From the NCBI GenBank assembly GCA_041908585.1, contig JAYRFB010000201.1, positions 3,694-67,693 of the forward strand: 64,000 nt of DNA, read 5' to 3'. The position numbers and the translations under genes are program-made. Shown here piece after piece: positions 1 through 64,000 of the stretch (position 1 is its first letter; every line of letters starts with the position of its first letter). This stretch comes from Candidatus Krumholzibacteriia bacterium. Lineage in GTDB: Bacteria; Krumholzibacteriota; Krumholzibacteriia; LZORAL124-64-63. The notes beneath the pieces were generated by a model. The model saw nothing but the letters and a program-made list of their open reading frames with translations, ran no database searches and was not told the origin of the DNA.

Positions 1-381
1 GCGATGCTCTCGTTCTCGACGTTCGGCGACAACGACCGGCCCGAGGCCCGCGTGGCCCGCGAGGCGGTGGCGATCCTGCACCGCGAGCACCCGGAACTGC
101 GGGTCGAGGGCGAGATGCGCGCCGACGCCGCCGTGCTGCCGGGCCAGCTGGAGAAGCTCCTGCCGGGCAGCAAGCTTAACGGGCCGGCGACCGTGTTCGT
201 GTTCCCGGACCTGCAGAGCGCGAACATCGCCTACAAGCTGGTCGGCCACATGGGCAACCGTGAGATCATCGGGCCGCTGCTGGTAGGTCTCAAGCAGCCG
301 ATCCACATGGTGTCACTCGAGTCCACCGTGGACGAGATCGTCAACATGGCGGCGCTGGCGAGCTACGAGGCCGGACGGTAG
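1..381 (+). CDS. C-terminal fragment of a phosphate acetyl/butyryltransferase (PTA_PTB) family domain. It could be Pta or the C-terminal domain of an NADP-malic enzyme. 5' partial; the gene starts before the window.
   Basis: The ORF is open from the window edge. The C-terminal region has FVFPD..ANIAYKL..GPLLVG, which is typical of the Pta/MaeB C-terminal domain. Confidence 0.5.
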   Translation, partial: AMLSFSTFGDNDRPEARVAREAVAILHREHPELRVEGEMRADAAVLPGQLEKLLPGSKLNGPATVFVFPDLQSANIAYKLVGHMGNREIIGPLLVGLKQPIHMVSLESTVDEIVNMAALASYEAGR

Positions 382-411
382 CCTGCGACCGTCGGGCAAC
401 TGAACGGAAGA

Positions 412-445
412 GGGCGCCGGTCGCGGGACCGGCGCCCTCGTTCAT
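412..445. terminator. Candidate bidirectional rho-independent terminator between the convergent Pta-like and DinB genes.
   Basis: Perfect inverted repeat GGGCGCCGGTC-gcgg-GACCGGCGCCC (11-bp stem) at 412..437, followed by TCGTTCAT on the + strand and a T-rich stretch on the - strand. Confidence 0.45.
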
Positions 446-467
446 GCGGGCCTTGCGCCCGGTCCGC

Positions 468-1016
468 TCAGGCCATGCCCCACATGTGCATGGTGTTGAC
501 GTCGCGGCCCATGAGCTTGAGGTAGTAGAACAGCTGGCTCTTGTGGGTCTGCAGGTGGCTGATCATGCCCAGGAACTGCCGGCCCAGCGGCTGCTGGTCC
601 TGCGGGGCCCAGGGCGCGGCCACCATCATGTCGGCCAGCTTCGCCTCGCCGGCCTCGCGGATCATGTCCAGCGCCAGCTTGCGGTCCTCGGCCAGCAGGC
701 GCCGCGCCTCGGCCACGCTGCCGATCGTCGGCAGCGCCTCGGCCGGGGGCAGCATGGCCTCCATCGGCATCTCCTGTCCGGGTTCCGGCGCCCCCTCGCA
801 GCCGCCCTCGGGCATGCCCCAGTCGCCGGTCAGGAACCCGCGGCAGCAGAAGCCGCAGGCGTTGGTCAGGTGCATCAGCAGCTGGCCGGTGGTCATCCAG
901 TTGCGGCCCGAGGCGGGCTTCCAGCCCAGGTCGGCATCGCCGACCATCGCCATCAGGGCGTCCGTGGCCTGGTAGTTCGCTTCCACCTCGGCGTTCAACA
1001 GCGCGGTCCAGTTCAT
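468..1016 (-). CDS. DinB/YfiT-like (DinB_2 superfamily) metal-dependent protein.
   Basis: 182-aa ORF. The four-helix-bundle DinB-like profile and overall length resemble DinB_2 family members. This is a family-level call only. Confidence 0.5.
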   Translation of the reverse strand: MNWTALLNAEVEANYQATDALMAMVGDADLGWKPASGRNWMTTGQLLMHLTNACGFCCRGFLTGDWGMPEGGCEGAPEPGQEMPMEAMLPPAEALPTIGSVAEARRLLAEDRKLALDMIREAGEAKLADMMVAAPWAPQDQQPLGRQFLGMISHLQTHKSQLFYYLKLMGRDVNTMHMWGMA

Positions 1017-1294
1017 GACGGTGCTCCTTGCGGACGACGCCGGCGGCCTTCGCGCGGTCTTCGCGGCGATGGAACCGGCGCCGGGGTTCAGTCTGGGGAT
1101 TTCGCCATCACGATAGCACGACCGGTGGCGAAAATAAAGCGAAAATTTGCGCGCTATTCGCTTGCGTCGGGGGCGCCCTGCGGTGATCGTGGCGCCGGGA
1201 AGATAACAACTTCCGGAAAACCGGCTATCATGAGGGCTTCGGCGCCTGCCGATGCCACCATAGCCTCCTCAACCGGACCCGGGAGGGCCGCCGC

Positions 1295-2530
1295 GTGACG
1301 TTCTGGACCGTGGTCTTCTGGCTGTGCCTGGCCAAGCTGGTGTACGTCTACGTCGGCTACCCGCTGGCGGCCCGCCTGCTGGGGCAGGTGCTGGACCGGC
1401 GCATCGAGCCGCGCCCGCTCGGCTCGCCAGCGACCCAGGGTGCGCCATCGAGCCAGGGCGCGCCATCGAGCCAGGGAGCGCCATCGAGCCAGGGAGCGCC
1501 CCGCCCCCGCGTCACCGTCCTGATCGCCGCCTTCAACGAGGCCCGCCACATCACCGCCACCGTGCGCAACAAGCTGGCGCAGGACTACCCGGCCGACCGG
1601 CTGGACGTCATCGTGGTCTCGGACGCCTCCGACGACGGGACCGACGACCTGGTGCGCGCCATCGGCGACCCGCGCGTGCGCGTGCTGCGCCAGGAGCCAC
1701 GCGCCGGCAAGACCAGCGCCCTGAACCTGGCGATGCCGCAGGCCGCCGGCGAGATCATCGTGTTCTCCGACGCCAACTCCCTCTACGCCCCCGACACGGT
1801 CAGCCGGCTGGTCGAGTGCTTCGCCGACCCGGACGTGGGCTACGTGACCGGTCGCATGGTCTACAAGGCGCCCGACGGCTCGCTCAGCGGCGAGGGCTGC
1901 TCCGCCTACATGCGCTACGAGAACCGCCTGCGGGAATGGGAGACGCGGCTCGGCTCGGTCGTCGGCGTCGACGGCGGCGTGGACGCCATCCGGCGCGCGC
2001 TCTACATCCCGATGCGCGCCGACCAGCTGCCGGACTTCGTGCAACCACTGCGCGTGCGCGAGCAGGGCCACCGCGTGGTCTACCAGCCCGAGGCGCTGCT
2101 CTACGAGGACGCGCTGGCCGCCACGGGCGACGAGTACCGCATGCGCGTGCGCGTGTCGCTGCGCGCCTTCCACGCGCTGAAGGACATGGCGGCGCTGCTG
2201 GACGTCTCGCGGTTCGGGATCTTCGCCTGGCAGCTGTGGTCGCACAAGGTGCTGCGCTACCTGGCGTTCGTGTTCATGGCCGGCTGCCTGGTCTCGGCCT
2301 GGCTGCTGGCCAACCGCGCCGGCACCGCCTTCTGGAAGGCGGCCATGGCGGCGCAGCTGCTGTTCTACGCGGCGGCGATCTGGGGCCACTTCGCCGCGCG
2401 CGACGGCCGCGGCGCGCCCCGTCCCATCGCGATGGCCACCTATCTGTGCGTGCTGAACCTGGCCAGCGCCCACGCCTTCTGGCAGTTCCTGCTGGGCCGC
2501 AAGCAGGTCATCTGGAAGCCGCGCACATGA
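1295..2530 (+). CDS. Family 2 glycosyltransferase (GT-A fold) with an N-terminal TM helix, C-terminal TM helices and an internal QGAPSS repeat insertion.
   Basis: VLIAAFNEA..., the acidic DASDDG motif and the second Asp in FSDANS fit GT2 family architecture. The stop overlaps the next start (ATGA). Confidence 0.8.
   Translation: MTFWTVVFWLCLAKLVYVYVGYPLAARLLGQVLDRRIEPRPLGSPATQGAPSSQGAPSSQGAPSSQGAPRPRVTVLIAAFNEARHITATVRNKLAQDYPADRLDVIVVSDASDDGTDDLVRAIGDPRVRVLRQEPRAGKTSALNLAMPQAAGEIIVFSDANSLYAPDTVSRLVECFADPDVGYVTGRMVYKAPDGSLSGEGCSAYMRYENRLREWETRLGSVVGVDGGVDAIRRALYIPMRADQLPDFVQPLRVREQGHRVVYQPEALLYEDALAATGDEYRMRVRVSLRAFHALKDMAALLDVSRFGIFAWQLWSHKVLRYLAFVFMAGCLVSAWLLANRAGTAFWKAAMAAQLLFYAAAIWGHFAARDGRGAPRPIAMATYLCVLNLASAHAFWQFLLGRKQVIWKPRT
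1435..1500 (+). repeat. In-frame 18-bp tandem repeat (ccagggNgcgccatcgag, about 3.7 copies) encoding (QGAPSS)n inside the GT2 gene.
   Basis: The units are directly visible at 1435-1452, 1453-1470, 1471-1488 and a partial 1489-1500. The protein reads ...TQGAPSSQGAPSSQGAPSSQGAPRP. Confidence 0.85.
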
Positions 2531-3507
2531 GATGGCCCCGCCTCGAGCGCCCGGACCGGCACGTGCCTGCGCTGCCGATGCCGCGTCTGCTGCGCCGTCG
2601 CTGGCTGTGGGTCCTGGTGATGCTGCTGGTCACGCTGCCGTTCTTCGTGACGGTGCCGATCGCGCTGAGGCGTCATCCCGCCATCGCCCCCCTCGGCGAC
2701 CAGTTCCACGTCGTGCTGCTGGCGGCGGTGACGATCCTGCTCTACTGGCGCGGCCCCCTGCGCGGCCGCCTGTGGTATGCGACGCTGGCCGCGATGGTCG
2801 CCGGCGCGATGGTCGAGTTCCTGCAGCCGCTGTTCGGGCGCTCGGCGCTGGTGAAGGACTTCCTGCTCGACCTGGTCGGGATCGGCATCGTCACCGGGCT
2901 GGTGCTGTGGAAGGGGCATCGCCGGCGCGCGGGGCTGGCGCTGATGACGGCTCTGCTGCTGAGCATCCCGGCGCAGCTCTATTACCTGCCGGGCGTGATC
3001 GCGGCCAGCTACGAGTCGCGGCGATCGTTCCCCCTGATCGCCGACTTCGAGACAGGCCGCGAACACTGGATCTGGACCAGCAACTTCCAGACGCGGCTCC
3101 AGTTCACGCGCGTGCCGGACGGCCCGCACGGACCCACCGGCGTGCTGCGCGTGACCGGCGGGCCGCCCGACCACTGGCCGGGCGTCAAGGTCCGCCGCTT
3201 CTCGCACGACTGGTCGGACTACCGCACGCTGGAATTCGACGTGCGCGTCGTCATCGCCCCCGGCGACAGCGTGCCCATGTCGCTCCGGCTGGACGACTTC
3301 CTCGGCACGCGCGAGAACCGCGGCGCCCGCCTGGGCTTCTTCGCCGACCGCCGCTGGCGCACGGTGCGGTTCGAACTGCCCGGCGCCATGCTCGCCGACG
3401 GCACCCGCCCGCTGGACACCTCAGACCTGGACCTGATCCTGGTCTACCTGCCGCGGCCCCAGGCGCCGGTGGTGTTCGAGCTGGATAATTTCAGGGTGCG
3501 GAGGTAG
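2527..3507 (+). CDS. VanZ-like polytopic membrane protein with a roughly 180-aa C-terminal soluble domain, translationally coupled to the GT2 gene.
   Basis: The ATG at 2527 overlaps the GT2 stop (ATGA). The N-terminal region has four predicted TM helices (LLVTLPFFVTVPIAL..., VVLLAAVTILLYW..., LAAMVAGAMVEF..., LVGIGIVTGLVLW) resembling the VanZ family. The C-terminal domain is of unknown function. Confidence 0.45.
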   Translation: MRWPRLERPDRHVPALPMPRLLRRRWLWVLVMLLVTLPFFVTVPIALRRHPAIAPLGDQFHVVLLAAVTILLYWRGPLRGRLWYATLAAMVAGAMVEFLQPLFGRSALVKDFLLDLVGIGIVTGLVLWKGHRRRAGLALMTALLLSIPAQLYYLPGVIAASYESRRSFPLIADFETGREHWIWTSNFQTRLQFTRVPDGPHGPTGVLRVTGGPPDHWPGVKVRRFSHDWSDYRTLEFDVRVVIAPGDSVPMSLRLDDFLGTRENRGARLGFFADRRWRTVRFELPGAMLADGTRPLDTSDLDLILVYLPRPQAPVVFELDNFRVRR

Positions 3508-3525
3508 GAGGACGGCCTTGCGCCA

Positions 3526-3566
3526 TGATCGAGAAGAAGCCGGCGGCCTTCAGGGCCGCCGGCTTC
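3526..3566 (-). terminator. Rho-independent terminator downstream of sodB.
   Basis: Perfect 13-bp inverted repeat GAAGCCGGCGGCC-ttcag-GGCCGCCGGCTTC at 3536..3566. On the minus strand it is followed by TTCTTCTC. Confidence 0.55.
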
Positions 3567-3593
3567 ACATCATCGTCGAGACTGCGCGACGCG

Positions 3594-4178
3594 CTACCCC
3601 CCGAACCTCTGCCCCGCCACGCTCCAGTCCACGACGTTCCACCACGCCTCGACATACGCCGGCCGCGCGTTGCGCTTGTCCACGTAGTAGGCGTGCTCCC
3701 AGACGTCGACCGTCAGCACGGGCTTGTTGGGCGTGCGCAGCGGCGTGTCGGCGTTGCTCGTGTTGACGATCTCGACGCCGCCCTGCGCGTTCTTCACCAG
3801 CCAGGTCCAGCCCGAGCCGAAGTTGCCGACGGCGCTGGCCGTGAACTTCGTCTTGAACTCCGCGAACGAGCCGAACGCGGCGTTGATCGCCGTCGCCAGC
3901 GCGCCGGTGGGCTCGCCGCCGCCCTTGGGGCCCATGCCGGTGAAGTAGAAGGTGTGGTTCCAGACCTGCGCGGCGTTGTTGAAGACGCCGCCGGCCGGGG
4001 CCTTGCGCACGATGTCCTCCAGCGAGGCGCTCTCGAACTCGGTGCCCTTGACCAGGTTGTTCAGGTTGGTGACGTAGGCCTGGTGGTGCTTGCCGTAGTG
4101 GTAGTCCAGCGTCTCGGCCGAGATGTGCGGCTCCAGGCCGTTGCGCGCGTACGGCAGCTCGGGCAGCTTGTGCTCCAT
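3594..4178 (-). CDS. sodB: Fe/Mn-family superoxide dismutase, probably the Fe type.
   Basis: [16 protein letters not shown] (Gln in the Fe-SOD position), DVWEHAYY and a 194-aa length all match the Fe/Mn SOD family. Confidence 0.95.
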
Positions 4179-4307
4179 GGTCCTCTCCCCTGGCTTATGG
4201 TGGCGGGCGCGCTCCGCGGGGAGCCGTCGGCCCGGTGTCTGCTCAACCCCGGCAGGATAACGACGCGCCCGGGCGCTCGCAACGGCGCGCCACCCCCGGC
4301 CGGCCCC

Positions 4308-5189
4308 TCAGCCGTCGCGCGTGAAGACGCCCAGGAAGACGCGCAGCCGGCCGTCCGCCAGGTTCGCGCGCAGGTTGCGCGACATCAACGCGGCGTCCGG
4401 GCCCAGCAGCAGGCGGACGCTGACCGCGGCGGCAGGGTCGGCAGCCGCCGCCAGCCTCCGCTGGTCCGCCACCGCCTGGTCCAGCCAGGCGATCGTCGTC
4501 GCGGTGGCGTCGATCCACGCGCGCGCGCGCAGCCCAGCCGCTTCCAGCGCGGCCAGCCATGCGTCGGGCGCGACGAGGTGGCTCGTGCCCGCGCCGCGCG
4601 CCCACGGCACCGGATACAGAACCTCATCGACGGGCCCGGTGAAGGTCTCGAAGCAGGCGTAGCGTCCGCCCGGTCGCAGGTGCCGCGCCACGGCCGCCGC
4701 CCAGGCCGCCTTGTCGGGCACGTTCATCTGCGCCTGCTGGGACCAGGCCAGGTCGAACCGCGGTCCGGTCAGGTCCAGCGCGGTGGCGTCGGCCTCGACG
4801 AACACGACGTCGGCAGTGTCCGCCGTGCGCGCGGCCAGCGCCCGCGCGGTCCGGCAGTACTCGCCGACGGCGTCGACGCCGGTCACCCCCCCGGACGCTC
4901 CCACCAACCGGCGCAACCTGGGGGCCGGCCCGCCGATCCCGCAGCCGAGGTCCAGCACGCGCTCGCCGGGCAGCGGCCGCGCCAGGCGCGCCAGTTCTTC
5001 GGTGGCCGCGCGGCCGCCGGGATGGAACTCGTCGACGCGCGCCAGCAGGTCCGCCGCGGCTGCTGCGCTGTCGGCCGCCGTTTCGGCGCCTGACGCGCCG
5101 CCGCCCGCCGCCGCCAGCGCCCGCTCGATGGCCTCCAGCAACCCCGGCTGCCCGTAGTGCTCCGCAAGGTCCGGCCGCGCCCCGGTCAC
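4308..5189 (-). CDS. Class I SAM-dependent methyltransferase.
   Basis: Motif I VLDLGCGIGG, with a downstream acidic residue and a VFVEAD motif. The likely start is a GTG near 5189 (VTGARPDLAEHYGQ...). The longer 442-aa ORF upstream of that is low-complexity and overlaps the next gene. Confidence 0.7.
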   Translation of the reverse strand: MTGARPDLAEHYGQPGLLEAIERALAAAGGGASGAETAADSAAAAADLLARVDEFHPGGRAATEELARLARPLPGERVLDLGCGIGGPAPRLRRLVGASGGVTGVDAVGEYCRTARALAARTADTADVVFVEADATALDLTGPRFDLAWSQQAQMNVPDKAAWAAAVARHLRPGGRYACFETFTGPVDEVLYPVPWARGAGTSHLVAPDAWLAALEAAGLRARAWIDATATTIAWLDQAVADQRRLAAAADPAAAVSVRLLLGPDAALMSRNLRANLADGRLRVFLGVFTRDG

Positions 5190-5193
5190 GCCG

Positions 5194-5706
5194 TCACCAC
5201 TGCCCGGCGTAGCCTGTGCCGAACGGCGCCGCCTGTTCCTGCAGCCGCCGCCAATGCCACTGGGCGATCTGCCGCTGGTGCAGCACGTCGTGCGCGCACC
5301 ACGAGGCCAGCAGGTCGCCGGCGCGGATGGAGCCGAACTTCGGATGGTGGTAGGTCGCGTCCCAATCCGGATGCGACAGGCCGCGCAGCCAGGCCAGAGA
5401 CCGGCGCCTCTCGACGGCGAACGCCTCCATGGTTGCGCCCAGCGCCTGCTCCGCGTAGCCGTGCGCCTGCACCCAGCCGACCGGGTCGATGGCGGGCCAG
5501 GCATCGCCCGCGCGGTGCAGCGTGTAGTCGAGGCGCACGCGGAAGTCCTCGCGCTCCTCGTCCAGCAGGTGGCAGGCGATCTCCACCAGCGACCAGCGGC
5601 CGGCCTCCGGGCGCCAGCCGGCCTCGGCGTCCGCAACGCCGGCGGTCGCGCCGGCCAGCGCGGCGGCGCCCGCCTCGAGCCTCTCGATCAGAACGTTCGC
5701 GTCCAT
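5194..5706 (-). CDS. DinB_2 / DinB-like family protein.
   Basis: 170 aa. The conserved His pattern (CHLLDEE, HDVLHQRQI) is typical of DinB_2 / mycothiol-dependent-enzyme N-terminal-like proteins. Confidence 0.6.
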   Translation of the reverse strand: MDANVLIERLEAGAAALAGATAGVADAEAGWRPEAGRWSLVEIACHLLDEEREDFRVRLDYTLHRAGDAWPAIDPVGWVQAHGYAEQALGATMEAFAVERRRSLAWLRGLSHPDWDATYHHPKFGSIRAGDLLASWCAHDVLHQRQIAQWHWRRLQEQAAPFGTGYAGQW

Positions 5707-5738
5707 CGTCGCCTCCGCCGGCGGGCCCGCCCCGCCGT

Positions 5739-6194
5739 TCAGTCCTCGCCCGCGGGCCGCCCCCGCGCGCGCTTGACCGCCCCTCGCCGCTTCTTGCTGT
5801 CCAGCCGCTTGACGCGCGAGGCGGCCGTGGGCCGCGTCGGCCGGCGCGGGCGCGGCGGCACCAGCGCGCGCCGCACCAGCTCGGCCAGGCGCGCGGCCAC
5901 CTCCTCGCGGTTGCGGCGCTGGCTGCGGTGCGTGGCGCAGGCCAGCAGCAGGTCGCCGCCCTCGGTCAGGCGCGAGGCCAGCGCCGCCAGCACGCGCTGG
6001 CGCTGCACCTCGCCCAGCGCGGTGGAGCCGGCCACGTTCCAGCGCAGCTGCACCCGCGTGTCGGCCGTGTTGACGTGCTGCCCGCCGGGCCCCGAGGCGC
6101 GGCTGGCGGTGAACTCCAGCTCGGCCGCGGGAATGGTCACCCGCGCGTTGATCACCAGGTCTTCCGCCATCGCCCTGCGCTCCCGCCTCTTCAT
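5739..6194 (-). CDS. arfB: Alternative ribosome-rescue factor ArfB (peptidyl-tRNA hydrolase, YaeJ family).
   Basis: GGQ motif in RASGPGGQHVNT, a basic C-terminal tail (KRLDSKKRRGAVKRARGR) and about 140 aa. An alternative start lies at MAEDLV (6170). Confidence 0.85.
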   Translation of the reverse strand: MKRRERRAMAEDLVINARVTIPAAELEFTASRASGPGGQHVNTADTRVQLRWNVAGSTALGEVQRQRVLAALASRLTEGGDLLLACATHRSQRRNREEVAARLAELVRRALVPPRPRRPTRPTAASRVKRLDSKKRRGAVKRARGRPAGED

Positions 6195-6337
6195 CGCCGC
6201 CCGGCCGCGCCCCGGGGCGCGCCGTTCACCCCGGCCACTCCGGCCGCTCCCATCGGGCGGTCGGCCGTGCGCCGGCGCACACGCCGGACTATCTTTACCC
6301 GGTCCGGCTCCCAGGCGCCACCCGGAGGTTCGAGGCC

Positions 6338-6685
6338 ATGATCATCCGCAAGCTCGCCGACGTCCCCACGACCCCCGTGGCGATGGACGGCGTCCGCGAC
6401 ATCACCAAGCAGCTGGTGGTCGGCAGCGCCGATGGCGCCCCGAACTTCTCGTTCCGTGTGTTCACGGTGGCGCCGGGTGGCCATTCGCCCCACCACAGCC
6501 ACGATGTCGAGCACGTGAATTACGTCATCAGCGGACAGGGTGCCCTGGTCGATGGCGAAGGGCGGCTCAACCCCTTGGCGCCCGGCGACTTCGCCTTCGT
6601 GGCGCCGGGCGACATCCACCAGTTCCGGAATACCGGCAGCGAGCCGTTCGTGTTCATCTGCGCCGTGCCGAAGGCCTACGAATAG
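6338..6685 (+). CDS. Cupin-domain protein.
   Basis: 115 aa with the two-motif cupin signature (G..HSHDVEHVNYVISG ... PGDIHQFRN). Confidence 0.7.
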   Translation: MIIRKLADVPTTPVAMDGVRDITKQLVVGSADGAPNFSFRVFTVAPGGHSPHHSHDVEHVNYVISGQGALVDGEGRLNPLAPGDFAFVAPGDIHQFRNTGSEPFVFICAVPKAYE

Positions 6686-6824
6686 AGGCACGACCGGCCG
6701 GGCATGTTATGATTGTAACAAGCGCCGGGTGGTCCGGCTGCGGAAATTCCCCGATGCGGGTGCCCACGGAATGAAGCTGACTGGACTTCTTGGGTGGAAA
6801 CGCGGCCCGGACCAGGAAGTGGTC

Positions 6825-7571
6825 ATGGAGTCGTCGCGCGGCCTCCTCGAGGCCACGGCGGACGACCTGGAGCTGGAGCAGCGCTGGCTGCAGCTGGCCA
6901 GGGTCGACACGGACCAGTTCCGACTCTTCTTCGACAAATACCATGACCATGTCTACCGCTACCTCGCGGCCTGCGTCGGGGACGCCGAGGTGGCACAGGA
7001 CCTGACGCAGGAGACGTTCCTGTACGCGCTGGATCACCTCGGGCGCTTCAACCTCCAGCGTGGATCGTTCGGGGTCTGGCTGTTCCACATCGCGAGGCGG
7101 CGGGTGCTGCCGCGGCACTACCGGAGGCACCGGAAGGCCTCCGAGGCCGAGTTCCTGCGTCGGCACCAGCCCGGGTCGCTCAGTCCGGACCCGATCGCGC
7201 AGCAGGACCGCGCGGCGCTGCTGGCGCGGTTGCGGCTGGCGATCCAGGAGCTGTCGCCGCAGCGGCGGGATGCCTACGTGCTGCACGTGCAGTTGGAGTA
7301 CTCGATCGCCGACACGGCGCTGCTGATGGGCGTCAAGCCGCAGACGGTCAAGTCGCTGCTGAAGCGGGGCCGTCCGCAGCTGGCGGAGGCGCTGCACCGG
7401 GAGCGGGCGCTGACGCCCGGGGAAAGGCGGATGGTCGACGCCATCGTGGCCGAGGAACGCGGGCTGTCCGCCGCGCCCTTGGCAGCGGTGCACGGGATGG
7501 GGACGCCGGAACGGGACGATCGCCACGGAGCCGGGAAGACTCGCCGGAACGGGGACGACGATGACGATTGA
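6825..7571 (+). CDS. ECF-type RNA polymerase sigma-70 factor.
   Basis: Region 2 (FDKYHDHVYRYL...ETFLYAL) and region 4 (DAYVLHVQLEYSIADTALLMGVKPQTVKSLLKRGR) are present. An alternative upstream start is the ATG at 6771. Confidence 0.8.
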   Translation: MESSRGLLEATADDLELEQRWLQLARVDTDQFRLFFDKYHDHVYRYLAACVGDAEVAQDLTQETFLYALDHLGRFNLQRGSFGVWLFHIARRRVLPRHYRRHRKASEAEFLRRHQPGSLSPDPIAQQDRAALLARLRLAIQELSPQRRDAYVLHVQLEYSIADTALLMGVKPQTVKSLLKRGRPQLAEALHRERALTPGERRMVDAIVAEERGLSAAPLAAVHGMGTPERDDRHGAGKTRRNGDDDDD

Positions 7572-8325
7572 CCGCGACAGCCACGACGGCCGGATAGGGC
7601 TCGACAGCCTGAACCGGCTTGTGCGCGAAGCCGCCGGTCCGCTGCCGGACCCGACGGCGGCGCGGCGCGCGATACGCGCCTCGCTCGCGGTGCCGCTCGC
7701 GCGGCGGGAGCGCCGCCTTGCGCGGCAACGCATCGGCGCCACAGTGGCCCTGTCGGTGCTGATGGTGGTCGGACTGGCAGTGCCATTGGGCGGGGACGAC
7801 TTCGAAGTTCAGGTCTCGAACTACATGAAGAACGGGCGCCAGATCACGCTCTACAAGCAGGGACTCCGGGGAACGGAGGTCGTGGCCACGCAGCGCCGCG
7901 GGGAACCAGATCTGACCCGCGAAGTGGCCGAGGAACTCCTGATGGCGAAGGACACCACTCCGGCGATCCCCGTCAGCCTGCACGGTTTTCGGTTGGGCAA
8001 ACTCGAGCGAATCACCCTCGCCAGCGACTATCGACTCTCCGATGGACGGATTTTCACTTCGAGCAAGACGTTGCCGGACAGGGATGCGTCGACCGCTGGA
8101 GCCCTGCGGGAATGGATGCGCGACGATCGCCTGTCCCCCGGCGAAGTCATGGTGCAGGTCGTGGAGTCAGCATTGGCACGCGCCCCGGACTTCACCACTC
8201 CCATGTTCGAAGGCGGCCTTCTGTGGATCGTCGACGGCTGGCGCGTGAAGCTCCCGGGACGCGAGCCGATCATCTACCTCGAAGGTCGACGCGCCGACGG
8301 CGTAAGGCCACTGGCCGACGACTGA
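7561..8325 (+). CDS. Putative single-pass anti-sigma factor cognate to the upstream ECF sigma.
   Basis: It overlaps the sigma gene by 11 nt. It has a cytoplasmic N-terminus, one TM helix (IGATVALSVLMVVGLAVPL) and a C-terminal extracytoplasmic domain. This is a context-based call. Confidence 0.5.
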   Translation: MTIDRDSHDGRIGLDSLNRLVREAAGPLPDPTAARRAIRASLAVPLARRERRLARQRIGATVALSVLMVVGLAVPLGGDDFEVQVSNYMKNGRQITLYKQGLRGTEVVATQRRGEPDLTREVAEELLMAKDTTPAIPVSLHGFRLGKLERITLASDYRLSDGRIFTSSKTLPDRDASTAGALREWMRDDRLSPGEVMVQVVESALARAPDFTTPMFEGGLLWIVDGWRVKLPGREPIIYLEGRRADGVRPLADD

Positions 8326-8362
8326 GCGGCTCAGGCCTGCCGCCGGCCGTGCGCCCGACCGG

Positions 8363-8551
8363 TCAGCCGTTGAGAACCCAGTGCACACCGGTCTGGGTCA
8401 GCGACCGGTTTCCGGCCGGCGCCTCGTCGCCGTCGGCGGGAGCCGGCTCCACGCACGTGCATTCGCAATCGGCCGCCGGCGCCGGCGTGCCGGGTTCGGG
8501 CTCCTTGCCAAGTTCCTGATCCCGGTTCGTGCTCTCGAGCTCCTTGAACAT
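8363..8551 (-). CDS. Candidate RiPP precursor peptide (62 aa), encoded immediately downstream of the radical SAM/SPASM enzyme.
   Basis: The ATG at 8551 lies 35 nt after the rSAM stop and is preceded by GGAAAGGA-cagcg. The sequence is MFKELESTNRDQELGKEPEPGTPAPAADCECTCVEPAPADGDEAPAGNRSLTQTGVHWVLNG. It is very acidic (12 D/E), has three Cys in a CECTC cluster, an aromatic HW near the C-terminus and GC-rich third codon positions. It could still be an ORF artefact of high GC. Confidence 0.4.
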   Translation of the reverse strand: MFKELESTNRDQELGKEPEPGTPAPAADCECTCVEPAPADGDEAPAGNRSLTQTGVHWVLNG

Positions 8552-8586
8552 CGCTGTCCTTTCCGGCGCCGCGACGGGCGCGCTTC

Positions 8587-10098
8587 TCAACCGACGGTGG
8601 TCGTCTCCAGCCAGGCCCTCGTGCGTTCCGGCAGCCGCAACGCGCGCACCACCAGGGCCAGGTTCCGCTCCTCGGCGCGCCGCAGGCGCGCGCACTCCTC
8701 CGCCAGACCCGCGGCTCCGCCTGCACTGGCGGCCGCGGCCTGCGTCGCGAAGCAGGCGCCGCAGCGCCGAAGCGCCCAGCAGTCGGCGCAACCCGCTGAC
8801 ACGGCCTGATGGAAACCCTGCTGCAGACGACGCACGCGCCGCGGCTCGAGGCCCGTCGCGAGATCGCCGATCGGCATCGCGTTGCCGGTCCGCTCGCACG
8901 GGTGCAGGGAACCGTCCGGCATCACATGGAGCTTGCGCCGCCCCGGTCGGCAGTTGCCGCCGGGCGTCCACGTCGGGCCCGGGCTCCGGCGCGAGCGGTG
9001 ATGCCAGCGGATCAGCACGGGCTCGCAGAGGGCGCGCGCCACGGGCCCTGCGGCGGCGTGGTTCCCGGCGCTCAGCGCCGCCAGGAAGCGCCGCTCCTGC
9101 CGCGCGAACGGCTCGGCCGGCGCTCCTGCCTGCCCGGCGTCGGCGGCCCAATCCAGCCCGCGCAGGTCGGCCAACCCCACCCGCAATTGCGGCGCACCGG
9201 CCAGGCCGCGCCGCCGGTACGGCGGGAAGGCCGCGAAATATTCGGCCACCGCGTCCAGGTCGACCGGCGGCGCCAGCGTGACGTTGAAGACGAGCCGCGT
9301 GGCGGCCGCCGGGTCGCGCGCCAGCAGGCGGTCCAGCCCGGCCTCGATCGCGGCGTGCGTCGGTCGTCCGGCGGCGTCCACGCGATGCCGGTCGTGCGCG
9401 GCGGCGGGTCCGTCCAGGCTCACCTGCAGGTGCATGCGCTCGGTCGCGACCAGGTCGATGACGCGCTCGTCCAGCAGCACGCCGTTCGTGTCGACGGCGA
9501 ACCGGACGCGCCCGCCCGCCGGATGCGCGCGGACGGCGGCCACCACGGCCGCGACCAGGTCCGGCTCGAGCAGCGCCTCGCCGCCGTAGAAGGAGATCAC
9601 GGGCGACCGCGCGCCGTCGGCGCGGTCGAGGAACCAGCGCGCGGCCCGGACGGCCGTCGCCTCCGGCATCGCCGATGAACCATGCGGCCGGACCCAGTCC
9701 AGGTGGCCGCCGTGCGCGCAGTAGCGGCAGCGCAGGTTGCAGCGCTCGGTCACCGTCAGCACCAGATGCTGCAGGTCGCGGTCGCAGTGGCCGGCTCGCG
9801 ACCACCGCAAAGGCGGGGGCACCAGGCGCGGTCGGCCCGCCAGGAAGAGCCCGCGCTCGCGCCGCCCGCGCTCGATCGCCGCGAAGGCGGCGCGGACGGT
9901 CGCGGCGCCGAACCGCGGTGCCAGGTCGGCCAGCAGCGCACGGCGCGGCTCCAGGCCATAGCGAGGCAACACGGCGGCCAGCGGCGGCTCGACCTCGAGC
10001 AGGCTGTTGGCGTGGACGTCGTAGAAGCAGTCGCGGCCATCGACGTTCAGCACGTGGCCGAACGGCGCGCGACGTTTCCCGGCGTTGCCTGTGGACAT
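8587..10098 (-). CDS. Radical SAM enzyme with a C-terminal SPASM-type auxiliary cluster domain. It is a putative peptide-modifying maturase.
   Basis: A CNLRCRYC (CxxxCxxC) motif lies about 120 aa from the N-terminus. The C-terminal cluster is CADCWALRRCGAC, with an additional ...HPCE... Cys. The roughly 115-aa N-terminal extension preceding the rSAM core could be an RRE-like domain. Confidence 0.85.
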   Translation of the reverse strand: MSTGNAGKRRAPFGHVLNVDGRDCFYDVHANSLLEVEPPLAAVLPRYGLEPRRALLADLAPRFGAATVRAAFAAIERGRRERGLFLAGRPRLVPPPLRWSRAGHCDRDLQHLVLTVTERCNLRCRYCAHGGHLDWVRPHGSSAMPEATAVRAARWFLDRADGARSPVISFYGGEALLEPDLVAAVVAAVRAHPAGGRVRFAVDTNGVLLDERVIDLVATERMHLQVSLDGPAAAHDRHRVDAAGRPTHAAIEAGLDRLLARDPAAATRLVFNVTLAPPVDLDAVAEYFAAFPPYRRRGLAGAPQLRVGLADLRGLDWAADAGQAGAPAEPFARQERRFLAALSAGNHAAAGPVARALCEPVLIRWHHRSRRSPGPTWTPGGNCRPGRRKLHVMPDGSLHPCERTGNAMPIGDLATGLEPRRVRRLQQGFHQAVSAGCADCWALRRCGACFATQAAAASAGGAAGLAEECARLRRAEERNLALVVRALRLPERTRAWLETTTVG

Positions 10099-10353
10099 GG
10101 CCCGCCTCCGGGCACCCGGGCCCGCGGCCCGACAGGGACCGGTCCGGTGTTGCCGGTGCCATCATGTCCCGGGGCCGTTCCGTCCGGCGGAACGGCGAGC
10201 ACGAATGGCCCCGGCGGGCCGCTGCGCCGCTGGGAACACTGGCCACCGAGCCGCTGTTTTCGTTCCTTCAGGGGTGGCCCTGGCTTCGGCCGGCGGGCCT
10301 CGCAGCGGACGCGCATCTTGAGAAATCCCACCGGACTGCGGACAGCCCTGGAA

Positions 10354-10369
10354 CCGGCACGCGCCTTGC
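10354..10369 (+). promoter_or_regulatory. Candidate sigma-54 (-24/-12) promoter upstream of prkA.
   Basis: cGGCACG-cgcc-TTGCg at 10354..10369 matches the TGGCACG-N4-TTGCW consensus with correct GG/GC spacing. It lies about 90 nt upstream of the prkA ATG. E. coli yeaGH is known to be NtrC/sigma-54 dependent. Confidence 0.4.
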
Positions 10370-10457
10370 GGGCACGCGGTTCGCGGGATGAGTCCACCAA
10401 CCTCCCGGCCGGACGCGCATGACGCCCCGGCCCGGCGGATCCTGACGGGGGTCGACC

Positions 10458-12518
10458 ATGATCGAGAACCGGAAGAACACGCTGCACAACCACCTGCTGG
10501 CCCTCAAGGGCGGCGAGAGGCGGTTCGAGAACGCCTTCGAGGCGATCAGCCGCATGATCCTCGACGCGCCCATCGAGAAGGTGGTGGTCAACGGCAAGAC
10601 GACCTACGACTTCAAGATCTTCCGGGACGGGAAGAAACACATCGTCGGGATGTATGACGAAATCAACAGTTTCGTCTCATACGTCAAGGATGCGGCCGAG
10701 GGCGGGTCATCGCAGGAGATGGCCTATGTCCTGGTCGGCGAGCCCGGCAACGGCAAGACCTTCTTCGTGGAGTACGTCAGCCGCCTGTACCGGGAGTTCC
10801 TGGCCCAGGAAGCCAACCGCCGCTACAGCTTCCGCTTCACCGGCCTGGACAGAATCGGCACATACGGCCGGATTGCGGCCATCGAGAGCCAGACCTACGA
10901 GGACCCCGCGGTGCTCGCGATGAACCTCCTGGAGACCCCCGGGGAGAGCCGCGACTACCTGGCCCGCAAGGTGGGCTTCAGCGACGAGCAGCTGGACCGG
11001 ATGTACGCCAACTACCGCCCCCTGGGCGCCTGCAGCGGCTACATCTGGAGCGACCTGCGCCGCCTGCACGACGGCAGCCTGGTCGAGATGCTCAAGCACG
11101 TCGAGACCTTCGCGGTGCCGCTGACCGAGAGCCTGGGCACCGTCACCGGCAAGTACCCGGCAAAGGACAAGATCACCAGCAGCGCGGTGGACCTGCTGGG
11201 CGAGGAGTCCATCCAGCGGCTGCTGCACATCACCGACACGAACAACCCCTACCGCTTCGACCTGCGCCGCGGCGCACTGGCGCGCGTGGCCGGCGGAGGC
11301 ATCCACTTCTCGGACGAGATGTTCAAGAACAAGAAGGACCTGGTGCAGGTCTATCTGGGCGTCATCCAGAACCGCACCATCGAGATGGACGGCTTCAGGT
11401 GGCCGATCGACACGCTGATCATCGCCACCAGCAACAACAGCGAGTTCAACCGCTTCCTGGCCGAGAAGGAGGAGGCGCCGATCATCGACCGCTGCCGCGT
11501 GTGCTACGTGTCGCACAACACAAACTACCGGCTGCAGGGCCAGCTGACCCAGTACGCCATCGGCGGCGAGACCAAGACGACACTGAACCGCGAGGTGCTC
11601 CACCAGGACCCGAACCTGAACTACGCCGCCTCGGTGGCCGCCATCCTGACGCGCCTGCCGCGCAGCGAGAAGCTGACGCCCATCGAGACGATGAAGCTGG
11701 CGGCCGGCGAGGTGGCCGGCGAGAAGAGCATCAAGGCCCTGGCCGAGGTCATCGACACGCTGAGCCAGGACACCGACATCACGGCGCGCTTCGGCCAGAA
11801 GGGCCTGGGCCAGCGCAACCTGGGCCGCGCCATCCAGCTGATGGTGGAGAGCTCGGAGACGAACGAGGGCGAGTGCATGTTCGCCTACGACGTCTTCAAG
11901 GCGATCGAGCGCGTCATCCTGGACTACGTGCACGACAACAACGACCGCGCGAAGTACCTGGAGGACCTGAAGACCGCCCGCGGCCTGTACCGCGAGCGCA
12001 TCATGACCGAGATGTTCAACGCCTACATGGACGAGCCCCAGGCCATCCGGAAGGACGTGCTGAACTACGTCAACATGATCATCGGCATCGACGCCGAGCA
12101 CCTGGGCCCGGACAAGATGTGGAAGTACAAGGACCCGCAGACGGGCGAGCTGCGCGCGCTGAAGGTGGACGAGCGCTTCATCAAGAGCATCGAGGAGCGC
12201 CTGTCGCTGAAGACCGACGAGCAGCGCGAGACGTTCCGCACCTCGATCCGCAAGATCTACGGGCAGAAGATCTCGCTGGACCCGAACTACGACTTCATGG
12301 ACAACCTCGAGCTGGTCAAGGCCGTGACCGACGTTCGGCTCAAGAGCGACATCGCCGGGGCGGGCAGCCTGATCGGCGCCCTGGCCAACCGGACCAACGA
12401 GGAGAACCAGAAGCTCTACGACCGCATGATCGACACCATGCTCGGCAAGCTGGGCTACTGCCGCACCTGTGCGCAGAAGACGATCGAGTACTTCTGCACG
12501 CAGGAGGACGAGAACTAG
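10458..12518 (+). CDS. prkA: PrkA-family serine protein kinase (AAA+ N-terminal domain plus PrkA C-terminal domain).
   Basis: 686 aa with the Walker A LVGEPGNGKTFF. Full-length resemblance to PrkA/YeaG, and the gene is followed by yeaH-like and spoVR. Confidence 0.95.
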   Translation: MIENRKNTLHNHLLALKGGERRFENAFEAISRMILDAPIEKVVVNGKTTYDFKIFRDGKKHIVGMYDEINSFVSYVKDAAEGGSSQEMAYVLVGEPGNGKTFFVEYVSRLYREFLAQEANRRYSFRFTGLDRIGTYGRIAAIESQTYEDPAVLAMNLLETPGESRDYLARKVGFSDEQLDRMYANYRPLGACSGYIWSDLRRLHDGSLVEMLKHVETFAVPLTESLGTVTGKYPAKDKITSSAVDLLGEESIQRLLHITDTNNPYRFDLRRGALARVAGGGIHFSDEMFKNKKDLVQVYLGVIQNRTIEMDGFRWPIDTLIIATSNNSEFNRFLAEKEEAPIIDRCRVCYVSHNTNYRLQGQLTQYAIGGETKTTLNREVLHQDPNLNYAASVAAILTRLPRSEKLTPIETMKLAAGEVAGEKSIKALAEVIDTLSQDTDITARFGQKGLGQRNLGRAIQLMVESSETNEGECMFAYDVFKAIERVILDYVHDNNDRAKYLEDLKTARGLYRERIMTEMFNAYMDEPQAIRKDVLNYVNMIIGIDAEHLGPDKMWKYKDPQTGELRALKVDERFIKSIEERLSLKTDEQRETFRTSIRKIYGQKISLDPNYDFMDNLELVKAVTDVRLKSDIAGAGSLIGALANRTNEENQKLYDRMIDTMLGKLGYCRTCAQKTIEYFCTQEDEN

Positions 12519-12520
12519 GC

Positions 12521-13927
12521 ATGGACGACCGCGCGCGGACATGGCTGGAGCAGTTGCGGGCCGCCGGGCTGGACCCGGCGCGCGAGGCGCGCCTGCGCGC
12601 CGAGCTGGAGCGCGGCGGGCAGCATGGCCTGCCGGAGGCGCCAGCCCGGCCCGACTACACGCCCGGCCTGACGCCCCTCGAGTCCGTGGTGAACTCGTTC
12701 TACACCCATGGCGACCTGGACCGGCTGCAGGCGCTCGCGCCGCCGACCGCGGCCCCCATCGCGCGCCTGGGCTCGCTCGACGACCTCATGGAGCGGGACA
12801 ACCGCCGGGAGGCCGACGGCTTCCCGCGCAAGATCCGCATCGGCAAGCTGGTCAAGCCGGGCAAGGGCGGCCGCGGCAAGGTCGTGGTGGTGCCCACCAC
12901 GGTCGAGGAGAAGCTGATCCACGATCCCCGCTTCAAGGAGGAGGGCGACGGCGGCGGCGCCCAGGGCGGCAGCGGCCCCGAGCAGGAGGGCGAGGTCATC
13001 GGCGAGCAGCCCGTCCGCCCCCAGGACGGCGACGGCGGCGGCGCCGGCCCCGGCCAGGGCGACGGCGCCAGCCACGAGATCGAGTCCAACGCCTACGACC
13101 TGGGCCGCATCCTGACCGAGCAGTTCAAGCTGCCCAACCTCAAGGACAAGGGTAAGCGGCGGTCGCTGACGCGTTACAGCTACGACCTGACCGACCGCCA
13201 TCGCGGCTTCGGCCAGCTGCTGGACAAGAAGGCGACGCTGCGCAAGATCGTCGAGACCAACGTGGCGCTGGGCCGCCTGGTGCCCGGCGAGCCGGCCGAC
13301 ACCAGCTCGTTCATGGCCGCCCCGCGCGACAAGGTCTACCGCATCCTCTCGCGAGAGAAGGACTTCGAGTCGCAGGCGGTCATCTTCTTCCTGCGCGACT
13401 ACTCGGGCTCGATGAGCGGCAAGCCCACCGACGTCGTGGTCAGCCAGCACGTCATGATCTACAGCTGGATCCTCTACCAGTACGCCGGCCAGGTCACCTC
13501 GCGGTTCGTGCTGCACGACACCGAGGCCAAGGAGGTCGGCGACTTCTACACCTACTACAACAGCCGCGTGGCCGGCGGCACCAAGGTCGCCTCGGCGTTC
13601 AAGCTGGTGAACGAGATCGTCGAGCGCGAGAGCCTTGCCCGCGACTACAACATCTACGTCTTCCACGGCACCGACGGCGACGACTGGGACAGCGAGGGCA
13701 AGGAATGCCTGCCCGAGATCGAGCGGATGATGGCCTACGCCGCCCGCATCGGCGTGACCGTGGCCGAGGGCTCGTTCGGCTCGCCCGGCCAGACCGAAGT
13801 CGAGAAGTACCTGAAGGCGTCGGGGCTGCTGGAGAGCCGGCGCAAGCAGCTGCGCCTGGACGTGATGTCCGAGAACGCCGAGGAAACCAGGATCATCGAG
13901 GGCATCAAGGCCCTGATCAGCGAATAG
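12521..13927 (+). CDS. yeaH: YeaH/YhbH-family (DUF444, UPF0229) protein with a vWA-like C-terminal domain.
   Basis: The ATG at 12521 is 2 nt after the prkA stop. A Gly/Asp-rich region (GDGGGAQGGSGPEQEGE) and the conserved C-terminal block (FFLRDYSGSM, VFHGTDGDDWD) are present. The longer 842-aa ORF is a frame-shared artefact upstream. Confidence 0.9.
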   Translation: MDDRARTWLEQLRAAGLDPAREARLRAELERGGQHGLPEAPARPDYTPGLTPLESVVNSFYTHGDLDRLQALAPPTAAPIARLGSLDDLMERDNRREADGFPRKIRIGKLVKPGKGGRGKVVVVPTTVEEKLIHDPRFKEEGDGGGAQGGSGPEQEGEVIGEQPVRPQDGDGGGAGPGQGDGASHEIESNAYDLGRILTEQFKLPNLKDKGKRRSLTRYSYDLTDRHRGFGQLLDKKATLRKIVETNVALGRLVPGEPADTSSFMAAPRDKVYRILSREKDFESQAVIFFLRDYSGSMSGKPTDVVVSQHVMIYSWILYQYAGQVTSRFVLHDTEAKEVGDFYTYYNSRVAGGTKVASAFKLVNEIVERESLARDYNIYVFHGTDGDDWDSEGKECLPEIERMMAYAARIGVTVAEGSFGSPGQTEVEKYLKASGLLESRRKQLRLDVMSENAEETRIIEGIKALISE

Positions 13928-13936
13928 GCGGCGCCG

Positions 13937-15589
13937 ATGCAACTGATCGACCAGCACGCCAAGCGCATCATGGAGGGCTGCAAGGAGCGCGCCCGCGACG
14001 CCGGCTTGCGCTTCGCCGACGAGACCCTCGAGTACGTGGTGACCAATCGCGACCTCCTGGAACTGTCGCCCAAGGTCATGATCCCCACGATGTACGACTA
14101 CTGGGTGCACGACGTCGAGGTGCTGCAGGGCAAGGGCCGCTACGAGCTGTACCCGAACAACCCGTTCGAGACGGTGGTCAACACCCGCCCGGCCATCAGC
14201 TTCTACAACGACAACAATCCCGACTGGCTCAACGTGATGATCTTCTACCACGTGCTGGGCCACATCGACTTCTTCCAGAACAACCTCTACTTCGCCCACA
14301 CCTGGGACGACGACTTCGCCGGCCAGGCCCTGGCCGACAAGCGGGTCATCGCCCGCCTGCGCTCCGAGAAGGGGCGCTGGGTCGACTACGTGATCGAGTT
14401 CGCCCGATCCCTGGACAACCTGGTCGACTACCACGGCCTGCTCGCCGAGCGGATGCGACCGGCCCGTGACGCCTTCCCGGCCCGCGTGGACTACTACTTC
14501 GACATCTTCCTGCAGGACGAGAAGAAGGTCCGCATCGGCGACTACGTGAAGGAGATCGAGCGGTTCAACGAGGCGCGCCGCCGCGCCGGCGACGCCGGCG
14601 AGGATGAGTTCTTCAAGGGTGTCCAGGCCCGACACCCGGAGTTCCGCGCCATGTTCGAGAAGGCGCGCCCGCCCCGCGAGCGCGGCCGGCGCGACGTGAT
14701 GCGGTTCGTCCTGGAGCACTCGGAGTTCCTGAACCGCGAAGAGAACAAGTGGATGAAGACGATCGTCGAGATCGTCCGCAACACTTCCCTCTACTTCCAG
14801 CCGCAGATCCGCACCAAGATCATGAACGAGGGCTGGGCCAGCTACTGGCATGAGACGTTGTTCATGCGCGACGATCGCATCTCCGGGCACGAGGTCGACT
14901 TCGCGCGCGTCAACGCGGCCGTCACGGCCATGCCCCGCGTCGGCCTGAATCCCTACGCGTTGGGCATGCGCCTGTTCTACTTCATCGAGGAGGCGGCCGA
15001 CAAGGGTCGCTACAGCCGCGAGTTCCTGGGACTGCTGGACGCCGACCAGCGCCGGCGCTTCGACACCGGCGCCGGCACCGGGCGCGAGTTCATCTTCCGG
15101 GTTCGCGAGAACCTCAACGACTTCCTGTTCGTCAACACGTTCGTCGAGCAGGACTTCACCGACCGGCATGACCTGTTCGTGGCCGACCGCGTCCTGGACG
15201 AGAAGCGCATGGTCTGGCGCTGGTTCGTCAAGAGCCGCAGCGCCGTCGACTACCGGCAGATGCTGCTGGACCAGCTCTACCACCCGCCGCTGGTGACGGT
15301 CGAGGGCGTGGACGCCAAGGATGGCGCACTGAGCCTGCAGCACGCCTTCGAGGGCAAGCCCCTGGTCAAGGACTACGTCCACAACACGCTGCTGGGCCTG
15401 GAATTCCTGTGGGGCGGCAAGGTCCAGCTGGAGACCACCGAGGTCAAGGCGATCAGGAAGCCCGACACGAAGCAGCCGACCCTGCCCGGGCTGGCGCCGA
15501 CGGTCGAGGCGCCGGAAGAGGCGGAGATCCAATGGCAGCGCGTGCGCTACACCATGAAGGACCGCAAGCTGAGCCGGGGGCTGGTTTGA
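13937..15589 (+). CDS. spoVR: SpoVR-family protein (YcgB-like).
   Basis: 550 aa with the typical SpoVR N-terminal block (WVHDVEVLQGKGRYELYPNNPFE...YHVLGHIDFFQNN). It has the canonical position after prkA-yeaH. Confidence 0.9.
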   Translation: MQLIDQHAKRIMEGCKERARDAGLRFADETLEYVVTNRDLLELSPKVMIPTMYDYWVHDVEVLQGKGRYELYPNNPFETVVNTRPAISFYNDNNPDWLNVMIFYHVLGHIDFFQNNLYFAHTWDDDFAGQALADKRVIARLRSEKGRWVDYVIEFARSLDNLVDYHGLLAERMRPARDAFPARVDYYFDIFLQDEKKVRIGDYVKEIERFNEARRRAGDAGEDEFFKGVQARHPEFRAMFEKARPPRERGRRDVMRFVLEHSEFLNREENKWMKTIVEIVRNTSLYFQPQIRTKIMNEGWASYWHETLFMRDDRISGHEVDFARVNAAVTAMPRVGLNPYALGMRLFYFIEEAADKGRYSREFLGLLDADQRRRFDTGAGTGREFIFRVRENLNDFLFVNTFVEQDFTDRHDLFVADRVLDEKRMVWRWFVKSRSAVDYRQMLLDQLYHPPLVTVEGVDAKDGALSLQHAFEGKPLVKDYVHNTLLGLEFLWGGKVQLETTEVKAIRKPDTKQPTLPGLAPTVEAPEEAEIQWQRVRYTMKDRKLSRGLV

Positions 15590-15612
15590 GCCGGGAGCCG
15601 ATCAGCCAGGCC

Positions 15613-17883
15613 ATGGCCGCCCTGCGCGCGGCCCAGCGCGGGCTGGACCGCTCGCAGGCGTTGCCGTTCACGCAGTTCCTCGAGTTGCTGCGGGCGCACC
15701 CCGAGCGGCTCATCCGCAACGTGCACCAGGTCTTCCACGACATGGTGCGGGCCTACGTGGGCGAGGGCTTCGACGAGTATCCCGAGGACCCCGAGTCCAT
15801 CAACTTCATCGCCTACGACTTCCGCCGCCTGTTCGTCGAGGGCACGGACCAGCCGTTCTTCGCCGACCGCATCTTCGCGAACCGGTTGATGAGCGCCATC
15901 GACGCCTTCCGCGGCGGCGCGCAGCAGAACAAGATCTTCATGTTCGACGGGCCTCCGGGCTGCGGGAAATCCATCTTCCTGAACAACCTGCTGAGGCGCT
16001 TCGAGGAGTACGCCGCCAGCGAGGCCGGCCTGCGCTATGAGGTGGTCTGGCGCCTGGATCGCCAGGCCCTGGGCGACCACGCCGACCCGGACGCGCCGCC
16101 GGTACTGGAGCGCCTGGCCGCGCTGCTGGACCACGCCGGCGACGGGTCAGGCCTGCGCGACGACGCCGAGGCGCACCGCCTGGCCCCGCGGCAGAGCTTC
16201 GTCGAGGTGCCCTGCCCCAGCCACGACAACCCGATCCTGCTGGTCCCCAAGGAGCAGCGGCCCGCGTTCTTCGACCTGCTGTTCGAGAACGACGAGTTCA
16301 AGTGGAACCTGTCGTACAACAAGGAGTACGACTGGGTCTTCCGCGACCTGCCCTGCACCATCTGCACATCCCTGTACCAGGCGCTGCTGCACAAGCTGGG
16401 CGACCCCGATCGCGTGTTCTCCATGATCCACGCCCGCCCCTACCAGATGGATCGTCGCCTGGGCGAGGGCGTCAGCGTGTTCAATCCCGGCGACCGCACG
16501 GCGCGCACACCCGTGATCACGAACCCGCTGCTGCAGCGGCGGATCAGCGCGCTCCTGCAGGACAGCAACCAGGTGCGCTACCTGTTCTCGCGTTACGCGC
16601 GCACGAACAACGGCATCTACGCGCTGATGGACCTGAAGGGCCACAACCGCGACAGGCTGCTGGAGCTGCACAACATCATCAGCGACGGCGTGCACAAGGT
16701 CGACGAGATCGAGGAACGCGTGAACTCGCTGTTCCTGGGCGTGATGAACCCCGAGGACAACAAGAACATCCACGGGTTCCAGTCGCTGACCGACCGCATC
16801 GAGTTCATCAACATCTCGTACGTGCTCGATTCGTCGACCGAGGTCGAGATCTACAAGAACATCTTCGGCAAGCACATCGAGGACAGCTTCCTGCCGCGCG
16901 TCCTGGAGAACTTCGCGCGCGTGATCATCTCGAGCCGGCTCAACGAGAAGTCGCCGGCGATGCTTGACTGGATCGGCGACCCGAAGAAGTACCGCCTGTA
17001 CTGCGACGAGAACCTGCACCTGCTGAAGATGACGATCTACACGGGCCTGATCCCGTCCTGGCTGGACGAGGACGATCGCCGGAACTTCACGGCCAAGCGG
17101 CGGCGCAAGATCATCGCCGAGGCGGAGACCGAGGGGCACCGCGGCTTCAGCGGGCGCGACGCCATCGACATCTTCCACGACCTGTACTCGACGCAGGCGC
17201 GCGACGACCAGCTCATCACGATGGACACGCTCTGCGGGTTCTTCACCAAGGCGCGCCCGGACCTGGCCAAGCAGCTGCCGGCCGGGTTCCTGGACTCGCT
17301 GCGGCGCATGTACAACTACCAGATCCTGCAGGAGGTCAAGGAGTCCCTCTACTACTACAACGAGGACCAGATCGCGCGCGACATCATGAACTACATGTTC
17401 GCCCTCAACTACGAGACCGGCACCACCGCGGTCTGCTCCTTCACGGGCGAGAAGCTGGAGATCACAGGGCCGTTCCTGGCGGCCATCGAGGACCGGCTGC
17501 TCGGCGCCAACGTCCGCGAGGGCCGACGCCAGGAGTTCCGCGAGTCCACGCAGCGCGAGTACACCTCGGCCACGCTGACCCAGGAGATCCTGGTCGAGGG
17601 CCGCGACATCCGCGAGACGCGGCTCTTCGGCGAGCTGCACAAGCGCTACGTGTTCCACCTCAAGGAGAAGGTGCTCGAGCCGTTCCTCCGCAATGCCAAC
17701 TTCCGGCGCGCGCTCAAGGATTACGGCACCGAGGACTTCCGCACCTACGACCAGCGCATCCGCGCCGACGTGACGTTCCTGATCACGAACCTGAGTGACC
17801 GCTTCGGGTACACGGAGAAGGGCGCTCGCGAGATGTGCATCTACGTGGTCGACAACGACATCGCGGCCGAGTTCGCCGACTAG
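15613..17883 (+). CDS. Second PrkA-like AAA+ protein, a paralogous PrkA-family putative kinase.
   Basis: Walker A FMFDGPPGCGKS and about 756 aa, with the same domain order as PrkA. Possible starts are the ATG at 15613 or a TTG at 15586 that overlaps the spoVR stop. Confidence 0.6.
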   Translation: MAALRAAQRGLDRSQALPFTQFLELLRAHPERLIRNVHQVFHDMVRAYVGEGFDEYPEDPESINFIAYDFRRLFVEGTDQPFFADRIFANRLMSAIDAFRGGAQQNKIFMFDGPPGCGKSIFLNNLLRRFEEYAASEAGLRYEVVWRLDRQALGDHADPDAPPVLERLAALLDHAGDGSGLRDDAEAHRLAPRQSFVEVPCPSHDNPILLVPKEQRPAFFDLLFENDEFKWNLSYNKEYDWVFRDLPCTICTSLYQALLHKLGDPDRVFSMIHARPYQMDRRLGEGVSVFNPGDRTARTPVITNPLLQRRISALLQDSNQVRYLFSRYARTNNGIYALMDLKGHNRDRLLELHNIISDGVHKVDEIEERVNSLFLGVMNPEDNKNIHGFQSLTDRIEFINISYVLDSSTEVEIYKNIFGKHIEDSFLPRVLENFARVIISSRLNEKSPAMLDWIGDPKKYRLYCDENLHLLKMTIYTGLIPSWLDEDDRRNFTAKRRRKIIAEAETEGHRGFSGRDAIDIFHDLYSTQARDDQLITMDTLCGFFTKARPDLAKQLPAGFLDSLRRMYNYQILQEVKESLYYYNEDQIARDIMNYMFALNYETGTTAVCSFTGEKLEITGPFLAAIEDRLLGANVREGRRQEFRESTQREYTSATLTQEILVEGRDIRETRLFGELHKRYVFHLKEKVLEPFLRNANFRRALKDYGTEDFRTYDQRIRADVTFLITNLSDRFGYTEKGAREMCIYVVDNDIAAEFAD

Positions 17884-17910
17884 CCCGCGCCTTCCGCGCC
17901 GGGCCCGCCA

Positions 17911-19491
17911 TCAGTAGACAGCGATGAGGGGGCCGCCCCAGCGGGGGCGGCACTGCTCGGGGTCGTCGACGATGCCGTCGCAGTCGTCATCACGCCCATT
18001 GCCGCAGACTTCCGGGGCGCCGGGATGGACCGCCGGGTCGGCGTCGTCGCAGTCGGTGGCCAGGCGGCTGCAGAAGGCGCTGCCGGGCGCGCCGTAGAGG
18101 TCGCCGTCGGTATCCGGGCAGGGGCCGGCCGGCTCGTCGACCAGGCCGTTGCAGTTGTCGTCGACGCCGTTGGGCACCTCCGCCGCGCCCGGGTGCACGT
18201 TCGCCGCGCCCACCCAGCGGCACTCGAGCCGCGAGATCGGCAGTTCCGCCGGCTGGCCGTCCGCATCCACGACCAGCGCGCGGAAGCGAAGGTCGCGCAG
18301 CGTCTCCTTGACGTACCCGAGCAGGAGCCACGGTCCCATGTCGATGACCTCGGGCGCCACCTGCAGGCCGGTGTCGGAGCCCGGGACCAGCAGCGGCGGC
18401 TCCCAATCGCCGGTCTCGAAGCCGCTGGCGCTGCTGTGGCCGATGCCGCCGTCGTCTCCCGTCGTCCACAGCAGGTGCACGCGGCCGTCGCGCAGGAACA
18501 GCGTCGGCGACTCGGCCTTGCGGCCCTCGGTGAACCACAGGGGCCCCAGGTCGGTCCAGTGGACGAGGTCCTCCGACCGCGCCAGGGCCACGATGCCCGT
18601 CCAGCGGAAGGGACCGGGCACCGTCGTGTAGGCCATGTACCAGCTGCCCGTGGCCGGGTCGGCGATGACGTGAGGGTCCCGGCACTGGCGCGTCCATTCG
18701 TGCGGCTGGTCCCATGCCGACCAGTCCCAGTTCGCGTCGAGCAGGCAGCCGGGGCCGCTCATGCCGTCGCAGCCGCCCACCGTGACGCGCTGCCAGTGGA
18801 CCAGGTCGCTGCTGGTGGCGGCGCCGATGCGTTCCTCATGGAAGCCGGTCTGGGGATTGCGCGTGACGCCGGCATAGAACATCCACCACAGGCCGTCCGC
18901 CGGGTTGGCCACGATGGACGGCGCCCAGACATGGTCGCGGTCCCAGTCGGAGGAGGGGTCGTTGGTCAGGGCGTCGGGCAGCTGCTGCCAGGACAGGCCG
19001 TCCGCGGAGACGGCATGGCCGAGGCTCTTGCCGTGCGTCTGCGGGAACCAGGTCCATAGGGGCCCCTCGATGTAGATCGCGTGCAGCAGGCCGCCCTGGC
19101 CCGCCGGCCCGTCGAACAGCATCGCGAAGTCGCCGGCCATGACGCCCCCGGGCGGGGTGAAGACCAGGTCGGGGACATGGTCGCACCATCCCGTCCCGGG
19201 GTCGGCGAAATGCAGGGTCTCGACGCAGTCGCGGGCCGTGCAGCCGGCGCTCTGCGACCAGTCGTCGCGGTCCAGGTCGGGGCACCAGGAGCCGCCCTGC
19301 GCCTGCGCCGCGGCAGGTGGCAGGCCAGGCGGGGTCGGCAGCGCCGGCGATGCCGCGGCGGGCGGCACCTGCGCCTTCGGGTCGCGCGGGTCGACCGGCG
19401 CCTCGATGGCCAGCGGACGGCAGCCGGCGGCCGCGGCCAGGGTCACCGGCAGCCATAGGCGCAGGAGGCTCCGCAGGGGTGTCAGGGTCAA
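17911..19491 (-). CDS. Lipoprotein with a GH43-like five-bladed beta-propeller glycoside hydrolase domain and C-terminal Cys-rich MopE-type repeats.
   Basis: Likely TTG start at 19491, giving MTLTPLRSLLRLWLPVTLAAAAGC (lipobox). Blade-like motifs (HVWAPSIV, GLWWMFYAG, GSWYMAYT, VHLLWTTG) are present. The C-terminal repeats (DxDxDG...DCDDxDPAVHPGAPEVCGNGRDDDCDG) resemble the MopE putative metal-binding motif. Confidence 0.45.
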   Translation of the reverse strand: MTLTPLRSLLRLWLPVTLAAAAGCRPLAIEAPVDPRDPKAQVPPAAASPALPTPPGLPPAAAQAQGGSWCPDLDRDDWSQSAGCTARDCVETLHFADPGTGWCDHVPDLVFTPPGGVMAGDFAMLFDGPAGQGGLLHAIYIEGPLWTWFPQTHGKSLGHAVSADGLSWQQLPDALTNDPSSDWDRDHVWAPSIVANPADGLWWMFYAGVTRNPQTGFHEERIGAATSSDLVHWQRVTVGGCDGMSGPGCLLDANWDWSAWDQPHEWTRQCRDPHVIADPATGSWYMAYTTVPGPFRWTGIVALARSEDLVHWTDLGPLWFTEGRKAESPTLFLRDGRVHLLWTTGDDGGIGHSSASGFETGDWEPPLLVPGSDTGLQVAPEVIDMGPWLLLGYVKETLRDLRFRALVVDADGQPAELPISRLECRWVGAANVHPGAAEVPNGVDDNCNGLVDEPAGPCPDTDGDLYGAPGSAFCSRLATDCDDADPAVHPGAPEVCGNGRDDDCDGIVDDPEQCRPRWGGPLIAVY

Positions 19492-19585
19492 GGGCTGGTC
19501 CGCTCCCGCGCGGCGAGGGCACGTCCCGGCACGGGAACGGCGACGACCGACCGGGAAATCATAGCACATCGGGATGGTCGGCGGG

Positions 19586-20608
19586 TCAGGTCCCGGCGTA
19601 GCCGTCCGGGTTGGTCGACTGCCAGCGCCAGTGGTCCGCGCACATCTCGTCGATGCCGCGCCGCGCCTGCCAGCCGAGCAGTTCCGCCGCGCGCGACGGG
19701 TCGGCATAGCAGGTGGCCACGTCGCCCGGGCGCCGCGCCACGACGCGGTACGGCACCGGGCGCCCGGAGGCCCGCGCCGCGGCGGCCACCATCTCCAGCA
19801 CGGAATAGCCGCGGCCGGTGCCCAGGTTGACCGGGACGCAGCCGCCCAGCCCGTCCAGGCGGTCCAGCGCCGCCAGGTGCCCGAGCGCCAGGTCGACGAC
19901 ATGGATGTAGTCGCGCACGCCGGTGCCGTCCGGCGTCGGGTAGTCGTCTCCGTACACGCTCAGCTCGGCCAGCCGGCCCACCGCCACCTGCATGACGTAC
20001 GGCATCAGGTTGTTCGGAAGGCCGCGCGGGTCCTCGCCGATGCGACCGCTCGGGTGGGCACCGATCGGGTTGAAGTAGCGCAGCAGCACGCAGGTCCAGC
20101 GCGGGTCGGCGGCACACAGGTCGCGCAGGATCTCCTCGATGAACAGCTTCGTGCGGCCGTAGGGATTCGTGGCCGAGAGCGGGAAGTCCTCGGTGATCGG
20201 CACGGTCGCCGGGTCGCCGTAGACGGTGGCCGACGAGCTGAAGACCAGGCGCCGGCAGCCGTGCTCCTCCATCACCTTCAGCAGTTCGAGCGTGCCGGTG
20301 ATGTTGTTGTCGTAGTAGCGAACCGGGATGCGGCTGCTCTCGCCCACGGCCTTCAGCCCGGCGAAGTGGATGACCGCATCGAAGCGCCGACCCGTGAAGA
20401 CGTGCCTCAGCGCGGCTGAGTCGCGGATGTCGACCTTGTGGAAACCGGGCGCGCGACCGGCCAGGGCCTGCACGCGGCGCAGGCTCTCCTCGCTGGCGTT
20501 GTCGAGGTTGTCGACGACCGTCACGTCCCAGCCGGCGACCAGCAGTTCGAGGCACGTGTGGCTGCCGATGAAGCCGGCGCCACCGGTGACCAGGCAGGAA
20601 CGATTCAC
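19586..20608 (-). CDS. galE: UDP-glucose 4-epimerase (NAD-dependent epimerase/dehydratase).
   Basis: GTG start giving [18 protein letters not shown] YxxxK is present in [10 protein letters not shown]...YGRTK. 340 aa. Confidence 0.9.
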
Positions 20609-20937
20609 AGGCTGGCTCCCCCGCGCTGTCGCCGATCGGGGCCGGATGACGCCCCGGGGATTGTGCACGGCAACGACCTGATGGGTGTCAAGTGATGCAC
20701 CAGGACCGTGACGGGAATGAAAGTCCAAACCCAGCCATGCACAATTCCCGGGACGCCGGCAAGACGGCGACGCAGGACCGGACCCGGCCGGGCCCGGCGT
20801 GTGGTTCGATCAGATGATCTCATGAATGGACCGCCACATCCACCTTTTTTGTGTGCTGAAAGTGTCACGACGGCGGCCGGTTCCACGATGCGGAACGACG
20901 CGGAATCCGCCGTGACGCTTTCGGGACAGCTGGGGCA

Positions 20938-21435
20938 TCACGGTTGCGCCGGGATGTCGCCGCCGGCCCAATCCAGGATCAGGTCGCGCCGGGCGCCGTC
21001 CAGGCGCGCCTGCGGGTGGGCCAGGCGATAGCTGGACGGCGGCATGCTGCCCTTTTCCACCTCGCGTGCCACCTCGCGCAGCAGTTCGTCCTGCGCGGTG
21101 AAGTCGATGACCGGCCAGTCCGAGAAGTCCAGCTCGCGGCGCCCCTTGCGCACGTGATCGGCGATGAGCCATGACACGGGGGCGATGCGCGCGTACCACG
21201 GCCAGCGCGTCGCCGCCGAGTGGCAGTCGTAGCAGGCCGCTCGCAGCACGCGGACCACCTCCGGCGGCGCATCGACCTCGTGCCGCGCCGGCGGCCCCGA
21301 GCGGTCCACCGGCACGAACTGGATGGCGACGGCGACGACGGCCAGCGCGCCCGCGCCGGCCGCAAGGCCACGGCGCCGCGCGCGCGCCCGGCCCACCCCG
21401 CCGACGCCCGAGCCCGCTCCCGCGGACCGGCTCAC
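20938..21435 (-). CDS. Membrane-anchored heme-binding-domain protein.
   Basis: The GTG start overlaps the upstream cytochrome stop (GTGA). There is one TM helix (LAAGAGALAVVAVAIQF) followed by CYDCHS...WPWYARIAPVSWLIADHVRKGRRELDFSDW, which is typical of the haem-binding domain family. Confidence 0.6.
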   Translation of the reverse strand: MSRSAGAGSGVGGVGRARARRRGLAAGAGALAVVAVAIQFVPVDRSGPPARHEVDAPPEVVRVLRAACYDCHSAATRWPWYARIAPVSWLIADHVRKGRRELDFSDWPVIDFTAQDELLREVAREVEKGSMPPSSYRLAHPQARLDGARRDLILDWAGGDIPAQP

Positions 21436-22178
21436 GGCGCGAGCTTCTGCTTGAGGCGCAGCGCGTGCCGGTGGTCGGGCTCGAGCTTCAGCGCCGCCTC
21501 GACGGCCGCGAGGGCGCCGGCCCGGTCGCCCTTCATCTCGAGCAGCTGGGCCACGGCCACGTGGCCGTCGGCGAACCCGGGGTTCATCTCGAGGTTCAGC
21601 CGGCAGATGACGAGGGCGTCGTCGACGCGCGACGGTTCGGCGGCCAGCGTCTCGGCCACCAGCTGCAGCGGACGGGGGCCGAAGTCGAACGATCCGCTGC
21701 CGTAGTAGCGCTCGCGAAGATCGCGGTATTTCCTCGTACCGGCCTCCGCGCCCTGGTCGCGCACCGCGCGCAGCACGACGCGATCCAGCGTCGTCGGCGA
21801 GGGCAGCCCGCGGTGGCAGGTCAGGCAGTCGACCGCGGCGTCCTCTTCGCCGGCCGCCTTCGGCAGCACTCCGGCGTTCAGGTCGCGCATCATCGTGTAC
21901 ATCCGTCGCGCCACCTCCTTGTGCCCGACCTTGTCGCTGGCGAAGTCGATGCTCTGCGGATCGCCCGGGACCTTCTGCTCGTGGCAGAATTCGCAGCGGA
22001 CGCCGAGGGCCTGGTTCCACTGCTTCATGGTCTCGACCAGCTCGCGCTTCGTGGTCGTCGGCGGGAAGACCTTGAGGTTCTTCGGCGACTCGTCCGCGGC
22101 CGCGGCCGGGAAGGCCGACAGCGCGGTCAGGGCGAGCAGTCCGGCGGCGAACGGCCGGGCCAGGCGGCGATACGGCAT
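21432..22178 (-). CDS. Secreted diheme c-type cytochrome.
   Basis: The ATG at 22178 has a GGGAG RBS. The signal peptide is MPYRRLARPFAAGLLALTALSAFPAAAA. Two CxxCH motifs (CEFCH, CLTCH) and a helical C-terminal region are present. Confidence 0.7.
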   Translation of the reverse strand: MPYRRLARPFAAGLLALTALSAFPAAAADESPKNLKVFPPTTTKRELVETMKQWNQALGVRCEFCHEQKVPGDPQSIDFASDKVGHKEVARRMYTMMRDLNAGVLPKAAGEEDAAVDCLTCHRGLPSPTTLDRVVLRAVRDQGAEAGTRKYRDLRERYYGSGSFDFGPRPLQLVAETLAAEPSRVDDALVICRLNLEMNPGFADGHVAVAQLLEMKGDRAGALAAVEAALKLEPDHRHALRLKQKLAP

Positions 22179-22379
22179 GGATGCTCCCATCGGGTTTGCG
22201 GTCGGTGCGGCCGGACCCCCGCGGAGGGCCCGGCACCAGCCCGCCAAGCTAGCTCCACACGCCTGATCCGGCACGCTGCCCGCCGGAGAGCCCGCCCGGA
22301 CCGACGGTCGGCGTCGCGGCGCTGGACGCCGGGCGCGCCGTCTGCAATGCTGCCCCGACCCCTTGCCGAAGGAGCCCGC

Positions 22380-22763
22380 GTGCCGACGCCACCGCCCGAC
22401 ACAGCCGCCATCCGGGTGCTGATGATGCCCCGGGATACCAACCACCATGGCACCATCTTCGGCGGGGTGATCCTCAGCCACATCGACCAGGCCGGTGCGG
22501 TCGCCGCCCTGCGGCTGGGTTGCCAGCGCGTGGTCACCGTCGCCATGGATCGCGTGATCTTCAAGCAGCCGGTGCTGGTCGGGGACCTGGTCTCCTTCCA
22601 TGCCGAGCCGATCCGTCGCGGCCGCACCTCGGTCACCGTGCGGGTCCTGGTCGAGGCCGAGCGCCGGGGCGGCCGTGGTACCGTGGCCGTCACCGAGGCC
22701 GAGGTGACCTACGTGCACATCGATGCCGGCGGGCGGCCGATGGCCCTGCCCGACCCCGCCTGA
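22380..22763 (+). CDS. Hotdog-fold acyl-CoA thioesterase.
   Basis: GTG at 22380 with a GGAG RBS. The 127-aa protein ...MMPRDTNHHGTIFGGVILSHIDQAG... matches the YbgC/4HBT-like thioesterase signature. Confidence 0.7.
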   Translation: MPTPPPDTAAIRVLMMPRDTNHHGTIFGGVILSHIDQAGAVAALRLGCQRVVTVAMDRVIFKQPVLVGDLVSFHAEPIRRGRTSVTVRVLVEAERRGGRGTVAVTEAEVTYVHIDAGGRPMALPDPA

Positions 22764-22864
22764 GGCCCGGACCCCACCGCAAGGCCATCCTGCCCCTTGC
22801 CTCGACGCCCTCCGCGGACGGTGCCCAACCTGCCGGCCCGGCCGGGAAAGTCAGCCCCGCGGAG

Positions 22865-22990
22865 TACCCCCGATTTTGAGTCGGATTTTCGATTTAAGAT
22901 ATTTAATTTCAATCGATTACAATCTCCAATCTTGATACTATGTCAAACGATTAACATTTTCTTTGACTTCCCGATACCGCAATTCCAAGA
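22865..22990 (+). promoter_or_regulatory. AT-rich island (roughly 125 bp) in an otherwise ~70% GC region. It is a probable promoter or operator region for the downstream redox-complex operon.
   Basis: gattttgagtcggattttcgatttaagatatttaatttcaatcgattacaatctccaatcttgatactatgtcaaacgattaacattttctttgacttcc. It contains direct repeats (gattttcgattt, caatcgatt), a dyad TTGATactaTGTCAA at 22931..22945, and a TTGACT -35-like hexamer at 22962. Confidence 0.5.
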
Positions 22991-23054
22991 TGAAGGGTGT
23001 GATCGCCCCGACGGCGCCGGGACGGGCTCCGCGGGCACCCCCGGGAGGAGTTGC

Positions 23055-23999
23055 ATGGTCACCAGACGGGATTTCCTGAAGCTGTCCGGCGCCGCCGCCG
23101 GCACCGCCGCCCTGGCCGCCACCGGCGCCGCAGCCTCCACCGCCGCGACGGGCAAGCTGGACCCGGCGCGCGTCGGCGTGCTGACGGACATGACGCTGTG
23201 CATCGGCTGCCGGCGCTGCGAGTGGGCCTGCGCCCAGCAGAACAAGCTGCCCTACGGACCGCTCGAGTCCTGTGACGACCAGAGCGTCCTGGCCAGCCCC
23301 CGCCGCCCCGATGCGGAGCACTTCACGGTCGTCAACCGCTACCCCGCCCCCGAGTGGCGCGAGCAGCCGATGGACGTGAAGGTGCAGTGCATGCACTGCG
23401 AGCATCCGGCCTGCGTCTCGGCCTGCATCGTCGGCGCCCTCGAGAAGAACCCGATGGGCCCGGTGACCTACGACGCCTGGAAGTGCATCGGCTGCCGCTA
23501 CTGCATGGTGGCCTGCCCCTTCCAGATCCCCGCCTACGAGTACCACAACGCGCTCACGCCGAAGGTGATGAAGTGCACGATGTGCCCCGAGCGCACGCTC
23601 GAGCAGGGCAAGGTGCCGGCCTGCGCGGAGCTCTGCCCGCGCGAGGCGATCCTCTTCGGGCGGCGTGACGAGCTGCTGGAGCTGGCCCACGAACGCCTGG
23701 CGCAGCACCCCGAGCGCTACCACCAGGAGGTGTACGGCGAGCACGCGGTCGGCGGCACGTCTTGGCTGCTGATCGCCGACCGGCCCGTGACCGAGCTGGG
23801 CATCCCCAAGCTTTCGGACGAGAGCCCCGCCGCGCTGACCGAGAGCATCCAGCATGGCATCTTCCGCGGCTTCACCGGACCGCTGATGATCTTCGGCCTT
23901 CTGAGCGTGCTCATGAAGTCGTCGACGGACCGCCGCCGCCCGGACGACTGGGACGAGGCCGACAAGCACGATCGCAACGGGGAGGACCAGCATGGCTAG
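23055..23999 (+). CDS. Tat-secreted 4x[4Fe-4S] ferredoxin-type subunit (HybA/NrfC/PsrB-like) with a C-terminal TM anchor.
   Basis: RBS GGGAGGAG, then a Tat motif RRDFLK. Four Cys clusters are present (CIGCRRCEWAC, CMHCEHPACVSAC, CIGCRYCMVACP, CTMCP..CAELCP). A C-terminal hydrophobic helix is PLMIFGLLSVLM. Confidence 0.85.
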   Translation: MVTRRDFLKLSGAAAGTAALAATGAAASTAATGKLDPARVGVLTDMTLCIGCRRCEWACAQQNKLPYGPLESCDDQSVLASPRRPDAEHFTVVNRYPAPEWREQPMDVKVQCMHCEHPACVSACIVGALEKNPMGPVTYDAWKCIGCRYCMVACPFQIPAYEYHNALTPKVMKCTMCPERTLEQGKVPACAELCPREAILFGRRDELLELAHERLAQHPERYHQEVYGEHAVGGTSWLLIADRPVTELGIPKLSDESPAALTESIQHGIFRGFTGPLMIFGLLSVLMKSSTDRRRPDDWDEADKHDRNGEDQHG

Positions 24000-25299
24000 C
24001 CGGCAGCACGTCGACGGCAACGTCGCCTGGAACATGGGCGGGGCGCACGGCGCCGTGGCAGTGGCCCCGGCCGCCCACCACGAGCGGCCCGCGCCGCTGT
24101 TCGGGCGCTCGGCCGTCCCCTTCTTCACGCCGGGCGTGATCGTGATCGCCGCCATCGCCGCGGCGGGCCTGGCCGTGCTCGCGGTGCGGCTGTTCGCGGG
24201 ACTGGGCGCGGTCACCAACCTGGACGACCAGTACCCCTGGGGCATCTGGATCGGCATCGACGTGGCCACGGGCGTGGCCCTGGCTGCCGGCGGCTTCACG
24301 TCGGCGTTCATCGCCCACGTCCTGCACCACGAGAAGTACCACGTGCTGGTGCGGCCCGCGCTGCTGACCGCGATGCTGGGCTACACCTTCGTGGCGCTGG
24401 GCGTCTGCGTGGACCTTGGCCGCTACTACAACATCTGGCACGTCCTGATGCCGTCGATGTGGCAGGGCAACTCGGCCCTGTTCGAGGTCGGCATGTGCGT
24501 GTGCTGCTACCTCACCGTCCTGTACCTCGAGTTCATGCCGATCGTCTGCGAGCGCTTCCGCGGCCACGTCAACCTGCCGGGGGCCCTGCGCGGGCTGAAC
24601 GGCTTCGTCGAGACGGCGCTGCGGATCATCGACAACACGCTCGGCCGGGTGATGAACTTCTTCATCATCATGGGCGTGGTCCTGTCGTGCGCGCACCAGT
24701 CCTCGCTGGGGACGCTGATGGTCATCGCGCCGAGCAAGCTCCACCCGCTGTGGCACACCGCGATCCTGCCGCTGCAGTTCCTGCTGTCGGCCTTCGCCGT
24801 GGGCCTCTCGATGGTGGTGTTCGAGTCGATGCTCGCCTCGCGCTCGCTGAAGCGGCCCTTCGAGATGCCGGTGCTCAGCCCGTTCGCGCGGCTGATCCCG
24901 TTCCTGCTGACGATCTACTTCGGCGCCAAGCTGGTCGACATGGCCAATCGCGGCACCTGGCAGTACCTCCAGGAATTCTCGCTCCGTTCGGTTTCGTGGA
25001 GCGTCGAGGTGCTCGTGGGTGTCCTGATTCCCATCGCGATCCTGCTCAGCCACAAGCTGCGCCGCCGCCCGGGTTGGCTGTTCGCGGCCTCGGCGATGGT
25101 CGTGTTCGGAGTGGCGCTCAACCGCATCAACGTGTTCGTCATCGGGTACACGGCCCCGTTCGCCGACAAGCCGTACATCCCGGCCTGGACCGAGGTGCTG
25201 CTGACGGTCGGCTTCATCGCGCTGCTGGTCCTGATCTACCGGTTGTTCATCTTCCTGTTCCCCATCCTGCCGGAAGAGGAAGGAGCCTCGCATGCGTAG
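23992..25299 (+). CDS. NrfD/PsrC-family polytopic membrane subunit (quinone-interacting).
   Basis: The start overlaps the preceding gene. The 435-aa protein has about 10 TM helices with NrfD-like helices (WGIWIGIDVATGVALAAGGF..., GYTFVALGVCVDLGRYYNIWH). Confidence 0.85.
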   Translation: MASRQHVDGNVAWNMGGAHGAVAVAPAAHHERPAPLFGRSAVPFFTPGVIVIAAIAAAGLAVLAVRLFAGLGAVTNLDDQYPWGIWIGIDVATGVALAAGGFTSAFIAHVLHHEKYHVLVRPALLTAMLGYTFVALGVCVDLGRYYNIWHVLMPSMWQGNSALFEVGMCVCCYLTVLYLEFMPIVCERFRGHVNLPGALRGLNGFVETALRIIDNTLGRVMNFFIIMGVVLSCAHQSSLGTLMVIAPSKLHPLWHTAILPLQFLLSAFAVGLSMVVFESMLASRSLKRPFEMPVLSPFARLIPFLLTIYFGAKLVDMANRGTWQYLQEFSLRSVSWSVEVLVGVLIPIAILLSHKLRRRPGWLFAASAMVVFGVALNRINVFVIGYTAPFADKPYIPAWTEVLLTVGFIALLVLIYRLFIFLFPILPEEEGASHA

Positions 25300-26491
25300 C
25301 CCGAAGCTGGCGCTCGTCGCCCTGGCCTGCCTTGTCGTGATCTCCTGCGCCACGGCCCTGGCCGGGCCGGCGCAGGTGATGGAACCCGGCCATGCCAAGC
25401 CCGGCGCCGCGAAGCACCCGGGCACCTCGGTGGCCACCGGCCCGGATTGCAGCGCCTGCCACAGCTGCCCGGCGCCGACGCACGCGAACCCCTGCCTGCT
25501 CGCCTGCAAGCGCCACGGCGCCCAGTTCAAGGGCGAGCACGGCGCCGACGAGGGCCCCGAGGTCGTCATCATCGACCAGCTGGCGAACCTCTACGGGCCG
25601 GTGGTGTTCGCGCACAAGCTGCACGCCGAGATGTCGAACATGACCGGCGGCTGCACCAACTGCCACCACTACTCGCCGGCGACGGGCCCGGTGCCGCCGT
25701 GCCGCCAGTGCCACGAGCCGACCCGCGCGGCAACCGACCTGCGGCAGCCCGCGCTCAAGGGCGCCTATCACCGGCAGTGCATCAACTGCCACCTGGACTG
25801 GAGCCACGACAACGCCTGCGGCTTCTGCCACGAGCAGGCCTCCGGCCCGAAGGGTGCCGGCGCCAAGAGCACCGGCACCGGTGGCACCCACGACCCGACC
25901 GACATCGTCGGCACCAAGCACCCGCTGATCAAGGCCAAGCCGACCTACACCTACAAGACGACCGAGCCGACCGGCCCCATGGTCACCTTCCACCACGAGG
26001 ACCACGTGGAGAAGTTCGGACTGCGCTGCGTGGACTGCCACCGCGGCGATACGTGCGCCAGCTGCCACGACACGGGCGAGACCAGGACCAAGCGCACGCT
26101 CAACCACGTGACGACGTGCGGCGCCTGCCACGCCGAGCGGAACTGCGCGTTCTGCCACTCGCAGGACTCGAAGCCGCAGTTCGACCACCGCGCCTCGACG
26201 GGCTGGTCGCTGGAGCCGTACCACCGCCGCGTGGCCTGCACGACCTGCCACGGCGAGCCGCAGGCGTTCCGCACGCCCAGCCGGCGCTGCACGGGCTGCC
26301 ACATCCACTGGGCGGAGGGCTCGTTCGACCATGCCGTCACCGGCCTGCGGCTGGACGAGAACCACCGCGAGCTGGAATGCGCGAACTGCCACGTCGGGAT
26401 GGAGTTCACCGCGAAGCCGCAGTGCACGGACTGCCACGACGAGGCCATGTTCCCGGCGAAGCTGCCCGGGGCCAGGGTGTCGCGCCGCTGA
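25292..26491 (+). CDS. Periplasmic multiheme cytochrome c with about 13 CxxCH motifs.
   Basis: Signal peptide MRSPKLALVALACLVVISCATALA. CxxCH motifs counted by eye: CSACH, CTNCH, CRQCH, CINCH, CGFCH, CVDCH, CASCH, CGACH, CAFCH, CTTCH, CTGCH, CANCH, CTDCH. The start overlaps the NrfD-like gene. Confidence 0.9.
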   Translation: MRSPKLALVALACLVVISCATALAGPAQVMEPGHAKPGAAKHPGTSVATGPDCSACHSCPAPTHANPCLLACKRHGAQFKGEHGADEGPEVVIIDQLANLYGPVVFAHKLHAEMSNMTGGCTNCHHYSPATGPVPPCRQCHEPTRAATDLRQPALKGAYHRQCINCHLDWSHDNACGFCHEQASGPKGAGAKSTGTGGTHDPTDIVGTKHPLIKAKPTYTYKTTEPTGPMVTFHHEDHVEKFGLRCVDCHRGDTCASCHDTGETRTKRTLNHVTTCGACHAERNCAFCHSQDSKPQFDHRASTGWSLEPYHRRVACTTCHGEPQAFRTPSRRCTGCHIHWAEGSFDHAVTGLRLDENHRELECANCHVGMEFTAKPQCTDCHDEAMFPAKLPGARVSRR

Positions 26492-26519
26492 TTCAGGGGT
26501 GGGGTGGTGCGGATGGGAA

Positions 26520-26543
26520 GGGCCCGGTCCACGGACCGGGCCC
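26520..26543. terminator. Candidate bidirectional terminator hairpin between the convergent cytochrome and redoxin genes.
   Basis: Perfect inverted repeat GGGCCCGGTCC-ac-GGACCGGGCCC (11-bp stem), followed by TTGTTCAT on the + strand. Confidence 0.5.
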
Positions 26544-26599
26544 TTGTTCATGCACCTGATCGTGCCCCGGACCGCCGGCGGGCGGCGCCGGGGCCGTCG

Positions 26600-27249
<650 letters not shown>

Positions 27250-27253
<4 letters not shown>

Positions 27254-28215
27254 CCTCCGGTCGGTGTGTCAGCCGTATCGCTTGCGGTCCAGGGGACCGC
27301 GGGAACATCCAGGATGTAGGCGCCGGCACCCGCGCCCTCGACCACCAGCAGGCCGCGCAGCGGACCCACGCGCCCGTCGGCCGGCAGCAGGCGCAGCGAC
27401 AGCGTGGCGCCGGCGCCGTCGTGCAGCAGGTCGGCGAGCTCGCCGCAGTCCAGCGCGGGCACGAAGACGAGGCGGCCGGCGCCGCCGTCCGCGCGCGCGA
27501 TCCGCGCCGTGTCCCCGGCCAGGTCCACCGTCACCAGGCCCACCGGCAACGGTCGCGGCAGCCGGGCGCGCAGGCCCTCAAGCCGGCCCGCGGGCGCCGC
27601 CGGCGGTGCCGCGTCCGCGACCGTGACCGCGACCGCCAGCGTATCGCGTCCCGGCACGCAGCTGTCGCGGCAGGCCAGCCACTCCCAGCTTGCCGCCAGC
27701 TCGAACCGGCCAGGCCTGGCGTCCGGCGGCACCTGCACGTCCTGGAGCAGCACCAATTCACCCACATGGACGTGGTCGAGGATGTCGCCGGCGGACACGT
27801 GCCGCGCCGGCGCCGGCCACAGCAGGGGCCCCGCGGTCCAGCCCGGCGGCAGCTCCAGCCGCTGCCTCGGCGCGAACCCCGAGTCGTTGCGCACGTTCCC
27901 GTACAGGTGCCAGCCGTCAGCGGTGCGGAAGGTCCACAGGAGCGTCAGCGAGCCGCCGGGAACGGCTGTCGTCGGCTCGGCCGACGCGGCCATCACGACC
28001 AGGGGCGCGGCCGGCTGTGCCTTGTCCGCGCCGGGCGCCGGTCCCGATCCCCCCGGGCGCGCCGCAGAGCCGTCCCCCGGCGAACGAGAACAGCCGCCGG
28101 TGAGGGACAGGACGATGACCAGGGCAAGGCCCGGGACGGAAGTCGAGCGCTGGGGACTGCTGAGGCGCGCCAGGAGCATGGGGGCCACGATACCCGTGGC
28201 CCCCGGGGGTCGCAA
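27250..28215 (-). CDS. Lipoprotein with a DsbD-alpha-like (DsbD N-terminal / DsbC corrector, PF11412-like) domain.
   Basis: Lipobox LSLTGGCS. GWHLYGNVRNDSGFAPRQRLELPPGWTAGPLLWPAPAR resembles the GWHxYWxNPGDSGxPT...LPxGW signature. A Cys pair ACRDSC is present. The stop overlaps the redoxin start by 4 nt. Confidence 0.55.
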
Positions 28216-28261
28216 CCGGGTGGCTGGCGCCGGGTCCGCGAGCGGGCCCGGCGCCCCCGCG

Positions 28262-31012
28262 CTACGAGCGCGCCGACCCGATGACCTCGATCTCGCCGAG
28301 ATCGAGCGCGCGCAGGTCGTCGCGGATCGCGTTCCAGTCGCCGACGATGACCCAGACGACGCGCGACGGGTCCACCTGGCGTTCGATGACGCCGGCCAGG
28401 TCGGCCTCGGACAGGCCCTCGACGCGGCCGCGATACGCCTGCCACTCGCCGGGAGACAGCCCCGACAGCAGCAGGTCGGCCAGCTGGCGCGCGGTGCCGC
28501 CGTAGGTCTCGAAGCGCTGCGGGAAGCCCTGGACCAAGCGGGCGCGGCTGTCGGCCAGCTCCTGCCCGCCCAGCGGCCGCTCGCCGCGGATCGCCGTCAT
28601 CTCGGCCAGGAGCTCGCGCACCGAGGCGGCCGTGGCGTCGGTCTGGACGGGCGCCGTCATCAGGAAGAAGCCGCCGAGCCTGAAGGACGAGACCTGCGAG
28701 CGCACGCCGTAGGTGTAGCCCTTGTCCTCGCGCAGGTTCAGGTTGATGCGCGAGGCGAACTGGCCGCCGAAGGCTGAATTCACGACCTCGAGGGCCGTGT
28801 GGTCCGCGTCGCCGCGCGCCAGGCCCATGTAGCCGCCGAACAGCTGGCTCTGCTGCGCGCCCGGGCGGTCGATGACCACCAGGCGCGGCCCCGAGTAGTC
28901 GGTTGCCGGCAGCGGTTGGCGCGCCGGCAACGGCGCGTCCCGCCAGCCGCCGAACACGCGCCCCACCGCGGCGGTCGCCTCCGCCAGGTCCAGGTCGCCG
29001 ACGACGACGACGGCCGCGTTGCGCGGGACGAACCAGGTGCCGTGGAAGGAGCGCAGGTCCGCCCGCGTCAGGGCCTCCAGGGCCTCGGGCGTGCCGACGC
29101 CCGACGCCGGCTGCGCGTACGGGTGGTCCGGCCCGAAGCACCGGCGCTGGAACTCGTTGAGGCCCTGCGCCTGCGGCTGCGCGGCCTCCTGCTTCTGGCG
29201 GCCGCGGTAACTCTGGCGCAGGCGCTCGAACTCCGACTCGGGGAAGGTGGGCCGGAGCGCGACATCGCCCAGGAGGGCCAGCCCGGCGTCGAGCTGGCCG
29301 CGCAGCACGTTGAGCGAGACCTGCGTGCCGTCGAAATTGCTGCTCGTCCGCAGCTCGGCGCCCAGCGACTCGACGGCCTCGGACAGGGCCAGGGCATCGC
29401 GGCTGCCGGCGCCCTCGTCCAGCATGTCGGCGGTCAGGGCCGCGGTCCCGCGGCGGTCCAGCGGGTCGTCGGCCCAGCCGGCGCGGACCGCCAGGCGCAC
29501 CTCGACCAGCGGCAGCTCGCGCTTCTCAACCAGGTACAGCTGCAGGCCGTTGGGCAGCGTGGCTTCCTGCACCTTCGGCGGCGTGAAATCGACGGTGCCG
29601 CTGCCGGCCGGCAACGACGTGCGGTCGCCGACGGCTGCGGCGGCCGCCAGCTTGCCCTGCGGCACGATCCAGAGCACGGCGCGACGGGCGGGATCGATGA
29701 ACTTCCGCATCCACGCGTTGACCGAGGCCGCGTCGGCGGCGTCGTAGCGCGCCAGGTCGGCCTTCAGGAAGCCCGGGTCGCCCACCAGCACGTTGTAGCG
29801 GTTCAGGCGGTCGGCCTTGCCGCCGAAGCCGCCCACCTGCTGCAGCTCGCGCACGGCCGAGGCGCGCAGGCGCGTGCGGGCCAGGTCGACCTCGCCCCTG
29901 GTGACGCCCTTGGCCAGCAGCAGCGCCAGCTCGGCGTCGATGGCGGCTTCCAGCTCGGCCAGGTCGTGGCCGGGCGCGGCCGTGGCAGTCAGGCTGAACG
30001 TGCCGCTCATCTCGCGCGACGACTGCGAGGCGAAGATGTCCTGGGCGATCCGCTTCTCGTAGACCAGGGTCTTGTACAGGCGGGAGGTCTTGCCCGAGGC
30101 AACGATCTCGGCCAGCAGGTCGTACTCGGCGTCGCCCTCCTGGTACCAGCCCGGCGAGTGCCACTGCATGTAGAGGCGCGGCAGCTCGACGGCGTCCTCG
30201 GCCACGGCGCGGCGCTCGCCCTCCAGGCGGGGGATCCACTTCTCCAGGCGGTCGACGGGCCGGCCCGGCGGCACGGGACCGAAGTACTTCGCGATCCACT
30301 CCTTCGCCTGCGCGGGGTCGAAGTCGCCGGCCACGCACAGCGAGGCGTTGTTGGGCGCGTAGTAGAGGCGGAAGAACTCGGACACGTCCTCCAGCGAGGC
30401 GGCCGAGAGGTCATCCATGCTGCCGATGACGGGCCAGCGGTAGGGATGGCCCACGTCGTACATCAGCTCGAGCAGCAGGTCGCGGCTTTTCGCATAGGGC
30501 CGGTTCTCGCCCTGGCGCTTCTCGTTCTTCACGACGTCGCGCTGGTTGTCGAGCTTCTCCTGCGTCATCGCCGGCAACAGCCAGCCCATGCGGTCCGCCT
30601 CCATGAACAGCGCGAGCTCGAGCTGGTCGGCGGGCACGTTCTCCCAGTAGTTGGTGCGGTCGTTGTTGGTCGACCCGTTGACCTGGCCGCCCACCTTCTG
30701 CAGGGGCAGGAAGTAGTCGCTGTCATGGTTCTGCGAGCCCTGGAACATCATGTGCTCGAACAGGTGCGCGAACCCGGTGCGGCCCGGCTTCTCGTCCTTG
30801 GAACCGACGTGATACCAGACGTTGACCGCGACGGTGGGCAGGGAATGGTCCTGGTGGAGGATCACCTCCAGGCCGTTGTCCAGCGTGTACTTCTCGTAGG
30901 CCAGTTCCGGCAGTTCGATGGCGGGGGCGGCGGCGGCCAGGGCGGCCGGGACGGAGGCCGCGGCGAGCAGGGCCGCCGACAGCAGGGGGACAAGGAGACG
31001 ACGGGAATTCAC
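28262..31012 (-). CDS. Secreted M16-family zinc metallopeptidase, two-repeat pitrilysin/PqqL-like.
   Basis: Signal peptide, then the inverted zinc motif HLFEHMMFQG (HxxEH). 916 aa with duplicated M16 halves. Confidence 0.9.
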   Translation of the reverse strand: MNSRRLLVPLLSAALLAAASVPAALAAAAPAIELPELAYEKYTLDNGLEVILHQDHSLPTVAVNVWYHVGSKDEKPGRTGFAHLFEHMMFQGSQNHDSDYFLPLQKVGGQVNGSTNNDRTNYWENVPADQLELALFMEADRMGWLLPAMTQEKLDNQRDVVKNEKRQGENRPYAKSRDLLLELMYDVGHPYRWPVIGSMDDLSAASLEDVSEFFRLYYAPNNASLCVAGDFDPAQAKEWIAKYFGPVPPGRPVDRLEKWIPRLEGERRAVAEDAVELPRLYMQWHSPGWYQEGDAEYDLLAEIVASGKTSRLYKTLVYEKRIAQDIFASQSSREMSGTFSLTATAAPGHDLAELEAAIDAELALLLAKGVTRGEVDLARTRLRASAVRELQQVGGFGGKADRLNRYNVLVGDPGFLKADLARYDAADAASVNAWMRKFIDPARRAVLWIVPQGKLAAAAAVGDRTSLPAGSGTVDFTPPKVQEATLPNGLQLYLVEKRELPLVEVRLAVRAGWADDPLDRRGTAALTADMLDEGAGSRDALALSEAVESLGAELRTSSNFDGTQVSLNVLRGQLDAGLALLGDVALRPTFPESEFERLRQSYRGRQKQEAAQPQAQGLNEFQRRCFGPDHPYAQPASGVGTPEALEALTRADLRSFHGTWFVPRNAAVVVVGDLDLAEATAAVGRVFGGWRDAPLPARQPLPATDYSGPRLVVIDRPGAQQSQLFGGYMGLARGDADHTALEVVNSAFGGQFASRINLNLREDKGYTYGVRSQVSSFRLGGFFLMTAPVQTDATAASVRELLAEMTAIRGERPLGGQELADSRARLVQGFPQRFETYGGTARQLADLLLSGLSPGEWQAYRGRVEGLSEADLAGVIERQVDPSRVVWVIVGDWNAIRDDLRALDLGEIEVIGSARS

Positions 31013-31219
31013 GGCTCGATCCCTTCGCGATGGCGGGAGGCGTGGTCGGTGGCCGCGCGGGCCGGCTGGCGGCGCGCGGGCGGGGGCCCAACCGGGAGGT
31101 ACGGACCGGACCCGGGTCCGGTTTCAGGTTAAGGGACCACGGACCGGCGCGCAACGTCACTCCCCTCCGGCGCAGCGATTTCGGGTGCGCGGGCCGGGCG
31201 GCGATGGTACGATCGCAAG

Positions 31220-31768
31220 ATGGTGCGCTACACGCTCCTGCGAACGGCGCTGGACCCGCTGCTGGCGGTGGCGGGGCCCGCCGGCCTGTCCCGGCTGGAG
31301 TTCCTGCCGCGCGCCTGGGAATACCATACGCTCGCCTACGCAACGGCCCGGCAGCAGTTCGGCCCAGAGGTCGCGGTGAAGGAGGACGCTGCCGCATTCG
31401 CGACGCTGCGCGACGAGCTGGCCGAGTACTTCGTGGGCGGGCGGCGCGACTTCACGGTCCCGCTGGATCTCCACGGCACCGAGTTCGACCGCCGAGTCTG
31501 GCAGCAGCTGCTGCGCATCCCCTACGGGAAGCTCAGGACCTACGGCGAGGTGGCGCGCGCCCTGCGCAAGCCGACGGCAACGCGCGCCGTCGGCCAGGCC
31601 GCCGGACGCAATCCGCTGCCGATCCTGGTCCCCTGCCACCGCGTGATCGGGCGCGGCGGCTCGCTGGTCGGGTTTGCCGGCGGCATCGACACCAAGGCGC
31701 GCCTGCTGCGGCTGGAAGGCCACACGCTGGGCGACTCACCCCGCCTCGAGGAGCCGCGGCTGTTTTGA
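31220..31768 (+). CDS. ogt: Methylated-DNA-protein-cysteine S-methyltransferase.
   Basis: Active-site PCHRVIG, a helix-turn-helix YGEVARAL, and 182 aa. Confidence 0.9.
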   Translation: MVRYTLLRTALDPLLAVAGPAGLSRLEFLPRAWEYHTLAYATARQQFGPEVAVKEDAAAFATLRDELAEYFVGGRRDFTVPLDLHGTEFDRRVWQQLLRIPYGKLRTYGEVARALRKPTATRAVGQAAGRNPLPILVPCHRVIGRGGSLVGFAGGIDTKARLLRLEGHTLGDSPRLEEPRLF

Positions 31769-33834
31769 CCTCCCTCGACTGGTTCCTCGTCGCCGCGATG
31801 TACGCGGTCATCATGGGCTCCCTGCTGCTGACGCGTCACCACATGCGCGGGGTGGCCGACTACCTGGCGGCCGGCCGCAGCGCCGGGCGCTACCTGCTGA
31901 CGGTGTCGGCGGGCATCGCCGCGATCGGCGGCATAACCATCGTCGCCAACCTGGAGATGGGGTACGAGGCCGGCTTCGCCATGGGCTGGTGGGGCCTGAG
32001 CATGTCGCTGTTCATGACGATCGTGACGGTGACCGGCTGGGTGAACTACCGCTTCCGGCGCACGCGCGCGCTGACGCTGTCGGAGTTCTTCGAGAGGCGG
32101 TACAGCCGCCGCTTCCGCATCTTCGCGGGCAGCGTGGCCTTCGGCGCCGGCCTGATCAACTTCGGCATCTTCCCGGCCGTCGAGGCGCGGTTCTTCATCC
32201 ACTACCTGGGCCTGCCGGAGACCTGGCACCTGGGGCCGCTCGCGATCCCGATGTACCCGTTCATCATGTTCATCACGCTGGGCTCGGCGGTCTGGTTCAT
32301 CCTGCAGGGCGGCCACGTCGCCGTGCTGGTGACCGACTTCGTGCAGGGCGTTTTCGCCTATGTCGCGTTCCTGGTGCTGGCGGCCTGGCTGATGGTCAAG
32401 GTGGGCTGGGACGACGTGGCGACGGTCATGATGCAGGCGCCGCCGGGGCTGTCCAAGATCAACCCCTTCGACACGGGCTACGTGGCGGACTTCAACGTCA
32501 CCTACTTCCTGATCGGCGTGCTGGGCCTGTTCTACGGGGCGATGTCCTGGCAGGGCACGCAGGCCTACAACACCTCGGCGCGCTCGGCCCACGAGGGGAA
32601 GATGGGCAACGTGCTGGGGCTTTGGCGCGGCATCGGGCAGGGCATGTTCATGACCTTCGTGCCCATCCTCATCTACACCGTGCTGCACCACCCCGAATGG
32701 GCCGGCCTGCGTGACGGCGTGCAGGCGCAGCTGGACGGCATCGGCAACGAGGCGCTGCGGGCGCAGATGCGTGGACCTCTGACCCTGGCGGCGCTGCTGC
32801 CGCCCGGCCTGCTGGGTGCGTTCGCGGCGCTGATGCTGGGCGCCTCGATCAGCACGTTGAACACCTACATGCACTCGTGGAGCAGCATCTTCGTGCAGGA
32901 CGTGCTGCTGCCGGTACGGAAGCGGCCGCTGTCGCCGGCCGCGCACCTGCTCACGCTGCGCGTGGCGGTCGTCGGCGTGGCCATCTTCGCCTTCGTGTTC
33001 AGCCTGCTGTACCGGCAGAGCCAGGCGATCCTGCTGTTCTTCGCGCTGACCGGCGCCATCTTCGCCGGCTGGTCCGGCGCGGTGATCATCGGCGGGCTCT
33101 ACACGCGCTGGGGCACCACCGCCGGCGCCTGGGCCGCGGGCATCGCCGGCGTGACGCTGACGATGACCGGGTTCGTGCTGGAGCAGGCCAAGCGCTCGTG
33201 GCACGAGACGGGCGCCGCGTTCTGGGGCCTGCTCGACTTCGCCGGCCACGCGAAGGCCGCAGCCTGGGCCGGCTGGGTCGACTCACACTTGCCCAACGGG
33301 CAGCAGGTCTGGGGCTGGTCGATGTGGGTCTGCGGGCTGACCTACGTGGGGGTGTCGCTCGCGCAGCAGGCGGTGCGCCGCCGCACGTTCGACCTGGACC
33401 GCCTGCTGCACCGCGGCCGCTGGGCGATCGCCGGCGAGGACGAAGGCACCGGGCAGGTCGTCTCCCGCGGCTGGCGCGCCCTGGGCATCACCGACGAGTT
33501 CGGGCGCCGCGACAAGTACCTGTACGTGATGACCTGGGCCTGGAACATCGCCTGGATGCTGGTCTTCGCCGTGGGGACGATCTTCTTCCTGTCGCGGCGC
33601 CTGACCGCCGGCGGCTGGTCCGGCTACGACACGCAGTGGCTGCGCTTCTGGCACACGCGGTTCTGGATCGAGCTGGTGATCTCGGGGCTGGTGATGATCT
33701 GGTTCACCATCGGCGGCACGCGCGACGTGCGGCGGATGCTGCGCGACCTGCGCGATCGCCGGCGCGACGACGGCGACGACGGGTTCGTGCGCGAGTCCGG
33801 CCCGGACGGCCGCGGAGCCGGCGGCGACGGCTGA
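31765..33834 (+). CDS. Sodium:solute symporter family (SSF) transporter.
   Basis: The TTG at 31765 overlaps the ogt stop, giving LTSLDWFLVAAMYAVIMG... About 13 TM helices with the SSF-like pattern. The C-terminal cytoplasmic tail is rich in R/D. Confidence 0.8.
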   Translation: MTSLDWFLVAAMYAVIMGSLLLTRHHMRGVADYLAAGRSAGRYLLTVSAGIAAIGGITIVANLEMGYEAGFAMGWWGLSMSLFMTIVTVTGWVNYRFRRTRALTLSEFFERRYSRRFRIFAGSVAFGAGLINFGIFPAVEARFFIHYLGLPETWHLGPLAIPMYPFIMFITLGSAVWFILQGGHVAVLVTDFVQGVFAYVAFLVLAAWLMVKVGWDDVATVMMQAPPGLSKINPFDTGYVADFNVTYFLIGVLGLFYGAMSWQGTQAYNTSARSAHEGKMGNVLGLWRGIGQGMFMTFVPILIYTVLHHPEWAGLRDGVQAQLDGIGNEALRAQMRGPLTLAALLPPGLLGAFAALMLGASISTLNTYMHSWSSIFVQDVLLPVRKRPLSPAAHLLTLRVAVVGVAIFAFVFSLLYRQSQAILLFFALTGAIFAGWSGAVIIGGLYTRWGTTAGAWAAGIAGVTLTMTGFVLEQAKRSWHETGAAFWGLLDFAGHAKAAAWAGWVDSHLPNGQQVWGWSMWVCGLTYVGVSLAQQAVRRRTFDLDRLLHRGRWAIAGEDEGTGQVVSRGWRALGITDEFGRRDKYLYVMTWAWNIAWMLVFAVGTIFFLSRRLTAGGWSGYDTQWLRFWHTRFWIELVISGLVMIWFTIGGTRDVRRMLRDLRDRRRDDGDDGFVRESGPDGRGAGGDG

Positions 33835-33863
33835 CGGCTGCGATCGCGCCTGCGGGAGGTTGC

Positions 33864-34322
33864 GTGCTCCACATCTACGTCGATGCCGACGCCTGCCCCG
33901 TCAAGAACGAGGTCGACCGCGTCGCGGCGCGCTACGGGCTCGAGGTCACCTTCGTCGCCAACAGCTACATGCGGGTGCCGGGCGCGGACCCGCGGCGACT
34001 GGTCGTGGTCGACAAGGGTCCTGACGGGGCCGACGACTGGATCGTCGAGCAGGCCGGCGTCGACGACATCGTCATTACGGCCGACATCCCCCTGGCCGCC
34101 CGCTGCCTAGACAAGGGCGCCCGCGTCCTGGGCCACGGCGGCCGGCCGTTCACGCCCGAGAACGTGGGTGACGCCCTGGCCAACCGCCAGCTGCTCAAGC
34201 AGTTGCGTGAGCAGGGCCTCATGCTGGGCGGGCCGCCGCCCTTCGCCGCGAAGGACCGCTCGCTGTTCCTCCAGCAGCTCGACCAGATGATCGGGGCCAT
34301 CCGCCGCGGCGCCCCCCGCTGA
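33864..34322 (+). CDS. YaiI/YqgE family (UPF0178) protein.
   Basis: GTG start after a GGGAGG RBS. MLHIYVDADACPVKNEV... is characteristic of UPF0178. Confidence 0.7.
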   Translation: MLHIYVDADACPVKNEVDRVAARYGLEVTFVANSYMRVPGADPRRLVVVDKGPDGADDWIVEQAGVDDIVITADIPLAARCLDKGARVLGHGGRPFTPENVGDALANRQLLKQLREQGLMLGGPPPFAAKDRSLFLQQLDQMIGAIRRGAPR

Positions 34323-34398
34323 AGCCGCACCGCAACCTAAAGCGACCCTGCCCGGGCGCCGATCCCCTGACGGGCTCGTACACGGGGAGGGTTCCCGG

Positions 34399-36030
34399 AT
34401 GATCCGCATTCCAGCTTTCGTGGCGATGGCATGGCTCCTGGCCGCCTGGCAGCCGGCCATGGCCGAGACGCCCGTCTGGCCCGGCGGGCACGACCCGGCC
34501 GGGCACCGGCCCGGCGCCAGGCGCGGGGACGCGGCACCCGCGGCGCACGGGCACGATGAAGCGACGGCGGCCGCGGCAGGGCACGCGGTGGACGTACATG
34601 ATGCCGGGCACGGGGCGAGCGGGCACGCCGAACCGGCGCATGCCGAACCGGCGCACGCCGGGGATGCTCACGCGACCGGCGGGCACGCTGCGCCCGCGCA
34701 GGCGCCGGCCGCACATGCAGCGCCGGTGCATGGGGCCCCCGCGCACGCGGCTCCGGCACACGGGGCGCCCACCCACTCGGCTCCGGCGCACGGCCACGCC
34801 GAAGGCGTCGCAGCCGACGACGCGCTGGGCCGCCTGCTCGAGGGCAACGCGCGCTTCGTGACGTCCGGCGCCGGTCATCCGCGCCAGGATGCCGAACGGC
34901 GGGAGCTGCTGGCCGGCGGGCAGGCCCCGTTCGCCATCATCGTCAGCTGCTCGGATTCGCGCGTCCCGCCCGAGGTGGTCTTCGACCAGGGCCTGGGCGA
35001 CCTGTTCGTCATCCGCGTGGCGGGCAACGTCGTCGATGACCTGGAGCTGGCGAGCATCGAGTACGCCGCCGAGCACCTGGGCACGAAGCTGGTGATGATC
35101 CTGGGCCACGAGCGCTGCGGGGCCGTGACGGCGGCGGTGCAGGGCGGGCACCTGCCCGGCCACCTGCCGGCGCTGATGGAGGCGCTGCGGCCGGCGGTCG
35201 ACGCGCGGCGCGAGGCGCACGGCGATCCGGTCGAGGGCGCCATGCTGGCCAACGTCGAGCTGACGGCCGCCCGCGTGCGCGGGAGCGAGCCGATCCTGGC
35301 CGGGCTGGCAGCCGCCGGCGAGCTGAAGGTGGTCGGCGCGCGCTACGACCTGGACACGGGCGTGGTCGAGGTGATCGACCCGGCGCCGCGCCACGCGGGC
35401 CTGGATGCGCACGAGGCGCTCGCGCTGCTGGCCGAAGGCAACCGCCGCTTCGTCGCGGCCGACCCGGCGCATCCTCACCAGGGCGAGGCGCACCGCGTCC
35501 GCCTGGCTTCGGGCCAGGCGCCGCTGGCGATCGTGTTGTGCTGCGCCGATTCGCGCGTGCCGCCGGAGATCCTGTTCGACCAGGGCCTCGGCGACCTGTT
35601 CGTGGTGCGGGTGGCCGGCAACGTCGCCGACGACCGGCACGTCGCCTCGATCGAGTACGCGGCCGAGCACCTCGGCACCCGGCTGATCGTGGTGCTCGGG
35701 CACGAGCGCTGCGGCGCGGTCACCGCCGCGGTCAAGGGCGGGCAGCTGCCCGGCCACCTGCCGGCGCTGATGGACGCGCTCAGGCCTGCCGTCGCCGCCG
35801 CGCGGCCGGTGCGCGGCGACCTGGTCGAGGGCGCGATCATCGCCAACGTCGAGCTGACGGCGGAGCAGCTGCGCGCGAGCCGGCCGATCCTGGCGGAGCT
35901 CGTCGACAGGGGCGAGCTGCTGGTGGTCGGCGCGCGGTACGACCTGGACACGGGGCTGGTCGAGTTCCTGGACGAGCCGGCTGCAGCGCCGCTGCACGCG
36001 TCGCGGAGCGGCGGGCACGGCGCGCACTGA
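34399..36030 (+). CDS. Secreted tandem beta-class carbonic anhydrase (two fused beta-CA domains) with a His-rich N-terminal low-complexity region.
   Basis: Signal peptide MIRIPAFVAMAWLLAAWQPAMA. HAxP/PAHG-type His-rich repeats are present. Two copies of the beta-CA motif set are present (CSDSRVPPE / CADSRVPPE, HERCGAV twice, GHLPGHLPALM twice). The two halves are about 85% identical at the DNA level by eye. Confidence 0.85.
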   Translation: MIRIPAFVAMAWLLAAWQPAMAETPVWPGGHDPAGHRPGARRGDAAPAAHGHDEATAAAAGHAVDVHDAGHGASGHAEPAHAEPAHAGDAHATGGHAAPAQAPAAHAAPVHGAPAHAAPAHGAPTHSAPAHGHAEGVAADDALGRLLEGNARFVTSGAGHPRQDAERRELLAGGQAPFAIIVSCSDSRVPPEVVFDQGLGDLFVIRVAGNVVDDLELASIEYAAEHLGTKLVMILGHERCGAVTAAVQGGHLPGHLPALMEALRPAVDARREAHGDPVEGAMLANVELTAARVRGSEPILAGLAAAGELKVVGARYDLDTGVVEVIDPAPRHAGLDAHEALALLAEGNRRFVAADPAHPHQGEAHRVRLASGQAPLAIVLCCADSRVPPEILFDQGLGDLFVVRVAGNVADDRHVASIEYAAEHLGTRLIVVLGHERCGAVTAAVKGGQLPGHLPALMDALRPAVAAARPVRGDLVEGAIIANVELTAEQLRASRPILAELVDRGELLVVGARYDLDTGLVEFLDEPAAAPLHASRSGGHGAH

Positions 36031-36073
36031 GCTGCCCGCATGCTGCCTCGTTGAATGGATGACAGTTGTGGAT

Positions 36074-36108
36074 GGGCACTTGCGCGGGCGCAAGTGCCCT
36101 TTCTCTTG
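36074..36108 (+). terminator. Rho-independent terminator after the carbonic anhydrase gene.
   Basis: Perfect 12-bp inverted repeat GGGCACTTGCGC-gg-GCGCAAGTGCCC, followed by TTTCTCTTG. Confidence 0.6.
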
Positions 36109-36325
36109 CACGTCACGCTTCCCCCGGCGCGACCACCATACTCGAGGAACTATGTCCGCGTTTGCGGTTATACCGACTTCTGTCCGTGTGATTGCCGGCA
36201 ATGGACCGGACACCTCCAGCCGAAGGGATGGCCCCATGAGACCCCGCTTCCCCACCCGCCGTTCGGGCGTGCCGGTTCCGTCCAGCCTCTCGCGCGGATC
36301 GAGGCTTGCCCGGGCGCGCGCCGCC

Positions 36326-37102
36326 ATGGCGCTGGTCGCTCTCACCTGTTTTGCCTTTTCCACCCAGGCGATGGCCTCGCCGGATGCCGAGACGGCCAGG
36401 GCGACGTCCGTCGGCGCGCCCGTCTACCACACCCGATTCCAGCTCGAGGGCGCAGACGGGATCCGCGAAGTGGCGATCGAGGGCAGGGTCCGCTTCAGCG
36501 CGGACGAGTCGCACATCGAGTGGCTGGATGACGGCGCCTACGTCCGCATCATCACCGGGGACGCCGGCCACCGGAACCGCTTCGACGTGACCGCGGGCGG
36601 GCAGGGGCAGCCCGTCATGCGGATGACGGTCGACGGGCGGGCGCGGACGTTCGACGCGGAGGCGCAGCGCCGGCTGGCCGACACGCTGCCGGTGGTGTTC
36701 AGGGAGCTGGGCCACGACGCGGAGGGACGCGTGCGTCGGATCCGCGCAGAGGGCGGCACGGTCGCCGTCCTGGGGATGATCGCCGGGATCCGTTCCGCGT
36801 ATTCGACGCGCCTGCACTACGAGGCGTACCTGAAGCTCGACGGCCTGACCGACGCCGAGATCAGCGGCGCGCTGGCGCGGCTCGGCGGGGATGTCGGGTC
36901 GGATGGCGAACTGGCGTCGCTCCTGTACGCGGCGGCTGAGCTGTACCGGGACCGCCCGGGCATCAGGGCCGGCTATCTCGCGTGCCTGGCCCGGATCGGT
37001 TCCGATGCCGAACGGATGCGTGTGACCCGCAGCCTTTTCGGGGTCGAGACGATCGGCGCGGGCGAGCAGCCGGAGTTGAGCCTGAAGCCCGGCGACTGCT
37101 GA
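36326..37102 (+). CDS. Hypothetical secreted protein.
   Basis: Signal-like N-terminus MALVALTCFAFSTQAMA with no recognisable domain. A longer upstream start (MRPRFP, about 36236) is possible. Confidence 0.4.
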   Translation: MALVALTCFAFSTQAMASPDAETARATSVGAPVYHTRFQLEGADGIREVAIEGRVRFSADESHIEWLDDGAYVRIITGDAGHRNRFDVTAGGQGQPVMRMTVDGRARTFDAEAQRRLADTLPVVFRELGHDAEGRVRRIRAEGGTVAVLGMIAGIRSAYSTRLHYEAYLKLDGLTDAEISGALARLGGDVGSDGELASLLYAAAELYRDRPGIRAGYLACLARIGSDAERMRVTRSLFGVETIGAGEQPELSLKPGDC

Positions 37103-37207
37103 GTTCGAACGCGGCGGGTCCCGGGGCTCCGGCACGGGCCCGCTTGCCACTTCGTGCCCGCCACACTTGCGCCGTCGCAAGTCGCGCCATCCCCGACCGG
37201 CCCCGCC

Positions 37208-37819
37208 TCAGTCCTTCAGCTTGTCCGCGAACCGGTCGCGCAGCTTCTTCAGCTTCGGGTTGATGACCACCTGGCAGTAGCCCTGCGTGCGGTTGTTGTC
37301 GTAGTAGTCCTGGTGGTAGTCCTCGGCCACGTGGAAGGCGGCGTCGCCGGCCAGCTCGGTGACGATGGGCTTGGGGAAGATGCCCTCGCGCGTCAGTTCG
37401 GCGATCTTCGCCTCCGCCTCGGCGCGCTGCGCGGCGTCGCGGCAGAAGATCACCGAGCGGTACTGCGTGCCGACGTCGGCGCCCTGGCGGTTGAGCGTCG
37501 TGGGGTCGTGCGTCGCGAAGTACACGTTGAGCAGGTCGCCGAAGCCGATCACCGCCGGATCGAAGGTGACCCGCACCACCTCGGCGTGCCCGGTCTCCCC
37601 CGAGCAGACGGCCTTGTAGTCGGCCGGGCCATTGCCGCCGGCGTAGCCGGACTCGACATGGTCCACGCCCTTGAGCCGCTGGAACACGGCCTCCAGGCAC
37701 CAGAAACACCCGCCGCCGAGCACGGCCTGCTGCTTGCCGGTCTGCGCCATGGCCTGCGCACCTCCCAGGGACAACGCCAGCGCGAAGAGCGCGGCGACAA
37801 GAACGCGACGTCCGGACAT
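37208..37819 (-). CDS. msrA: Peptide methionine sulfoxide reductase MsrA with an N-terminal signal peptide.
   Basis: Active site GGGCFWC and the conserved ...YHQDYY... block. Signal peptide [25 protein letters not shown]. Confidence 0.95.
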
Positions 37820-37968
37820 CGAAGCACCTCCCGGGGCGCCGTACCGGGGCGCCCGGCCCCAAGTTCGCGCCGCCCGTGTTCCCCCGCCAGCTGCCCGGCC
37901 GGACCGCGATGGATCCGGCGGCCGGCCCGGAAGTTGTGATACCCTGTCCGGCGCAGGGAGGTTCCGCC

Positions 37969-38703
37969 ATGAGGGGCATCGCCGTCGCCGTTTCCTGCCT
38001 CTGCCTGCTGGCGCCGTCCGCCGAGGGCGGCGGCGGGCCGCCCCCCGAACAGGCCCGCCTGCTGCGCTCGATCGAGAGCGACCTGGCCGAGTGCGCGCCG
38101 TCCACGGGCATCCCGCGGTTGTCCGCCGCCGTCCGCGCCGCCCTGCTGGCGGTGCCGCGCGACCGCTTCGTGCCCGAAGGTATGCGGCGCCACGCCTGGG
38201 AGAACCGGGCGCTGCCCATCGGCCACGGGCAGACGATCAGCCAGCCGACCATCGTCGCCCTGATGACCGAGCTGCTGGCGGTGGGCCCGGCCGACACCGT
38301 GCTGGAGATCGGGACGGGGTCCGGCTACCAGGCTGCCGTGCTGGGGCAGGTGCTGCCGCGGGGGCGCGTCTACTCGATCGAGATCGTGCCCGAGCTGGCC
38401 GAGCGGTCGCGGCAGCTGCTGCGGGACCTGGGCGCGCACAACGTCGAGGTGATCACCGGCGACGGCTACGCCGGCCTGCCGCGCGCGGCGCCGTTCGCGG
38501 GGATCATCGTGACGGCCGTGGGCCGCGAGGTGCCGCCGGCCCTGGCGGCGCAGCTGGCGCCCGGAGCGCGGCTGGTGATGCCCGTCGGCGACCCGGACGG
38601 CGAGCAGTGGCTGACCGTCTATGCGCGCGCGCCCGGAGGGACGTTCTCCGGGCGCGCGGTGTTGCCGGTGCGGTTCGTTCCGTTGACGGGGGGCGGGCCC
38701 TGA
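37969..38703 (+). CDS. pcm: Protein-L-isoaspartate O-methyltransferase with an apparent N-terminal signal peptide.
   Basis: [13 protein letters not shown], the SAM motif [15 protein letters not shown] and the C-terminal VRFVPLTG match Pcm. The chosen start [20 protein letters not shown] looks like a Sec signal. Confidence 0.85.
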
Positions 38704-38721
38704 CGGCGGCGGCGCGGCGCG

Positions 38722-40620
38722 CTACTCCCTGCCCAGCAGCTCCAGCGTCCGCTTCGGGTTGATCAGCTTCAGCCCTTCCTGCCCGTCGACGGTGTCGGCG
38801 CCGCGCTCGATCAGCGACACCACCTGCGCCGGAGTCAGCTCCGGGCGCACCGCCAGCAGCTTGCCGACCAGGTTCAGGGCGTTGGGCGAGGCCATGGACG
38901 TCCCGGACATCTTCATCTTCTGTCCGCCCGGCACGTCGCTCTCCACCTCGAAGCCGTTGGCGAAGACGCGCACGCGCCGGCCGCTGGCCGTGAAGCTGGT
39001 GCGCCGGCCGGCCTGGTCCACCGCGCCGACCATCATCAGGTTGGGCAGGTCGAGGCTGCCGGGGATCGACTGGTCGAACTCGACGTCGTTGTCGTCGTTG
39101 CCGGCGGCCGCCACGAAGAGGATGTCCGGGGCCGAGGCCATCGCCTTCTGCATGGCGTCGCGCAGGACGCCCAGCAGCTCGGCGGCCAGCTTGCCGCGCT
39201 CGGCGGCCGTGCCGCCGACGTTGTTCGCCTCGAGCGCCGACTCGATCTCCTTCAGCGACCAGCCCCAGCTCATGTTCGCCGCGCGCACGCCGTGCGCCTT
39301 GAAGTAGTCGACGGTGCGTCCGTAGGACTCGGCGTGCGCCTTCGCCGTCTCGCGGGTCAGCGGCTTCGTGATGGTGTGGTAGTCGAACGAGATCCGCGCG
39401 ACCAGCGCCTTCGCCGCCGGGTTGCCCGCCAGCGCGATGCCCGCGACGTGCGTGCCGTGCGCGTGCAGGCCCGCGAAGCCGAGCGACTCCATGAACGGCC
39501 CCACCTCTGCCGGCGCCATGCCGCTCATCTGCCCGCGAAGCGCGCTCGCCTCGGGGCTGTCCACGCCCGAGGTGAGGTCGGTGAAGGCCTTCATCGACTT
39601 CATCGCCGTATCCAGGCGGCCGGCCTGGTCGCCCAGCGGGTGCAGCAGCTCGGGCACGGCCCGGCCATCGTAGTCCCAGGCGATGCCGTGGATGTCGTCG
39701 ACGAAGCCGTTGCCGTCGTCGTCGCGGCCGTTCGGCTTCTCGGCCTCGTTGGTGAACAGGCGCCCGGCGAACACGGCGGTGTCCACGCCCGAGTCCCAGA
39801 TGGCGAGCGTGACCGGCTTCAGGTCGGCGCGCCCGTCGAGGGACACGTCGCGCGCGGCCCAGATGTCGGGCTTGTCCTCCTTGCCCGCCGCCAGGTAGGC
39901 GGTGTATGCCGCGACCAGCTCGTCGCGCAGCGGCAGCACGGTGCGCATCGCCGAACCGAGGCCGATGACCTGCCCGGCCAGGTCGGAACTGACCTCGCCG
40001 GCGGCCGCGACGATGGGATCGAGCTGGCTCTGCACCATGCCCGTCAGCAGCGCCGGGCTCATGATCTCCATGCGACCCTTCTGGGCCTGGATGTTGTCGC
40101 GCACCAGGTCTGCCGGCAGCGGGGCCAGCTCCTTGTCCAGGGCGGCGCGGAAGGCCGCCTTGAATGCCGGCGAGGTGACGTCGCTGCCGGCGGCGTCGCG
40201 GGCCGAGACGAGCGCCAGCGCCACCAGGCCGGTGGTCAGGCGCGTGGCCTCCTTGTCCTCGAGCGCGCGCACCGCCTCCACCCGGGCGCGCACGTCGGCG
40301 TCGCGGCCCTGCACCAGGTCGAGCGACAGCAGCGTGTTCAGCAGCCGCTGCACCGCGGCCTTGTCGCCGATGTCGTAGGTGGCCAGGTCGGACTCCACGT
40401 CGGCGCGCACGGCGGCGCAGAAGGCGTCGAAGGCGGCAGGGTCGGCCAGCATGGCGCTGACGGGGCCCGCGACCTTGTAGGTGTGGCGGGGCAGGTCGTC
40501 GAGGGTCTTGACCGGGGTCTTGGCCAGGGTCATGGCGGAAGAGGCGACGGCAGCAAGCAGCAGCGCACCGATCGCGGTGACGCCAAGAAGCAGGGAACGG
40601 ATCCTCGGGAATCGTGCCAT
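38722..40620 (-). CDS. Secreted subtilisin-like serine peptidase (S8 family) with a roughly 250-aa N-terminal domain.
   Basis: Signal peptide MARFPRIRSLLLGVTAIGALLLAAVASSA. Catalytic triad motifs are DSGVD, HGTHVAG and GTSMASP. Confidence 0.9.
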   Translation of the reverse strand: MARFPRIRSLLLGVTAIGALLLAAVASSAMTLAKTPVKTLDDLPRHTYKVAGPVSAMLADPAAFDAFCAAVRADVESDLATYDIGDKAAVQRLLNTLLSLDLVQGRDADVRARVEAVRALEDKEATRLTTGLVALALVSARDAAGSDVTSPAFKAAFRAALDKELAPLPADLVRDNIQAQKGRMEIMSPALLTGMVQSQLDPIVAAAGEVSSDLAGQVIGLGSAMRTVLPLRDELVAAYTAYLAAGKEDKPDIWAARDVSLDGRADLKPVTLAIWDSGVDTAVFAGRLFTNEAEKPNGRDDDGNGFVDDIHGIAWDYDGRAVPELLHPLGDQAGRLDTAMKSMKAFTDLTSGVDSPEASALRGQMSGMAPAEVGPFMESLGFAGLHAHGTHVAGIALAGNPAAKALVARISFDYHTITKPLTRETAKAHAESYGRTVDYFKAHGVRAANMSWGWSLKEIESALEANNVGGTAAERGKLAAELLGVLRDAMQKAMASAPDILFVAAAGNDDNDVEFDQSIPGSLDLPNLMMVGAVDQAGRRTSFTASGRRVRVFANGFEVESDVPGGQKMKMSGTSMASPNALNLVGKLLAVRPELTPAQVVSLIERGADTVDGQEGLKLINPKRTLELLGRE

Positions 40621-40778
40621 GGATTGGGACCTCCGGTTGATCGATCCGGCCGCGCAGGCTCTGGCCCACATGCCGGCCCACGGGATTGAACGCGAACGAA
40701 TCTAAGGCCAATCGCCGGCCAGGACAACGTGGCCGCGGTCGACGCGCTCCCTGGCTGCCCGGGGCGCGAGGCTCGCGC

Positions 40779-42170
40779 TTAGCGCCCGGCCCGCGCCCCC
40801 CGCCGCCAGAAAAGGTGATAGACCGGCACGCCCAGCGCCGCGATCACGACGCCGGCGGCCGCGCGCCAACCCTGGTCGTGCAGGTCGCTGCCGATGAGCG
40901 CCACGGTCACCAGGATGAACAGCACCGGCGTGACCGGGAACAGCCAGGTGCGGTAGTCCGACAGGCGCCGGCCGTCGCGCTTCTCCCGCGCGCGCTGGCG
41001 GAACAGCGCCGCCGTGGTCAGCGCGTAGAACAGCCACGACGTGGTGACGAACCAGCCCGAGACGTCCTCGAACCCGTTCGACGCCCACAGCCAGGCGCAC
41101 GACAGGCCGGCCTGCACCCACAGCGCCAGGGCGGGCGTCGCGCGCTTCGCATCGAGGGCCGCCAGCGGCTTCCACAGCAGGCCGTCGGATGCCATCGCCT
41201 GGGTCACGCGCGGCCCGGTCAGGATGGAGCCGTTGGTCGTGCCGAACGTGGAGACCGCCACGAGCACGGCCAGTGCCTGCCGGCCCCAGTCCCCCAGGAT
41301 GCGCCCGATCGTCTCGGAGCCCACCGGGGCGATGGCCGCCACTTCGGCCGGCGTCAGCACCGCGTAGTAGGCCAGGTTGGTCAGCACGTAGACCGCGATG
41401 ACCAGCACGGTGCCGCCCAGGATGGCAACCGGCAGGGCGCGTCCGGGGTTCTTGACCTCGCCGGCCACATAGGTGACGTCGGTCCAGCCGTCGTAGGCGA
41501 ACAGGATCGGGATCATCGCCAGCACCAGCGCGAGGTACAGCGGCGGGGGCGCGGCCGCCGCGGCCTCGGCGGTCGCCGCGCCGGCGGCGGCGCCGCCGGC
41601 ATCCGGGCCGGCGTGCGGCAGCGCGAACGCGCAGAAGCAGAGCGCGGCGATGCCGGCCACCTTCAGCGTGGTGAACAGCGTCTGCGTCCGCACGCCCTCG
41701 CGCACACCCAGCCAGTTGACGAACGTCAGCAGCAGGATCGCGGCGATCCCGGCCGGCAGCCGCGCCGCCTCGGGCAGCCCGATCGCCTGGCAGAAGTACA
41801 GCGCGAACACGCTGACGACCGAGGCGATCAAGGTCGGCTTGATCACCCACAGGTTGGCCCAGCCGAAGGCGAAGCCCAGCGCGTCGCCGAAGCCGTCGCG
41901 GATGAAGACGTAGAGCCCGCCGGTGCGCGGGCGCGCGACCGCCAGCTCGGCCAGGGCCAGTGAGCCGCACAGCGACAGCGCGCCGCCCAGGATCCAGGCG
42001 CCGATCACCAGCGGCAGCGAGTCGAGGTACTGGCCGACGGTGTGCGGGCTGCGGAAGATGCCCGAGCCGATGATGTTGCCGACGGTCACGCAGGTGGCGG
42101 CGTAGAGGCCGATCCGGCGCAGCGGCAGGACGTTCGCGTCGGCGGGCGGCGCGGGGTTCGTGGGGGCCAT
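40779..42170 (-). CDS. APC-superfamily amino acid permease.
   Basis: 12 TM helices with ...NIIGSGIF... typical of the APC family. Start chosen at MAPTNP (42170). Confidence 0.85.
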   Translation of the reverse strand: MAPTNPAPPADANVLPLRRIGLYAATCVTVGNIIGSGIFRSPHTVGQYLDSLPLVIGAWILGGALSLCGSLALAELAVARPRTGGLYVFIRDGFGDALGFAFGWANLWVIKPTLIASVVSVFALYFCQAIGLPEAARLPAGIAAILLLTFVNWLGVREGVRTQTLFTTLKVAGIAALCFCAFALPHAGPDAGGAAAGAATAEAAAAAPPPLYLALVLAMIPILFAYDGWTDVTYVAGEVKNPGRALPVAILGGTVLVIAVYVLTNLAYYAVLTPAEVAAIAPVGSETIGRILGDWGRQALAVLVAVSTFGTTNGSILTGPRVTQAMASDGLLWKPLAALDAKRATPALALWVQAGLSCAWLWASNGFEDVSGWFVTTSWLFYALTTAALFRQRAREKRDGRRLSDYRTWLFPVTPVLFILVTVALIGSDLHDQGWRAAAGVVIAALGVPVYHLFWRRGARAGR

Positions 42171-42288
42171 CGGGCGGTCTCCTTGCCGGCGCCGGGACTT
42201 CGAACGATCGACCGAGTTCAAGCGCGCGGGCGACCCTGGCGGGCCGCCCGTGGGGACTGCGCGAGCATATCCGCGCCGCGAGCGGAGA

Positions 42289-43605
42289 TCAACCGCGCGT
42301 TACCGGCGCATCGACACCGGCCTCCCCCTCGGAGCGGGCGATGATCGCCGCACCACACGAATCGCTGAACACGTTGACCGCCGTCCGGTACATGTCGAGC
42401 GGCCGGTCGATGGCCAGCATCGCCCCCACGATCGCCTCGACCTGGGGGCCGCGCAGGTTGACCGACTCAAGCACCAGGAAGATGACCACCAGCCCCGCCG
42501 ACGGCACGGCCGCGGCCCCGATCGAGGCCAGCAGGGCGGTGAAGACGACGACCGTCTGCTGCGCGAAGCCCAGGTCCGCGCCCAGGACCTGCGCGATGAA
42601 GAGGACGCCCGCGCACTCGTAAAGCGCTGTGCCGTCCATGTTGACCGTCGCCCCCATCGGCAGAACGAAGGAAGAGGTGCGGTTCGAGACGCCGACCTTC
42701 CCTTCCACCGCACCGATCGTGACCGGGAGCGTGGCGAGCGAAGAGCTGGTCGAGAAGGCCATGGCCAGCGGCTCGGTCATGTTCCGGAAGTGGATCCAAG
42801 GCCTGATGCGCCCCAGGAGCAGCAGCAGGAGCGGCAGCGTGATGAACAGGTGTACCGTCAGGCCCAGGGCGATCGTCAGCATGTAAAGGCCGAGCGGGCG
42901 GAAGATCTCCAGCCCCGACTCCCCCACCGCGCGCGCTATCAGTCCGAAGACCCCGACGGGGGCGAAGCGGATCACGCCGCCGGTCAGCTTCATCATCGTG
43001 GCGAACGCGGCGTCGATGAAATCCCGCATGAGGCCGCGGCTGGTCGAGGGCAGCTGGGCGATCGTCATCCCGACCAGGATGCAGAAGAAGATCAAGGCGA
43101 GCATGTTCGGCTCGGCCGCCGCGGCGACGATGTTCTCGGGAACGATGTCCAGCAGCAGGTCGATCGGCGACCCCGGGCTCTCGAGCTCCGGGAGCGCACC
43201 GGTTGCAGCTCCGCCCAGCTGCGCCCCCACGCCCGGCCGGAGCAGGTTGACCAGGATCAGACCCGCCATCGCCGCCAGGGCGCTGGTCAGGAGGTAGTAG
43301 CCCAGCGTCTTGCCGAACATCCGCCCGAGGGCCCGGCTGCCGCCGAGCGCGGCGACGCCCGAGATGATCGAGGTGAGCACGAGCGGCACGATCATCATCT
43401 TCAGGAGCTTGACGAAGAGCGTGCCCAGCCAGCCGACCTTGGCGACGAGGGCCGGGCCGCCGAGCTGTCCGGCAACGATGCCCAGGGCCATCGCCGCGAG
43501 GATCTGCCAGTGGAGTTGTTGGAACCAGCGGGCGGTCCCGCCCGGCAACGGACCTCTGGGCCCGCGTGCCGGCTCGGGAGGGATGATGCCTGCAGGCGGA
43601 TGCAT
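42289..43605 (-). CDS. Dicarboxylate/amino acid:cation symporter (DAACS, GltP/DctA-like).
   Basis: 438 aa from MHPPAG with characteristic DAACS blocks (MMIVPLVLTSIISGVA..., VNMDGTALYE). Confidence 0.85.
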   Translation of the reverse strand: MHPPAGIIPPEPARGPRGPLPGGTARWFQQLHWQILAAMALGIVAGQLGGPALVAKVGWLGTLFVKLLKMMIVPLVLTSIISGVAALGGSRALGRMFGKTLGYYLLTSALAAMAGLILVNLLRPGVGAQLGGAATGALPELESPGSPIDLLLDIVPENIVAAAAEPNMLALIFFCILVGMTIAQLPSTSRGLMRDFIDAAFATMMKLTGGVIRFAPVGVFGLIARAVGESGLEIFRPLGLYMLTIALGLTVHLFITLPLLLLLLGRIRPWIHFRNMTEPLAMAFSTSSSLATLPVTIGAVEGKVGVSNRTSSFVLPMGATVNMDGTALYECAGVLFIAQVLGADLGFAQQTVVVFTALLASIGAAAVPSAGLVVIFLVLESVNLRGPQVEAIVGAMLAIDRPLDMYRTAVNVFSDSCGAAIIARSEGEAGVDAPVTRG

Positions 43606-43682
43606 CGTAGTGCTGACACTAAAGGCGCAGCATACGATCCGCAAGCCGGGCTGCGTGCACCGGCACAACGATTGGCGCACGT

Positions 43683-44513
43683 TTAGCTCGGCGCGAACAC
43701 CGCCCTGAACGCTGCCGCCGATTCAGCGCGATAGATCGTGTCGTGCCGCAGGTCGGGCCGCGGCACGTAGATCCAGGCCAGGTCGGCCGGCGCCGCCTGC
43801 GCCAGGACGGCCGCGAACGCCTCGACGTGCGGACTCACATCGGTCTCGTTCGCCGCGGCCAGGTACAGCGTCAGCCCCAGCGAAGCGGTTCGGCGCACGG
43901 AATCGCCGGCCCCGCGCACCAGCGCGTGGTCGTTCCACCACAGGCTCGGGCTCAACGCGATGTAGGTATCGAACAGCGCGGGCTCGAGGCAGAACGTTTC
44001 CATGATGAAGAGCCCGGCCGCGGACTCGCCGACGATGCCGGTGCGGCCGTTGCAACGATAGCGGGCCTCGATCTCCGGCATCAGCTCGTCGCGGATGAAG
44101 GCGCGGAACGCGGCCGAGCCGCCGACCACCGGCGCGATCTTCCGGTCCGACTCCACCTCGGTGGGGCCGGTCATGTCGCGCCGCCGCTGAGTGTTCTCGA
44201 TGCCGACCACGATCAGAGGCACGACATCCCCGGCCTCCGTGAGCGCCGTCAGCGTATTGACGATGTGCGGGAAGTCCTCGCCGATGCCTCCGTCCGGCAT
44301 GTAGAGGACGGCGAACGCCGAATCGGGGTGTGCCGCGTAGGCGGCCGGCACGTGGACGTTCACGACGCGGTCCTCCGCCAGAGCCCGCGACGCGATCCGG
44401 AACGTCTCGTGCGGAGGCACGGGATCCGGGACCGCAACCTGCCGACGACAGGCCGGAGCGACGGCCACGGCGATGGCCAGGAGCACAACCGGGAGCAGGG
44501 GCTTGGCCTTCAA
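43683..44513 (-). CDS. Esterase-family lipoprotein (alpha/beta hydrolase, putative esterase or enterochelin-esterase-like).
   Basis: TTG start giving MKAKPLLPVVLLAIAVAVAPAC (lipobox). The nucleophile elbow is GESAAG, with the YMPDGG pattern of PF00756-like esterases. Confidence 0.65.
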   Translation of the reverse strand: MKAKPLLPVVLLAIAVAVAPACRRQVAVPDPVPPHETFRIASRALAEDRVVNVHVPAAYAAHPDSAFAVLYMPDGGIGEDFPHIVNTLTALTEAGDVVPLIVVGIENTQRRRDMTGPTEVESDRKIAPVVGGSAAFRAFIRDELMPEIEARYRCNGRTGIVGESAAGLFIMETFCLEPALFDTYIALSPSLWWNDHALVRGAGDSVRRTASLGLTLYLAAANETDVSPHVEAFAAVLAQAAPADLAWIYVPRPDLRHDTIYRAESAAAFRAVFAPS

Positions 44514-44781
44514 GGTACTCCATCCTGGATCGAGGGGGCGACGGCTCCCGCGGCGCGACACGTCAGGCCGGCGCCACGAGCCGCATCAGGTAGCGCAGGA
44601 TGCCCTCGTCGGCTCCGATGAGCAAGCCCGATTCCGGCACGTCACGACCGCTGCGACCGACCGACTCCGCCTTCCGGTTGTGCAAAGGCCCGCCTTCTGC
44701 TAAATATGGCCCTTACCGGCCGGCGCCCCCGCGGCGGCCCGGCCTGCCCCCTGCCCGCCTTTCCGACCACGGGACGGAACC

Positions 44782-46629
44782 ATGAAGCACGACGTGATCG
44801 CCGTCATCGACTTCGGCGGCCAGTACGCCCATCTCATCGCCACGAAGGTCCGCCGAGCCGCAAAGGTGCTGGCCGAGATCCGCCAGCCGGAGGACCCGGT
44901 CGAGGCGTTCGCCGGCTGCAAGGGCGTCATCCTCAGCGGCAGCCCGTCGCTGGCCTCGTTCGGCGAGGACTCGGACTGGAACAAGGCGATCCTGGACCTG
45001 GACGTGCCCATCCTCGGGTTCTGCTTCGGGCACCAGGAGATCGCCAAGCACTACGGCGGCACGGTCATCCACGGGAAGCAGGAGTGGGGCCGCGCCGAGC
45101 TGCACCTGACCGGCGGGCACGCGCTGTTCAAGGGGCTGGGCCCGGTCGAGACGGTGTGGATGAGCCACTTCGACTCAGTCACGGCGGTGGGGGACGGCTT
45201 CCGCGAGCTGGGCTGGTCGAAGCTGGGCGCCAATGCGGAGCCGCACCGCTTCGCGGCCATCGCCGACGACGCGCGCCGGCGCTACGGCTTCCAGTACCAT
45301 CCCGAGGTCGACGACACGGTGCACGGCGACGAGATGATCGCCAACTTCGTGCTGGAGATCTGCGGCTGCCGCCCGACCTGGACAATGGAGCGCTACGTCG
45401 AGGAGCAGGTCGAGCGGATCCGCGCACAGGTGGGTGACCGCTCGGTGTTCCTGCTGGCGTCCGGCGGCGTGGACTCGACGGTGGCGGCGCGGCTGTTCGT
45501 CGAGGCGCTCGGTCCGGAGCGTCTGGAGCTGCTGCACGTGGACAACGGGCTGATGCGCAAGGATGAATCGCGCCAGGTCGTGGAGATGTTCCGCGCGATG
45601 GGACTCGGCGACCACCTGCACTTCATCGACGCAACCGATACGTTCCTGGCGGCCCTCGACGGCAGGATCGAGCCCGAGGCGAAGCGGCGGGCGATCGGCG
45701 ACACGTTCATCACCGTGTTCGAGGCCGAGGCGCGCAGGCTGGGCATCACCGGCCACCTGCTGGGCCAGGGCACCATCTATCCCGACACGATCGAGACCGG
45801 CGGCACCAAGCGGGCCGACACGATCAAGACGCATCACAACCGCGTGCCGGTGATCGAGGAGATGATCAGGGCGGGCAAGGTGGTCGAGCCGCTGGCCGAC
45901 CTCTACAAGGTCGAGGTGCGGGAGCTTGGGGAAAAGCTGGGCATCCCCCACGACATGATCTGGCGGCACCCGTTCCCGGGGCCCGGGCTGGGCGTGCGGC
46001 TGCTGTGCAGCGACGGCGCGGCGGCCGATGCTGCTGCGCTGGCGACGATCGCGCCCGCCGTGGCCGACAAGGCCGCGCGCTACGGGTTCGAGGCGATGCC
46101 TCTGCCCATCCGCTCGGTGGGCGTGAAGGCCGACCTGCGCACCTACGAGCATCCGGTGCTGCTGCACGCGCCGGGCGCCGCGGCCGGCGGCGAGTTCGAC
46201 TGGGACGCGCTGGCCGAGGCCTCGGGCACCATCTTCAAGACCGTGGGCGGCCTGAACCGGGCGCTGCTGCTGCTGGGCGACGCCCTGCCGCGCGAGTGCC
46301 GCCCCCTGGCCGCGCAGATGACGCGCGAGCGGCTGGACCTGCTGCGCGACTGCGACGCGGTGATGATGGACGCGCTCAGGCGCCACGGCCTCTACGACCA
46401 GGTCTGGCAGTGCCCCACGGTGCTGGTGCCGCTGGAGGTGGACGGGCGCGGGCGCGAGCTGTGCATCCTGCGCCCGATCCTCAGCGAGCGCGCCATGACG
46501 GCGACCGCGGCGCGCCTGCCCCGCAGGTTGCTGGAAGAGGTGCGCGCGCAGATCATGTCGCGCAACGAAATCAGCGCCGTGGCGTACGACCTGACCAGCA
46601 AGCCGCCGGGCACCATCGAATGGGAATGA
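44782..46629 (+). CDS. guaA: GMP synthase (glutamine-hydrolysing), long form (615 aa).
   Basis: GATase domain (GFCFGHQ), P-loop SGGVDSTV and the C-terminal KPPGTIEWE are present. It is about 90 aa longer than typical bacterial GuaA, with the extra sequence in the C-terminal half. Confidence 0.95.
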   Translation: MKHDVIAVIDFGGQYAHLIATKVRRAAKVLAEIRQPEDPVEAFAGCKGVILSGSPSLASFGEDSDWNKAILDLDVPILGFCFGHQEIAKHYGGTVIHGKQEWGRAELHLTGGHALFKGLGPVETVWMSHFDSVTAVGDGFRELGWSKLGANAEPHRFAAIADDARRRYGFQYHPEVDDTVHGDEMIANFVLEICGCRPTWTMERYVEEQVERIRAQVGDRSVFLLASGGVDSTVAARLFVEALGPERLELLHVDNGLMRKDESRQVVEMFRAMGLGDHLHFIDATDTFLAALDGRIEPEAKRRAIGDTFITVFEAEARRLGITGHLLGQGTIYPDTIETGGTKRADTIKTHHNRVPVIEEMIRAGKVVEPLADLYKVEVRELGEKLGIPHDMIWRHPFPGPGLGVRLLCSDGAAADAAALATIAPAVADKAARYGFEAMPLPIRSVGVKADLRTYEHPVLLHAPGAAAGGEFDWDALAEASGTIFKTVGGLNRALLLLGDALPRECRPLAAQMTRERLDLLRDCDAVMMDALRRHGLYDQVWQCPTVLVPLEVDGRGRELCILRPILSERAMTATAARLPRRLLEEVRAQIMSRNEISAVAYDLTSKPPGTIEWE

Positions 46630-46660
46630 CACCAGCGGCCGGGCGCCGCGGAGGAACCCC

Positions 46661-48682
46661 TTGAAGCTGAGCGCGATGATCACGGGCGCGGCCTTGCTGG
46701 CCGCGCTCCCCGTACCGGCCGCAACAGACGTGCCCGTCCCCGCCCCCGATCGCCCGGTCTACACCGTCGAGGAACTGGTCGTCGTCGGCGTGCGCCCCGA
46801 GGCCACGCCCGCGGGTGTCGGCGCCGTGGCGGTGACGCCCGATTCGCTGGCGCTGTCGGCGGCCCCCACGCTGGAAGAGGTGCTGCGCGAGCTGCCGCAC
46901 CTGCACGTGCGCACGAACTCCCGCGGCGAGGCGGAGATCTCCACGCGCGGCTCGGACTCACGGCAGGTGGCGGTGCTGGTCGACGGCGTGCCGCTGACGC
47001 TGGCCTGGGACGCGCGCGCCGATGCCTCGGTGATCCCTTCGTCGGCGCCGCAGGAGATGACCTTCACGCGCGGCCTGTCGTCGATGCTGCACGGGCCGAA
47101 CGTGCTGGGCGGCGTGGTCGAGGTGAAGATCGGCAGCAGCGGCGGCGCGGCGACGGTCCGGGCGCGCGACGCCAAGCTGGGCCTGGACTCGAGCGGTGGC
47201 GCCGCCTTCACGGCGCGTGTGGCCGAGACCCTGGAAGTGGGCGGCGGCAGTGCCGTGGTACGGGCCGGCCTCGGCTGGCGCGACACGCCCGGCCAGGCCC
47301 TCGCCCGGGGCCTGGAGGAGCGGGCCGGCGCGCCCGACGGGCTGCGCCTGAACACGGACAGCCACGCCGTGGACGCATTCCTCTCCGCGCGGCGCGAGGG
47401 TGCCGGCGGCGACTGGGTCTCGTTCTCCGGCTTCGGCTCGCAGGGGCACCGCGGCATCGCCGCCGAACTGGGCGTGCCCGACGAGGATGCGCGCTTCTGG
47501 CGGTACCCTCGGGTGGAACGCGGCGTCGCCGTGGTGTCCGCCGGCACGGGCGAGCGTGCCTCGCCCCTGGGTGGCTACGGCGACCTCGAAGCCAGCTTCG
47601 GGCTGGACGCCGGCCGCACCGACATCGACGCCTTTGCCGACGCGGCGTACGACAGCGTCATCGCCTTCGAGGACGGGCGCGACCGCACGCTGACCATGCG
47701 CCTGTTGGGCGACCAGACGCTGGGCCGGCGCGCCGACCTGCGCGGTGCCTTCACGCTGGTGTCGATCCGCCACGACGAGTCGCTGCCGGGCGGCGACTCG
47801 CGCTACCGCCAGCGCCTGTGGAGCCTGGGCGGGGAGACCATCGTGCGCGTGCTGGACCCGGGCGCCACGCCGCGCTTCCTGAAGCTGTCGGCCGGCGCGG
47901 CCTGGGACGGGGCCGAGACGCCCGAGGCCGGCGGCAAGGAGCCGCTGGGCCGCCTGGACTCCTGGGGCGGCCGTCTGGGCCTGTCAGGCGGCCTGAACGA
48001 CGGCACCACGCTGCTGCACGCGGGCGTCAGCCGCCGCAGCCGCTTCCCTTCGCTGCGCGAGCTCTACTCCGGCGCGCTAAACCGCTTCGCCCCCAACCCC
48101 GACCTGGCGCCCGAGCGCCTGGTGGCCTGGGAGGCAGGCATCACCGCACGGGTCGGTCGCGGCGAGGTGCAGGCGGTACTCTTCCACAACCACCTCCGCG
48201 ATGCCGTGGTCCGGGTGCGCCTGCCGGCGCCCGACGGCCGCTTTCAGCGGATCAACCGCGACCGCCTCGACGCGACCGGGCTGGAGTTGATGGCGACCCA
48301 GGACTGGGGCCGGCTCTCGGCGAGCACCCACCTGACGCTGCAGTCGGTCGAGCTGGCGGATCAGGCCGAGGGCACCGAACGCCAGCCGGAGAACCTGCCC
48401 GAGGCCGCCGGCGGGCTCGGCCTGCGCGGCCGACTTCCCGGCGGGTGGACGACCCGCCTGGATGCCACCTGGACCGGTGAACAGTTCGCGATCGACCCGG
48501 CAACCGGCCTGGACAGCCGTCTGGCCCCCTCGCTGCGGTGCGATCTGGGGATCTCGCGGACAATGGGCCGGCATCTGGAGGTCTCGGCGACCCTGGCGAA
48601 CCTGGGTGACACGGTCTGCCTGGACCAATTGGGCCTGCCCCAGCCCGGGCGGACCATCGCGGTGCTGGTACAGATGCGCTAA
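46661..48682 (+). CDS. TonB-dependent outer-membrane receptor.
   Basis: Signal peptide, then a plug domain (EELVVVGVR..., AEISTRGSDSRQVAVLVDGVPL) and a beta-barrel with an aromatic C-terminus. Confidence 0.75.
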   Translation: MKLSAMITGAALLAALPVPAATDVPVPAPDRPVYTVEELVVVGVRPEATPAGVGAVAVTPDSLALSAAPTLEEVLRELPHLHVRTNSRGEAEISTRGSDSRQVAVLVDGVPLTLAWDARADASVIPSSAPQEMTFTRGLSSMLHGPNVLGGVVEVKIGSSGGAATVRARDAKLGLDSSGGAAFTARVAETLEVGGGSAVVRAGLGWRDTPGQALARGLEERAGAPDGLRLNTDSHAVDAFLSARREGAGGDWVSFSGFGSQGHRGIAAELGVPDEDARFWRYPRVERGVAVVSAGTGERASPLGGYGDLEASFGLDAGRTDIDAFADAAYDSVIAFEDGRDRTLTMRLLGDQTLGRRADLRGAFTLVSIRHDESLPGGDSRYRQRLWSLGGETIVRVLDPGATPRFLKLSAGAAWDGAETPEAGGKEPLGRLDSWGGRLGLSGGLNDGTTLLHAGVSRRSRFPSLRELYSGALNRFAPNPDLAPERLVAWEAGITARVGRGEVQAVLFHNHLRDAVVRVRLPAPDGRFQRINRDRLDATGLELMATQDWGRLSASTHLTLQSVELADQAEGTERQPENLPEAAGGLGLRGRLPGGWTTRLDATWTGEQFAIDPATGLDSRLAPSLRCDLGISRTMGRHLEVSATLANLGDTVCLDQLGLPQPGRTIAVLVQMR

Positions 48683-48745
48683 CCGGTTATCAGGGATAAA
48701 TTTAATCTCTATCTCGAAAAATTCTCGCCCTTTCAAAAAAAAGCT

Positions 48746-48774
48746 TTGCTCGCTATCCGTACAAAGTGGATAAT
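48746..48774 (+). promoter_or_regulatory. Sigma-70-like promoter for the GH16 gene within an AT-rich segment.
   Basis: TTGCTC -35, a 17-nt spacer, then GATAAT -10 (48769..48774). It sits in the AT-rich tract 48690..48780. The GH16 ATG is at 48860. Confidence 0.4.
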
Positions 48775-48859
48775 CGGTGCGCAGGCGCCCGTGCCTGCGC
48801 GCGCCCGCCCCGCACGCTGCCGGGCGCCCGGTCCCCGCCGCGAACAGGGAGTCATCGCC

Positions 48860-50695
48860 ATGCGCCAGCCCCTCGCCCACGCCCACGCCCGGTTCACCTC
48901 CGTTCTCATGAGCCTGCTCGCGTCAGTGCTGCTGCTGACGATCGCGATGCCCGCGACGGCGCAGGTCGGCGAGCTGATCTGGGCCGACGAGTTCAACAAC
49001 CTCGACAACTGGCTGAAGGTGACCGGCAACGGCTACTGGGGCTGGGGCAACGGCGAGCTGGAGTACTACCGCCCCGAGAACGTCGACATCGCCGACGTGC
49101 CGGGCGAGCCGGGCAACAAGGCGCTGCGCATCACCGCGAAGCAGGAAAGCGGCGCCGGCATCGTCGACCAGTGGGGTAACCCGCTCAGCTACACGTCGGG
49201 ACGCGTGGAGAGCAAGTCGTTCGTCTCGCTGAAGTACGGCATGATCGAGGCGCGCGTGCGCGTGCCGAACCTGGACCTCGGCGGGTGGCCCGCGTTCTGG
49301 CTGCTGGGCACCGCGAACTACGCCTGGCCGCGCAACGGCGAGATCGACATGCTCGAGATGGGCATGAAGAAGGTCTACCGCGACCTGCACGACACGCACA
49401 ACGGCGGCAATGGGCTGAACAACTCGACGGTCAACCAGATGATGGGCGCCAACACCATCTTCTACTCGGAGGCCGCGATCAATCCGGGCAACCCGTCGGG
49501 CGCCGCGAGCCTGGCCTGGGATCCCGAGGACGTCTATTATCGCCCCTACTACAACTACGCGAACCCGCTGTCCGGACGTTTCCTCACCTACCGCCTGTAC
49601 TGGGACGAGGACTCGCTGCGCCAGACGATCGTCGATAACGGCGTCGAGTACGACCTCTTCGCCGAGCCGTTCACGATCGACGAGGAGTCCGACGAGCTGC
49701 GCAACCCGTTCTTCCTGATCGCGAACCTGGCGATCGGCGGCGCCTTCACCGACTGCTGGCAGCTGGGCAACCCGGGCAGCGGCCTGCCGGTCACGATGCC
49801 CTTCCCCGCCACGATGTACGTCGACTACGTCCGCGCCTACCGCTGGAACGGGCAGGGCGAGGTTCACCTGGGCCCGCCGACGGCCCGGGGCGGCACCTTC
49901 GGCCTCTACACGGAGACGACGCCGGTCAACAGCTCCCTGGTCCCCGAGGTCGACTCGCACATCTACGTCTGGGAGAGCACGCTGGTCGACGGCACCACTG
50001 CGCCGTACGAGGGCAGCGACGTGCTGGCCTGGCGCACCAACAGCCGCGGCTGGTTCGGCGCCGGCATCATGTCGATCCAGCCGGTCAACCTGTTCGGCTT
50101 CGGCGACGGGCACCTCAACTTCCGCATCCGCATCCCGGCCAACGTGACCTTCAAGATCGGCGTCATCGATTCGTGGGGGAACCAGTACTACGTGAGCTTC
50201 CCGGCGGGCCAGACGAAGTACGGCCTGGTGCGCAACGGGCAGTGGGGCCAGGCCTCGATCCCGGTCAGCGACCTGCGCGGCACCGCGATCGACCTGCGCA
50301 TGCTCAGCTACGAGTTCGTGATCCTCGAGGAACAGGGTACCGCCTGCGAGTTCGCGATCGACGACATCTACTGGTCGGGCGGCATCGCCAGCGGCACGGA
50401 CGACCCGGTGGTCAGGCCGGTCACCGCCCGCGTGCTGGGCAACGTGCCCAACCCGTTCAACGCCGGCACCGAGCTGCGCTTCGAGCTGCCCGGCGCGGCG
50501 CCGTACGAGATCACCGTGTTCGACATGGCGGGCCGGCGCGTCGCGGCCTTCGAGGGGATCGGCCGCGAGGGGCGCAATGCGGTGCGCTGGGACGGCCGTG
50601 ACGAGGGTGGACGCAACGCGGCCGCCGGCGTCTACCACTACCGGCTGCGCGCGGGCGGGCACGAGTCCGCCGGCAAGCTGGTGCTGGTGAAGTAG
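48860..50695 (+). CDS. Secreted GH16 glycoside hydrolase (laminarinase or beta-glucanase-like) with a middle beta-sandwich domain and a T9SS-type C-terminal sorting domain.
   Basis: Catalytic motif GEIDMLEM (ExDxxE). The C-terminus NPFNAGTELRFELP...ITVFDMAGRRVA...AGVYHYRLRAGG...KLVLVK matches the Por/T9SS CTD pattern. Confidence 0.85.
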   Translation: MRQPLAHAHARFTSVLMSLLASVLLLTIAMPATAQVGELIWADEFNNLDNWLKVTGNGYWGWGNGELEYYRPENVDIADVPGEPGNKALRITAKQESGAGIVDQWGNPLSYTSGRVESKSFVSLKYGMIEARVRVPNLDLGGWPAFWLLGTANYAWPRNGEIDMLEMGMKKVYRDLHDTHNGGNGLNNSTVNQMMGANTIFYSEAAINPGNPSGAASLAWDPEDVYYRPYYNYANPLSGRFLTYRLYWDEDSLRQTIVDNGVEYDLFAEPFTIDEESDELRNPFFLIANLAIGGAFTDCWQLGNPGSGLPVTMPFPATMYVDYVRAYRWNGQGEVHLGPPTARGGTFGLYTETTPVNSSLVPEVDSHIYVWESTLVDGTTAPYEGSDVLAWRTNSRGWFGAGIMSIQPVNLFGFGDGHLNFRIRIPANVTFKIGVIDSWGNQYYVSFPAGQTKYGLVRNGQWGQASIPVSDLRGTAIDLRMLSYEFVILEEQGTACEFAIDDIYWSGGIASGTDDPVVRPVTARVLGNVPNPFNAGTELRFELPGAAPYEITVFDMAGRRVAAFEGIGREGRNAVRWDGRDEGGRNAAAGVYHYRLRAGGHESAGKLVLVK

Positions 50696-50749
50696 GCCGC
50701 GGCGATGCGCGTCGCGGCCGGGGAAGGGACTGCACCTGGAGGACCCGAG

Positions 50750-51349
50750 ATGAAGAGAAAGCTCACGACGATCGTCGCGCTGCTGGCCCTTGCTGTGGCC
50801 GGCACCGCGTTCGCCAACGCCCTGGACAACCCGGGCTTCGAGACCGGCGACCTGACCGCCTGGCAGTCGCTGGGCGGCAATGCCAGCGCCACGATCTCGG
50901 TGGTGTCCGACAACGGCCCGAGCGCCCCCGGCAGCCACTGCGCGTACATGGCCAACTTCGGCCAGGCCGTCGGCCTGACGCTGAAGCAGACCACCGTGCC
51001 GGGCACCGCCATCGGCGGGCTGGTCACCTGGACGTTCGACCTCAAGCTGGGCCAGGCCGGGCTGGGCGGCGTTTTCTTCGTGCAGATCTTCGCCGAGCAG
51101 TCGGGCGTGGGCATCGTCGGCGGGTCGGGCCTGCTGGGCAACTACACGCCCGCCGGCTGGCAGACGTTCACCGGCTCGTTCATGGCGCCTCCGGGCACCG
51201 ACTTCCTGACGATCCAGTTCATGGCCAACACGGGCGCCGTCGTGGGCGGCAGCTCGACGATGTACGTGGACAACGTCAAGCTCGAGCAGGAGGGCATCGT
51301 CTCCACCGAGTCCGCAACCTGGGGCGGCATCAAGGGCCTGTTCCGCTAG
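50750..51349 (+). CDS. Secreted carbohydrate-binding-module-like protein (CBM4_9-like).
   Basis: Signal peptide MKRKLTTIVALLALAVAGTAFA, then NPGFETGDLTAWQ... and DNVKLE, typical of CBM4/9/22-like modules. Confidence 0.5.
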   Translation: MKRKLTTIVALLALAVAGTAFANALDNPGFETGDLTAWQSLGGNASATISVVSDNGPSAPGSHCAYMANFGQAVGLTLKQTTVPGTAIGGLVTWTFDLKLGQAGLGGVFFVQIFAEQSGVGIVGGSGLLGNYTPAGWQTFTGSFMAPPGTDFLTIQFMANTGAVVGGSSTMYVDNVKLEQEGIVSTESATWGGIKGLFR

Positions 51350-51375
51350 ACCCTGGCACATCCGGACGCTTTGGA

Positions 51376-51415
51376 GGAGGGGCCGCCTTGCACCAGGCGG
51401 CCCCTCCGTTCTTCA
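51376..51415 (+). terminator. Rho-independent terminator after the CBM-like gene.
   Basis: Perfect 12-bp inverted repeat GGAGGGGCCGCC-ttgcacca-GGCGGCCCCTCC, followed by GTTCTTC. Confidence 0.5.
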
Positions 51416-51507
51416 GGCGGCAGCGGCGGTGACGTCGCTTCGGCGGTAGACATGTGGTTGTCCGGCGCCACACCCGCTCACGCCACTTCCGGGACCGGAG
51501 ACATCTC

Positions 51508-52110
51508 GTGGACTCGCCAACTCCCATTCCGTCGGTCCCCGTGTTCCCGCTGGACGACTACTTCGTCTTCCCGGGCTCGGTGACGCCGCTCCACGTGTTC
51601 GAGACGCGTTATCGCCAGATGATGCGCGACCTGATGGACAGCAGCGGGCGCTTCGTCATGGCGCCCACCGACCCGTCGCAGGCGCGCGATCCCGGCGCGG
51701 GCGGGTCGCCACCGCTGCCGGAGCTGGGCACGCTGGTGGAGATCCTGCGCACCGAGGAACTCGAGGACGGCCGCTGGCTGGTGCTCCTGCTCGCGTTGGC
51801 CCGCGTGAGGCTGGCGGAAGTGCCCAGCGACCGGCTCTACCGCCGGGCGGAAGCGCAGCTGCTCGCCGAGCCGGAACCGGACGGGCCGGCGCCGGATGCG
51901 GCGGGGCTGCGCGCGGCGCTGTTCACGGCGCTGCAGCAGGCATCCGACGGCATCGCTGTCGAGCTGCCGGAGGATGTCCCGACGGGGCGGCTGGCCGACC
52001 TGCTGCTGCAGGCGCTGCCGCTGGAGCCGGCGCGGCGGCGGCAGGCGTTCGCGGAGCTGGACCCGGAAGCCCGAGCGCGGCTGGCGCTGGGCTGGTTCAC
52101 ACCAGCATGA
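51508..52110 (+). CDS. Lon N-terminal (LON substrate-binding, PUA-like) domain protein.
   Basis: GTG start with a GGAG RBS. PVFPLDDYFVFPGSVTPLHVFETRYRQMM is the hallmark of the Lon N-terminal domain. 200 aa with no ATPase domain. Confidence 0.65.
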   Translation: MDSPTPIPSVPVFPLDDYFVFPGSVTPLHVFETRYRQMMRDLMDSSGRFVMAPTDPSQARDPGAGGSPPLPELGTLVEILRTEELEDGRWLVLLLALARVRLAEVPSDRLYRRAEAQLLAEPEPDGPAPDAAGLRAALFTALQQASDGIAVELPEDVPTGRLADLLLQALPLEPARRRQAFAELDPEARARLALGWFTPA

Positions 52111-52408
52111 AGAGCGCCGCCATCGCCAGCGCTGCCGCTCGAGCCAGCGCGCGCGCGCGCGGCGAGAGGCCCGGCTGCGACGCGGCGCGCCAGCCGGCCA
52201 CGGCGATGAGCACGTTGTAGGGCACCGGCAGGAAATGGATGACCAGGGCGATCGCCGAGGCGGCAGCCCCGTCCGTGGTCAGCCAGATCGACAGCGCCAA
52301 TGCCGAGCACCCCGCGTTGAGCATGAGCCCGCGCAGCAGGCCCCAGGTACCGAGCGTCTCGGCCAGCGACAGGCGTCCCTCCCACAGATCGCGCAGGATG
52401 GCCAACAT
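52097..52408 (-). CDS. Small hypothetical membrane protein (about 103 aa).
   Basis: ATG with a GGGGAG RBS. Three predicted hydrophobic helices are present. It is convergent with the Lon-N gene and overlaps it slightly. Confidence 0.35.
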   Translation of the reverse strand: MLAILRDLWEGRLSLAETLGTWGLLRGLMLNAGCSALALSIWLTTDGAAASAIALVIHFLPVPYNVLIAVAGWRAASQPGLSPRARALARAAALAMAALFMLV

Positions 52409-52524
52409 TCCCACTCCCCCGGGCCTTCCCGGCGACGATGCCGCTGCAGGCGCGCGCCGCCTCGCAACAGGGCCCCGGGCGACTGGCGTCCGGGGCCCCT
52501 CGTGCTCGTCCCGCGTGCCTGGCC

Positions 52525-53985
52525 TCAGCGATCGGTGCGGACCAGCTCCACGCGGCGGTTCGCCTGGCGACCCGCGTCGGTGGTGTTGTCGGCCACCGGC
52601 AGGTCCTCCCCGTAGCCGACGGCGGTCATCCGCTCCGGCTCCACGCCGGCGCCGATCAGGTACTCGCGCACGGACTCGGCGCGCTGCGCCGACAGGTTCC
52701 GGTTGGCCTCGGCCGCGCCCACGTTGTCCGTGTGGCCCTGCACCTCGACCTTCACCATCGGCCAGGCCTTCAGCGACGCGGCCACCTCCTCGAGCACCGT
52801 CACCGACGACGGGTCGAGCTGCGCCGAGCCGGTCTTGAACCGCACGCCCTTGAGCACCATCGCGGCCTTGATCTCCGCGGCCTGCGGGCAGCCGTCGGCG
52901 CCCACCTTGACGCCGGCCGGCGTGTCCGGGCACAGGTCGGCGGCATCGTTCACGCCGTCGCCGTCGTTGTCGGCCTCCGGGCAGCCGTCCTGGTCCTGGA
53001 ACCCGTCCGGGTCCTCCGCCTGGTCCGGGCACTTGTCGTTGACGTCGAGGACGCCGTCGCCGTCGTTGTCCGGATCCGGGCAGCCGTCCTCGTCGCGGAA
53101 GCCGTCGCGGTCCTCCGGATCGTTGGGGCAGCCGTCCACGGCGTCGGGCACGCCGTCGCTGTCGTTGTCCAGGTCCGGGCAGCCGTCGGTGTCCTGCCAG
53201 CCGTCCATGTCCTCGGCCGCCTCGGGGCAGACGTCGACGTCGTCGAGGATGCCGTCGCCATCGCTGTCCTTGCTGCCGCCCCAGTACCAGGCGAAGCCGG
53301 CGTAGGCCTCGAGGATGCCGTTGTTGGCATCGACCTCGGCAGGGCCCCAGAGGTTGCCCGTGCCGACGTTGTCGAGGTCGTTGTCGATGATCTGCGTGTA
53401 GCGCGCGCCCAGGTCGAGGCTGGAGTTCTCGCCGACGAACCACTCCACGCCGGCGCTGAGCGTGCCGGTCAGGTTCTGGCCGTGCAGGATGTGGCTGCGG
53501 CCGCTCGCATCGTAGCCGTGCAGCACCTCGCCGTCGGGCATGAGGCCGACGCCGTCGACGCCGTTCTCGTCGCGCACGCGCGTGTCGAGGTAGCCCGCGT
53601 AGAGCCCGGCGTACGGCACGAACCTCGACTCGGGCGCGAAGTGGCGCCGCACGCCGATCATCCCGTGCAGCGTCGTCGTGTAGAAGGCATGCACGCTCTT
53701 GAACGTGAGGCCGGCGTCCTCGCCGCGGTCCGCGCCGGGGCGGATCCAGCCGTACTTCAGGCCCGCCTCGAGCGACCACTCCGGCGTCAACCCGTTGCGG
53801 ATCCACAGCGTCCCGTCCTGGTCGACGTTCGAATAGTCGTGATCGCCGCCGACCAGCTTCTGCATGCCGAGCTGGAAGCCGACGCCCCAGCGCTCGCTGA
53901 GGTCATCGGCCGAGGCCGGACCGGCGGCGAGCAGCAGCGTCGAGGCCAGCATGGCTGCGCAGGCCCAGGCACAGGATTTCCTCAT
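52525..53985 (-). CDS. OmpA-family outer-membrane protein with thrombospondin type 3 (TSP3) Asp-rich repeats.
   Basis: Signal peptide MRKSCAWACAAMLASTLLLAAGPASA. An N-terminal beta-barrel-like region is followed by repeated DxDxDGxxDxxDxCP motifs. The C-terminus is an OmpA domain (VQGHTDNVG...NRRVE). Confidence 0.85.
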   Translation of the reverse strand: MRKSCAWACAAMLASTLLLAAGPASADDLSERWGVGFQLGMQKLVGGDHDYSNVDQDGTLWIRNGLTPEWSLEAGLKYGWIRPGADRGEDAGLTFKSVHAFYTTTLHGMIGVRRHFAPESRFVPYAGLYAGYLDTRVRDENGVDGVGLMPDGEVLHGYDASGRSHILHGQNLTGTLSAGVEWFVGENSSLDLGARYTQIIDNDLDNVGTGNLWGPAEVDANNGILEAYAGFAWYWGGSKDSDGDGILDDVDVCPEAAEDMDGWQDTDGCPDLDNDSDGVPDAVDGCPNDPEDRDGFRDEDGCPDPDNDGDGVLDVNDKCPDQAEDPDGFQDQDGCPEADNDGDGVNDAADLCPDTPAGVKVGADGCPQAAEIKAAMVLKGVRFKTGSAQLDPSSVTVLEEVAASLKAWPMVKVEVQGHTDNVGAAEANRNLSAQRAESVREYLIGAGVEPERMTAVGYGEDLPVADNTTDAGRQANRRVELVRTDR

Positions 53986-54174
53986 GTTCATCCCTCCCAC
54001 GCGGTTTCGACCGCGCGATTCGGCTGGTTGCCGTTCCGGATTGGCTCGGTCCCAATACTTAGGCCACTGCCGCGGTTTGATCCAGCTATTTCTGACCGCC
54101 GCGGGCGCGGTTGCCGACGCGACGGGCGCAAGCTAAGGTGCTGCAAACGCGCAGCAACCCCGACGGAGGCTTCG

Positions 54175-55194
54175 ATGACCGACCCGACACCCACCAGGCC
54201 CTGGGCCGGCCACCGGCTGGCCGCGGAACTGGACGTGGCCCTGGCCGCGGTTCGCGAGGCCGCGTCGCTGTGCCACGAGGTGGGCGCCGGCGTCGATCGC
54301 GGCGAGCTGGCCAAGCCCGACCGCAGCCCCGTGACGGTGGCCGACTTCGGGGCCCAGGCGCTGGTCTGCCGCTCGCTGGCAGAGGCGTTTCCCGGCGACC
54401 CGGTGATGGGCGAGGAGGGTTCCGCCGGGCTGCTCGCGCCCGGCAACGAGACGCTGCTGGCGCGCGTGACATCGCTCGTGGCGGCCCGGCGGCCCGGCGC
54501 CTCGGCCGCCGACGTCTGCGCCTGGATCGATCGCGGCGCGCTGGATCGCGCGACCCCGCGCTTCTGGACGCTGGACCCGGTCGACGGCACGAAGGGCTTC
54601 CTGCGCGGCGGTCAGTACGCCGTCGCGCTGGCCCTGATCGTGGACGGCGAGCTGGCCGTGTCGGCGATGGGCTGCCCGAGCCTGGGCGAATCGGCGGAAG
54701 GGCCGGCCGGCGCCGGCTCCCTGTTCGCGGCCGTGGCCGGCGGCGGCGCCTGGCAGCTTCCGCTGAGGGGCGACGGACCGGCGCACCGCCTGCGCACGCG
54801 CGCGACGGACGACCCTTCGCGCCTGCGGTTCTGCGAGTCGGTGGAGGCCGCCCACTCCTCGCACGGCAACGCGGCGCGCGTGGTGGCCCTGCTGGGCGCG
54901 GCGACGGCCCCGGCGCGCCTGGACAGCCAGGCGAAATACGGCGTCGTGGCGCGCGGCGAGGCCGACGCCTACCTGCGCATGCCCAACCGCGCGGACTACG
55001 CCGAGAACATCTGGGACCACGGGCCCGGCGCCCTGATCGTGACCGAGGCGGGGGGCGCGGTGACGGACATCGCCGGCCGCCCTCTCGATTTCTCGCTGGG
55101 CGCCAAGCTGGAGCACAACCGGGGCGTCGTCGCCTCGAGCGGGCCGGCGCACGGCGCCATCATCGCCGCGATCCGGGGCCTGGGCCTGGCCTGA
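54175..55194 (+). CDS. 3'(2'),5'-bisphosphate nucleotidase / inositol monophosphatase family (CysQ/HAL2-like).
   Basis: RBS GGAGG. Motifs WTLDPVDGTKGF and ...WDHGPGALIVTEAGG match the IMPase/CysQ family. Confidence 0.8.
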   Translation: MTDPTPTRPWAGHRLAAELDVALAAVREAASLCHEVGAGVDRGELAKPDRSPVTVADFGAQALVCRSLAEAFPGDPVMGEEGSAGLLAPGNETLLARVTSLVAARRPGASAADVCAWIDRGALDRATPRFWTLDPVDGTKGFLRGGQYAVALALIVDGELAVSAMGCPSLGESAEGPAGAGSLFAAVAGGGAWQLPLRGDGPAHRLRTRATDDPSRLRFCESVEAAHSSHGNAARVVALLGAATAPARLDSQAKYGVVARGEADAYLRMPNRADYAENIWDHGPGALIVTEAGGAVTDIAGRPLDFSLGAKLEHNRGVVASSGPAHGAIIAAIRGLGLA

Positions 55195-55218
55195 GGCGCA
55201 GGTGCCGGGGCCCGACGT

Positions 55219-55800
55219 TCAGCGGAAGCGCGGCTCCGCCCCGGGCGTCTCGCGGTAGGCCGTCTCGCGCTTCGGCTGCCACTGCCCGGCGGCCTGCATG
55301 CGGCTGCTCACCGTCAGGCCTTCGGCGGTGCGGCGCCAGACGCCTTCCACCTTCGTGATCCCGCCGGCATCGCCCACGACATCCTCGAGCGTGACCAGCG
55401 AATCGCCCGCCGCCGTCATGGTGCCGACGGTATGGAAGCCGGCGGTGGTCACGTACCAATAGCGGATGGAGCCGGTCGAGGCATCCCAGGTGACAAGCGA
55501 TTCGCCGCCGTAGTCGCCGCCGTTGATCGAGTGGGTGATGCGCACCGCCTTGCCGCCGAGCACGGTCTCCCACTTCTGGATGTCCACCGCCGCGCCCTCG
55601 TTGCCGGCCGGGCCCATGCTGGCGGTAAACGTCCGGTCGACATACGGCGCCAGCGGCGCCAGGCGCGCGTCGAGCTCGCCGGCCCTCGCCACCGTGCCGC
55701 CGGTCGCGACGGCGGCGAGCACCGCGCAGGCGAGCCGCCGGAAAAGGTCGCCGGCACCGGAACGGGCGATGAAGGAGTGACGACGGCGACAGGACTGCAT
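55219..55800 (-). CDS. Hypothetical secreted protein.
   Basis: From MQSCRRRH, with a signal-like hydrophobic segment (LACAVLAAVATGG). No recognisable domain. The longer ORF upstream of this start is low-complexity. Confidence 0.35.
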   Translation of the reverse strand: MQSCRRRHSFIARSGAGDLFRRLACAVLAAVATGGTVARAGELDARLAPLAPYVDRTFTASMGPAGNEGAAVDIQKWETVLGGKAVRITHSINGGDYGGESLVTWDASTGSIRYWYVTTAGFHTVGTMTAAGDSLVTLEDVVGDAGGITKVEGVWRRTAEGLTVSSRMQAAGQWQPKRETAYRETPGAEPRFR

Positions 55801-55909
55801 GGCGCGCACCTCGCGGGAGGGGAAGGATTCGCCGCTGGCCCGGCCGCGGCGATTGGGGCATCCTTGGCAAGGTAGCGCCGGGCCATCGGGGCCGGCCACA
55901 CGGGAGGAC

Positions 55910-57154
55910 GGGATGATCGTCGTCATCGGCGCCGGGCCCGCGGGCCTGTTCGGCGCCATCACCGCGCGCGAACAGGCGCCGCACGTGCCGGTCATCGTCT
56001 GCGACCGGTCCGCGCGCGCGCTGGCCAAGGTCCTGGTCTCGGGCGGCGGGCGCTGCAACGTGACGCACGCCTGTTTCGACGCCAGGGAGCTGGCCACGCG
56101 CTACCCTCGCGGCGGACGCGAGCTGCGGGGCCCCCTGACGCGGTTCGGTCCGGCCGAGACGGTCGCCTGGTTCGCCGCACGCGGCGTGGCGCTGAAGACG
56201 GAGCCCGACGGGCGCATGTTCCCGGTGACCGACGACGCGCGGACGGTGGCGGGCGCACTGCTGGAGGCCGCGCGCGGGGCAGGAGTCGAGCTTCGCCTGC
56301 GGCAGGGAGTGCGGGCGCTGCTCCCGCGGCAGGGCGGCGGCTACACGGTCGAGCTGGAAGGCGGGGACGAGCTCGCCGCCGCGCGCGTCCTGCTGGCGAC
56401 CGGCGGGCGCACCTCGCGCGGCGACGGCGACGTAGCCGACGGCCACGCGCTGGCCGCGGCCCTGGGCCATGCGATCGTGCCGCCGGTGCCATCGCTGTTC
56501 AGCCTGGACTGCGATGCGACCTGGCTGACCTCGCTGGCCGGGGTCGCGGTGCCCGACGCGGCGGTGGCCGTGGGCGAGGGCCGTGCCGCCGTGCAGAGGC
56601 GCGGCCCGGTGCTGGTCACGCACCGCGGGCTGAGCGGGCCCGCCGTGCTGGTGCTCTCGGCCTGGGCGGCGCGGTCGCTGCACGACTGCGGCTACAGGAC
56701 GCAGCTGCGCGTCGACTGGCTGCCCGGCCTGCCCGCCGATGGCGCCGGCGAGATGCTGCAGGATTGGGCGCGCGGCCACGGCCGGCAGGAGATCCTGGCC
56801 GCAGGACCAGGCGGCTTGCCGCGGCGGCTGTGGGCGGCGCTGGTCGCGCGGGCCGGCATCGCCGAGGGCGATCGCTGGGGCGACCTCGGGCGCGACGCGC
56901 GACGCCGCCTGGCCGACCTGCTGCGAGCCACGCGCCTGGACACGACCGGCCAGAGCACGCACAAGGAGGAGTTCGTCACCTGCGGCGGCGTCGACCTTCG
57001 CGAGGTCGACTTCCGCACGATGGAAAGCCGGCTGTCCCCCGGTCTTCACCTGGCAGGTGAAGTGCTGGACATCGACGGCGTGACGGGCGGCTTCAACTTC
57101 CAGTCCTGCTGGACCACCGGTCGGCTGGCCGGCCTGGCGCTGGCCCGAAGCTGA
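55910..57154 (+). CDS. FAD-dependent flavoprotein of the HI0933/BaiN (aminoacetone-oxidase-like) family.
   Basis: RBS GGGAGGACGGG, then MIVVIGAGPAGLFGAI (Rossmann GxGxxG). Family blocks GGGRCNVTH and GRMFP are present. Confidence 0.8.
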   Translation, partial: GMIVVIGAGPAGLFGAITAREQAPHVPVIVCDRSARALAKVLVSGGGRCNVTHACFDARELATRYPRGGRELRGPLTRFGPAETVAWFAARGVALKTEPDGRMFPVTDDARTVAGALLEAARGAGVELRLRQGVRALLPRQGGGYTVELEGGDELAAARVLLATGGRTSRGDGDVADGHALAAALGHAIVPPVPSLFSLDCDATWLTSLAGVAVPDAAVAVGEGRAAVQRRGPVLVTHRGLSGPAVLVLSAWAARSLHDCGYRTQLRVDWLPGLPADGAGEMLQDWARGHGRQEILAAGPGGLPRRLWAALVARAGIAEGDRWGDLGRDARRRLADLLRATRLDTTGQSTHKEEFVTCGGVDLREVDFRTMESRLSPGLHLAGEVLDIDGVTGGFNFQSCWTTGRLAGLALARS

Positions 57155-57157
57155 CCT

Positions 57158-57709
57158 TCAGGCGCGCGCCTGGTCTGCGGCCTGCGCCGGTGCGACTCCC
57201 GGGCCGGCATCCGCGCTGGCGGACAGGACCCGCGACAGTTCCGCTTCCAGCGCCGCCAGCACCTCGGTCGCCTCGACAAGCCGCCGGCGCGACGCGGCGC
57301 GCGACAAGGCGCCCACCAGGGCGCCTTCCCGCGCCAGGACCCGCCGGGCCAGGTCCACACCCTCCGGCGTCAATGCCGCCAGCCGCGAGCGGCGGTGCCG
57401 CGGATTCCGGCGCCACTCGACCAGCCCCCGGGCGGTCATCGGCGCCAGCGTCTGCTGCACGTACTGCCGCGTGACCCCGTGGCGGGCGGCCAGGGCCGGG
57501 ATCGCCTGGTGCCCGCCCTGGCGCAGGTGCAGCAACAGGGCGCGCTCACCAACCGACAGGCCGTCATCGGAGTGCAGTTGCCGGGCCGCGGCTTCCAGCC
57601 GGCCCGACAGGCGGCGGACCGCTCCCATCAGGGTGCCGGCGGCGAACGCCGCCTGGGGATCGACAGAAGGAACCGACGATGGGCGGGCATGACGCGAATC
57701 GGGGGGCAC
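57158..57709 (-). CDS. MarR-family transcriptional regulator.
   Basis: Winged-helix block ERALLLHLRQGGHQAIPALAARHGVTRQYVQQTLAPMTARGLVEW. 183 aa. Confidence 0.8.
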   Translation of the reverse strand: MPPDSRHARPSSVPSVDPQAAFAAGTLMGAVRRLSGRLEAAARQLHSDDGLSVGERALLLHLRQGGHQAIPALAARHGVTRQYVQQTLAPMTARGLVEWRRNPRHRRSRLAALTPEGVDLARRVLAREGALVGALSRAASRRRLVEATEVLAALEAELSRVLSASADAGPGVAPAQAADQARA

Positions 57710-57778
57710 GTCGGTCCTTCCGGTGGCCAGAGGTGGCGGGGCGAGGGGCTGGCGCGACCTTGCGGCTTGCCACGCACT

Positions 57779-57943
57779 ATGTCAACATCATTGTCAAATT
57801 GAACATGAGACAGGAACTATCTGTCCGGTTGGCGATTGCGCCAGAACACAATCTCGGCGGCACCTGGGTCATTTGACAATTCTATTGACAATTAGAAGAC
57901 AAGCATTCAACCCCACCTCCAACTTTGACAATCATATTGACAT
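57779..57943. promoter_or_regulatory. Divergent promoter/operator region with six copies of TTGACA(A)T arranged as three 12-bp-spaced pairs.
   Basis: Minus-strand copies at 57779-57785 and 57790-57797. Plus-strand copies at 57873-80, 57885-92, 57925-32 and 57937-43. The island is AT-rich and lies between MarR (-) and a lipoprotein gene (+). Confidence 0.5.
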
Positions 57944-58039
57944 CATAACGCCCGCTGGCGCCGCATTGCTTCACATCGACCCGACCCGTAAGATGAACCA
58001 TGCCTTCGCGCCTCCCCCGCATCTCGAGGAGTCCCTGCC

Positions 58040-59179
58040 GTGGCGTTGACCGTCCCCCGCCGGGAGCACCCGGCCCTGCGCTGCGTATCGACAGCGCTGC
58101 TGCTGGCCGCGATCGCCCTGCCGGGGGCGACCGGCTGCCGCAACGAGCGACCGACCATGCCGCCGGATGCCGACCTCTGGCGGGCCGCGGACCTGCCCTA
58201 CCTGAACGTGGGCACCAGCCTCGAGGCGATCGCGTTCGACGGGAATGCCGGCTACATCCTGGGCTCTGGCCTGGCCAAGGCGGGGACCGATTACCTCCTG
58301 CTGGCGCGAGATACCTCCGGGCACTGGCTCCAGCGCCGGCTGGCCGATCCGCCTGACAACGCCGTTCTCGTGGACCTGGCCGCCGGCGCCACGGGCGTGG
58401 TCGTGGGCGGCCAACTGCAGCAGGATCTCGAGCCGTGCCTGGTCCACGACGAGCGGAATGAGCTGGCGGCCTCCATCGCGAGGGCCGGCATCGGCATCGC
58501 CGTCATCGACGGCGACGATGCCTTGATGATCGCCGGCGGACAGGCGGTCGGCGGCGCCTTGTGGCTGAGCCGTGCTCCCGGCACCTGGTCCGTCGAGGCG
58601 ACGCCGCTGAGCGCGACCCACGCAGGCGGCTTCGCGGACGTATTCGTGGCCGGCGAGCGCGCCTGGGCCTGCGGCTACGACGAGGGCTCGGACACGCCGC
58701 CTCTCGTGCTGGCCCTGGATCCGGCGGCCGGCACCTGGTCGCGGGTGCCGCTGGGTGAGGGCATCCTCGGTCGCACGTTGCGTTGCGTGGCCGCCCGCGA
58801 CGACGGCACGTTGCTCCTGGGCGGCCTCGCCGACGGCGGGTCCGGAAGCGCGCAGCCGTTCCTGCGCCTGCGCGAGCCGGGCGGCGGCTGGGTGGACCTG
58901 GAGATTCCCGACGTCGCGTTCCTGGGTTCGATCAACGACCTCCAGCCGGCCGCGGACGGAGCCTGGTACGCCGCGTGCGGCGGCACGACCGGCGCCGGCA
59001 CGGATGGCCTGGCCACCATCCTGCGCGTGTCCGGGCGCGAGGTCAGCGCCGAGTTGACGCCGTTCCACGGCGCGATCCGCCAGCTGGGCCGCGATGCCGG
59101 CGGGCTGCTCCATGCGGTCGGCTACCGAATCACCTCCGGCGGCGGCCTGCACCAGCCGCTGTTGCTGACGCGCAATTGA
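58040..59179 (+). CDS. Hypothetical lipoprotein (possible beta-propeller fold).
   Basis: GTG start. Lipobox in LLLAAIALPGATGC. No recognisable domain. Confidence 0.4.
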   Translation: MALTVPRREHPALRCVSTALLLAAIALPGATGCRNERPTMPPDADLWRAADLPYLNVGTSLEAIAFDGNAGYILGSGLAKAGTDYLLLARDTSGHWLQRRLADPPDNAVLVDLAAGATGVVVGGQLQQDLEPCLVHDERNELAASIARAGIGIAVIDGDDALMIAGGQAVGGALWLSRAPGTWSVEATPLSATHAGGFADVFVAGERAWACGYDEGSDTPPLVLALDPAAGTWSRVPLGEGILGRTLRCVAARDDGTLLLGGLADGGSGSAQPFLRLREPGGGWVDLEIPDVAFLGSINDLQPAADGAWYAACGGTTGAGTDGLATILRVSGREVSAELTPFHGAIRQLGRDAGGLLHAVGYRITSGGGLHQPLLLTRN

Positions 59180-59287
59180 CGTTGACTCACCGGACCGCCG
59201 CCCGCGTGGCCCGCAAAATGCTCCCTTTCGTCCGCAAATGGGCGCTCCGGCCGCGAGGGAAGGCCGGGACGGACGGGAGAAGGCACC

Positions 59288-60235
59288 ATGAGGAACAAGC
59301 ATCTGCTTCTGGCCCTGGCAACCATGCTGTTGGGCCCCGCCGTGGCGGGCGCCGCGATGCTGGACCAGCTGACCGCGACGGCGGATTGCAATGCCTGGAA
59401 CGCGGAGGCGACGATCACCTTCCGCCCGGGCGCCAACGCCGTCGTGCTCGTGTTCAGCATGGAGCTGACCGACTCGACGGGCGTCGAACTGGAGCGTTAC
59501 GACTGGGAGGACTGGCTGGAGATCCCCACGGTCGAGACGATGGCCTACCCGTTCAGCGGCACCTGGCAGGCGCCGCTGGCGCAGGCCGCCATGATGCGCG
59601 TGGCGGTCGAGGTCTACGACACGCGCGGCGACAGCTACGGGCTCACGATGGATGAGGTGTTGGTGACTCTCGCCTGCCCCGCGGGCGACGACACGCCGAC
59701 CCCCGCCTGCAGGCACGCTTCGCGCTGGTGGCTGCGCCACCGCGCCGAGTGGCCCGTTCATGAACTGGCACTGGGTGGCGTCAGCTACGACCTGCGCCGG
59801 CTCGAGAGGCTGCTCCGCCAGCCCCATCGCGGCCTGGTCGGGCGGCGACTGGCGCACCAGCTGGCGGTGGCGAAGCTGAACGTGGCCAACGGCGCCGCCG
59901 GTGCCGGCGAGATCGAGACTGTCGTCGCGGCGGCCGACGCCTGGCTGGCGGCCAACCCGCTCGAGAGCCGGGGCCGGCACTGCGAGCCCCGCCACAACGA
60001 GCGCAGGCAGGCGCTGCGGATGATCAAGGACCTCCACCGCTGGAACCACGGGGGCTGCCCCGACGGCGCCGCTCTGGCCGGCGACAGCGAGGACGAGATC
60101 GAGAAGGACGGGCTGACCTTCGACTTCGGCGCCGCCGACCAGGAGTTCAGTGCCGACCTGGCCGACTACGACGAGACCGACAAGTCCGCCGAGGAAACGA
60201 CCTCGCTGGGCTCGCTCAAGGCGATGTTCCGCTAG
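59288..60235 (+). CDS. Hypothetical secreted protein with an acidic C-terminal region ending ...SLKAMFR.
   Basis: Signal peptide MRNKHLLLALATMLLGPAVAGAA. No recognisable domain. The C-terminal motif is shared with the CBM-like protein at 50750..51349. Confidence 0.45.
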   Translation: MRNKHLLLALATMLLGPAVAGAAMLDQLTATADCNAWNAEATITFRPGANAVVLVFSMELTDSTGVELERYDWEDWLEIPTVETMAYPFSGTWQAPLAQAAMMRVAVEVYDTRGDSYGLTMDEVLVTLACPAGDDTPTPACRHASRWWLRHRAEWPVHELALGGVSYDLRRLERLLRQPHRGLVGRRLAHQLAVAKLNVANGAAGAGEIETVVAAADAWLAANPLESRGRHCEPRHNERRQALRMIKDLHRWNHGGCPDGAALAGDSEDEIEKDGLTFDFGAADQEFSADLADYDETDKSAEETTSLGSLKAMFR

Positions 60236-60257
60236 CTCGTCCGGGGTGCCTGACGTC

Positions 60258-60293
60258 ACGGGCCCGGGATCGGTCGCACGGTCCCGGGCCCGT
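60258..60293. terminator. Candidate bidirectional hairpin between convergent genes.
   Basis: Perfect 12-bp inverted repeat ACGGGCCCGGGA-(12 nt)-TCCCGGGCCCGT. The flanks are not T-rich, so terminator function is uncertain. Confidence 0.3.
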
Positions 60294-60318
60294 CCCGTTC
60301 ACGGCGCCTGCCGTGCGC

Positions 60319-61521
60319 TCAGCGCCGCACGACCGGCCCGGGAAAGAGAAAGCGCGCGGCGGCGGGAAAGCGCCGCGCCCAGTACGACTCGTGGTGGCGA
60401 GCCCCCTCGTCCTCGACGACCAGCAGGTCCGAGCCCTCGCTGAAGCCGCGGCGCAACAGCGCCTCGCGGAGCGCTCGCAGGTCGTCGATCGCATCATCGG
60501 TACCGTTACCGTCACCGTCGCGCAGGTTGCCGCGCTCGCGCGTGCCCATGTCCACGTACAGGCGCACCGGCGGACGCTCACGCGCGGCCACCATCGCCAG
60601 CGGGCCCGCACCGGCCCAGCCCAGGCTGGGCGAGAACGAAGCCAGCCGCCCGAACACGTCCGGGCGCGCCCACGCCGCATAGAGCGCCATGAGCCCGCCG
60701 AACGACGAGCCGCACAGGCCCGTGTGCCCCGGCCCGGGTTCGACGCGATAGGCCGCGGCTACCGCCGGCATCAGGTCGGTGACGATGGCGGCCAGGTGCG
60801 CGGCGGCGTGGCCGCCCGCGCTGCGACCGCCTGCCGGCGCCGACGGATCGGGTCCCGGCCAGGGTGTGTACTCGTCGGTCCGCAGTTCACCGCCGTTGGC
60901 CACGGCGACGACGATCAGCGGTTCCACTTCGCCCGATTCGACGAGGCGTGCCAGCGACTCGTCGATCTCCCATTCGCCGGCGAAGCTGAGCGCGGCGTCG
61001 AAGGCGTTCTGCCCGTCCAGCACGTAGAGCACGGGGTAACGCCTTTCCGGCGCCGCATCGTAGCCCGGCGGCAACCAGACCCACACGCGACGGCCGCCCA
61101 GGAAGCCGGGCACCGCGAGCGGCCTGATGTCGCCGGTCGCGGTGGCGCGGGGCGCGCTGCCGTCGGCCCAGCGGGCCACGACCAGGCGCAGCGTCGTGTC
61201 GCGGTCGGCCACGTGAAGGCGGTTCTGCAGCTCCTCGCCGGCGGCACCCTTCTCCACGCGCTCCCAGCCGCCGAGCGTGAACTTGAACTGGAGGGGACGC
61301 CCGTCGGCGAACTCGGCCTGGTACGTCCAGGCACCGTCCGCGGCGCGCTGCAGGGCCCAGGCGGGGTCGCCCGGGTGCCAGCCCTGGAAGTCCCCGGCCA
61401 GGTGAACGGTCGCGGCGGGCGGGGTCCCCGCCGGCACCGTGACCTCGAAGCGCACCGTCGCGCCGGCGGCCGGCCCCGCAGCCAGCCCGATCGCGAGGCA
61501 GATCCAGGTCTGGTTCCGCAT
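60319..61521 (-). CDS. Secreted esterase (PF00756-like / enterochelin-esterase-like alpha/beta hydrolase) with an N-terminal Ig/CBM-like domain.
   Basis: Signal peptide MRNQTWICLAIGLAAGPAAGA. An N-terminal beta-sandwich region (VHLAGDFQGWHPGD...) is followed by PGYDAAPERRYPVLYVLDGQNAF and the nucleophile elbow GSSFGG. Confidence 0.7.
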   Translation of the reverse strand: MRNQTWICLAIGLAAGPAAGATVRFEVTVPAGTPPAATVHLAGDFQGWHPGDPAWALQRAADGAWTYQAEFADGRPLQFKFTLGGWERVEKGAAGEELQNRLHVADRDTTLRLVVARWADGSAPRATATGDIRPLAVPGFLGGRRVWVWLPPGYDAAPERRYPVLYVLDGQNAFDAALSFAGEWEIDESLARLVESGEVEPLIVVAVANGGELRTDEYTPWPGPDPSAPAGGRSAGGHAAAHLAAIVTDLMPAVAAAYRVEPGPGHTGLCGSSFGGLMALYAAWARPDVFGRLASFSPSLGWAGAGPLAMVAARERPPVRLYVDMGTRERGNLRDGDGNGTDDAIDDLRALREALLRRGFSEGSDLLVVEDEGARHHESYWARRFPAAARFLFPGPVVRR

Positions 61522-61651
61522 GCTTCGCCTCCTGCCCGGCCGCACCCGGGCCGGCCGATCGCGCGGCATTTTTGCTGACGCGCCGGGTCCCGTTCGTCCA
61601 CAATGGCGCCCGTGCGCCACCGCCACCGCTCCCGTTCGCGAAGAGGGTACC

Positions 61652-63259
61652 ATGAACCGCCTCGCCTGGCTCGACTGGCTCGTCGTCGCCGCCTACTTCC
61701 TGCTGGTGTTCGCCGTCGCCTGGCTGTACACGCGACGCGAGCGCGTGCGCGAGACGTCCGGACAGTATTTCCTGGCCGGCCGCGACACCGGCTGGTTCGT
61801 GGTCGGCGCCTCGCTGTTCGCCTCCAACATCGGCTCCGAGCACCTGGTGGGGCTGGCGGGCACCGGCGCCGCCAGCGGTGTCGCCGTGGGGCAGTTCGAG
61901 GTGCTGGCCTCGCTGATCCTGCTGCTGCTGGGCTGGGTCTTCGTGCCCTTCTACCTGCGCAGCGGCGTCTCGACGATGCCGGAGTTCCTGGAGCGCCGTT
62001 ACTCGCCGGCGGCGCGCTGGTACCTGGCAGTGATCTCGGTCGTGGGCTACGTGCTGACGAAGATCTCGGTGACGATCGCGGCCGGCGGCATCGTCTTCGG
62101 CGCGCTGATGGGCCTGGACTTCTGGGTCGGCGCGCTGGTCGTGATCGTGGCCACAGGTATCTACACCGTGCTTGGCGGGCTGCGCGCCGTGCTCATCACC
62201 GACACGGTGCAGCTGTTCGTGCTGCTGGGCGGGTCGCTGGCGCTGACGTTCGTCTCGGTCGATGCCCTGGGAGGCTGGTCGCAGCTGCGCGCCTCGGCCG
62301 GGCCGGGCTTCTTCGACATGTGGCAGCCGGCTTCGCACCCGGACTTCCCCTGGACGGGCATCCTGCTGGGCGCGCCGATCCTGGGCGTCTGGTACTGGTG
62401 CACCGACCAGTTCATCGTGCAGCGCGTGCTGGCGGCGCGCAACCTGGACCACGCGCGCGGCGGCACCATCTTCGCCGGCTTCCTCAAGCTGCTGCCGGTG
62501 GTGCTGTTCGTGCTGCCGGGCGTGGCGGCCTACGGCCTGGTGCAGCAGGGGCGGCTCACGCTGGAGCGCCCCGACCAGGCGCTGCCGGCGCTGGTCACGG
62601 CGCTGCTGCCGGCAGGGCTGCGCGGTCTGGTGGTGGCGGGGCTGCTGGCGGCGCTGATGAGCTCGCTGTCGTCGGTGTTCAACTCGTGCTCGACGCTGAT
62701 GACGTTCGATGTCTACCGCAAGCTGCGCCCGGCGGCCACCGAGCGGCAGCTGGTCGCCTTCGGGCAGCTGTCGACGGGCGTGCTGGTGCTGCTGGCGCTG
62801 GCCTGGATCCCGCTGATGGAGCGCATCTCCGGCCAGCTCTACCAGTACCTGCAGAGCGTGCAGGCGTACATCTCGCCGCCGATCGCCGCGGTGTTCCTGC
62901 TGGGCCTGTTCTGGACGCGGGTCAACGCGCGCGGCGCCATGGCCGCCCTCGGCGCCGGCTTCGTCCTGGGCGCCCTGCGCCTGGTGCTGGAGCTGAACGC
63001 CGGCTCCCTGTCCGGCCCGCTGCTGGCGTACGCGCGCCTGAACTTCCTGCATTTCGCGGCGCTGCTGTTCGCGATCTGCGCGGCGGTGCTGGTGCTGGCG
63101 AGCCTGACGGCGCCGGCGCCGGCGCGCGACAAGCTGGCGGGGTTGACGTATGCGACCGCCGGGCCGAACGTGGCTTCGCGCCGGCAGGGACTGCTGATCG
63201 GGTTGAGCGGAGCCGTGGTGCTGGGCGTGGCGGTCACCTGGTGGGTGTTCCGCGGTTGA
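61652..63259 (+). CDS. Sodium:solute symporter family (SSF, SGLT-like) transporter.
   Basis: RBS AGAGGG. 535 aa with about 13-14 TM helices and the SSF block GGLRAVLITDTVQ. Confidence 0.85.
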   Translation: MNRLAWLDWLVVAAYFLLVFAVAWLYTRRERVRETSGQYFLAGRDTGWFVVGASLFASNIGSEHLVGLAGTGAASGVAVGQFEVLASLILLLLGWVFVPFYLRSGVSTMPEFLERRYSPAARWYLAVISVVGYVLTKISVTIAAGGIVFGALMGLDFWVGALVVIVATGIYTVLGGLRAVLITDTVQLFVLLGGSLALTFVSVDALGGWSQLRASAGPGFFDMWQPASHPDFPWTGILLGAPILGVWYWCTDQFIVQRVLAARNLDHARGGTIFAGFLKLLPVVLFVLPGVAAYGLVQQGRLTLERPDQALPALVTALLPAGLRGLVVAGLLAALMSSLSSVFNSCSTLMTFDVYRKLRPAATERQLVAFGQLSTGVLVLLALAWIPLMERISGQLYQYLQSVQAYISPPIAAVFLLGLFWTRVNARGAMAALGAGFVLGALRLVLELNAGSLSGPLLAYARLNFLHFAALLFAICAAVLVLASLTAPAPARDKLAGLTYATAGPNVASRRQGLLIGLSGAVVLGVAVTWWVFRG

Positions 63260-63282
63260 ACGACGCTTGAAAGGCCTGCCTC

Positions 63283-63846
63283 ATGACGGATGTTGCGCGC
63301 ACGCGCCTGCTGGAGATGCTCCTGCAGGCTGGCCGGTTGAAGACGACGCCCCGCACGGGCTGGCACCAGCGCGGCGTGCCCGCGCCCGAGAGCGTGGCCG
63401 ACCACAGCCACGGCGTGGCGTTGATCACGCTGGCGCTGCTCGACAGCGAGCCCGGGACGTTCGACCGCGCCCGCGCGCTTGCCATCGCGATCTCACATGA
63501 CCTGGCCGAGAGCGTGACCGGCGACCTGTCGCTGGGCGCCTCGCGGCTGCTGCCGGCAGGGGCCAAGATGGCGGCCGAGGCCGCCGCGCTGGACGAACTG
63601 CTGGGCGGGCTGGGCTTCGCCGGCCGCTGGAAGGCCCTCTGGGCCGAGTTCGAGGAGCAGGCCTCGCCCGAAGCGAAGCTGGTGCGCGACGCCGACCGCC
63701 TGGACCTCCTGGCCACGGCGCTTTCGTACGAGCTGTCGTCGGGATCGCGCAGCCTGGAGGAATTCTGGCGCTTCGCGCCCGAGTCCGGCTTCACCTACGA
63801 CACGAGCCGCGCCCTGGCGCGCGGCCTGAGGGAGCGCCGGCCATGA
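63283..63846 (+). CDS. HD-domain phosphohydrolase (YfbR-like 5'-deoxynucleotidase family).
   Basis: SVADHSHGVALITL... (the H..HD motif region) and DRLD. 187 aa. Confidence 0.75.
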   Translation: MTDVARTRLLEMLLQAGRLKTTPRTGWHQRGVPAPESVADHSHGVALITLALLDSEPGTFDRARALAIAISHDLAESVTGDLSLGASRLLPAGAKMAAEAAALDELLGGLGFAGRWKALWAEFEEQASPEAKLVRDADRLDLLATALSYELSSGSRSLEEFWRFAPESGFTYDTSRALARGLRERRP

Positions 63847-64000
63847 GGCTGTTCGCGGTCATGCTCGGCGGCACCGCCCCGGGCGCCAACACCGAACTGC
63901 ACGACACCGTCTTCTGCGTGGGCGAGACGATCGAGTCGACCTACGAACAGCTGATGGGCCAGTGGTTCGGCTCGCTGCGCGGCGTGCACATCGACTCCTG
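63842..64000 (+). CDS. Hypothetical protein, possibly DUF1543-like. 3' partial; it runs off the window end.
   Basis: The ATG overlaps the HD-gene stop (ATGA). The N-terminus MRLFAVMLGGTAPGANTELHDTVFCVG resembles DUF1543 N-termini as I recall them. This is an uncertain family-level recollection. Confidence 0.35.

Follow-up and report, generated by a model that had tools for sequence, protein, structure and literature searches.

The locus lies in a window of 64,000 nucleotides, that is, the whole stretch of DNA that was analysed. Its core is a pair of genes on the reverse strand, encoding a radical SAM/SPASM peptide maturase and a short acidic peptide. On one side the pair adjoins genes for a single-pass membrane protein and an ECF sigma factor, and on the other side prkA-DUF444-spoVR. 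The features are as follows.

6771..7571, forward strand: ECF sigma factor (TIGR02937, Sigma70_r2, r4_2)
7561..8325, forward strand: single-pass membrane protein of 254 aa, anti-sigma-like by position and topology only
8363..8551, reverse strand: precursor-like peptide of 62 aa with an M-F-K-E-L-E start, CECTC and the tail HWVLNG (ORF and public called gene)
8453..8467, reverse strand: CxCxC motif of the peptide (C29, C31, C33; alignment A7, 33 peptides)
8557-8564, reverse strand: Shine-Dalgarno box GGAAAGGA of the peptide gene, read directly, 5 nt before the ATG
8587..10098, reverse strand: radical SAM/SPASM peptide maturase of 503 aa (ORF list)
8692..8952, reverse strand: SPASM domain (C383, C401, C437, C440, C446, C449, C469; alignment A1)
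9718..9741, reverse strand: CX3CX2C radical SAM cluster motif (C120, C124, C127), invariant in 34 members
9853..10059, reverse strand: RRE-like (leader-binding) domain of the enzyme, residues ~14-82 (AlphaFold topology and CteB profile alignment)
10175..10195, no strand assigned: perfect palindrome CCGTTCCG-N5-CGGAACGG, 77 nt upstream of the enzyme start codon

The stop codon of the enzyme gene ends at position 8587 and the ATG of the peptide gene is at 8551, leaving a gap of 35 nt. The start of the membrane protein gene overlaps the sigma stop codon; the membrane protein gene and the peptide gene converge, with 37 nt between their 3' ends. CNLRCRYC occupies residues 120-127 of the enzyme and CADCWALRRCGAC residues 437-449. 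An earlier sequence-only reading of this DNA had proposed a RiPP-like enzyme-peptide pair here, and its description of the coordinates, the 503-aa enzyme, CNLRCRYC, the SPASM-like cluster CADCWALRRCGAC, the 35-nt gap, the GGAAAGGA box and the 62-aa sequence was accurate throughout.

The maturase

The enzyme is an RRE-containing radical SAM/SPASM maturase nearest to CteB, and it lies outside the cut-off of every curated family. The Pfam domain Radical_SAM (PF04055) is recognized with 52 bits (cut-off 29.5), and the CX3CX2C motif is unchanged across the 34 aligned family members. The seven SPASM cysteines are invariant columns of the same alignment, and there is no eighth invariant SPASM cysteine among these 34 members. 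With the Pfam SPASM model by itself, the score stays under the threshold (14.4 bits vs. 21.5). About 90 full-length homologues were found, every one of them from metagenomes or MAGs. A metagenome scan started from the back-translated family alignment responded to generic radical SAM motifs: 77 of its 80 loci belong to other maturase families, and L010-L012 were the only usable ones.

The closest solved structure to the AlphaFold model of the enzyme (pLDDT 92.3) is CteB (PDB 5WGG/5WHY; Foldseek full-length, E 5e-20, 519 aligned columns). The sequence-profile search also puts CteB first for the enzyme family (E 4.6e-48). In the profile alignment, residues 7-250 of the enzyme correspond to residues 3-239 of CteB, covering the N-terminal domain of the latter, and residues 378-479 correspond to the CteB SPASM region (345-446). 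The suggestion that the N-terminus of the enzyme is RRE-like is thus borne out by the CteB profile, by the full-length Foldseek match, and by the predicted topology. Indeed, strands 14-19, 22-27 and 32-36 and helices 38-43, 52-63 and 65-82 of the AlphaFold model are consistent with an RRE, a winged helix with three strands and three helices, in residues 14-82. The CcpM and QhpD family models align to the enzyme from residue 15. Since the Pfam search gave no PqqD match, the RRE-like assignment rests on homology to the N-terminal domain of CteB and not on a direct RRE model. The N-terminal extension had been described as unusually long; its length is normal for CteB-type maturases.

The top curated families for the enzyme are CcpM, RumMC, QhpD, nif11, lachnocin, PapB and SCIFF, all of them far under their cut-offs: CcpM (TIGR04068) scores 179.3 bits vs. 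500, QhpD 122.9 bits vs. 453, and the SCIFF maturase model (TIGR03974) 80.9 bits vs. 425. Each of the 34 members has its closest curated relatives among CcpM, RumMC, lachnocin, QhpD, PapB and SCIFF, which are cysteine-peptide or thioether maturases. The best-scoring member matches CcpM with E 4.5e-77, still under the 500-bit cut-off. The XyeB, YhhB and FxsB models of cyclophane or triceptide enzymes produce 60-87 bits (cut-offs 370-450), and the anaerobic sulfatase maturase model (TIGR03942) 64 bits (cut-off 349). Peptide maturases therefore come out on top, as had been proposed. MftC is absent from the family matches listed for the window enzyme and the 34 members. No sulfatase gene was observed in the neighbourhood, either in the window or in the tables of related loci.

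The CcpM, RumMC, QhpD, PapB, lachnocin and nif11 maturases act on Cys-containing peptides or small proteins, and in this respect they resemble the system described here. However, the scores are well under the cut-offs, and the genes that accompany those maturases, such as QhpA/B/C and RumC, are absent; no Qhp gene occurs in any family locus table.

The small peptide

Spurious ORFs run to dozens in the ORF list of the window, with its 71% GC; one of them, in the frame of the peptide, is a read-through of 627 aa. A lone 62-aa ORF would thus be within chance. The conservation of this ORF is beyond chance, and it is a real gene. Gene calls for the identical peptide exist on 28 public contigs (samples SRR26835459 and ERR15459717 are among those with the exact contig), and a homologous small ORF adjoins the homologous enzyme or anti-sigma-like gene in 19 of 20 loci. 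The GC content by codon position (0.70/0.54/0.83) shows the same coding pattern as the enzyme gene. In L007-L009, too, the ATG of the peptide gene has a GGAGG-like sequence upstream of it. The downstream ORF and its CxCxC persist down to 34-40% identity of the enzymes, in agreement with the expectation of a conserved small partner gene.

The 41 family peptides are 55-68 aa long and have an M-F/Y-K/R-x-L-E start and the invariant CxCxC; a search of 1.84 billion representative proteins yielded 21 further relatives of 55-64 aa. Met1 and the three cysteines are the only invariant residues in the alignment of 33 peptides. The CxCxC motif is followed by exactly 29 residues in 30 of the 41 peptides, usually ending with Y/H-W/Y-D-I-N-G, and the overall geometry is 22 + 5 + 29 residues, with a typical total of 56 aa. 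The sequence-only reading had singled out both CxCxC and the HW pair. The former is conserved, but the latter is not as such: in its place the family has aromatic-aromatic-D-I-N-G at the very C-terminus. The aromatic positions themselves vary (W/Y/F/A/L/V/T), and the aromatic tail is missing in a sub-family of distant members with (Cx)5-6 repeats, whereas the cysteines are invariant throughout. There is no invariant acceptor residue in the 33 peptides, although E is frequent following the motif and D within the tail.

The peptide of the window is acidic, with 12 D+E vs. 4 K+R. It has no signal sequence. None of the 33 peptides matches curated precursor families (NCBIfam), so the placement of the peptide outside known precursor classes stands. 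No GxGxG was found after the cysteines in the family peptides. Both extreme ends and the overall length are conserved, and thus an uncleaved small protein fits better than a split into leader and core.

The ECF sigma factor, the membrane protein and upstream elements

The sigma factor matches TIGR02937 (sigma70-ECF) with 79.2 bits (cut-off 42.9), and its regions 2 and 4 correspond to PF04542 and PF08281. Its start at 6771 (MKLTG) was picked by conservation, the start region AATGAAGCTGA being kept in 7 relatives; the alternative start is at 6825. The adjacent membrane protein contains one transmembrane helix and a cytoplasmic part of only ~55 aa, and it has no match among Pfam and NCBIfam families, including anti-sigma domains. 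Its AlphaFold model consists of a long helix (31-73) and a beta-rich domain, at low confidence (pLDDT 60), and the fold search from this model was uninformative (TM ~0.2, GFP-like barrels). Its position and topology suggest an anti-sigma-like protein.

The anti-sigma-like gene is adjacent in 19 of 20 family loci, and an orthologous sigma gene likewise adjoins in 18 of 20. In L096 the anti-sigma-like gene is still beside the module, with the sigma gene 6 kb off. In L091 and L092 both genes are directly 3' of the enzyme gene on the same strand. The linkage of the enzyme, peptide, sigma and anti-sigma-like genes persists through four gene orders. All loci come from metagenomes or MAGs, and the linkage could partly reflect shared ancestry; however, this explanation is disfavoured by the rearranged gene orders. 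The peptide and anti-sigma-like genes have a conserved tail-to-tail arrangement, often overlapping, which could provide antisense coupling. The sigma/anti-sigma pair belongs to the conserved module, to the rest of which it is near-obligatorily linked. Earlier this pair and prkA had both been listed as flanking genes. Both are indeed present, but the pair is more than a flank, and prkA is clade-specific.

Only about half of the loci have prkA next to the module. It was considered as a defining functional partner and rejected: it is adjacent in one clade only, is 2.4-3 kb away in L002 and L004, and is missing in L090-L092, L094 and L096. No exporter or protease is conserved across the family loci, and the same holds for metal transporters and metal-resistance genes in the family neighbourhoods. 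The host range consists of MAGs labelled Gemmatimonadales, Krumholzibacteriota and others, all from poorly studied, uncultured lineages.

In L095 a near-identical element of 39 nt precedes both the sigma and the enzyme genes (score 53 vs. shuffle maximum 24). A search of nine loci for promoters shared by the sigma gene and the enzyme or peptide gene was convincing only in this locus, marginal in L092, and negative in the window. In the window's clade the sigma gene carries a conserved extended -10 box (TGtTATGAT), and the enzyme gene has a different element, the palindrome. It is the sole exact copy in the window. Its arms are invariant in 7 relatives, with varying sequence around them, and it remains beside the enzyme gene in L002 and L004 despite the displacement of prkA. 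The palindrome may serve as an operator or promoter element for the operon of the enzyme and peptide genes. It is unsupported as a structured RNA, since the 5' region of the enzyme gene folds no more stably than shuffled sequences (z = -0.96). No riboswitch is indicated upstream of the enzyme gene, as the Rfam search of the operon region and the whole window gave nothing relevant. A consensus scan of positions 6500-10600 found no sigma-70-type promoter and no intrinsic terminator; this is weakly informative at 71% GC, and it fits co-transcription of the enzyme and the peptide. The stand-alone peptide genes of L094 and L095 are preceded by TTGACG-17-TAGAAT and TGGACG-17-TATAAT, respectively.

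Possible function and alternatives

The most likely reading, which we consider probable, is that the module represents a new family of thioether-forming, RiPP-like maturases and precursors coupled to an ECF switch. It would consist of two halves, the maturase with its substrate, and the ECF sigma factor with the membrane anti-sigma-like protein. The CteB-type, RRE-containing maturase would act on the ribosomally made acidic peptide of 56-62 aa. Firstly, the N-terminal domain of the enzyme would bind the peptide, with the M-F/Y-K/R-x-L-E start as the likely handle. Secondly, the radical SAM cluster would split SAM, producing the 5'-deoxyadenosyl radical. Finally, the three thiols of CxCxC would be joined to acceptor carbons elsewhere in the peptide, resulting in up to three intramolecular thioether rings of the sacti- or ranthipeptide type. 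The acceptors probably lie within the length-locked tail of 29 residues. As the SPASM domain has seven cysteines and no eighth invariant ligand, an auxiliary cluster may have an open site for the substrate cysteine, as in CteB.

The sigma factor and the anti-sigma-like protein, co-inherited with the other half, most likely control the maturase gene, and in some genomes the peptide may be expressed from its own housekeeping-type promoter. Since there is neither a signal peptide nor a conserved exporter or protease nearby, the product is probably a small cross-linked protein with an intracellular role, as has been supposed for SCIFF. On the other hand, the enzyme fails to reach the cut-off of any thioether-forming family, and the links formed by related SPASM enzymes are of the C-C or other types. 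Promoter sequences point to sigma control in L095 only, and not in the window's clade.

Several features are shared with CteB and SCIFF of Clostridia, namely the N-terminal RRE, the radical SAM barrel, the seven-Cys SPASM domain, with CteB the best fold and profile match, and a short Cys-bearing peptide encoded beside the maturase. The absence of an adjacent transporter or peptidase had been taken as added novelty. It adds little, because the SCIFF system likewise is not known to have a dedicated protease or exporter. However, the SCIFF peptide has six cysteines in a cluster at its C-terminus, whereas the peptides described here are acidic, 56-62 aa long and unrelated in sequence, with three alternating cysteines in the middle. 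The hosts also differ, being Gemmatimonadales, Krumholzibacteriota and related MAGs, and the enzyme-peptide pair is linked to an ECF sigma/anti-sigma pair.

A similar motif occurs in StsA of Streptomyces sparsogenes, whose core CxCxCx4GxGxG acquires three hairpin Cys-Gly sactionines from StsB (PMC10288494). All three cysteines of StsA are thioether donors, with acceptors at every second residue. However, StsB is MftC-like and has a separate RRE protein, StsC (PMC10288494), whereas the enzyme considered here has a fused RRE. The GxGxG acceptors of StsA start four residues past the cysteines; here the conserved partner motif is ~23-29 residues downstream.

Radical SAM/SPASM maturases encoded next to their precursors are already known, many of them still uncharacterised. 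The precursor class is new, with Met1 and three alternating cysteines invariant and a rigid 22 + 5 + 29 geometry, and so is its near-obligatory tie, through several rearrangements, to a dedicated ECF sigma factor and an uncharacterised membrane partner. The sigma linkage provides a handle on the cellular role of SCIFF-like cross-linked peptides without leader or export. The module would also establish a new group of ECF signalling systems, in which a post-translationally modified peptide is the output or the input. Our literature searches found no description of this enzyme-peptide family, and radical SAM does not come up in the main text of the ECF reclassification paper.

One alternative is that the peptide is a secreted RiPP signal or antimicrobial. 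The 22-residue leader would be cut and the cross-linked core exported by an unlinked protease and transporter, and the ectodomain of the anti-sigma-like protein would sense it outside the cell and let go of the sigma factor, leading to autoinduction. Indeed, this protein is the tightest-linked partner (19 of 20 loci, and kept in L096) and has a conserved beta-rich extracytoplasmic domain of ~170 aa with an LG(S/G)D.F juxtamembrane motif and a C-terminal motif. In addition, an S9 peptidase adjoins the module in L008 and L009, and an S8 peptidase and an ABC transporter in L094. However, such genes are not conserved across the loci, the peptide lacks a signal sequence, and its conserved ends and length are better explained by an uncleaved protein. 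We consider this reading unlikely.

The same enzyme might instead modify the same peptide by other chemistry: a C-C link (cyclophane- or triceptide-like) or another cross-link at the aromatic tail, or epimerisation or some other change of residues, with the cysteines as ligands of a metal or cluster. The Y/H-W/Y/F-D-I-N-G tail shows strong conservation and a fixed spacing from CxCxC, the cyclophane-forming YhhB, FxsB and XyeB are among the weaker matches of the enzyme, and runs of Cys-x-Cys are metallothionein-like. However, the aromatic residues are not invariant and the (Cx)5-6 sub-family lacks them, whereas every peptide retains the cysteines, and cysteine-thioether enzymes are the closest neighbours by family and by structure. 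The aromatic site of the precursor is single, and does not resemble the repeated aromatic-x-x motifs of triceptide precursors. This chemistry is accordingly given little weight.

It is also conceivable, if doubtful, that the peptide is the signal of the switch, so that its modification state sets the activity of the ECF sigma factor; a RiPP would then serve within the cell as a ligand for partner switching. The CxCxC peptide would be produced constitutively and cross-linked by an enzyme dependent on oxygen, iron-sulfur and SAM, and either the cross-linked or the unmodified form would bind the short cytoplasmic part of the anti-sigma-like protein, or the sigma factor itself.

Bufferins are encoded in RiPP operons under ECF sigma/anti-sigma control (SigF/NrsF); they are produced with a Sec signal peptide and modified by MNIO enzymes (PMC11626156). 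Methanobactin loci are associated with the ECF sigma/anti-sigma pair MbnI/MbnR. By analogy with these loci, in which a peptide and a modifying enzyme likewise occur with an ECF sigma factor and a membrane anti-sigma factor, an envelope metal signal might act through the pair to induce a modified, Cys-rich acidic metal buffer; the acidity of the peptide and its clustered cysteines would suit such a role. However, the enzyme here is a radical SAM protein instead of MNIO/DUF692, those peptides are exported whereas this one has no signal, cysteines turned into thioethers would lose their thiolate ligands, and metal-handling genes are not conserved nearby. A metal-stress role is thus quite improbable.

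Finally, it is hardly credible that the small ORF is incidental and the enzyme modifies another protein, e.g. a sulfatase or the membrane protein of the module: short ORFs are common in GC-rich DNA, but the anaerobic sulfatase maturase model is distant, the enzyme has an RRE-type domain, and the sequence, length and position of the ORF are kept in 19 of 20 loci through four gene orders.

Maturase and cysteine-containing peptide

The sequence-only reading proposed a RiPP-like system composed of a radical SAM enzyme and a small peptide. Both genes are present as described, and the peptide sequence is identical to the one quoted there:

8587-10098, minus strand: enzyme ORF of 503 aa (ORF reading of the window)
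8557-8564, minus strand: GGAAAGGA within the 35-nt gap between the enzyme stop and the peptide gene (direct reading)
8551 down to 8363, minus strand: peptide ORF of 62 aa

The enzyme contains CNLRCRYC (residues 120-127), CADCWALRRCGAC (residues 437-449) and, as claimed, a C-terminal SPASM-like cluster. Its radical SAM core is recognised by Pfam. The nearest NCBIfam families are peptide maturases with cysteine-containing substrates, all below cut-off (score/cut-off: CcpM 179/500, RumMC 143/720, QhpD 123/453, nif11 119/519, lachnocin 117/550, PapB 113/340, SCIFF 81/425), while anaerobic sulfatase maturase scores just 64 against 349. The ranking of the nearest maturases is identical for 34 of the 34 tested family members (homologues of this enzyme), none of which reaches any NCBIfam family cut-off. 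Alignment of the 34 members shows an invariant CX3CX2C motif (C120, C124, C127) and seven more invariant cysteines (C383, C401, C437, C440, C446, C449, C469); judging by the alignment, the latter constitute a SPASM pattern without the eighth conserved ligand.

In the AlphaFold model of the enzyme (pLDDT 92.3), residues 14-82 near the start fold into three strands followed by three helices. The best solved structure found by Foldseek is the SCIFF thioether synthase CteB, matched over the full length (E 5e-20) and followed by ChlB, anSME, TigE and SuiB. CteB is also matched by the family profile (E 4.6e-48), with enzyme residues 7-250 aligned to CteB 3-239, including the N-terminal leader-binding domain, and residues 378-479 aligned to the SPASM region. 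Thus the long N-terminal extension is the normal RRE-type (leader-binding) domain of this enzyme class: its suggested RRE-like nature holds, but its length is not unusual.

Since the DNA is 71% GC and full of spurious ORFs, the small ORF alone proves nothing. It is on the grounds of conservation that we consider it a real gene. The exact protein is recorded on 28 contigs and is a called gene adjoining the enzyme in independent assemblies; close relatives of the peptide are 61-87% identical. The ORF lies directly downstream of the enzyme in loci with enzymes 63-93% identical to that of the window, and also where this identity is 44-51%. At 34-41% it is retained upstream of the enzyme or beyond the sigma/anti-sigma genes. 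Altogether, a short ORF with CxCxC was found in 19 of 20 family loci, the exception being L093, which stops 264 nt past the enzyme gene. A five-peptide profile run against 1.84 billion representative proteins retrieved 21 further peptides of 55-64 aa. The codon-position GC of the peptide gene is 0.70/0.54/0.83, and the enzyme gene shows a like coding pattern. No peptide searched matches any NCBIfam or Pfam family, in agreement with the earlier statement that known precursor classes do not fit. Upstream, the peptide frame meets no stop codon for 627 codons and runs out of frame through the enzyme gene (8363-10246, minus strand); this is an artefact of GC-rich DNA that may mislead gene callers.

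Among 33 aligned peptides, no position but Met1 and the three cysteines is fully conserved, L5 being almost so. When 41 peptides are anchored on the motif, CxCxC (CECTC in the window) is typically preceded by 22 residues and followed by exactly 29 (30 of 41 peptides), and most end with Y/H-W/Y/F-D-I-N-G and the stop codon. In a sub-family from related loci L011, L012/L090 and L096, the alternating cysteines number five or six (e.g. CNCNCICSC, CPCVCSCTCSC), and the tail is a different one without D-I-N-G. Its peptide genes are upstream of the enzyme gene, and the L096 copy is absent as a called gene from the public annotation:

L011, 178-423: sub-family peptide gene
L012, 5730-5963: sub-family peptide gene
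L090, 6829-7014: sub-family peptide gene
L096, about 6430-6636: sub-family peptide gene

Proposed mechanism and related systems

The enzyme is built of the same kinds of domain as CteB, and a conserved cysteine peptide is encoded next to it. The peptide would be bound by the enzyme through the N-terminal domain, and C29, C31 and C33 may form up to three thioether links to acceptor carbons, probably within the tail of fixed length. For CxCxC donors the closest parallel is StsA, in which the three cysteines are joined to glycines at every second residue, as sactionines arranged in a hairpin (PMC10288494). One may speculate that the alternating Y-W-D-I-N-G tail would allow a StsA-like register. 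The product may be secreted as a signal, for which the ectodomain of the neighbouring membrane protein would be the sensor. Because no conserved exporter or protease was found across the loci, and no signal sequence in the peptide, we favour a cross-linked small protein inside the cell.

In its probable mode of working the module resembles CteB/SCIFF and other SPASM thioether maturases, and it falls into no curated family by NCBIfam cut-offs for enzymes or precursor models for peptides. ECF sigma/anti-sigma control is known in methanobactin loci, and also in bufferin RiPP loci (PMC11626156). Both involve other enzyme classes and exported peptides, unlike the radical SAM module considered here. 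The literature covered, which excludes most subscription journals, describes neither this family nor any ECF pair linked to a radical SAM peptide module; an earlier description may exist. The enzyme-peptide pair by itself would be one more uncharacterised radical SAM RiPP family. The unusual parts are the rigid peptide geometry and the almost obligatory linkage to a sigma switch of its own, which persists through rearrangements.

The four-gene module

Judging by gene neighbourhoods, the conserved unit is larger than the enzyme-peptide pair and includes an ECF sigma factor and a single-pass membrane protein:

7561-8325, convergent to the peptide gene: gene of the 254-aa membrane protein, its start overlapping the sigma stop

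Profiles made from these two proteins find the membrane protein as a neighbour in 19 of 20 family loci, and sigma in 18 of 20; the contig of L011 ends within the sigma gene, and in L096 sigma lies 6 kb off. Thus the sigma/anti-sigma pair, earlier noted as a flank, is kept with the module. The other flank, prkA, is present in the window but is not a constant neighbour: adjacency of prkA-DUF444-spoVR is limited to the window, L001-L010 and L095 (with 2.4-3 kb between in L002 and L004), and the remaining family loci lack these genes. Four gene orders were observed:

Order A (window, L001-L010): enzyme, peptide, then convergent anti-sigma and sigma
Order B (L011, L012, L090, L096; sigma not adjacent in L096): peptide, enzyme, then convergent anti-sigma and sigma
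Order C (L091, L092): enzyme, sigma, anti-sigma on one strand, then convergent peptide gene
Order D (L094, L095): sigma, anti-sigma, convergent peptide, divergent enzyme gene

In all four, the anti-sigma gene meets the peptide or enzyme gene 3' end to 3' end, the two being separated by at most 41 nt or overlapping by up to 11 nt. In the window, 37 nt (8326-8362) separate the peptide and membrane protein genes, and no intrinsic terminator is predicted in the window. Convergent read-through or antisense coupling is possible at such tail-to-tail junctions. They were noted at window 8326-8362, L007-L009, L090-L092, L094 and L095.

No known domain was found in the membrane protein by Pfam or NCBIfam. 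It can be aligned between loci, with LG(S/G)D.F after the transmembrane helix and W...PG.G.V.Y..G.P near the C-terminus; an anti-sigma role is suggested by its position and topology. Identity across loci is 87-97% for PrkA (10458-12518), against 45-73% for the maturases and about 20% for the anti-sigma proteins, and therefore the module evolves far faster than its neighbour prkA.

Beyond the sigma gene, the prkA-linked clade (window 5739-6685; L001-L009) has a cupin gene (6338-6685) and an ArfB-like RF-1-domain gene (5739-6194), with an S9 peptidase between these and sigma in L008 and L009. Neighbours of the module in the most divergent branch (L093 4354-6903, L096 4595-6121) are AmmeMemoRadiSam-like genes, namely Memo and a second radical SAM gene, together with the gene of a conserved protein that is rich in lysine and about 105 aa long.

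Candidate promoters and regulatory elements

In L095 the sigma gene and the enzyme gene are each preceded by a copy of a 39-nt element, TTTTTTTGTATCCAAAT..GG.GCTCACCG.TT.TCCCC (alignment score 53; maximum in shuffles 24). An ECF promoter under autoregulation, together with one of its targets, would be expected to look like this. L091 and L092 have the sigma and anti-sigma genes immediately after the enzyme gene, all on one strand. Stand-alone peptide genes have sigma-70-like hexamers (L094 TTGACG-17-TAGAAT, L095 TGGACG-17-TATAAT; by eye, L091 TTGACC-18-TATAAA and L092 TTGACA-18-TATGAA). These few loci suggest that the precursor is expressed separately and the maturase is sigma-linked.

Candidate elements in the window are as follows:

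6705-6713: extended -10 TGtTATGAT of the sigma gene, conserved in the window clade, about 60 nt upstream of 6771
10175-10195: perfect palindrome CCGTTCCG-N5-CGGAACGG, 77 nt upstream of the enzyme start codon
10355-10369, plus strand: sigma-54-type motif CGGCACGcgccTTGC, 88 nt upstream of the prkA start (10458)

The sigma start is probably 6771 (MKLTG, conserved in 7 relatives), not 6825 or 6540. The window has no second exact copy of the palindrome. Its arms do not vary among 7 relatives within the window's own clade, and it stays beside the enzyme gene where prkA is displaced by 2.4-3 kb. As an RNA element it is not significantly stable; it is a candidate operator for some regulator. The sigma-54-type motif is conserved in the four closest relatives. 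As the two matches in the window do not exceed chance expectation, its support comes from position and conservation only.

Upstream of the enzyme genes of L008 and L009 (both at about 5800-6000), an extended -10 TGnTA(C/T)AAT is followed by a GC-rich hairpin and T-run, GGAAGAGG...CCTCTTCC-TTTTTTT, seen by eye and resembling a terminator, or an attenuator, within the 5' leader.
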